32,000 nucleotides of DNA from Moraxella nasovis (GCF_022701215.1 NZ_CP089976.1:1410001-1442000); one strand, 5' to 3'. Numbered from the stretch's first letter, positions 1-32,000 are shown. Notes: a model not told the origin generated them from the letters alone. Numbers and translations are program-made.

Positions 1-2
1 AT

Positions 3-662
3 TCACCAAAAGCTCATTGTGCGTTTGGTCTGCACCCATTATATATCGCTGATCATGATGAGTGTGACTTGGCTAAACTTGAAGAATATATTGTGAATTA
101 TCGTAGCATTGCCATTAGCGAGATTGGACTAGATACTTACCCTAAGCATTTTGCAGGTGATATACTTAAAAAACAACAGCATTTTTTTATTGAGCAAATT
201 CACTTGGCAAAAAAATATAATTTGCCGATTATTTTACACATTCGTAAGGCTCATGCTCAAGTTTTGAAGATTTTAAAAGAACAAAAATATCGTGCCAATG
301 TGCAAGGCGGAATAGCCCACAGTTTTAGCGGCGGAGAGCAAGAAGCGATAGCTTTCGTTAAAATGGGGTTTAAGCTTGGCATTACAGGTCAAATCACCAA
401 TCCCAATGCTAAAAAGCTAAGAAATGCAGTTATGGCGGTGTTTAATCGATATGGGGCGCAGGCATTTGTGATAGAGACGGACAGCCCTGATATGTTGCCT
501 TTGCCGTGCCAAACTGGTCAGTCTCGATTGAATGAGCCTGCTAATTTATTTTATGTATTACAAGAATTGTCGATTATGTTTAAGATGGATCAAGCTAAAT
601 TGGCAGATATTTTATGGCAAAACAGTAACGATGCCCTATGCCAAAACTGGACTATAAGTTAG
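3..662 (+). CDS. TatD-family metal-dependent hydrolase/DNase (5' end lies outside the window)
   Basis: The frame is open from base 3 (SPKAHCAFGLHPLYIADHD...), upstream of the TTG listed in the ORF track. TatD-like motifs are present: GLHP, SEIGLD, PIILHIRKAH, GIAHSFSG, ETDSPDM. The stop is at 660-662. Confidence 0.8.
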   Translation, partial: SPKAHCAFGLHPLYIADHDECDLAKLEEYIVNYRSIAISEIGLDTYPKHFAGDILKKQQHFFIEQIHLAKKYNLPIILHIRKAHAQVLKILKEQKYRANVQGGIAHSFSGGEQEAIAFVKMGFKLGITGQITNPNAKKLRNAVMAVFNRYGAQAFVIETDSPDMLPLPCQTGQSRLNEPANLFYVLQELSIMFKMDQAKLADILWQNSNDALCQNWTIS

Positions 663-669
663 GTGAATC

Positions 670-1461
670 ATGCTTCAAAATCAGCAAGACAGTCGTAGAT
701 TTATGGGTACTCGCACATTGTACGGTGATGATTTTTATGGGTTTAATAAAGCTCACGTTTTCATTATTGGAATCGGTGGTGTTGGTTCATGGGCGGCAGA
801 GGCATTGGCGCGCACAGGCATTGGCATGATGACTTTGGTTGATTTGGATGTGCTTGCAGAAAGCAATGTAAATAGGCAGTTGCCAGCATTGACTGAGACA
901 CTTGGCGATGGCAAGGCAGATGTTATGGCTCAGCGTATTTTAAGTATTAATCCTGATGCTACAGTAAATATCGTTGATGATTTTTTGACGGTCAATAATG
1001 TAAGTGATATTTTGCCAGATAAACAAACGGTAGATCTCCTAAAACAACAAGGCATTACACCCATTGTGTTAGATTGTACTGATGATATGGGTGCAAAGCT
1101 TGCAATTGCTCTGCATTGCCGATTTAATAAAATTGGGCTTGTGATTTCTGGTGGGGCTGGCGGCAAGTTAGATCCATTGCAAATCAAAGTAGATGATTTA
1201 AAGTACGTGAGTCAAGACCCTTTATTGGCAAGGTTGCGAAGCAAATTGCGAGAAAAGGGTATTAATAAAGCACTAAAAGAAAAATTTGGGCTTAAATGCG
1301 TTTATTCGACCGAACAACTTAAAATGGCAACTGCCTGTGAAAGTGGCTTAAACTGTGGTGGGTACGGCTCTGCTGTCGTTGTGACAAGTACAGTAGGCAT
1401 GGTGATGGCGTCAGAATGTTTGTCGTTGATTGCTAAATCTACTAAATCCATTGAACGTTAA
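670..1461 (+). CDS. tcdA: tRNA threonylcarbamoyladenosine dehydratase (ThiF/MoeB-like, TcdA/CsdL)
   Basis: The N-terminus RRFMGTRTLYGDDFYGFNKAHVFIIGIGGVGSWAAEALARTGIG..LVDLD...NVNRQ is the Rossmann/E1-like signature of TcdA. An AGGTGA SD lies 4 nt upstream, and the gene is tightly coupled to the preceding gene. Confidence 0.85.
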   Translation: MLQNQQDSRRFMGTRTLYGDDFYGFNKAHVFIIGIGGVGSWAAEALARTGIGMMTLVDLDVLAESNVNRQLPALTETLGDGKADVMAQRILSINPDATVNIVDDFLTVNNVSDILPDKQTVDLLKQQGITPIVLDCTDDMGAKLAIALHCRFNKIGLVISGGAGGKLDPLQIKVDDLKYVSQDPLLARLRSKLREKGINKALKEKFGLKCVYSTEQLKMATACESGLNCGGYGSAVVVTSTVGMVMASECLSLIAKSTKSIER

Positions 1462-1480
1462 TTGATATTAATAAGCAATA

Positions 1481-1511
1481 AAAAAGCCAAAAGTACATAC
1501 TTTGGCTTTTT
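1481..1511. terminator. Bidirectional rho-independent terminator between convergent tcdA and efp
   Basis: AAAAAGCCAAAAGT-ACAT-ACTTTGGCTTTTT hairpin flanked by an A-run and a T-run. Confidence 0.65.
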
Positions 1512-1531
1512 TATTTATTTTTGATTAAGAG

Positions 1532-2101
1532 TTATACACGAGATAAATATTCGCCAGTACGTGTATCTACTTTAACAATCTCTTCTTGCTGGACAAATAG
1601 CGGTACACGCACGACAGCACCAGTCTCTAGTCGTGCAGGCTTGCCGCCGCCGCCAGACGTATCGCCACGCACACCTGGATCAGTTTCTACAATTTGTAGT
1701 TCTACAAAGTTTGGTGCGGTAACTGATAGCGGAGCACCGTTAAATAGTGTAATCGTGCAGCGTGCATTTGAGTTTTCTTTTAGCCACTGAGCGGCATCGC
1801 CCATGGCATTTTTATCAGCTTGTAGCTGATCAAATGTCTCAGGATCCATAAAATGCCAAAATTCGCCATCATTGTATAGATAGTCCATCTCAGTATCAAC
1901 AACGTCTGCACCTTCAAGGCTGTCGCCTGATTTGAAAGTCTGCTCTAGTACTTTACCTGTTTTAAGGTTGCGAAGTTTGACACGGTTAAAAGCCTGCCCT
2001 TTACCTGGTTTAACATATTCGTTTTCAATGATAGAACATGGATTGCCGTCAAGCATGACTTTTAAGCCTGCTTTAAAATCGTTAGTAGAAAAACTAGCCA
2101 T
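1532..2101 (-). CDS. efp: Elongation factor P
   Basis: [46 protein letters not shown]... is canonical EF-P, including the modifiable Lys in the PGKGQAF loop. I place the start at the internal ATG (2099-2101), not at the ORF-track start 2161, whose 20 extra residues do not resemble EF-P. Confidence 0.95.
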
Positions 2102-2211
2102 GGGGTTACCTGTGTTAAAGTAAAATAAAGAAATAAAATGTGTTATAATGCATTTTATCAATAAAACACTATATTATAGCTACTTTTCCTAAAATTTGTC
2201 AAAAAAATACG

Positions 2212-3255
2212 ATGCTAAATTTAAAATCTCAGACAAATATCATCAAGATAACCGATGCGGCTGATTCGATGGCAGCTTGGCAACGTGATTTGGCAAATTC
2301 GGTACAAGATTTGCAAACTTTATATCGTTTGGTAGGCTTGCCTGAGTGCGAAAATAGTTATCGTCCTAAAAGTTTTGGGCTGCGTGTCCCAAAAGCGTTC
2401 GTGGATAAGATTGAAAAAGCAAATCCTAAAGATCCTTTGTTATTGCAGATTCTGCCCCAAGCTCAAGAGTTAAATGCAGCAGCAGGCTATACGCATGACC
2501 CTTTGGCAGAAAACGGACAAAGCCCGATAAAGGGACTTTTGCATAAATATAAAAGTCGGGCGTTAGTGACAGTCACAGGAGCGTGTGCGGTGCATTGTCG
2601 CTATTGTTTTCGCCAACATTTTGATTATCAGGCAAACACGCCAAATCATGATGATATGGCACAAATTCTAAGCTATATTCGCCATGATAAAAGTATCGAT
2701 GAAGTGCTCTTAAGCGGCGGCGATCCATTAAGCTTAAGCCATCGCCGTCTGACTGCTTGGCTAACTGCACTGGATGCCTTACCCAATATTCACACCATTC
2801 GCATTCATACCAGAACGCCTGTGGTGCTGCCAAGTCGTATTGATGAGCCGTTGATTGAGTTGATAGCTGGATTATCTAAGCACATCGTGATGGTGCTGCA
2901 TATTAATCATGCCAATGAGATTGATGAGACGTTAAAAGTGCAACTTGCACAGCTTAAAAGAGTTGGTGTCACACTGCTTAGCCAAACGGTGCTATTAAAA
3001 GATATCAATGATGATGCGGATGTATTGGCTAAATTAAGTCATACTGCTTTTGATGCAGGGGTTTTGCCATACTATTTGCATATCTTAGATAAAGTTGTGG
3101 GGGCGGCTCACTTTGATGTGCCGATAGAGCGAGCAGTTGAGCTGTATTGGCAGCTGTTGGAGCGATTGCCGGGGTATCTTGTGCCAAAATTAGTGCAAGA
3201 ATTGCCAAATAAGCCACATAAAATGCCTGTTGATGTGTATCAATTTAACAGATGA
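2212..3255 (+). CDS. epmB: EF-P beta-lysylation protein EpmB (lysine 2,3-aminomutase-like radical SAM enzyme)
   Basis: Radical-SAM CxxxCxxC motif (CAVHCRYCFRQ), SGGDPL, and KamA/YjeK-like overall sequence. The gene is divergent from efp, the classic arrangement. Confidence 0.9.
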   Translation: MLNLKSQTNIIKITDAADSMAAWQRDLANSVQDLQTLYRLVGLPECENSYRPKSFGLRVPKAFVDKIEKANPKDPLLLQILPQAQELNAAAGYTHDPLAENGQSPIKGLLHKYKSRALVTVTGACAVHCRYCFRQHFDYQANTPNHDDMAQILSYIRHDKSIDEVLLSGGDPLSLSHRRLTAWLTALDALPNIHTIRIHTRTPVVLPSRIDEPLIELIAGLSKHIVMVLHINHANEIDETLKVQLAQLKRVGVTLLSQTVLLKDINDDADVLAKLSHTAFDAGVLPYYLHILDKVVGAAHFDVPIERAVELYWQLLERLPGYLVPKLVQELPNKPHKMPVDVYQFNR

Positions 3256-3266
3256 TAAAAAAGTAC

Positions 3267-3294
3267 TTGATTTTTGGTAAAAATTTGGTAGAAT
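3267..3294 (+). promoter_or_regulatory. Sigma70-type promoter for tRNA-Val
   Basis: TTGATT (3267-3272), 16-nt spacer, TAGAAT (3289-3294). The predicted start is a few nt before the mature tRNA 5' end. Confidence 0.5.
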
Positions 3295-3305
3295 AGTTGC
3301 ACTTT

Positions 3306-3382
3306 AGGCGTATAGCTCAGTTGGTTAGAGCACCACCTTGACATGGTGGGGGTCGATGGTTCGAGTCCGTTTACGCCTACCA
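3306..3382 (+). tRNA. tRNA-Val (anticodon GAC)
   Basis: Hand-folded cloverleaf: acceptor AGGCGTA/TACGCCT, D arm GCTC-AGTTGGTTA-GAGC, anticodon arm CCACC-TTGACAT-GGTGG, T arm with TTCGAGT loop, encoded ACCA 3' end. Confidence 0.93.
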
Positions 3383-3387
3383 TATAC

Positions 3388-3426
3388 AACCCCTTGAAAC
3401 GTAATGGTTTCAAGGGGTTTTGTTTT
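3388..3426 (+). terminator. Rho-independent terminator after tRNA-Val
   Basis: 13-bp perfect stem AACCCCTTGAAAC / GTTTCAAGGGGTT followed by TTTGTTTT. Confidence 0.75.
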
Positions 3427-3695
3427 AACGGTAATAAATTTTTGGTTAAAATTAAACCAGTTATTTTTCCTATTTCGTATAAAATACGCAAAACAGGAAA
3501 AAATTTACGCCAAAACAAAGCAGCTAAGACAATTAAACAAACATACCCGTTAGGTGTAGCATTAATGGATTGGATAATGACTATTATTTTTTTTTGCATA
3601 AAGACATTAGCCATGCGTTCAATTACAGAATATGCTAAAATAACGGCAAAATTTATAAAAATTATGCATGACAAATGAGTAAGCTTACGCTCTAA

Positions 3696-3974
<279 letters not shown>

Positions 3975-3992
3975 GCCAAAGTAGTAACGTAT

Positions 3993-4017
3993 AACGCCTT
4001 AAATCAGGCGTTTTTTT
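3993..4017 (+). terminator. Rho-independent terminator after the ferredoxin gene
   Basis: AACGCCT-TAAATC-AGGCGTT followed by a T-run. Confidence 0.6.
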
Positions 4018-4047
4018 ATTGGCAAGACAATAATTACAAATAAAAAT

Positions 4048-4066
4048 GAAAATGACTATTATTTTT
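4048..4066 (+). promoter_or_regulatory. Candidate Fur box upstream of the TonB-dependent receptor
   Basis: GAAAATGACTATTATTTTT matches the GATAATGATAATCATTATC consensus at about 14/19 positions by eye. It lies about 70 nt upstream of the receptor ATG in an AT-rich promoter region. Confidence 0.4.
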
Positions 4067-4138
4067 ATTGATATTCATGAAAGAATTGTTTAATATATGC
4101 AAAGGTTGTACTACTTATGCTAACAAAAGGAAATATTC

Positions 4139-6283
4139 ATGAAAAAACACCCCTTCGTCTTATTACCGCTGGCTGCTGTTATGGCAAGCGTTGCACATGC
4201 TGAGACCACTCCTGTGGTTCAGTTGGCGTCAGATCACTTTGTGGTTAACCGTCAGGGTACAAAGGTGCAAACCAACGTGGTTACACTCAAAGAAAAAGAT
4301 GCACGCACCGAGACAGATTTACGAGGTTTGTTATCTGATGAACCCGCTATTGAGTTTGGTGGCGGTAATGGCACATCGCAATTCATTGCCATTCGCGGCA
4401 TGGGTCAAAACTCAGTGGATTTAAAGATAGATGATGCGTATTCCGATAGTCAAATTCTATACCATCAAGGTCGCCACATGTTAGACCCTGAACTAGTAAA
4501 AATTGTCTCTGTGCAAAAAGGTGCAGGCTCAGCATCGGCAGGTATTGGAGCGACCAATGGTGCGATTGTTGCCAAGACGGTTGAAGCTCAAGATTTGTTA
4601 GTAGGTTCAGATAAGAATTATGGAGCGAAAGTAGGTTTTGGCTATGCTAGCAATAATGAGCATTCTTATAAAGCAAGTGTATTTGGCAAGACAGGTAATG
4701 TTGATGCCTTGGTGGCGTATAATCGTGTTAATTCTAAGAACTACGATGCAGGCGGTGCCTTTAAAAATGGTATAGACGATAAGTCGTATGTGCCGTATAG
4801 CGGACTTGATAAAGTGGGCTTGCTGGCAAAAGTGGGTGTTAATTTAGACAATCACCGTTTCGTACTAAGTCATATGAAAAATACCAATAAAGGTGTGCGT
4901 ACGGTACGTGAAGAGTTCACTGTCGATGACCGCAAGGTTTGGAATGCACAAAAGAAAATATGGGAAGATAACCGCACTAGTGCAAAACGACAAGTACCTG
5001 CCTATCGTGAGATAAGTGTCGATAACACCAACCTTGAATGGACGGCAAGTAATTTAGGATTCGCTGACACAGCAAAAGCCAATGCTTATGTCATGAACAA
5101 TAAACGTTATTCAGCAGATGATTCAGGCTGTGGTTACTGTGGCAACATTGCAGGTGAGACTACAACCACCATTAAAACTAAGGGCTTAAACCTAAATTTA
5201 GACAGTACAGTGCAAGATACTCTGGTTAAATATGGTATTAACTATCGCAATCAAGAAGTGCAGCCACATACTTTCTTTGAAAATGACGTTAATGCTGCTT
5301 ATCAGGCGGATTTGGCAAGAAATCCAAATAAAAAACATAAGTACGATGGACGCATTGAGCTTAGAAATCCGAATAAGACTGATGTGGGCGTTTATGCTGA
5401 AGCAATCAAAGACATTGGTAATCTGACATTAACGGCAGGCTTGCGTTATGACCGCTTTGATTTTGAAGCAGTTGATGGTAAAAAAGTTTCAGATAGTGCA
5501 ATCAACCCAAGTTTTGGTGTGATTTATCAAGCAACACCTGAGCTTAGTCTAAGTGCGACACATAACTATGCTAGCCGTAGCCCACGTCTATACGACGCTC
5601 TTTTGGCACACAGTAAGCCAAATCGTGGTGTAACTACGATTGCTGATGGCACAGTTGCTGAAAAAGCAAAAAATACCGAGATTGGCTTTAATTATAAAGC
5701 AGGAAATGTAACCGTTGATGGCAGTTACTTCTGGCAAAAAATTGACGATGCTCTTGCCAATCCGCAAAATCGTCATGAAGGTCAAGACGATAAGCTTGTG
5801 ATTAAGCAAATTACAAATGCAGGTTACATTAAAAACCACGGTTATGAGCTTGGCGTATCGTATAAAGATCGTAACTGGACGGCTCGTGCAGGCGTGGCAC
5901 AGAGCAAACCACGTCTTTATGACACGCATAAAGATAAGCTGCTTAGTGCCAATCCTGAGTTTGCAGTGCAGACTGGACGCACTTGGACGGGGTCTTTGGC
6001 ATATCAGTTTAATGAACCAAACTTAGAGCTAGGTGCTAGAGTGCGTGTAGTTGAAGGTGCTTCTGAAAGTGTGCTTGCACGTGATACTGCCCCAACAATT
6101 CGCGATGCTTATAATACGGGTGATATTTTTGCTAACTGGAAGCCATACGGTAATGATACGCTAAATGTAAACTTTGCGGTAAATAACATTGCTAATAAAT
6201 TGTACTATCCGCACAGTCAGCGTGGCACGACACTACCAGCTGTAGGACGTGATTTCCGTGTTGGTGTGAACTATAAGTTCTAA
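4139..6283 (+). CDS. TonB-dependent outer-membrane receptor (probably iron/heme-related; substrate not assignable)
   Basis: Signal peptide MKKHPFVLLPLAAVMASVAHA. Plug-domain motifs (IEFGGGNGTSQFIAIRGMGQNSVDLKIDD; VSVQKGAGSASAG). Beta-barrel with terminal ...FRVGVNYKF aromatic residue. Confidence 0.85.
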   Translation: MKKHPFVLLPLAAVMASVAHAETTPVVQLASDHFVVNRQGTKVQTNVVTLKEKDARTETDLRGLLSDEPAIEFGGGNGTSQFIAIRGMGQNSVDLKIDDAYSDSQILYHQGRHMLDPELVKIVSVQKGAGSASAGIGATNGAIVAKTVEAQDLLVGSDKNYGAKVGFGYASNNEHSYKASVFGKTGNVDALVAYNRVNSKNYDAGGAFKNGIDDKSYVPYSGLDKVGLLAKVGVNLDNHRFVLSHMKNTNKGVRTVREEFTVDDRKVWNAQKKIWEDNRTSAKRQVPAYREISVDNTNLEWTASNLGFADTAKANAYVMNNKRYSADDSGCGYCGNIAGETTTTIKTKGLNLNLDSTVQDTLVKYGINYRNQEVQPHTFFENDVNAAYQADLARNPNKKHKYDGRIELRNPNKTDVGVYAEAIKDIGNLTLTAGLRYDRFDFEAVDGKKVSDSAINPSFGVIYQATPELSLSATHNYASRSPRLYDALLAHSKPNRGVTTIADGTVAEKAKNTEIGFNYKAGNVTVDGSYFWQKIDDALANPQNRHEGQDDKLVIKQITNAGYIKNHGYELGVSYKDRNWTARAGVAQSKPRLYDTHKDKLLSANPEFAVQTGRTWTGSLAYQFNEPNLELGARVRVVEGASESVLARDTAPTIRDAYNTGDIFANWKPYGNDTLNVNFAVNNIANKLYYPHSQRGTTLPAVGRDFRVGVNYKF

Positions 6284-6315
6284 TGCGCTATAATTTTTAA
6301 AACAATTTCTCCACC

Positions 6316-6347
6316 GCCCAGTTCAAAGCTTGAGCTGGGCTTTTTTT
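6316..6347. terminator. Bidirectional terminator between the convergent receptor gene and xerC
   Basis: GCCCAGTTCAA-AGC-TTGAGCTGGGC hairpin followed by TTTTTTT. Confidence 0.65.
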
Positions 6348-6374
6348 AGGTGCTATTTAGATGATGGGTAGGAT

Positions 6375-7379
6375 TTATTTTTTAGTATTGAGCTTATGGG
6401 CGATGGCTCTTGGGTGGGTCTTGTCATACACTTGTGTGAGTGCTTTAAAATCCACCTGAGTGTAGATTTGTGTGGTGCTGATGTCGCTATGCCCAAGCAT
6501 TTCTTGTACTGCACGCAGATCACCACTAGAAGATAGAAGGTGAGAGGCAAAGCAATGACGCAAAAGATGGGGGTATAGATTGTGATCGATACCAGCGTTT
6601 TTAGCCAGCGTTTTTAGACGTAACTGCACGGCACGAGTAGATAGCCTTGTGCCATGGCGTTCGCTGACGAATAAGGCGTTTGTGCTTTCTTGCCATAGAT
6701 CTCGGTGAGGTAGGTATAAAGTTAGTGCATCAATTGCCTTTTGACCAATAGGGACGATACGCTGTTTATTGCCTTTGCCAAGCACTCTCACAATGCCTTG
6801 TTTTAGGTTAATGTCGTGGGTATCAAGACCGACAAGCTCAGACAGTCTTAGCCCACTACTGTACATCAGCTCAAACATGGCTCTATCTCGCACCCACAGT
6901 CGTGCTTGGCTTGCATCATCTGGCATAGGCTGATCAAGTAGATGTGCCATTAAATCCACATCAACGATTTTGGGCAACGCCCTAGGGTCTGATTTTAGGC
7001 GATAACCTGTGGTGGGGTTGGTGGCAGCTTTACCATTTTCAATGAGATGGGCATAAAATTTACGTATGGCACTGATTTCTTGCTTGGCACTGATAGGCTT
7101 AATGCCGTCTCGTTCAAGGCGTATGCTTAAGAAAGTGGCTAAATCTTTTTTATCACATGCCAAATAATCGCCTTTAAGTCGGCGACTGTCATCAATAAAG
7201 CTCAAAAAACGCCAAAGTGTGGCACGATAAGCATCTACTGTGTGTGCAGAATAGTTTTGTAAGCTAAGCTTATCAAGCCAAGCTTCTGCCACCGCCCAAT
7301 GCTTGGGCGGAATGTCTTTTGCTGGTAAATCTTGAGGCAACGCAGTAAGAGCGTGCGACAGTCGCATGGCATTAGACAT
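6375..7379 (-). CDS. xerC: Tyrosine site-specific recombinase XerC
   Basis: C-terminal catalytic region ...HLLRHCFASHLL...LGHSDISTTQIYTQV with the R-H-R-Y signature. It sits directly downstream of dapF, the conserved gammaproteobacterial position for xerC. Confidence 0.88.
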   Translation of the reverse strand: MSNAMRLSHALTALPQDLPAKDIPPKHWAVAEAWLDKLSLQNYSAHTVDAYRATLWRFLSFIDDSRRLKGDYLACDKKDLATFLSIRLERDGIKPISAKQEISAIRKFYAHLIENGKAATNPTTGYRLKSDPRALPKIVDVDLMAHLLDQPMPDDASQARLWVRDRAMFELMYSSGLRLSELVGLDTHDINLKQGIVRVLGKGNKQRIVPIGQKAIDALTLYLPHRDLWQESTNALFVSERHGTRLSTRAVQLRLKTLAKNAGIDHNLYPHLLRHCFASHLLSSSGDLRAVQEMLGHSDISTTQIYTQVDFKALTQVYDKTHPRAIAHKLNTKK

Positions 7380-7417
7380 ATCTTAGGTTACCCATCTGCC
7401 TATGGTGTCTAGGCGTG

Positions 7418-8326
7418 TTATGATGTGACGTCATGATCGCTTGGGTTTGGTGTTAGTTCAATACCTGCACGAGCTGCTAGACCATTTGGGCTAAATACCC
7501 CTTCATAGACAAAGGCTGTCGGACCTGTCATAAGTACTGAATAGCCTTCTTGCCAGCGAATTGCCATGCTGCCACCATACAGCTGAGCTCTAATATCTTC
7601 TCCTTCATCAAGCCAGTCTTCACGAATGCCAGTAACGACAGCTGCACAAGCCCCAGTGCCACACGCTTGGGTCTCACCGACGCCACGCTCATAGACACGC
7701 AGGCGGATATGACGCTGATTCACCACTTGCATAAAGCCGACATTTACACGATCTGGGAAGGCTTCATGGCTTTCAATAGCTTTGCCGATTCGCGCCACAT
7801 CTACAGCCATAACGTCATCTACTTTGATGATGGCGTGCGGATTACCCATGTTGGCAACATACAGTTGAATTGGTTCGCCATCAACATTTAGACGATAGGC
7901 GTTACCTACTTTGGTGATGGCAGTCGGTGCAAATGGAATATCCCGTGGTTCAAACTTAGGCTTACCCATCTGAACTTGAACCCAGCCGTGACGATCGGTG
8001 GCAAGCGTGATAATACCGCTTGCAGTTTCGACTTTTAGGCGTTGTTTAAAGGTGAGTTTGCGAGCTTGCACGAACGACATAAAGCAGCGAGCCCCATTGC
8101 CACATTGCTCAACTTCTGTGCCATCACTGTTAAAAATGCGGTATTTAAAATCAACATCGGGACGACTTGGCGGCTCAACGATTAAAAGCTGATCAAACCC
8201 CACGCCTAAGTGACGATCGGCAAGCAGACGCACCAAGTCAGTGTTTAAATCCATTCTTTGGGTTACAAGGTCAATCACCATAAAATCATTGCCAAGCCCG
8301 TGCATTTTTGTAAATTCAATCAACAT
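7418..8326 (-). CDS. dapF: Diaminopimelate epimerase
   Basis: MLIEFTKMHGLGNDFMVIDL..., with catalytic Cys motifs (EQCGNGARC, ACGTGACAA). It has a C-terminal tail of about 25 aa beyond the usual length. Confidence 0.95.
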   Translation of the reverse strand: MLIEFTKMHGLGNDFMVIDLVTQRMDLNTDLVRLLADRHLGVGFDQLLIVEPPSRPDVDFKYRIFNSDGTEVEQCGNGARCFMSFVQARKLTFKQRLKVETASGIITLATDRHGWVQVQMGKPKFEPRDIPFAPTAITKVGNAYRLNVDGEPIQLYVANMGNPHAIIKVDDVMAVDVARIGKAIESHEAFPDRVNVGFMQVVNQRHIRLRVYERGVGETQACGTGACAAVVTGIREDWLDEGEDIRAQLYGGSMAIRWQEGYSVLMTGPTAFVYEGVFSPNGLAARAGIELTPNPSDHDVTS

Positions 8327-8432
8327 TTATTCATCTCCTTTTTGCTATTTTTGTATAGCTATCTTATCACGCCTTCATGATTTTAGCTAATGTTTGACAA
8401 ACAGCCCTAAAATTATCTTAGTGTTCTTATGA

Positions 8433-8460
8433 TTAAAAAAGTGCGATATTTCACGCACTT
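8433..8460 (-). terminator. Rho-independent terminator after lysA (minus strand)
   Basis: On the minus strand: AAGTGCG-TGAAATAT-CGCACTT followed by TTTTTT. Confidence 0.55.
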
Positions 8461-8503
8461 ATTGTATCTGGGGGCGGTAAAGATAAGCTTAATGGTGGCG
8501 TTA

Positions 8504-9778
8504 TTATGCACATTCCCCACGCCATAGGTCTTCTAGCGTTTCACGCTGTCTGATGGTGCGATGTGTGCCGTTATCACAAAGTATCTCAGCTGGACGTGGA
8601 CGGCTATTATAGTTGCTTGCCATGCTAAAACCATACGCCCCTGCTCCTGTAATAGCAAGTAAATCGCCAACGGATAAAGCTAGGTTGCGATTATCGCCAA
8701 GAACATCGCTCGATTCACACACTGAGCCGACAAGCGTCCAAGTTTGTGTAGCAGCATCGGTGAGTGTTGCAGGAATGATTGCCATCACCGACTGATATAA
8801 AGCAGGGCGAAGTAGTTCGCACATAGAAGCGTCAGTCACAGCGAAGTTCTTAAATTCGGTTGGTTTTAATACATCTACTTTGGTGAGTAGCACGCCAGCA
8901 TTAGCAACGATATTACGCCCAGGTTCTAAATAGACCGTTAGCCCAAGTGCTTTCAGTTTTGGCATAAGCTCATCAGCTAAGTCTTGGATGCTAGCTGGGT
9001 TTTCATCAATATAACGCACGCCTAAGCCACCACCAAGGTCAATGTGATGCAGCTTGATACCAATCTTGGAAAGTTCGTCAATTAGCTCGATGATTTTATC
9101 TAAAGCGTCTTTAAAGGGCGATATTTCAAGAATCTGTGAGCCGATATGACAATCAATGCCGACAATCTCAAGGTTGGTTAGACTTTTGGCGTATTGATAA
9201 GCATGTATGGCGTTATAAATGCCAAATTTATTATCACGCATTCCTGTTGAAATGTAGGGGTGTGTCTTGGCATCGACATCAGGATTGACACGAATAGAGA
9301 TACGAGCCTTTTTGTTTAGCTGCTTGGCAACTGAATCAATCAAATCAAGCTCGCTCATCGCTTCTACATTAAAGCAGTCAATATCAGCCTGTAACGCAAA
9401 GGCAATGTCATCGCTGGTTTTACCAACGCCAGAATACACGACTTTTTTGCCATCGGTAACTTGTAATACACGAGCAAGCTCTCCTTTTGAGACGATATCA
9501 AAGCCTGCCCCATGTTTGGCAAGTAGCTTTAGCACAGCTAGGTTTGAGCAGGATTTTACCGCAAAGCATATCTGATGATTGATGGCACTAAAGGCAGATT
9601 TATAGGCGTTTAGTTGCCCTAAAATGGCGTTTTTGCTATAGACATAAAGCGGTGTCTGATAAGTGCTTGCTAAGTCATGAGCATTCACGCCATCGATGTG
9701 CAGATGGTTGTTGCGATACTCAATAAACGGCAGAGCGTCGGTAAGAGTGATGGGGTCGATGGTTAGGCTGTCTGTCAT
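8504..9778 (-). CDS. lysA: Diaminopimelate decarboxylase
   Basis: PLP-dependent Orn/DAP decarboxylase motifs (ICFAVKSCSNLAVLK; HIDLGGGLG; CESSDVL). I place the start at the internal ATG 9776-9778 (MTDSLTIDP...). The ORF-track extension of 58 aa is low-complexity and would overlap the lptM gene. Confidence 0.9.
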   Translation of the reverse strand: MTDSLTIDPITLTDALPFIEYRNNHLHIDGVNAHDLASTYQTPLYVYSKNAILGQLNAYKSAFSAINHQICFAVKSCSNLAVLKLLAKHGAGFDIVSKGELARVLQVTDGKKVVYSGVGKTSDDIAFALQADIDCFNVEAMSELDLIDSVAKQLNKKARISIRVNPDVDAKTHPYISTGMRDNKFGIYNAIHAYQYAKSLTNLEIVGIDCHIGSQILEISPFKDALDKIIELIDELSKIGIKLHHIDLGGGLGVRYIDENPASIQDLADELMPKLKALGLTVYLEPGRNIVANAGVLLTKVDVLKPTEFKNFAVTDASMCELLRPALYQSVMAIIPATLTDAATQTWTLVGSVCESSDVLGDNRNLALSVGDLLAITGAGAYGFSMASNYNSRPRPAEILCDNGTHRTIRQRETLEDLWRGECA

Positions 9779-9809
9779 GGTCGTCTCGTTTGGATTTAAG
9801 TCTATGTTG

Positions 9810-10022
9810 TTAGTAGCTTTGGTCTGCGCTTTGTTTGTCGATGTCGTCTTGATGGGCTTTTTTGTCAAGGTGCTTTGTGAATTTTGGTAATAAAAAATTG
9901 TCTTTTTTGGTGGTATGATCAGCTGGCAGGTATAACGCCCCTTTTTGACCACAACTTGTTAGGCAAATGATGGCAACTAAGCCGCTAAAAGCATAAACTA
10001 AAGTTTTCATTATCATATCCAT
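9810..10022 (-). CDS. lptM: LptM (YifL/LppL)-family small lipoprotein
   Basis: Signal peptide plus lipobox (...AIICLTS-C) followed by the family signature CGQKGALYLP. It lies immediately upstream of lysA, as in other gammaproteobacteria. The true start may be one of the in-frame ATGs at 10016 or 10010. Confidence 0.8.
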   Translation of the reverse strand: MDMIMKTLVYAFSGLVAIICLTSCGQKGALYLPADHTTKKDNFLLPKFTKHLDKKAHQDDIDKQSADQSY

Positions 10023-10128
10023 TATAAAAGATATTATTGTATCATAAGTGTTGGTTTTAGGCGGGAAATTGGACTAAATTTAGCCTATTTTTAAATATTT
10101 TCATTGAACTAATGTCAAATATAAAGAC

Positions 10129-10156
10129 TTGTTACGGTTTTTACTTATGTTATAAT
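10129..10156 (+). promoter_or_regulatory. Candidate sigma70 promoter for ackA-pta
   Basis: TTGTTA (10129-10134), 16-nt spacer, TATAAT (10151-10156), about 35 nt upstream of the ackA ATG. Confidence 0.45.
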
Positions 10157-10191
10157 AATTTCATCTTTCTTTCCAATTTAAAGGATAATTC

Positions 10192-11379
10192 ATGTCATTA
10201 ATCAACCCAACGTTAGTTTTAAACTGTGGTTCATCATCACTTAAATACGCCCTAATTAGCGAAGATGGCGAAACTCGTATCGAAGGGCTTGCCGAAGCAC
10301 TAGGCAATACAGACGCTCGCATTAAGCATAAGAACCTAGACGGCTCTAAAGTTGACATTAATATCCCAAATAGCGGTGCTCACACTGAAGCTTTGCAAAT
10401 CATCTTAGGCGATCTTATCAAAGAATACCAGCCTGTGGCTGTAGGGCATCGTGTGGTTCATGGTGGCGATAAGTTTACTAAAGCGACTGTGATTAATGAA
10501 GAAGTCTTGGCGACCATCGAAGAATTGGCAACCCTTGCTCCTTTACATAATCCTGCCAACGCCCTTGGCATTAAAGCGATTAATGACATCTATCCTAAGT
10601 TACCACAAGTTGCGATTTTTGATACTGCATTTCATCAAACTATGCCCGCTCATGCGTATCGCTATGCTGTGCCAAAACAGCTATACACTGACCATCAAAT
10701 CCGCCGTTACGGCTTTCATGGCACAAGCCATAACTATGTATCAAACCGTGCCAGTAAGCTAACCACCCAAGACGGCGATAAAGGCTGGCTTGTGGCACAC
10801 TTAGGTAATGGCTGCTCAGCGACTGCTGTCTATAATGGGAAAAGCATGGACACAAGCATGGGTATTACACCGCTTGAAGGTTTGATGATGGGTACACGCT
10901 CAGGCGATATCGACCCAAGTTTTCATTTGCACATTCATCGCACACTTGGCTTATCGCTTGAAGAAGTGGATACTTTATTAAATAAAAAGAGCGGTCTTTT
11001 GGGCGTGTCGGGCGTCTCAAATGACATGAGAATCCTTGAGCAAGCTGCTGCAGAAGGCAATCAGGACGCTATCCTTTCTCTTGAGATGTTCGCCTATCGT
11101 GTCGCTAAATATTTACTAAGTCTGACAGCTGGCTTGCCAGTATTGACTGGTGTGGCTTTCACAGGCGGTATTGGTGAGAACGGTGCAGACATGCGTGGTA
11201 AAATCGTCGCCCATCTAAAACACTTGGGTGCAAAAATTGACACAGCCAAGAATGATGCACTAATCCGTGGTGCAGAAGGTAGCTTTCATGCTGATGATTC
11301 TGCCATTGAGCTTTGGGTAATTCCAACTGATGAAGAATACCAAATCATGAGTGAAACTCGTGAGATTTTAGGTCTATAA
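10192..11379 (+). CDS. ackA: Acetate kinase
   Basis: LVLNCGSSSLKYALI, GHRVVHGG, FDTAFHQTMP, YGFHGTSH and FTGGIGEN are all AckA signatures. Confidence 0.96.
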   Translation: MSLINPTLVLNCGSSSLKYALISEDGETRIEGLAEALGNTDARIKHKNLDGSKVDINIPNSGAHTEALQIILGDLIKEYQPVAVGHRVVHGGDKFTKATVINEEVLATIEELATLAPLHNPANALGIKAINDIYPKLPQVAIFDTAFHQTMPAHAYRYAVPKQLYTDHQIRRYGFHGTSHNYVSNRASKLTTQDGDKGWLVAHLGNGCSATAVYNGKSMDTSMGITPLEGLMMGTRSGDIDPSFHLHIHRTLGLSLEEVDTLLNKKSGLLGVSGVSNDMRILEQAAAEGNQDAILSLEMFAYRVAKYLLSLTAGLPVLTGVAFTGGIGENGADMRGKIVAHLKHLGAKIDTAKNDALIRGAEGSFHADDSAIELWVIPTDEEYQIMSETREILGL

Positions 11380-11464
11380 GATTTATGCAAATGCTAGAAG
11401 TCTTTATAAAAGGGCTTTTGGCATTTGTCATTTATGTCTAATTTAAAACACAAAAGGTAAAATC

Positions 11465-12850
11465 ATGACAACTTTTTTATTTGTGCCAGTCGGACAAGCG
11501 GATGTGACAAACGTTGTAAATAAGACCAATAAAGCCGTCTTTGATCCCATCAAGTCGCTTGGACAAGATCGGTTTGAAGAGGTGTTGGCAAAGGGTAAGT
11601 TGGGCGATTTACTAGAAGTGGTATTTGCTCAAGTGAATGCAGCTGATGATGACATTAAGCTTGTTCAGGGGGTTAGTACAACACATACATATGCTGATAC
11701 TGTCAACGTTCGCTTAGCTTATGCCTTAGATGCAGATGTAATCTTAGTGGGTGACAACGAAAATCTTTTTGCCATTGCTGAGCAAACCTTTGGTGAGCGT
11801 GTCGTGGCAAAGGTGAGTGAAGACGGCGATGCTAATGAATTTATCAAAGTAAATGATCGTCCTGCTCGCTTATCACCATCGGCATTTCGCCACGCTGTCG
11901 TAGAAAAAGCCAAAGCTGCCAAAAAGCGTATCGTACTGCCAGAAGGTGAAGAGCCACGCACCATCACTGCGGCTGCCATCTGCCAAGAGCGTGGTATCGC
12001 CCAGTGCGTGTTACTTGGCGATCCCAAGAAGATTGCAAGCGTAGCAGCTGAGCGTGGTGTTAGCCTGCCAGAAGGCATCGAAATCATCTGCCCAAGCAGT
12101 ATCGCTGACAAATATATCGCACCCATGGTAGAACGCCGCAAGGGTAAGCTTGATGAAGCAGGTGCTAAACAAGCCCTAGAAGATACTGTCGTGTTAGGAA
12201 CGATGATGCTTTATGTGGGTGATGTCGATGGGCTGGTGTCAGGTGCGGTACACACGACAGCCGATACGATTCGCCCTGCATTTCAGCTGATCAAGACTGC
12301 CCCAGAATACTCTTTAGTGTCGTCTGTATTTTTTATGTTGCTACCTGAGCAAGTGGTTGTTTATGGTGACTGTGCTGTCAATCCAAACCCAACAGCCGAA
12401 CAGTTGGCAGAGATTGCTATTCAGTCAGCTCAGTCTGCCCGTGCCTTTGGGATTGAGCCTAAAGTTGCTATGATTAGTTACTCTACCATGAATTCAGGTT
12501 CAGGTGAAGATGTCGATACAGTCAAAGCTGCTGTACAAATCGTGCGTGAAAAAGCACCACAGCTGGCAGTAGATGGCCCGTTGCAGTTTGATGCAGCAAG
12601 CGTGCCAAGTGTGGGCAAGTCAAAAGCACCAAACTCAAAAGTTGCAGGTGAAGCAAATGTATTTATCTTCCCAGATCTAAACACAGGTAACACCACGTAT
12701 AAGGCGGTACAACGTACCGCAGGCGTGATTAGTGTTGGTCCAATGCTCCAAGGTCTAAACAAGCCTGTGAATGACTTGTCTCGTGGTTGCTTGGTGGATG
12801 ATATTATATATACGATTGCACTGACCGCCATTCAGGCAGTGGATGATTAA
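11465..12850 (+). CDS. pta: Phosphate acetyltransferase (short form; N-terminal regulatory region largely missing)
   Basis: The C-terminal ~325 aa match the PTA_PTB catalytic domain nearly residue for residue with enteric Pta as I recall it ([19 protein letters not shown]..., [31 protein letters not shown]). Only about 135 aa precede the catalytic domain. Confidence 0.9.
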
Positions 12851-12866
12851 GTTTAATCATCATCTA

Positions 12867-12903
12867 TAAAAACGCCCAACCGATATGAGTTGGGCGTTTT
12901 TTT
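12867..12903. terminator. Bidirectional terminator between convergent pta and yaaA
   Basis: AACGCCCAAC-CGATATGA-GTTGGGCGTT flanked by an A-run and a T-run. Confidence 0.7.
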
Positions 12904-12915
12904 AATGGAGTTTAG

Positions 12916-13692
12916 TTACAGCTGTTCGTTACGTTGGAATACCCATGTTTTATCATCGCTAAGATTAGGCTTAAAATAATAGCCATCGGTGTTAAATTGC
13001 TTTAAGTCATCAGGGTTGGTAATTTGATTTTTAGCGGCAAAATTTACCATAAGTCCGCGAGCTTTCTTGGCATAAAAACTAACTACTTTATATTTGCCAT
13101 TTTTCTCATCTTCAAAGCGTGGCGTAATAATGCGTGCTTTAATTTTCTTGGGCTGCACTGCTTTATAGTATTCGTTAGAAGCCAGATTGATGAGCGTGCT
13201 TTGCTTGTTATGTTGCATGTGCTGATTGATGAGCGTGGTGATTTTATCTCCCCAATATTGATATAAATCATCAGCATGTGGCGTTTTAAATTTTGTACCC
13301 ATTTCAAGGCGATAAGGCAACATCATATCTAGTGGTTTTAGCAGTCCGTATAGACCTGATAAGATGCCCAAGTGGCAGTTTAGGTAGTTCATTTCATCTA
13401 GGTTAAGCTGATAGGCGTCAAGCCCTGTATAGACATCGCCGTCAAATAAATAAGCAGCTGGCTTGGCATTTTCATCAAACGGATAGCACCAATGCTGATT
13501 ACGAACGACGTTAAGCTCGGCAATCTTAGCAGACACCCCCATAAGCTCTTGAATATCAATAACGTCGCAGCTTTTTAGTGTTTGCATTAAGGTGATTGCA
13601 TCATCAATTAAAGCAGGCGTGCCTGTGGTTATATCAAGTGGCACGGGCGTTTTTTCGTCTAAGTTTTTGGCGGGTGATAATAAAAAATACAT
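12916..13692 (-). CDS. yaaA: Peroxide stress protein YaaA (UPF0246/DUF328)
   Basis: N-terminal MYFLLSPAKNLDEKTP and a length of 258 aa are typical of YaaA. Confidence 0.88.
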   Translation of the reverse strand: MYFLLSPAKNLDEKTPVPLDITTGTPALIDDAITLMQTLKSCDVIDIQELMGVSAKIAELNVVRNQHWCYPFDENAKPAAYLFDGDVYTGLDAYQLNLDEMNYLNCHLGILSGLYGLLKPLDMMLPYRLEMGTKFKTPHADDLYQYWGDKITTLINQHMQHNKQSTLINLASNEYYKAVQPKKIKARIITPRFEDEKNGKYKVVSFYAKKARGLMVNFAAKNQITNPDDLKQFNTDGYYFKPNLSDDKTWVFQRNEQL

Positions 13693-13852
13693 AAGATAAG
13701 CACATATTGATGGGTTCGCTTATTATTATAATCAAAAATACGACTTTTGCCAAAACTCAATTGGTAAAGTGGTTGGTTTTTTGGTGTGGTTTTTGTATAA
13801 TCAACAAGTGATTAAACGATTAGTGAATACATAAAACGAACAAGGATTGACC

Positions 13853-14905
13853 ATGACAGACTTAATGCAAGCACGCTTGATGCCTACAAATGGCGATAAA
13901 AGCATTGGTGTTATCACCATAAATAGACCAAAAGCGTTAAACGCCCAAAATCTTGAGATGGTGAAATTTACCGCACAGACCTTAGACGACTGGGCAAACG
14001 ATGACAACGTAGCAATGGTCGTGCTGCATGGTGCAGGTGATAAGAGTTTGTGTGCAGGAGGCGATATTAAGTCGCTTTATACCAATGCTGATGAGGCGGA
14101 GGAATTTTTTGGGTGTGAGTATGGGCTAATGTATAATATGCATACCTATTGTAAGCCTGTGTTATCGTGGGGTAACGGCATTGTTATGGGCGGCGGCTTA
14201 GGGCTGCATGCAGCATCAAGTCATAAGGTTGTCACCCAAAGCACACTAATGGCAATGCCTGAAGTATCCATTGGGCTATTTCCTGATGCGGGAGCGTCTT
14301 ATTTTTTAAATCGTATGATGGAAAAAGTGGGGCTGTTTTTGGGCTTGACAGGAGCTAGATTTAATGGCGATGACGCTCTTTACTTGGGTTTGGCAGATTT
14401 TGCCATCGAGCATGAGCAGTTTGAAGCGGTGCTTGATGGGCTAACCAAGGTCAGCTTTGCTGATGATGACTTAAATCATCATCGACTGACCGCCTTTTTG
14501 CAGCAGTTTCACCGCACTGATATTTTAGCACAAGGTGAAATATTGCCAAATTTTGCTAAGATTAATGCATTGATGAACGCAGGCGATCTATTGCTTGTGG
14601 ATAAAGCCCTTCAAGAATATGCAGGCGACAGTAGCTTTATCCAGACGGCTATTGATAGCTATCAAAATGGCTCAGCACTCACTAAAGCCATCACTTGGCA
14701 TATTTACCACCATCTAAAAACACACGATTTATCGCTTGATGACATCTTTAAGATAGAAAAAGCCGTCGCTATCCAGTGCGTACAGCAAGGCGATTTTAAA
14801 GAAGGCGTGAGAGCCTTATTGGTTGATAAAGACAAAAACCCTAAATGGCAGTTTTCTTTAAGTCAGATTAATGAAGCGTGCATTCGTCAGTATGTTCCGT
14901 TTTAG
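13853..14905 (+). CDS. Enoyl-CoA hydratase/isomerase family protein, 3-hydroxyisobutyryl-CoA hydrolase-like
   Basis: Crotonase fold motifs (ITINRPKALNA, LHGAGDKSLCAGGDIK, GIVMGGGLGL, MPEVSIGLFPDAGASYFL). The ~350-aa size with a C-terminal helical extension fits the HIBYL-CoA-hydrolase subfamily. I place the start at ATG 13853 (AAGGA SD 6 nt upstream) rather than TTG 13847. Confidence 0.8.
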   Translation: MTDLMQARLMPTNGDKSIGVITINRPKALNAQNLEMVKFTAQTLDDWANDDNVAMVVLHGAGDKSLCAGGDIKSLYTNADEAEEFFGCEYGLMYNMHTYCKPVLSWGNGIVMGGGLGLHAASSHKVVTQSTLMAMPEVSIGLFPDAGASYFLNRMMEKVGLFLGLTGARFNGDDALYLGLADFAIEHEQFEAVLDGLTKVSFADDDLNHHRLTAFLQQFHRTDILAQGEILPNFAKINALMNAGDLLLVDKALQEYAGDSSFIQTAIDSYQNGSALTKAITWHIYHHLKTHDLSLDDIFKIEKAVAIQCVQQGDFKEGVRALLVDKDKNPKWQFSLSQINEACIRQYVPF

Positions 14906-14912
14906 TTGATTT

Positions 14913-14941
14913 AAAAGGTGCTATTAACGCACCTTTTTTTC
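14913..14941 (+). terminator. Rho-independent terminator
   Basis: AAAAGGTGC-TATTAAC-GCACCTTTT followed by a T-run. Confidence 0.65.
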
Positions 14942-15014
14942 ATTAAGGCTTTTTCATTTTAAGAAAATCCGCTAAAATGCACAAGCTAATAAATACTAAG
15001 TCAAAGGTCGTATT

Positions 15015-16031
15015 ATGAACCACTCTAACCCTATAAAATCTCGTCTCGATCATGCCATGTCTAAGCCCCAAATCACAGCCAGCGGTGGTATCCGCCACTT
15101 TTTGGGTGTCGAAGGGCTTGGACGCACACAGCTTGAGAATATCATCGATAAGGCGATGGGCTATTTTGACGCTGATGGACGGCTGATAAATACCGATGAA
15201 CTTGCTGGCAAGACGGTGATGAATTTATTTTTTGAAAACTCAACTCGCACACGCACAACTTTTGAGGCTGCCCAAAAACGTCTAGGTGCCAATGTACTTA
15301 ATCTTGATATTGCACGCTCTTCAACGAGCAAAGGAGAAAGTCTATCTGATACGTTGTGGAATCTTGAGGCGATGAGCAGTGATATGTTTGTCGTGCGTCA
15401 TTCGTCGAGTGGTGCAGCACATTTTATGGCAACTCAAGTAACGCCAAATGTCGCCATCATCAATGCAGGCGATGGCTGGCATGCCCACCCAACCCAAGCC
15501 ATGCTAGATATGCTGACCATTCACCGTGAAGTGGTACAAAAAGGCAAGGCGTTTGATGACTTAAGTGTGGCTATCGTGGGGGATATTAAGCATAGCCGTG
15601 TGGCACGCTCGGATATTTGTGCTTTGCAGACGCTTGGCGTTAAGGATTTAAGGGTTATTGCTCCACGCACATTATTACCTAAAGGCATAGAGCGTTATGG
15701 CGTAAATGTATGTGACAACATTAATCAAGGCGTGGTAGATTGTGATGTGATTATCGGTCTTCGTATTCAAAATGAGCGTATCGGCTCGCCACTACTGCCA
15801 TCAACAAGCGAATACTTTAAGCACTATGGCATTAATGAGCATAGGCTAAACCTTGCCAAGCCAAATGCCATCGTTATGCACCCAGGACCGATGAATCGAG
15901 GTGTAGAGATTGCATCTGATGTGGCAGATGGTGAGCAGTCGGTTATCTTAAAGCAAGTCAATAACGGCATTGCTGTGCGTATGGCGGTGATGGCAATGGC
16001 AATGCGTGGGCAAGAACAGTCCAAAGGGTAA
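15015..16031 (+). CDS. pyrB: Aspartate carbamoyltransferase catalytic subunit
   Basis: [21 protein letters not shown], and [11 protein letters not shown] motifs. Confidence 0.95.
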
Positions 16032-16058
16032 TTGATTCTTTAAATTTAAGGCGATACT

Positions 16059-17201
16059 ATGAAAAATTTACTTCCTAAAACTTGGCAATTTGATACCAAA
16101 AACATAACGACAGACACGAATGAAAAGTGGCTTATACCGCCCATCGTAGATCTGTGTGCACGCCTAAATAAGTTTGGTGATGGCACATCATTTACCCATG
16201 AATGTCAGACAGCGATTAAAAATGGCATTTTGCACGTGTGCACACCGCCTGATGATGGTGCGGTGCGAGAGTCTAGCTCACTGCTTAAAGAGGTTCGTGA
16301 AAAAGCTGCCAATCATGGACTAAATTTACATATGTTAGGGGCACTAACCCAAGGTCTAAAAGGCGAAAAGCTTGCTAACATCGCTGACATTAAGGCAGGC
16401 GGGGCAATTGGTGTTAGCAATGCCCGCTTTGCTTTTGCAAATGACGAAGTATTGTTAAGAGCATTAGAATATGCTAAAGCCTTTGATATTAAGGTGTTCT
16501 TCTACCCAGATGAGCCAAGTTTATCAAAAGGAGTGGCACATGATGGTTACATCGCAAGCTATCATGGATTGGCAGGTATTCCTTGGCTTGCTGAGACCGT
16601 CGCACTTGCTAAGCAAATTTTGATGGTAGAAGAGACGGGAATTTGTGCTCATTTTAGCCAGCTGACTTGCCGAACTTCTGTGGATTTGGTGCGGTTTGGC
16701 AAGGCTAGGGGCTTACCGATTACCTGTGATGTTGCCATGCACCAGCTGTTTTTAACTGATGATGATATTGAAGGCTATAACGCCAACGCCCATGTGTATC
16801 CGCCACTTCGCTCTAATACCGACCAAAGGGCTTTGCGACAGGGCTTGGCAGATGGAACGATTGACGCTATCTGTAGCCATCATGAACCATTATCAAGCAC
16901 AGATAAGCTAATGCCATTTGCTGAGAGTGTGGCAGGCATTAGTAACTTTGATACTTTTGTATCGCTTGCTTGTCAGCTTGTGGCAGATGGCGTTTTGACC
17001 GATACACAGCTTGTGGAAAAAATCTGCCTAAATCCTGCTAACATTGCAGGAATTACTGATTATGAGCAGATTGGTGGAGCGGTGCTTATCGACCCAAATC
17101 AAGCGTGGCAAGTTACCAAGCAGTCTATATTATCTAAGGGTAAGAACACGCCATTTTTAGGTGATGAATTATTTGGTAAGGTTGTACAGACTTTTTTTTA
17201 A
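16059..17201 (+). CDS. Dihydroorotase-like, probably non-catalytic ATCase partner (PyrC'-type)
   Basis: Amidohydrolase/DHOase-like fold directly downstream of pyrB. The position of the zinc-binding D-x-H-x-H motif reads VDLCARL, so both His are absent. This fits the inactive PyrC' subunits of Pseudomonas-type class A ATCases. Confidence 0.75.
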   Translation: MKNLLPKTWQFDTKNITTDTNEKWLIPPIVDLCARLNKFGDGTSFTHECQTAIKNGILHVCTPPDDGAVRESSSLLKEVREKAANHGLNLHMLGALTQGLKGEKLANIADIKAGGAIGVSNARFAFANDEVLLRALEYAKAFDIKVFFYPDEPSLSKGVAHDGYIASYHGLAGIPWLAETVALAKQILMVEETGICAHFSQLTCRTSVDLVRFGKARGLPITCDVAMHQLFLTDDDIEGYNANAHVYPPLRSNTDQRALRQGLADGTIDAICSHHEPLSSTDKLMPFAESVAGISNFDTFVSLACQLVADGVLTDTQLVEKICLNPANIAGITDYEQIGGAVLIDPNQAWQVTKQSILSKGKNTPFLGDELFGKVVQTFF

Positions 17202-17223
17202 GTTTGGCAAATGTTAGATATGA

Positions 17224-17252
17224 AAAAGCCACCCGTAACGAGTGGCTTTTTT
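17224..17252. terminator. Bidirectional terminator between pyrC' and the yihY-family gene
   Basis: AAAAGCCAC...GTGGCTTTT hairpin with flanking A- and T-runs. Confidence 0.6.
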
Positions 17253-17262
17253 GGTGGCGGTA

Positions 17263-18765
17263 TTAATTAAAGCCACGCTTAATATCGTTTATGGTTTTTT
17301 TACTTTTACCAAAAAAGTGACGCAACTTACGAACCAAGCGAAGGGTTTTAGTTAGATTGCTTTCGGTGAATGCTGCCTGACCATGTGGGATAACGATTGT
17401 GTTATTATTAGCGTCTGTCGTCAGTCCTGCATCGTGATCAAAGCCGATTGAGCTATCGCCGTGTTCACCTGTATCTTCAGCGACAATACGAACGATTTCT
17501 TGCTTTTCACGCAAAGGTGTTGTATCTAGTAGATACGATAGCGGCATATTTAGCTCGTTTTTTGCAGTGCGTTCGATGCGTACCAAATGCCCATACAGCT
17601 CAACAAACCAAGGGTCGTAATCAGCTGATTTTAGACCATCAAGCTCATCTTTAATAGGTAAGGGGTAAGGTAAATTCTTATAAAACTGCCAAAGATTAAG
17701 CGTACTTAGGTCAGTTTTTAGGATGTATTCATCATCTTTGGTACGTGTGATAAGTCTGCTATCAACAAGTTGAGCGATGTAGGTACTCCATTTTGGTAAT
17801 TCTTTGCGACCAAGCACTCGGCGCAATTCATGCTCGCTAACTGTGCTGCTGTCTTTATGACGCTTATACGCCAAATTTAGCATATCAAGCAAGCTTAATA
17901 GTGGGTGGCGTACTGGCACTTCTTTGGTATCAAAGATGGAAAGCGTGTAGCTTATCTCTACCCCAAGCAAGATGATATTCCAAGACAAATACAGCCACAT
18001 CAAGAAAATAGGAATCGCAGCAAACGCACCATAAATGGCTTCATAACTGGTGAAGTTGGTCATGACTGTCCCAAAAATTTGCTTGAGTGTCTCAAACAAA
18101 ATGGCAACAATTATCCCTGCAATGGCAGCATTCTTAAATGGCACTTGAACTTTAGGAATAAACCAGTACATACCCACAAAGCCTGATACGGCTATCAATA
18201 AAGATACTAAGTATGCCCAAATACCCCAATCAATGCCATAACCTGCCACTTGACGATTAAAGAAATCAGCACTTTGTATGGCACTAGATGCACCGAATGC
18301 GACCGCCAAAATAATAGGACCAAGCGTAATCATCGCCCAGTAACGAATGACACTTTTCATGCCACCTGAACGTTCTTGGACACGCCAAATGTCGTTAAAT
18401 GCTGTTTCAATCGTGACAAGTGTGATGATGGTGGTAACAAAAACACCAAGCACACCCACAATACCTAAATTGCTCGATTTTTCAGCGAAATTTTGGATAT
18501 ATCCGCCGATTTGAGCACTTGATGATGGTAAAAGATTGTCGTAAATCAGGTGCTCCATCTGTCCGCGTACACCTTCAAAGGCAGGTACGCTTGATAGCAT
18601 GACTAAGATAACCGTTAAAATCGGCACAAGAGAAAGCAGCGTAGTATAAGTTAAGCTGGCTGCTTTTTGGGTACAATTATCTTCTAAGAAATGACGAACT
18701 AATAGCCGAAGGTACATAAACCAGCTATGGTGAGCAAAAGGAAGTTTGTTTAAAAAATTTGTCAT
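17263..18765 (-). CDS. YihY/BrkB-family inner-membrane protein with a long cytoplasmic C-terminal extension
   Basis: QKAASLTYTTLLSLVPILTV and multiple TM segments are typical of the YihY family. I place the start at ATG 18763-18765 (MTNFLNKLP...), not the ORF-track start 18855. About 200 aa of soluble tail follow the membrane domain. Confidence 0.78.
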   Translation of the reverse strand: MTNFLNKLPFAHHSWFMYLRLLVRHFLEDNCTQKAASLTYTTLLSLVPILTVILVMLSSVPAFEGVRGQMEHLIYDNLLPSSSAQIGGYIQNFAEKSSNLGIVGVLGVFVTTIITLVTIETAFNDIWRVQERSGGMKSVIRYWAMITLGPIILAVAFGASSAIQSADFFNRQVAGYGIDWGIWAYLVSLLIAVSGFVGMYWFIPKVQVPFKNAAIAGIIVAILFETLKQIFGTVMTNFTSYEAIYGAFAAIPIFLMWLYLSWNIILLGVEISYTLSIFDTKEVPVRHPLLSLLDMLNLAYKRHKDSSTVSEHELRRVLGRKELPKWSTYIAQLVDSRLITRTKDDEYILKTDLSTLNLWQFYKNLPYPLPIKDELDGLKSADYDPWFVELYGHLVRIERTAKNELNMPLSYLLDTTPLREKQEIVRIVAEDTGEHGDSSIGFDHDAGLTTDANNNTIVIPHGQAAFTESNLTKTLRLVRKLRHFFGKSKKTINDIKRGFN

Positions 18766-18937
18766 AAGAATAATTTGGTTGCTTCTTGGTATGTCTAGTG
18801 TAGCAAATCTTGAGCAATTTTTAAAATAAAAACTTGTATGTTTTGTGAAACACAAGAAGGCTTAAGTGTAAATCGTGGCGTTTTTTAGGGGTTTTGGTTA
18901 TAATGCTGTGATATATCACTTATAATAAGCCCATATC

Positions 18938-19375
18938 ATGCCAAAACCAAAAGCACAATCTACCCCAAAACCCATCAAGCCTATCCGCCAAAAACTGTGG
19001 ATCACTTGGATTGTATGGATTATTTGTCGGCTACTCGTGCTGCCGATTATTGTGGGTATGCCTTATGTAAAGGTCATCATGGCAGGTATGGCTTGGCAAT
19101 TAGTCGTCTTATTGCCAGTGTTACTACTTAGTGGCATCGTCATGCGTGGCAAGTCGCCATATCCGCTGATTTTTATAAGTATGCTGACGCTGATTTATTT
19201 GGGGAATGCAGGCTTAGATATGCTGACTAAGATTTACGCTTACGCACCGCTAGGAGTGCAAGCGTTTTTTGTGGTAGAATTTGTATTATTATTGATGATT
19301 AATGCATGGCTATTTATTCTTCTAAGAAGATTGCCACCCATGCATCAAGCTAATAGACAATTAACAGATAACTAA
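18938..19375 (+). CDS. Small integral membrane protein (about 4 TM; possibly DUF2069-like)
   Basis: Basic N-terminus followed by four hydrophobic segments. The family assignment is from memory of the DUF2069 pattern only. Confidence 0.45.
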   Translation: MPKPKAQSTPKPIKPIRQKLWITWIVWIICRLLVLPIIVGMPYVKVIMAGMAWQLVVLLPVLLLSGIVMRGKSPYPLIFISMLTLIYLGNAGLDMLTKIYAYAPLGVQAFFVVEFVLLLMINAWLFILLRRLPPMHQANRQLTDN

Positions 19376-19388
19376 CTAAAAATAACGA

Positions 19389-20066
19389 TTAGTTAATCTT
19401 AGTTAATTCCATCATGATAACCTTGCCATCATTTTTTTGACTAACTTTGATGGGTAGGTAGTTTAGGCTAGGCGCTAAGTAAAAACTGGTCGCACGATCT
19501 TTATCTTCGTGTATGCGGTCGATACGCACCACATCATACGTTCCAGCAGGCACAGTCAGTTTGCTTGCTCCTGCCTTTTTAAACTTAGTTTTCTCAATGC
19601 TGTCTTTTTTGACTAGGTTATAACTGCCCGTAAATTTATTATTCATTAATTCCTGACGAATCTTAGTTTCAAGGCTAAGATCATCATAGGCTTGCCCATT
19701 CATTTGTAAAGAAGCAGATTTGTCCTTATAGGTGCTGACGACTGTTTTTCCGATGAATCTAACATCATGAGTGTTGCCAATGCCAGCAAATTTTACCGAC
19801 ATGGTCGCAGTTTTTGGCGTAATGACATCATTGATGACAGTAAAGTTTGATTTTTGGTTTAACTTTGCAATCAAGGCGGCCTTAGCAGATACAGTGTAGT
19901 GATAGTCGTTTTTATGGTGGCTTAGTGTACGAGTTGCTACGCCTTTTTTGCCATCAGCATTTAGTACGTAAGTGGCATTAAAATCTAAGTCGCCAGCAGC
20001 GTGAGCGGCAGCTGTGCTGATTAGCGTGGTAGTGGCAGCAACTTTTAGTAGGGTTGTTAATTTCAT
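19389..20066 (-). CDS. Secreted or outer-membrane-associated protein of unknown function (possibly DUF3108-like)
   Basis: Cleavable signal peptide MKLTTLLKVAATTTLISTAAAHA, then a beta-rich sequence with alternating polarity. No recognisable catalytic motif. Confidence 0.45.
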   Translation of the reverse strand: MKLTTLLKVAATTTLISTAAAHAAGDLDFNATYVLNADGKKGVATRTLSHHKNDYHYTVSAKAALIAKLNQKSNFTVINDVITPKTATMSVKFAGIGNTHDVRFIGKTVVSTYKDKSASLQMNGQAYDDLSLETKIRQELMNNKFTGSYNLVKKDSIEKTKFKKAGASKLTVPAGTYDVVRIDRIHEDKDRATSFYLAPSLNYLPIKVSQKNDGKVIMMELTKIN

Positions 20067-20199
20067 AATTAAAAACTTTTGTGATGAATACTATTTCATA
20101 ATGACCAACAATAGCTGCTTTTTCAAGGCAAAGTTGCAAAAATCAACAAAGCTGTAATATTGTTTTTTGATACTGTCTAAAAATTTTTCATAAAAACTG

Positions 20200-20228
20200 C
20201 TTGAAATTTTCCCCCAAAAGCACCACTT
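20200..20228 (+). promoter_or_regulatory. Candidate sigma32 (heat-shock) promoter of groESL
   Basis: CTTGAAA (20200-20206), 14-nt spacer, CACCACTT (20221-20228). This compares with the CTTGAAA-N13-15-CCCCATNT consensus. Confidence 0.45.
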
Positions 20229-20292
20229 TTAAGCCAACCCCTTGTTGGGTTCATAGATTTTTATAATTTATTAACAAATTAATGGAGTTATC

Positions 20293-20580
20293 ATGAAAAT
20301 TCGTCCCCTACACGATCGTATCGTCGTTCGCCGCACTGAAGAAGAGCAAAAGACCGCAGGTGGTATTTTATTACCAGGTTCTGCCCAAGAAAAACCACAA
20401 CAAGGTAAAGTGCTTGCAGTCGGTGGTGGTCAAGTTACCGATAATGGCGTGCGTGAATTAGATGTTAAAGTTGGCGATATCGTATTATTTGGTCAATATG
20501 CAGGTCAGACGATCAAGGTTGATGGCGAAGAGCTGCTTATCATGAAAGAAAGCGATGTGTTTGGCGTTTTAGAAGCTTAA
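20293..20580 (+). CDS. groES: Co-chaperonin GroES
   Basis: [14 protein letters not shown]...[10 protein letters not shown]... is canonical. Confidence 0.97.
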
Positions 20581-20678
20581 ATTTTAAAAGCTATTAAATT
20601 TTAAAAGTTAATTATCGCCAATATTGTTTGGTTTTAAAATTGCAAAAGTCCGCCTAGAGTTGGTGGCAACTTTACTAA

Positions 20679-22337
<1,659 letters not shown>

Positions 22338-22416
22338 TTTGTCAGCCTGACGCACACAATCCCTCAAGTGAAAGCTTGGGGGATTGTGGCTTTGATATGC
22401 TAAGTATGAAAATAAC

Positions 22417-22445
22417 TTGATTTTTTGTTAAATTTTATATAAAAT
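22417..22445 (+). promoter_or_regulatory. Candidate sigma70 promoter for stand-alone rplS
   Basis: TTGATT (22417-22422), 17-nt spacer, TAAAAT (22440-22445). It predicts a leader of about 140 nt. Confidence 0.45.
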
Positions 22446-22592
22446 ACGCAAGTTTTTATTTGCCTGTGTGGTTCAGGTTAGCAGTTTTGTCAAAAGATAA
22501 ACTGCCCAAAATAACAATGACAAGCGTCCTTTAAACCACATAACAAAGGTTGCCTTTGCATAATAGCCTATGTCATTTATCGGAGAAAATCC

Positions 22593-22961
22593 ATGAGCAA
22601 CAAACACCCTTTAGTTCAAGCTGTTGAAACTTCACAACTAAAAGACCACCCTGCATTCGCACCAGGTGATACTGTTGTTGTGCAAGTGAAAGTTCGTGAA
22701 GGCGACCGTGAGCGTCTGCAAGCATTTGAAGGCGTGGTTATCGCTAAGCGTAACCGTGGTCTAAACTCTGCTTTTACTGTGCGTAAAATTTCAAGCGGCG
22801 TTGGCGTTGAGCGTGCATTCCAGCTACACTCACCACTAATTGACAGCATTTCTGTTAAGCGTCGTGGTGATGTACGTCGTGCCAAACTTTACTACTTGCG
22901 TGACCGTTCTGGTAAATCAGCACGTATTAAAGAAAAATTGGGTGCAAAAAAAGACGCATAA
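22593..22961 (+). CDS. rplS: 50S ribosomal protein L19
   Basis: [46 protein letters not shown]... is canonical L19. Confidence 0.95.
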
Positions 22962-22986
22962 GTTGCGACTTTCCCAAATAGTCAAT

Positions 22987-23026
22987 AAAACCCCGCCGAC
23001 AGCTTGCCTATCGGTGGGGTTTTATT
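22987..23026 (+). terminator. Rho-independent terminator after rplS
   Basis: AAAACCCCGCCGA...TCGGTGGGGTTTT hairpin (one G-U pair) followed by a T-rich tail. Confidence 0.7.
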
Positions 23027-23063
23027 TAAATAAACAGATGTTTTAAGTGACTACAAATATACG

Positions 23064-24908
23064 ATGATAGATATTAACGACATGCACTCAAGCCATAAAA
23101 AAGAGCACCTTGCTCACATCTTAAAATCACTGCCAAATTTACCGGGTGTGTATAAAATGCTTGGCAAGCATGGCGAGATTTTATATGTCGGTAAGGCAAA
23201 ATCGCTTAAAAGCAGAGTGTCTAGTTATTTTATAAAAACCATTGATCACCCAAAGACTAAGGCGTTGGTACAGCGGATTTATGACATTGAGATTATCGTC
23301 GTGCGTGGTGAGACAGAGGCACTTTTACTTGAGCAAAATCTCATTAAGGCGAACAGACCGCCTTATAATATCATTTTAAGAGATGATAAATCTTATCTGT
23401 ATGTGTATGTTTCTACTGATAAATTCCCAAAAATTAGTGTCGGTCGAGGTAAGGGGAATCATGCCGAAGGGCGGTTTTTTGGCCCTTATCCTTCAGCTTA
23501 TGGTGCTAAGCAGTCAATTGAATTGATTAAGCAACTGTTTATGATACGAGACTGCTCAAATGGTAATTTTGCCAGTCGTAAAAGACCGTGCCTAGAATAC
23601 CAAATCAAACGCTGTAAAGCACCTTGCGTGGGATTTGTGACAAAAGAAGAATACCAAGGCGATGTACAAAATGCCATTGACTTTTTAAATGGCAAGACAG
23701 GGCAAGTGCAAAATTCTTTGGCTAAGAAGATGGAAGAAAGCAGTGAGGCGATGGACTTTGAGCGAGCAATTTTTTATCGTGATAAGATAGCCATGCTAAC
23801 TGAGATGCAGGCACGCCAAGCTGTGTATCGCCTAAGCGGTGAGGCGGATGTTTTTGCCATAAATATAGAGGCAGGCGTGGTATGTGTGCATGTGTTGACG
23901 GTGCGTGGCGGGCAAGTTTTGGGCGGTAAGAATTATTTTATCGATGAGATTATGATCGAGGATAAAACAAATGCCGAACGCTTAGCAGAGTTTTTGGCGT
24001 CGTTTTATTTTCAAGTGAGCGATGATGTGCCAAGCGAGATTATCGTCAGTGAGAAGTTGCCAAATAAGACAGCGATTATCGCCTTGCTAGATGAGCATTT
24101 TGGCAAAAAAGTCGCCATTAAGGATGTTGTACAGACCCACAGAGCGGAATGGTTATCGCTTGCTAGGCTAAACAGTAAAAATGCGGTACATGCTAAGCTT
24201 TATGATTTTTATGAATTACAAAGCCGATTCACCGCTTTACAGGACGTCTTAGCTAAAGTCAGCAGTCGAGCAGTAAATCGCATAGAGTGCTTTGATATTA
24301 GTCATACGATGGGGGAGATGGCAGTAGGTAGCTGTGTGGTGTTTGATGCAGGTGGATCTAGGCGACGAGATTATCGTCAGTATGCCATATCTGGCATTAC
24401 AGGTGGTGATGATTATGCAGCCATGAGACAGGTGCTAACACGCCGTTACAGCAAGCATACCTTGCCAGATTTGCTACTGATTGATGGCGGCAGGGGGCAG
24501 CTAAATATCGCCAAAGAAGTGCTTAGCGAGCTTGGCAAACTAGATGAGACCTTGCTTGTCGGAGTGGCAAAAGGCGAGGGGCGAAAGGCAGGGCTTGAGG
24601 TATTGCATTTTATAAACCACGAGCCGATTGATTTACCGCCAGACCATAAGGCGTTGCATTTGATCATGCAGGTACGAGATGAGGCTCATCGTTTTGCCAT
24701 CACGGCACACCGCAAAAAGCGGGATAGGGCAAGAAGCTCATCTGTGCTAGAAGTTATTCCCAATCTTGGTCCAAAACGTAGGCGAGATTTATTGACGCAT
24801 TTTGGTGGTATCAGTCAGTTGCTCGGTGCATCAGAAGATGAGATTGCTAATGTCAAGGGTATTGGCAGGGTCTTAGCACGCACAATTTACCAAGCATTGC
24901 ACGCTTAG
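23064..24908 (+). CDS. uvrC: Excinuclease ABC subunit C
   Basis: GIY-YIG N-terminal domain ([26 protein letters not shown]), UvrBC-interaction region, RNase H-like endonuclease domain and C-terminal HhH2. Confidence 0.95.
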
Positions 24909-24991
24909 TGAACTAACATCGCCACTTTGGTGATGTAGTGCTTGATTTTTTTTGATTTTCAGAGTACGCTTGTACATATTTTTAGCCAAGT

Positions 24992-25777
24992 GTGAAAATG
25001 AGTATGGCAAATTTCATCAGTAAACAATATGGTCGAGCTAAGACAATCTTCGGCATGGGTCAATCTATCGTCGGCGGATTTCGTGCCGCTTATAAGATTG
25101 GTGCATTCACACAGCCACAAAGAGAGATTCTACCAAAGTACATTCAGACCTTTTGTCGTAAAATGGCAAATTCGTTTGGTGTGAATGTCGTGCAAGTTGA
25201 ACCTGTGCCACAAAAGCATGGGCTGTGGGTATCTAATCACATCAGCTGGCTGGATATTCCTGTGGTGGGAAGTGTCGCTCCTGTGTTTTTCTTATCAAAA
25301 GCAGAGATTGCTAACTGGTTCATCTTTGGACGTCTAGCGCGAGCAGGCGGAACGCTGTTCATTAAGCGTGGATCAGGTGATGCCAATTCTGTCTCTGATC
25401 AGATTACTGAATTCTTACAGAGTGGATCTTCTGTGGTGTTTTTTCCAGAGGCGACCACAACAGATGGCAAGGCGATTAAGAAAATCCATGGTAAGCTACT
25501 GCAATCATCGCTAGATACAGGGCTGCCAGTTTGCCCGCTTGTGATCGCTTATGTGGATCGTGATGGTAAGCTGTCTGATGATGCGGCATATTATGGCAAA
25601 CGAACGATGGCAGATAGCTTGCTTAGGGTGATGGATAACGGGAAGATTACTGCTTATGTCTTACCGCTTGATCCGATTTATCCTAATGGTATGACACGAA
25701 AAGATCTGACAGAGACGCTCCAAAAAAACATGGAGCTTGGATTGCAGCGACTGCATGACATCGTACTAAAGCGGTAA
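24992..25777 (+). CDS. PlsC-family lysophospholipid/1-acyl-sn-glycerol-3-phosphate acyltransferase
   Basis: HX4D motif (NHISWLD) and FPEATTTDG motif. The start is ambiguous: GTG 24992, or ATG 24998 or 25004. Confidence 0.78.
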   Translation: MKMSMANFISKQYGRAKTIFGMGQSIVGGFRAAYKIGAFTQPQREILPKYIQTFCRKMANSFGVNVVQVEPVPQKHGLWVSNHISWLDIPVVGSVAPVFFLSKAEIANWFIFGRLARAGGTLFIKRGSGDANSVSDQITEFLQSGSSVVFFPEATTTDGKAIKKIHGKLLQSSLDTGLPVCPLVIAYVDRDGKLSDDAAYYGKRTMADSLLRVMDNGKITAYVLPLDPIYPNGMTRKDLTETLQKNMELGLQRLHDIVLKR

Positions 25778-25830
25778 AAGGGTCATTACCATTATGATTT
25801 GGTTGCTTGATTAGGATTGCCAGCCATAAA

Positions 25831-25858
25831 AAAACACGCTCAATAAAAAGCGTGTTTT
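25831..25858. terminator. Bidirectional terminator between the acyltransferase and lipoprotein genes
   Basis: AAAACACGCT-CAATAAAA-AGCGTGTTTT hairpin. Confidence 0.65.
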
Positions 25859-25874
25859 AATCAGTAATAATGGT

Positions 25875-26306
25875 TTATTTTTTTACTTGACCGTCGAGAC
25901 CACAGGCGTACTGTAAGTGTTTTTGTTTGCCAACTTTTAAGGTTAAGACGGCTTCGTGACCTTTGGCGTGCCAATCAATTTTATCGTTCGCATAACGCTC
26001 ACCTGATGCAGCAGACTTGCTTTTAAGCTTAGCGTTATATCTGTCTAAACCTAAGCTTTCAGCACTAATTTGGGTGAATGCAATATTTGCATTAGGCTTG
26101 TAGGTGGTTACCACATGTGCTTTATCGCCAAGATGGTCGCCATTTAAAAAGCACTGATAAGAACCTGTGTAATCGCCATCGTTTTTTACAGCATTTACAA
26201 CAGGCTTTACGACGACTTCTTTGGTTTTTTGGGCGACATCTTGAACCGCTTGACAACCAGTAAGAGCTACACCAGCTGCTAAGGTTGCTAACAATACTGC
26301 TCTCAT
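25875..26306 (-). CDS. MliC-like (membrane-bound lysozyme inhibitor family) lipoprotein
   Basis: Lipobox signal peptide MRAVLLATLAAGVALTG-C. The mature part shows the MliC-like pattern Y.C...(beta strands)...SASGERYAND.IDWHAKGHEAVL...C with two conserved Cys. Confidence 0.6.
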   Translation of the reverse strand: MRAVLLATLAAGVALTGCQAVQDVAQKTKEVVVKPVVNAVKNDGDYTGSYQCFLNGDHLGDKAHVVTTYKPNANIAFTQISAESLGLDRYNAKLKSKSAASGERYANDKIDWHAKGHEAVLTLKVGKQKHLQYACGLDGQVKK

Positions 26307-26321
26307 AAGTTACTCTAACTA

Positions 26322-26330
26322 GGGGGGGGG
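26322..26330 (-). repeat. Homopolymeric G9 tract (C9 on the coding strand) in the 5'UTR of the MliC-like gene
   Basis: Counted directly: a-ggggggggg-t at 26321-26331. It is the only G/C homopolymer of 8 nt or more that I found in the window. It lies 16-24 nt upstream of the ATG at 26306. Confidence 0.9.
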
Positions 26331-26347
26331 TTGTGATTTATAGTTAT

Positions 26348-26376
26348 ACTATAACTAAAAGAAACGTATAAGGCAA
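26348..26376 (-). promoter_or_regulatory. Candidate sigma70 promoter of the MliC-like gene, with a palindrome overlapping the -10 box
   Basis: Minus strand: TTGCCT (26371-26376), 17-nt spacer, TATAGT (26348-26353). The perfect palindrome TAGTTATA-N-TATAACTA (26341-26357) covers the -10 box. Confidence 0.45.
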
Positions 26377-26453
26377 ATTGATTTTTATTATAAAATTGTT
26401 AATATTTTTCAACTTAGGCTTAAATAATTACCCCAATGTTTCTTATGCAGCCA

Positions 26454-26942
26454 TTAGCGAAGTTGTAATGCGTGTTCACCTTTTGGCGTTACCTTGAAAA
26501 TTTGCACCTTAAATAGTACATCTTGTCCTGCAAGTGGATGATTAAAATCCACCTTGACGGTGTCTTCATTTACTTCGCTAATCACGCCTGTGAGCGTGTT
26601 TTTACCTTTATCAGTAAACTCCATCATCATTCCTTTGGTGGGGTTTGGTTCAGATAGGGCAAACTGGGCTTTAGCAAAACTTTGCACATTATCGGCATTC
26701 CACACCCCAAATGCTTGCTCGGGTGGTAGATGAGCGGTGCGTGTGTCACCTGCTTTTAGGTTAATTAGCACTTTCTCAAAGCCTTCTAGTAGGCTGCCAT
26801 CGCCGATGGTTAGTGTAACGGGCGTATCAAGTCCAAAGGTGGAGTCAATTACTTCGCCACTCATTAAAGAAACTTCAAAATGTAAAGCAACATGACTGCC
26901 GTCTGTGATGCGGATTTCTTCATTTGGTAGAATTGGGTTCAT
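26454..26942 (-). CDS. fkpB: FKBP-type peptidyl-prolyl cis-trans isomerase (FkpB/SlpA-type)
   Basis: VALHFEVSLMSGEVIDST...LTIGDGSLLEGFEKVLINLKAGD...PPEQAFG is an FKBP core with an IF insert. It lies downstream of lspA, as in the enteric ileS-lspA-fkpB operon. Confidence 0.82.
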   Translation of the reverse strand: MNPILPNEEIRITDGSHVALHFEVSLMSGEVIDSTFGLDTPVTLTIGDGSLLEGFEKVLINLKAGDTRTAHLPPEQAFGVWNADNVQSFAKAQFALSEPNPTKGMMMEFTDKGKNTLTGVISEVNEDTVKVDFNHPLAGQDVLFKVQIFKVTPKGEHALQLR

Positions 26943-27104
26943 GTCATTTTCCTAAGTTAAACAATTAATAGGCAATAGTTTAGCATAATTTTATGACAAG
27001 ATTGTAAGGCATTAATAAATGATGCTGTGATGAGTAAGTAGTGGGTGGTTGTTAATCTAAAGCGACTGATATATAGCCAGCCATACACCGACATCTAAGT
27101 TGTA

Positions 27105-27938
27105 TTATTGCAAGCCAAGTAGTTTTTTTGCCCATGTGATAACAGGCATATCCACCATCTGACCATCAACGGCAAAGACCACTTGCCCTGTTTTAAGGTA
27201 AGTATCGTACACCTTTTTGGCAAAATCAAGCTGTTTTGGATTGATTGCTAAGTCCTTGATGGCAGTTACTTGCCTTGGGTGAATGAGTAGCTGACCGCCA
27301 AAGCCAAACGCCCAAGCATGACGACTAAACTTTATAAAGCCCGCTTCATCATGAAAATTAGGATAGATGGTTTCTATTGGAGCGTGTAGGTTATTAGCGG
27401 CAGAATGTAAGATAAGATCGCAACGAATCTTATCCATCATAACTTGTCCAGCACAAGTGCCAAAGCTTATGTCAAGTGAATTTAGCAAATCCAGGCAGCC
27501 ATAGCTTAACGCAAAAACCCCCTGTACGCCAGCAATCTTGGATAGGTTTAGGATGCCTGTCGCAGATTCAATCATCGCAATGATGGGCTTGTCGGTCTGT
27601 TTGGCGAGCTGTGCTACCATGTCGGCGTTCTTTACCTTTGGTAAGATAACGCCAAACAGTGGTAGCTTATTTAGCAGGGTGATGTCTTTAGCAAATGACA
27701 AATCATCTGCATGGTTTGGTGCATTAATGCGTAGATAAATGCTAGAAAAACTATCCCAATCCCAGTTATCTAAGAACGCCAAAAGTTTTTTGCGAGTATC
27801 GTCTTTTATGTCATGACTGACCGCATCTTCTAGATCGATGATTATTGCATCAGCACCACTGCCTGCAGCCTTAGTCATGCGATCTAAGTGCGTGGCAGGC
27901 ACGAATAAATAACTTTGATGGGGGTTAAATTTCATCAT
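27105..27938 (-). CDS. HpcH/HpaI aldolase / citrate lyase beta subunit (CitE)-like acyl-CoA lyase family protein
   Basis: LFVPATHLDRMTKAAGSGADAIIIDLEDAV, ILPKVKNADMV, AMIESATGILN, GFGGQLLIHPRQV and DGQMVDMPV match CitE-family signatures. The start is at ATG 27936-27938 (or 27933-27935), 4 nt after the lspA stop. The ORF-track start 27965 would overlap lspA. Confidence 0.8.
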   Translation of the reverse strand: MMKFNPHQSYLFVPATHLDRMTKAAGSGADAIIIDLEDAVSHDIKDDTRKKLLAFLDNWDWDSFSSIYLRINAPNHADDLSFAKDITLLNKLPLFGVILPKVKNADMVAQLAKQTDKPIIAMIESATGILNLSKIAGVQGVFALSYGCLDLLNSLDISFGTCAGQVMMDKIRCDLILHSAANNLHAPIETIYPNFHDEAGFIKFSRHAWAFGFGGQLLIHPRQVTAIKDLAINPKQLDFAKKVYDTYLKTGQVVFAVDGQMVDMPVITWAKKLLGLQ

Positions 27939-27942
27939 GGCT

Positions 27943-28461
27943 TTACGGCTTTCGCTTGTTCTCAAAAAACAGCATATCTATTAGCACAAGCCCCATGCCG
28001 CCCATGATTGCCATGTCTGCTATATTAAATATCGGATAATGCCACACATCTGCATAATGAACATGAATAAAATCAATCACATAGCCATGTATGAATCGAT
28101 CAACCATATTGCCAATCGCGCCGCCAAGAACTAAGGCTAATCCAAGCGATAGCCATGTGGCGACTTTTGGGACTTTACGCAGATAGATGATAATAAAGAT
28201 GGAGACAATTACACTTAGTCCTGCAAAAAAATATTTCTGCCAACCGCCTTGATCAGCTAGAAAGCTAAATGCCGCTCCATAATTATAAGCCAGCGTCCAG
28301 TTTAGTATGGGGCTAATGACGCTCACTGTCTCACCAAGCTCAAAGCTGTGATTAAAAAAATACTTGGTTAGCTGATCGATGACAAAGACCACAGCAGCAA
28401 GCACATAGTAGCTTACTGCTCGGTTGCCATTTAGTGTTAGACTTGGTGTAACATTAGGCAT
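27943..28461 (-). CDS. lspA: Lipoprotein signal peptidase II
   Basis: Motifs [19 protein letters not shown] and FNIADMAI. I place the start at ATG 28459-28461 (MPNVTPSL...), which overlaps the ileS stop by 8 nt (ATGCCTAA). The longer ORF-track start lies inside ileS. Confidence 0.9.
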
Positions 28462-31400
28462 AATAACGCAATTCCCCATCACCAAAGGCATTCGTAGCAC
28501 AGCGGGTGCAAATGTCGCTGTGTTCGCTATCTGTCCCAACGGTGTCCGTGATGTGCCAGCAGCGTACGCACTTACTGCCGTCAGCAGGCGTGATACTGAT
28601 GGCTGCTTTACCTTGGGCTAGGCTTACGCCACTGGTGATGAATACAAATTTTGCTTCATCGCCAAGCTTAGCTAGGGCGTTAAAGGTATCGCCATCAGCA
28701 TGAATGGTGGCATGTGCGGTAAGATTGCTGGTGACAATGCCATCAGAGCGTGCGTCTTCTATTGCTTTATTGACTAGGTCTTTTACCGCCAAAATCGCTT
28801 GCCAATCGCTTTCGGTAACATCAGTTAAGGCAGGTGCTGGAATGTCATACCAGTTTTGGGTAAAAATGTACTCTTGATCAGCGTCATTATCACGAATGAA
28901 TTCCCACATTTCTTGGGCGGTAAATGGCAAAATTGGAGCAATCCAACGCACTAGGGCTTGGGCGATATGGTAAAGAGCAGTCTGTGCAGAACGGCGTGCT
29001 TTACCATCAGATCGAGTGGTGTAAGTGCGGTCTTTGATGATGTCAAGATAAAACCCGCCCAAAGACTGTGAGCAAAACATACCAATCGCCTGTACGACTT
29101 GGTGAAATTCCATCTCATCATAAGCGGCGATGATGGTATTTTGGGTGTCTTTGGCTTGTTTTAGGATAAACTTATCAAGGCTGACCAGCTCGTCAAAGGC
29201 AATGCTGTCAGTTGCAGGGTTAAAGTCGCTCGTATTTGCTAATAAGAAACGCACTGTATTACGGATACGGCGGTAGCTATCAACCGCCCCTTTAAATACT
29301 TTCTCGCCAGCACTCATCTCATAGCGATAATCAGCAGAAGCAATCCATAAGCGGAGCATATCCGCTCCTGTTTTATCGATTTCACGCTGTGGCTCGATGA
29401 TGTTACCGAGCGACTTACTCATCTTGCGACCTTTTTCGTCCACCACAAAGCCATGCGTTAAGACTTGCTTAAATGGAGCTCTGCCATGAATAGCTTCGCT
29501 TGTAAGTAGTGATGTCTGAAACCAGCCACGATGCTGATCGCTACCTTCTAGATATAGATCAGCAGGGCTTTGCAGATCGTTGTTTTGTTCTAATACAGCA
29601 AAATGCGTCGTCCCTGAGTCAAACCACACATCAAGCGTGTCGGTCACCTTATGGTAGTTGGCAGCTTCTTCACCTAAGAAATCTTCGGCAGTGGCTTCAA
29701 ACCATGCTTCAACCCCGCCTTTTTCAATCATGCACGCGGCTTTTTCGATGAGTTCGCTTGTGCGTGGGTGTAGTTCATGAGTGTCTTTATGGGTGAAAAA
29801 TGCGATTGGCACACCCCATGTACGCTGACGACTAATACACCAGTCTGGTCTGTCGCAAACCATCGCTTCAATGCGGTTTTGTCCCCAAGCGGGCGTCCAT
29901 TTAACATTTTTAATGTCGTCTAGGGCGTTTTGGCGAAGTCCTAATTTTTCCATGCTGATAAACCACTGTGGCGTGGCACGAAAGATAATTGGTGTCTTAT
30001 GTCGCCAGCAGTGCGGATAGCTGTGAGTGATTTTGGTGTGATTGAGTAGGTGTCCGCTCTGTGCCAGCGTTTCAATGATTTTTGGCTGTGCCTTATAAAT
30101 ATGCTCACCGACAAAGACTTTCGCCTCGTCCAGATACACGCCATTACCACCAACGGGATTTTCGGTCGGTAGATTGTTGGCACGCCCCACGTTATAATCG
30201 TCCACACCGTGTGCAGGGGCGGTATGCACAAGCCCTGTACCGCTGTCGGCGGTAACGTGGTCGCCTGTGATGATTGGTACTTGACGTTCGTTAATAAGTG
30301 GGTGCTGGGCTTTTAGGGTGCTTAAATCGCTCCCCTTAACAGTCGCCAAAATTTCTACATTTTGCAAACCGATATTTTTGGCAAAATCATCCACCAAGTC
30401 ATGAGCCACGATAAAACTTGCCGTTTGAGCGATTGGCATAGGATTATCAATCGTATAATGCCACTTTTTGCCATGTTCATTTTCTACGTCTTTTTGATAC
30501 ACGCCACCGATGTTTTGTACGGCTTTTTTGGAGCGTTCGTTACCTTGATGAATTTGAAAACGCACCGTGTTGCGGTGTTTAAAGGCGTAATTAAGCAGGG
30601 CTTGTTTGATTTCGCCATTTGCCCCTGTTCCCCAAAATGCAGGCGTGATAAAGGTAAAGCCAATGCCAACGGTGCTTGTGGCAGGATTGTCATCATAAAA
30701 ACGGGTCGTGCCGACAATCTCGCCTGTGGCTTTATGGATAATGGCAAAAGCTTTTTCTTTCACCGCTTTATCAAAAAACGGCTCAAACACTTCTGGCAAA
30801 TGGCGTTTTTCTGGCATTAGCTCCCAAATGGTAGGGTCTTTGGCTTTGTTAAATAACGCTTCTTTGTCGGCTTTGCTTAGGGTTTTTAATAAAAAGTTGT
30901 CGCTTTCAAGTTCGCTTGGCATGGCAAATGGGGCGACTTTTTCGCCTTTGATAACCGCATAATCAAAGTCGGCATGGGCGGTAATTGCTTGGTTGGCAGG
31001 CAGTGTCCAAGGGGTCGTTGTCCAAATCACCGCTTGCACGTTGCCATCAATATCTTTTAGGGCGGGCAAAGCATCTTTATTGACAATGTCAAAGCCCACA
31101 TAAATGGCGTCAGAGGCTTTATCTTGGTATTCTACTTCCGCTTCGGCAAGAGCAGAGCCACAGTCTAAGCACCAGTTGACAGGCTTTAGCCCACGCACGA
31201 TATGACCGTTGTCATAAATTTTGCCTAAGGCTCGCACGATGTTCGCTTCTTGGGAAAAATTCATGGTAAGATACGGATTATCCCAATCGCTAAGCACCCC
31301 CAAGCGTTTAAAATCAGCCATTTGCAGTTCAACTTGGCTTTTTGCGTAGTCACGGCATAGGCGGCGAAATTCGGTCGCATCAACTTTTTGACCGACTTTA

Positions 31401-31756
31401 CCTACTTTTTGTTCAACCTTTTGTTCAATCGGCAGTCCGTGACAGTCCCATCCTGGTACAAATACAGCATCAAATCCAGATAGGTTCTTAGATTTAGTGA
31501 TGATGTCTTTTAGTACCTTATTAACGGCATGACCTAAATGAATCTGACCGTTGGCATACGGCGGGCCGTCGTGTAGGATATATTTTGGCAGGCCTTTTTT
31601 GGCGGTGCGTACTTTGTCATAAAGACGGTCTTTTTCCCAAGCGTCAAGCCATTTTGGTTCACGTTTGGCAAGGTCAGCTCGCATGGGAAAAGGCGTGTCG
31701 GCAAGGTTTAAGGTGGCTTTATAATCTGTTTGTGGGGTGTTTTTTTGGTCGGTCAT
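28454..31756 (-). CDS. ileS: Isoleucine--tRNA ligase (type 1) carrying an in-frame GNAT-domain insertion of about 170 aa in CP1
   Basis: HIGH motif (HLGH, aa 73-76), [38 protein letters not shown], and a C-terminal Zn motif CVRCWH...CTRC. It is one uninterrupted 1100-aa ORF. Confidence 0.95.
30446..30904 (-). other. GNAT (Acetyltransf_3/RimL-like) N-acetyltransferase domain embedded in IleRS (aa ~285-437)
   Basis: [15 protein letters not shown]...[20 protein letters not shown]...[30 protein letters not shown] (motif A, nt 30581-30637)...[21 protein letters not shown] (motif B). It is flanked by IleRS CP1 residues on both sides. Confidence 0.8.
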
Positions 31757-31801
31757 GGCGATGTCATCAGTAAATTGGCTAAATTATTATTAAAACTGTC
31801 A

Positions 31802-31829
31802 ATTATAGCCTAAAACGCTGTTTTGATAA
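31802..31829 (-). promoter_or_regulatory. Candidate sigma70 promoter for ileS
   Basis: Minus strand: TTATCA (31824-31829), 16-nt spacer, TATAAT (31802-31807), about 45 nt upstream of the ileS ATG. No ribF-like ORF lies upstream within the window. Confidence 0.4.
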
Positions 31830-32000
31830 AGGTTTGTTGGTTAAAAATAAGATTTATATCGGGTTTGGTAAATTTATTTAAAGAGTTTATTTAAAGAGTT
31901 ATAGTGTTGCTGGCTTAACCAATCGTGATGTAGGTTTGGTCTTTATAGGGGCAACGACTGACTTGGGTTTGGCTCATAAATTTTTTGATAAATGACTTGA

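Follow-up and report, generated by a model that had tools for sequence, protein, structure and literature searches.

A PacT/PA3270-like GNAT domain nested in the CP1 editing domain of Moraxella isoleucyl-tRNA synthetase

The ileS gene of Moraxella nasovis appears to encode two enzymes in one chain, an isoleucyl-tRNA synthetase (IleRS) and, within its CP1 editing domain, an acetyltransferase. The locus therefore raises the question of what the inner domain is, how it came to lie there and what it might do. The window analyzed here is a stretch of 32,000 nucleotides (NZ_CP089976.1:1410001-1442000), and all features described below lie on its minus strand.

Architecture of the IleRS-GNAT protein

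As the initial annotation had stated, ileS (28454..31756) is a single unbroken reading frame of 1100 amino acids, and its product is 100% identical to the deposited M. nasovis protein in RefSeq/UniRef. The protein scored 918.4 bits against TIGR00392 ileS (cutoff, 621.4), and Pfam tRNA-synt_1, Anticodon_1, and zf-FPG_IleRS all matched. Every IleRS landmark listed previously was found at the position claimed for it: the HIGH-type signature HLGH (aa 73-76, 31529..31540), invariant among the aligned orthologues; the Thr-rich editing-site peptide (aa 245-255, 30992..31024), intact and invariant in 62 of 62 aligned IleRS, insert-bearing and insert-less alike; a further motif at aa 581-592; the KMSKS signature (aa 778-782, 29411..29425); and the C-terminal CxxC...CxxC zinc finger (aa 1063-1086, 28499..28570), located both by zf-FPG_IleRS and by motif position. 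The second editing-site motif (aa 505-521, 30194..30244) is also intact, with S505, G506, T507, G508, H511, D520, and Y521 invariant whether or not the insert is present. By HMM match, HIGH and KMSKS signatures, CP1 editing motifs, and zinc finger, the protein is a bacterial type-1 IleRS. Directly downstream, lspA (signal peptidase II; 27943..28539; NCBIfam PRK14785/TIGR00077) overlaps the ileS stop. The order ileS-lspA-(citE-like)-fkpB is a housekeeping arrangement, shared with an insert-less locus (L022) and an insert-bearing one (L028); at locus L021, three small ORFs lie between ileS and lspA. Judged by gene context within the window, this ileS is probably the syntenic housekeeping type-1 IleRS of M. 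nasovis.

The inner domain is carried by a segment of 172 amino acids, inserted in frame (aa 274-445, 30422..30937). When the protein was aligned with nine insert-less IleRS from Moraxella and Psychrobacter, aa ~274-445 fell opposite one clean gap at the turn of a hairpin where the insert-less proteins read ...IVKSEK-GHFIVAK.... The roughly 170 extra residues noted earlier between aa 264-273 and aa 446-458 are thus a clean insertion. The strand preceding it (aa 264-273, 30938..30967; strand E265-273 in the full-length model) could be aligned up to D258 of P. megaterium IleRS1 (8c9e) and up to E259/K260 of S. aureus IleRS (1ffy); after the insert, the alignment restarts at residue 258 of 8c9e and residue 260 of 1ffy, in a strand and helix spanning aa 446-458 (30383..30421; strand E445-451 in the model). 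Two linkers join the domain to the hairpin, one on the N-side (aa 274-287, 30896..30937; pLDDT ~73 in the full-length model, below that of the domain cores) and one, NPMPIAQT, on the C-side (aa 438-445, 30422..30445; pLDDT ~78). The full-length predicted model reached a pTM of 0.66, and the flanks of the insert pair as a β-hairpin both there and in the model of the GNAT domain. Alignments and models agree with the earlier placement of the domain in a surface hairpin of CP1, and it is near certain that a β-hairpin of CP1 carries at its tip a complete GNAT, attached through two short linkers, and that the aminoacylation and editing motifs are left untouched. No backbone residue was found to co-vary with the presence of the insert. 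Since the editing and synthetic motifs are also invariant with or without it, the insert behaves as a modular add-on.

The same picture could in principle arise from a chimeric assembly, a wrongly called ORF, or an intein-like element excised from the protein, but nothing was found in favour of any of these, and their chance is negligible. The same in-frame junctions recur in at least 17 independent assemblies, complete genomes included, and this conservation across genomes rules out a chimera; only GNAT families match the insert, with no Hint/intein domain, and the paired flanks likewise speak against an artefact or an intein, as purifying selection on the insert does against an artefact of assembly. 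The full-length architecture has moreover been curated by NCBI. NCBIfam NF040702 "ileS_w_GNAT" ('isoleucine--tRNA ligase, N-acetyltransferase domain-containing') matched at 2071.6 bits against a curated cutoff of 1999, with protein residues 11-1100 on model positions 1-1100 of 1100. NF040702 thus describes the architecture of the window protein end to end, and RefSeq/UniRef use its name for many Moraxella proteins, that of M. catarrhalis included, so that the novelty claimed for the fusion in the initial annotation does not hold. The family is a naming device only, with no functional evidence attached, and neither a study of IleRS-GNAT function nor a paper behind NF040702 was found in the literature searched. 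What is new here is that purifying selection acts on the insert, whose acetyl-CoA and catalytic-motif residues are invariant, that the fused inserts form one clade, and that the segment bearing the insert has moved between species by homologous recombination.

Fold, conserved residues, and relatives of the insert

Searched alone, the insert matched Pfam Acetyltransf_3 (PF13302) with E=6.5e-17 (62.9 bits; gathering threshold, 25.4) over profile positions 3-136 of 138, and Acetyltransf_1 with E=1.2e-7. An AlphaFold2 model of the insert (pLDDT 95.9, pTM 0.90) contains the elements β1-α1-α2-β2-4-α3-β5-α4-β6-7 in the order of the GNAT fold, the core of which, β1 to β7, extends over aa 288-437 (30446..30895). 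Foldseek returned dozens of GNAT structures at probability 1.0, with TM scores of 0.76-0.77 to TTHA1799 (2z0z/2z10), PA3270/PacT (1yre), and 3tcv. The proposal that the segment is a complete GNAT of the RimJ/RimL (Acetyltransf_3) type is borne out by all three methods.

The closest solved relative is PacT/PA3270 (1YRE, 8GXJ; homologues 8GXF and 8GXK), at a TM score of about 0.72-0.77. PacT homologues were matched over their full length by the family profile in a search of the PDB (E=1.5e-23 to 2.9e-20), and PacT shares with the insert the AcCoA-contacting WG.G.N...K loop and the N.RS motif. Sequence profile and structure both place the insert in the PA3270 subfamily, and we consider it practically assured that the feature is a PacT/PA3270-like GNAT nested in CP1 of IleRS. 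PacT is free-standing and paired with PacA, of the AraC/Xre type, whereas the GNAT of the window lies inside IleRS without a partner gene (identity ~23-35%). No AraC/Xre-type antitoxin gene was present beside ileS, where the neighbours are lspA and the citE-like lyase, and the closest free-standing relatives of the insert likewise lack a partner.

Conservation is highest at the residues predicted to bind acetyl-CoA. In the predicted pyrophosphate-binding loop (aa 375-384, 30605..30634), W375, G376, N380, and K384 were 98-100% conserved among 56 family members, and the loop aligns with the AcCoA-contacting G108/G110 of PacT. At the start of helix α4, the motif N406-E-R408-S409 (30530..30541) aligns with N140 and R142 of PacT; among fused and free family members N406 and S409 were invariant and R408 was 98-100% conserved. 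Both motif assignments made earlier, the acetyl-CoA loop and the NxRS motif B, were therefore correct. In the acceptor-side segment α1-α2 (30785..30826), W311, P315, R318, and F324 are kept across the whole GNAT subfamily, and K317 and P321 are invariants specific to the fused copies. Taken over the domain, the subfamily-defining residues W311, P315, R318, F324, F328, G349, R352, F369, W375, G376, N380, K384, N406, R408, S409, and G417 were retained in 13 of 13 fused copies; G366 alone was replaced, in one of the 13.

Like the insert, the MccE C-terminal domain (CTD) and RimL fall within Pfam Acetyltransf_3 and have the Ser of an N-x-x-S catalytic motif. In N406-E-R-S409 ... G417, the Ser stands eight residues ahead of the G-F/G turn, as do RimL S141 and MccE S553. 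By this motif alignment, S409 would occupy the position of RimL S141, MccE S553, and PA3944 S148, an assignment that is not secure. The role of this Ser in the homologues is described in PMC8072286, where the structural alignment has Ala at the catalytic-Ser position of PA3270, in conflict with the motif alignment used here. Although hhalign pairs NERS with the NKKS of MccE, it does so at a probability of 1.7% and over the C-terminal core of the MccE CTD only; neither MccE nor RimL was matched at E<=1 when the family profile was searched against the PDB, and RimL ranked 49th in Foldseek (TM 0.71). The profile search and the hhalign probability rule out close sequence kinship of the insert to MccE or RimL. 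In a region that hhalign left unaligned, the spacing of W311 and F324 (W-x12-F, 13 residues) and their distance to β2 equal those of W453 and F466, the aromatic pair that sandwiches adenine in MccE; W311 and F324 are at most a candidate counterpart.

Distribution and exchange among Moraxella species

The nested architecture was found at at least 17 independent genome loci, complete genomes among them, and in many protein clusters. Fused orthologues occur in M. catarrhalis, M. nonliquefaciens, M. lacunata, M. cuniculi, M. osloensis, and others; in related Moraxella and Psychrobacter that have no insert, the gap falls at precisely the same position. Within Moraxella the distribution is patchy, M. 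lacunata having both forms; in M. catarrhalis, all 29 ileS alleles examined carry the insert, with a mutual identity of 98-100%. The fused inserts formed one clade in 121 of 200 bootstraps, or in 180 of 200 when the deepest branch was removed, and the insert tree conflicts with the backbone tree. Base composition, described in the initial annotation as resembling that of the rest of the gene, proved slightly lower in G+C (43.3% vs 47.3% here); the gap is much larger in some orthologues (32.9% vs 47.4% in Moraxella sp. Pampa), and the insert lay below the backbone in six of six species tested.

Pairwise comparisons revealed recombinant tracts. M. catarrhalis and M. nonliquefaciens are 95-99% identical over aa ~100-700, and 51-83% identical in windows past the tract edges; between M. 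catarrhalis and ATCC 23246, ~800 bp around the insert are 95-96% identical and adjacent windows 73-78%. A pair of M. lacunata sequences with and without the insert has its breakpoint at the insert. Patchy distribution, the conflict between the clade and the backbone, the near-identical tracts, the breakpoint, and the low G+C together lead us to regard the insert as an accessory, horizontally spreading trait. It is near certain that the insert goes back to one old insertion event in Moraxella and that purifying selection has maintained it since then, and equally near certain that it has been gained or lost between species and strains through homologous recombination of the ileS segment that bears it. 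Moraxella are naturally transformable, and the tracts may reflect general transformation in these competent bacteria rather than selection on the insert.

These data bear on whether the insert is a mere passenger, catalytically irrelevant or decaying, that hitch-hikes with an essential gene in a permissive hairpin. The hairpin tip does tolerate insertion, enzymes with and without the domain being otherwise alike; the insert evolves faster than its host (44-68% protein identity to the window protein, against 63-80% for the backbone), has the lower G+C, and is lost or absent in many relatives. Against this, dN/dS of the insert was 0.11-0.31 over large divergences, indicating purifying selection, and none of 17 loci had a copy that was frameshifted or truncated. 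The cofactor-loop and catalytic-motif residues persist in 13 divergent fused copies (the one G366 replacement excepted), the insert is fixed among the M. catarrhalis alleles examined, and its model is confidently folded. We regard a passenger as improbable. The retained subfamily residues, the alignment with the AcCoA contacts of PacT, and the low dN/dS instead point to a GNAT that is probably catalytically competent.

Candidate functions of the nested acetyltransferase

The explanation that we favour, tentatively and by analogy, is that the GNAT N-acetylates small, amine-bearing aminoacyl-type ligands of IleRS and so would serve as a detoxifying or immunity module tethered to the target. As a competent acetyl-CoA-dependent N-acetyltransferase, the insert would modify the free α-amino group of such ligands, candidates being isoleucyl-adenylate mimics, processed 'Trojan-horse' warheads, and toxic Ile analogues released by editing. 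Once N-acetylated, they would be kept out of the synthetic or editing pocket, and IleRS would be protected much as aaRS are by the free-standing MccE/RimL (microcin C) and TfxH (trifolitoxin). A small-molecule acceptor is favoured because the closest free-standing relatives are solitary, with no partner antitoxin gene, because two-domain relatives join the GNAT to ligand-binding or detoxification modules (GyrI-like, DinB, Macro, cupin, GATase, or SIS), and because the insert has a near-neutral net charge.

Acetylation of the α-amine of aaRS-inhibitor warheads by GNATs is a recurrent immunity mechanism, for example in TfxH/tiarins (bioRxiv 10.64898/2025.12.02.691738); that by MccE and RimL is summarized in PMC8072286. 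MccE, RimL, and TfxH protect aaRS from amine-bearing aminoacyl mimics, but the known targets are AspRS and ArgRS inhibitors rather than IleRS inhibitors, and TfxH is likened to the insert by function, not by sequence. Unlike the GNAT of the window, none of the three lies inside its target enzyme; the acetyltransferase domain of MccE is fused to the MccE N-terminal domain. The detoxification reading is weakened in that the insert has nearer relatives than MccE and RimL, and there is no obvious need to fuse a detoxifying GNAT to its target. From the niche that Moraxella occupies, no natural inhibitor of IleRS that carries a free amine is known to us, and mupirocin lacks an amine.

The position of the domain suggests another substrate. 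CP1 of IleRS binds the aminoacylated 3' end, and a GNAT located there could acetylate the α-amine of Ile-tRNAIle, or of mischarged Val-tRNAIle, while the 3' end occupies the editing domain or its vicinity, acting as a built-in translational brake or as a second, Pth-dependent route of disposal. Such N-acetylation in cis would constitute a new proofreading or throttling step, a domesticated ItaT-like reaction freed of its antitoxin and recycled by peptidyl-tRNA hydrolase. We think both the activity and this role rather unlikely. In their favour, the acceptor side has invariant basic residues specific to the fusion (K295, K298, K317, and R395), and ItaT offers a precedent for a GNAT specific to Ile-tRNAIle (PMC7367177). 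The Pseudomonas PacTA module has PacT, the closest solved relative, as its GNAT 'toxin'; PacT inhibits growth on overexpression, binds Fur, and is proposed to act on aminoacyl-tRNA, but that activity was deduced from proteomics and CoA binding alone (PMC9561280).

TacT, AtaT, and ItaT share the GNAT fold and acetyl-CoA chemistry with the insert, and they modify what an aaRS produces. They belong to another GNAT clade, however, with a cognate RHH antitoxin that the insert lacks. These toxins act as dimers. No TacT, AtaT, or ItaT chain was matched at E<=1 by the family profile in the PDB, PacT being 23-25% identical to them, and no RHH gene lies near ileS, which together rule out membership in the GNAT-RHH aminoacyl-tRNA toxins; any link to them, as judged from sequence, would be weak. 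The gene downstream is lspA rather than an antitoxin or regulator, and the nearest free-standing relatives are equally without partner genes. It would be costly for IleRS to acetylate its product constitutively, intact hydrolytic editing motifs seem to leave little need for a second route of disposal, and the near-neutral charge of the insert also counts against a tRNA substrate.

Still less likely, in our estimate, is that the GNAT is a protein acetyltransferase, acting on Lys residues or the N terminus of IleRS or on a partner, or an acetyl-CoA sensor that alters CP1 dynamics; in either case the supply of Ile-tRNA would be tied to carbon and acetyl-CoA status. Lysine acetylation regulates several bacterial aaRS, the RimJ/RimL family, in which Pfam and source annotations place the relatives, includes N-α-acetyltransferases of ribosomal proteins, and it is the acetyl-CoA-binding residues of the insert that are best conserved. 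Yet no backbone residue, such as a target lysine, co-varies with the insert, and insert-less sister species and strains manage without the GNAT. The acceptor-side residues W311, R318, F324, and F328 are common to hundreds of free-standing relatives in unrelated bacteria, a pattern that fits a small acceptor shared by all of them better than one specific to IleRS.

A housekeeping aaRS is likewise joined to an unrelated small-molecule enzyme in the MetRS-aminotransferase of Mycoplasma penetrans (PMC7694997). There the added enzyme is fused at a terminus and provides the amino-acid substrate, whereas in the window it is nested in the editing domain and is an acetyltransferase. If the GNAT is active, IleRS-GNAT would be the only aaRS found here whose editing domain houses an acetyltransferase. 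The architecture being already catalogued, the value of the locus lies in what the nested GNAT does rather than in its discovery, and the system is readily testable: the natural insert-less alleles supply an exact deletion design, and the conserved residues to target are few (N406 and S409). M. catarrhalis is a major cause of otitis media and of COPD exacerbations, and the presence of the insert in every ileS allele examined from that species gives it relevance to a pathogen. Were the GNAT to acetylate aminoacyl-tRNA, it would add a new layer of aminoacyl-tRNA quality control. Were it to detoxify, the novelty would be a module that inactivates drugs or analogues while attached to the drug target itself, with relevance to IleRS-directed antibiotics and to Trojan-horse aaRS inhibitors, a class that is growing; its apparent passage from species to species as a mosaic allele resembles that of transformation-borne resistance.

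The GNAT domain within isoleucyl-tRNA synthetase

ORF calling on the window gave ileS (28454–31756, minus strand) as a single unbroken frame of 1100 amino acids. By motif position check, all of the IleRS landmarks listed in the initial annotation were found: HLGH (aa 73–76), the Thr-rich editing-site peptide of the WTTTPW region (aa 245–255), a further landmark motif (aa 581–592), KMSKS (aa 778–782) and the C-terminal CxxC...CxxC (aa 1063–1086). Pfam matches to tRNA-synt_1, Anticodon_1 and zf-FPG_IleRS were accompanied mid-protein by Acetyltransf_3 (PF13302) and Acetyltransf_1, and aa 274–445 alone (nt 30422–30937) matched Acetyltransf_3 with 62.9 bits (E = 6.5e-17, profile positions 3–136 of 138). 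When the window protein was aligned with 13 other long (insert-bearing) and 9 short (insert-less) Moraxellaceae IleRS, this segment fell opposite one clean gap, short proteins reading ...IVKSEK-GHFIVAK... and the window protein ...VIKGEK(172 aa)ASFIVAH.... Against solved IleRS structures the alignment stopped and restarted at D258 of Priestia megaterium IleRS1 (8c9e) and at E259/K260 of the Staphylococcus aureus enzyme (1ffy); because break and restart share the same residue, the insert is placed at the turn of a CP1 beta-hairpin.

For the fold of the insert, an AlphaFold2 model of aa 268–452 was built from a 56-sequence alignment (pLDDT 95.9, pTM 0.90), showing the canonical order of GNAT elements with a short strand at either flank. 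Probability-1.0 matches in a Foldseek search of the PDB were exclusively GNATs, the top superpositions (TM 0.76–0.77) being TTHA1799 (2z0z/2z10/2zxv), PA3270/PacT (1yre) and a Brucella GNAT (3tcv); RimL ranked 49th, and MccE was not among the best 50 matches. The full-length IleRS model was of moderate quality (pLDDT 79.2, pTM 0.66), with pLDDT of 79–93 in the GNAT region and of ~73 and ~78 in the linkers. The in-frame insertion proposed in the initial annotation is thus borne out by the ORF, the alignment gap and the Pfam matches, and the GNAT identity by the PF13302 score, the predicted fold and the Foldseek matches. A chimeric assembly was rejected because the same architecture recurs across independent genomes, and an intein because the insert matches GNAT families only, leaving either origin scarcely credible.

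The editing motifs (WTTTPW and a second motif) and the synthetic-site motifs were invariant in alignments of long and short IleRS, and, junctions aside, no backbone residue co-varied with presence of the insert in the long versus short comparison. On these alignments the GNAT domain is a modular plug-in on a fully canonical IleRS. The M. nasovis and M. nasibovis proteins (P0001 and P0003) are named only 'GNAT family N-acetyltransferase' by NCBI; a syntenic ileS is here labelled acetyltransferase, and not isoleucine--tRNA ligase, because of the nested GNAT domain, which constitutes an annotation hazard. A 152-amino acid, TTG-started ORF (30362–30820, plus strand) runs antisense to the GNAT-coding segment and, lying wholly within conserved coding sequence of the opposite strand, was taken as spurious.

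The initial annotation had put the architecture forward as a novelty candidate, which fails by the refuting condition that it set. The window protein is 100% identical to a deposited M. nasovis protein and scores 2071.6 bits against NCBIfam NF040702, 'ileS_w_GNAT' (cutoff 1999 bits), a dedicated 1100-position 'exception' model entitled 'isoleucine--tRNA ligase, N-acetyltransferase domain-containing', so the architecture is not a discovery. RefSeq and UniRef give this name to the M. catarrhalis protein and to several unnamed Moraxella orthologues. A full-text search across ~8 million papers and preprints returned no published study of the fusion, which, as far as could be found, is catalogued but not characterized.

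Distribution and recombination of the insert-bearing segment

With the insert as query, an exhaustive search among 1.84 billion representative proteins yielded one long protein, the M. catarrhalis IleRS (66% identity). The remainder of the best 150 matches were free-standing or two-domain GNATs at 33–45%, with the exception of a 76-amino acid fragment at 67%; the best full-length free-standing match among them was a 181-amino acid 'RimJ/RimL family' protein of Paucimonas lemoignei. Within reach of this search, the fusion is confined to the Moraxella group. A genome scan added fused ileS genes from M. lacunata CCUG 4441T, M. cuniculi, M. nonliquefaciens, Moraxella sp. ATCC 23246, Moraxella sp. 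Pampa, the M. osloensis/Enhydrobacter group and several MAGs, a species list that is incomplete, as the scan used one peptide pattern from a 15-sequence alignment and missed both M. nasovis and M. nasibovis. Insert-less IleRS were found in M. haemolytica, M. caviae, M. porci, M. (Faucicola) boevrei, Moraxella sp. Tifton1 and Psychrobacter, as well as in a second M. lacunata genome, unlike strain CCUG 4441T. The many database clusters had hinted at a hyper-diverse M. catarrhalis ileS; this was rejected, all 29 alleles examined being 98–100% identical to one another and carrying the insert. A 134-kb contig labelled Streptomyces cinereus JCM 3040 (BMPS01000005.1) also bears an ileS-GNAT gene, with N-terminus and length as in the M. 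osloensis/Enhydrobacter loci; that assembly is probably contaminated or mislabelled.

Neighbor-joining grouped the 13 fused inserts as one clade in 121 of 200 bootstraps, rising to 180 of 200 when the deepest branch (P0088, from a metagenome) was set aside, and the insertion point was identical in all 13. One ancestral insertion is the simplest history suggested by these data. A search for a mobile donor gave no plasmid match above 40% identity and a single, weak phage match. The P0088 locus has the classical order ribF-...-ileS-lspA-fkpB, the window has lspA, a citE-like lyase gene and fkpB, in that order, downstream of ileS, and insert-less orthologues occupy the same chromosomal position; given this gene order, shared by fused and insert-less loci, the window ileS probably sits at the housekeeping locus.

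The insert tree was discordant with that of the backbone. The M. nasovis backbone is nearest to those of M. nasibovis and VT-16-12 (80 and 79%) and its insert to those of M. lacunata and M. catarrhalis (68 and 64%), while another fused IleRS (P0060) shares 81% identity with M. nasibovis over the insert and 70% over the backbone. Mosaic tracts were delimited by sliding-window nucleotide identity. M. catarrhalis CCUG 353 and M. nonliquefaciens CCUG 348 are 95–99% identical over codons ~100–700 and 51–83% beyond the edges; M. catarrhalis and Moraxella sp. ATCC 23246 are 95–96% identical over ~800 bp centred on the insert and 73–78% in adjacent sequence; M. catarrhalis and M. lacunata share ~87–91% over the insert and ~75% in its surroundings. 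Between fused and insert-less M. lacunata genes, identity was 79–87% upstream of the insert and 91–99% in most windows downstream (two at 84–85%), placing the breakpoint at the insert. G+C content of the insert was lower than that of the backbone in six of six species checked, the gap being extreme in Moraxella sp. Pampa (32.9 versus 47.4%). Movement of the insert-bearing segment by homologous recombination, a point new to this analysis, is what these patterns indicate; mosaic tracts and tree discordance together argue that the module is gained and lost like an accessory trait, via flanking homology, in an essential gene.

A stretch of ~2.8–3 kb upstream of ileS is 99–100% identical in three species. 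In M. catarrhalis CCUG 353 (locus L005, 2116–5121) it comprises a three-gene cassette that abuts ileS-GNAT on its upstream side, shares its orientation and encodes an aKG-HExxH-type peptide beta-hydroxylase (TIGR04267, 88 bits), a CMD-family protein and an MFS efflux pump; the same cassette is present in M. nonliquefaciens CCUG 348 and Moraxella sp. ATCC 23246, and the DNA around it is diverged or non-syntenic among the three. Identification of the stretch as rRNA was rejected for want of any Rfam match. Just upstream of the cassette lies a 32-codon ORF (MTESIDYKNTLNLADTAF...) resembling a leftover ileS 5' end, which suggests recombination at ileS as the route by which the cassette came in. 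Neither the window nor any of the other insert-bearing loci compared has the cassette, which therefore has no obligatory link to the GNAT.

Downstream of ileS, the predicted lspA ORF (minus strand) has a TTG start at 28539 and an 86-nt overlap with the ileS 3' end (28454–28539), but the lspA profile aligns only from residue 29 onwards. Starting at the in-frame ATG at 28461 would shorten the overlap at the ileS stop to 8 nt, the same as in the insert-less locus L022, and this ATG is on both grounds probably the real start, so that ileS and lspA are probably translationally coupled. The citE/HpcH-HpaI-type C-C lyase gene (27105–27965) separates lspA from fkpB, which encodes an FKBP isomerase; lspA and fkpB adjoin in the deep-branching fused locus L028, with no lyase gene between them, and in the insert-less loci L021 and L022 the same lyase type occurs elsewhere near ileS. 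The ileS neighborhood is locally rearranged within Moraxella. Positions 1–27000 of the window are ordinary chromosomal housekeeping DNA, with tatD, a thiF-like gene, efp and a radical-SAM gene, a TonB-dependent receptor gene, xerC-dapF-lysA, ackA-pta, yaaA, pyrB, a BrkB-family gene, groEL, rplS, uvrC and tRNA-Val(GAC) (3306–3382); ORFs at 16059–17201 (380 aa) and 18938–19375 (145 aa) had no Pfam match.

Constraint and active-site conservation

Codon-based dN/dS values (Nei-Gojobori, 14 pairs) were 0.11–0.31 for the insert and 0.06–0.25 for the rest of ileS, and protein identity to the window protein was 44–68% for the insert versus 63–80% for the backbone. By these measures the insert evolves faster than the backbone yet is clearly constrained. 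Across 13 fused inserts and 43 free-standing relatives, W311, G349, N380, K384, N406 and S409 were invariant, and P315, R318, F324, F328, R352, G366, F369, W375, G376, R408 and G417 were at least 90% conserved. That the domain is merely a tolerated passenger is, in view of this conservation, very unlikely. The conserved positions cover the pyrophosphate-binding loop and the N-x-R-S motif starting helix alpha4, both of which align with PacT residues said to touch acetyl-CoA.

By sequence motif, S409 occupies the position of RimL S141, MccE S553 and PA3944 S148, and hhalign pairs NERS of the insert with NKKS of MccE. A published structure-based alignment gives PA3270 an Ala at the catalytic Ser position of PA3944, RimL and MccE (PMC8072286). 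PacT-family sequences have a conserved N-L-R-S in register with the N-x-x-S of RimL and MccE, in conflict with that assignment, and because of this conflict we hold S409 as catalytic residue less confidently. An attempt with hhalign did not align the acceptor-side W...F pair to W453/F466 of MccE. Overall, by model and motifs, the insert is a folded GNAT whose cofactor and catalytic motifs are intact, and it is under purifying selection on a segment that has spread horizontally.

Relatives and possible acceptors

When the PDB was searched with a family profile, by a wide margin the best matches were the PacT/PA3270 group over full length (E = 1.5e-23 to 3e-20), followed by TTHA1799 and then by PA3944 and uncharacterized GNATs; MccE, RimL, TacT, AtaT and ItaT were not matched at E ≤ 1. 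PacT is reported to be the GNAT toxin of a pair with an AraC/Xre-type antitoxin; the published results for it are growth arrest, changes in the proteome and binding of CoA and of Fur, aminoacyl-tRNA acetylation not being among them (PMC9561280). No conserved partner, aaRS or antitoxin was found near free-standing relatives in the four contexts inspected (L018, L020, P0121 and P0122). Of the two closest, one is preceded by an unrelated HigB/HigA-like pair, the other flanked by ptsP/HAD/DUF4124 on one side and pta-ackA on the other; two further relatives had uninformative housekeeping contexts. These contexts speak against a toxin-antitoxin origin.

Acetylation of Ile- or Val-tRNAIle in cis would fit the location of the insert in CP1, but no regulator is present, the hydrolytic editing site is intact and homology to proven aminoacyl-tRNA acetylases is lacking, and we consider it unlikely. 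The net charge of the insert is near neutral (median +0.5), whereas an autonomous tRNA binder would be expected to have a basic surface. Fusion-specific invariant residues include the acceptor-side K295, K298, K317 and R395, which could serve a phosphate-bearing ligand or docking on CP1. A role in protein acetylation or acetyl-CoA sensing is distinctly unlikely in our assessment.

Two-domain relatives join the GNAT to GyrI-like, DinB, Macro, cupin/AraC-binding, GATase or SIS domains or to a second GNAT; GyrI-like, DinB and cupin/AraC-binding partners are typical of small-molecule binding or detoxification proteins. As direct precedent for a small-molecule acceptor, MccE and RimL acetylate processed microcin C and related aminoacyl-nucleotides (summarized in PMC8072286). 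ArgRS is protected by the GNAT TfxH through acetylation of the processed trifolitoxin warhead, and 'tiarin' clusters, predicted to target at least eight aaRS types, repeatedly contain GNATs and resistant aaRS copies (bioRxiv 10.64898/2025.12.02.691738). Here GNAT and target enzyme, two such strategies, would be combined in one protein. The insert is inferred to be an active acetyl-CoA-dependent N-acetyltransferase. On the reading we favor, it would acetylate the alpha-amine of a small molecule, be it an isoleucyl-adenylate mimic, a processed Trojan-horse warhead or an Ile analogue, and the domain would serve as an immunity module tethered to its target IleRS. We put forward this small-molecule role as plausible rather than probable, since the GNAT is not MccE-like in sequence and detoxification has no obvious need of fusion to the target. 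Also counting against it, we know of no amine-bearing IleRS inhibitor from the Moraxella niche.

With an apparently intact active site and purifying selection, what seems to be a single origin followed by recombinational spread, and a presence in every M. catarrhalis allele examined, the IleRS-GNAT fusion is a worthwhile and tractable experimental target.
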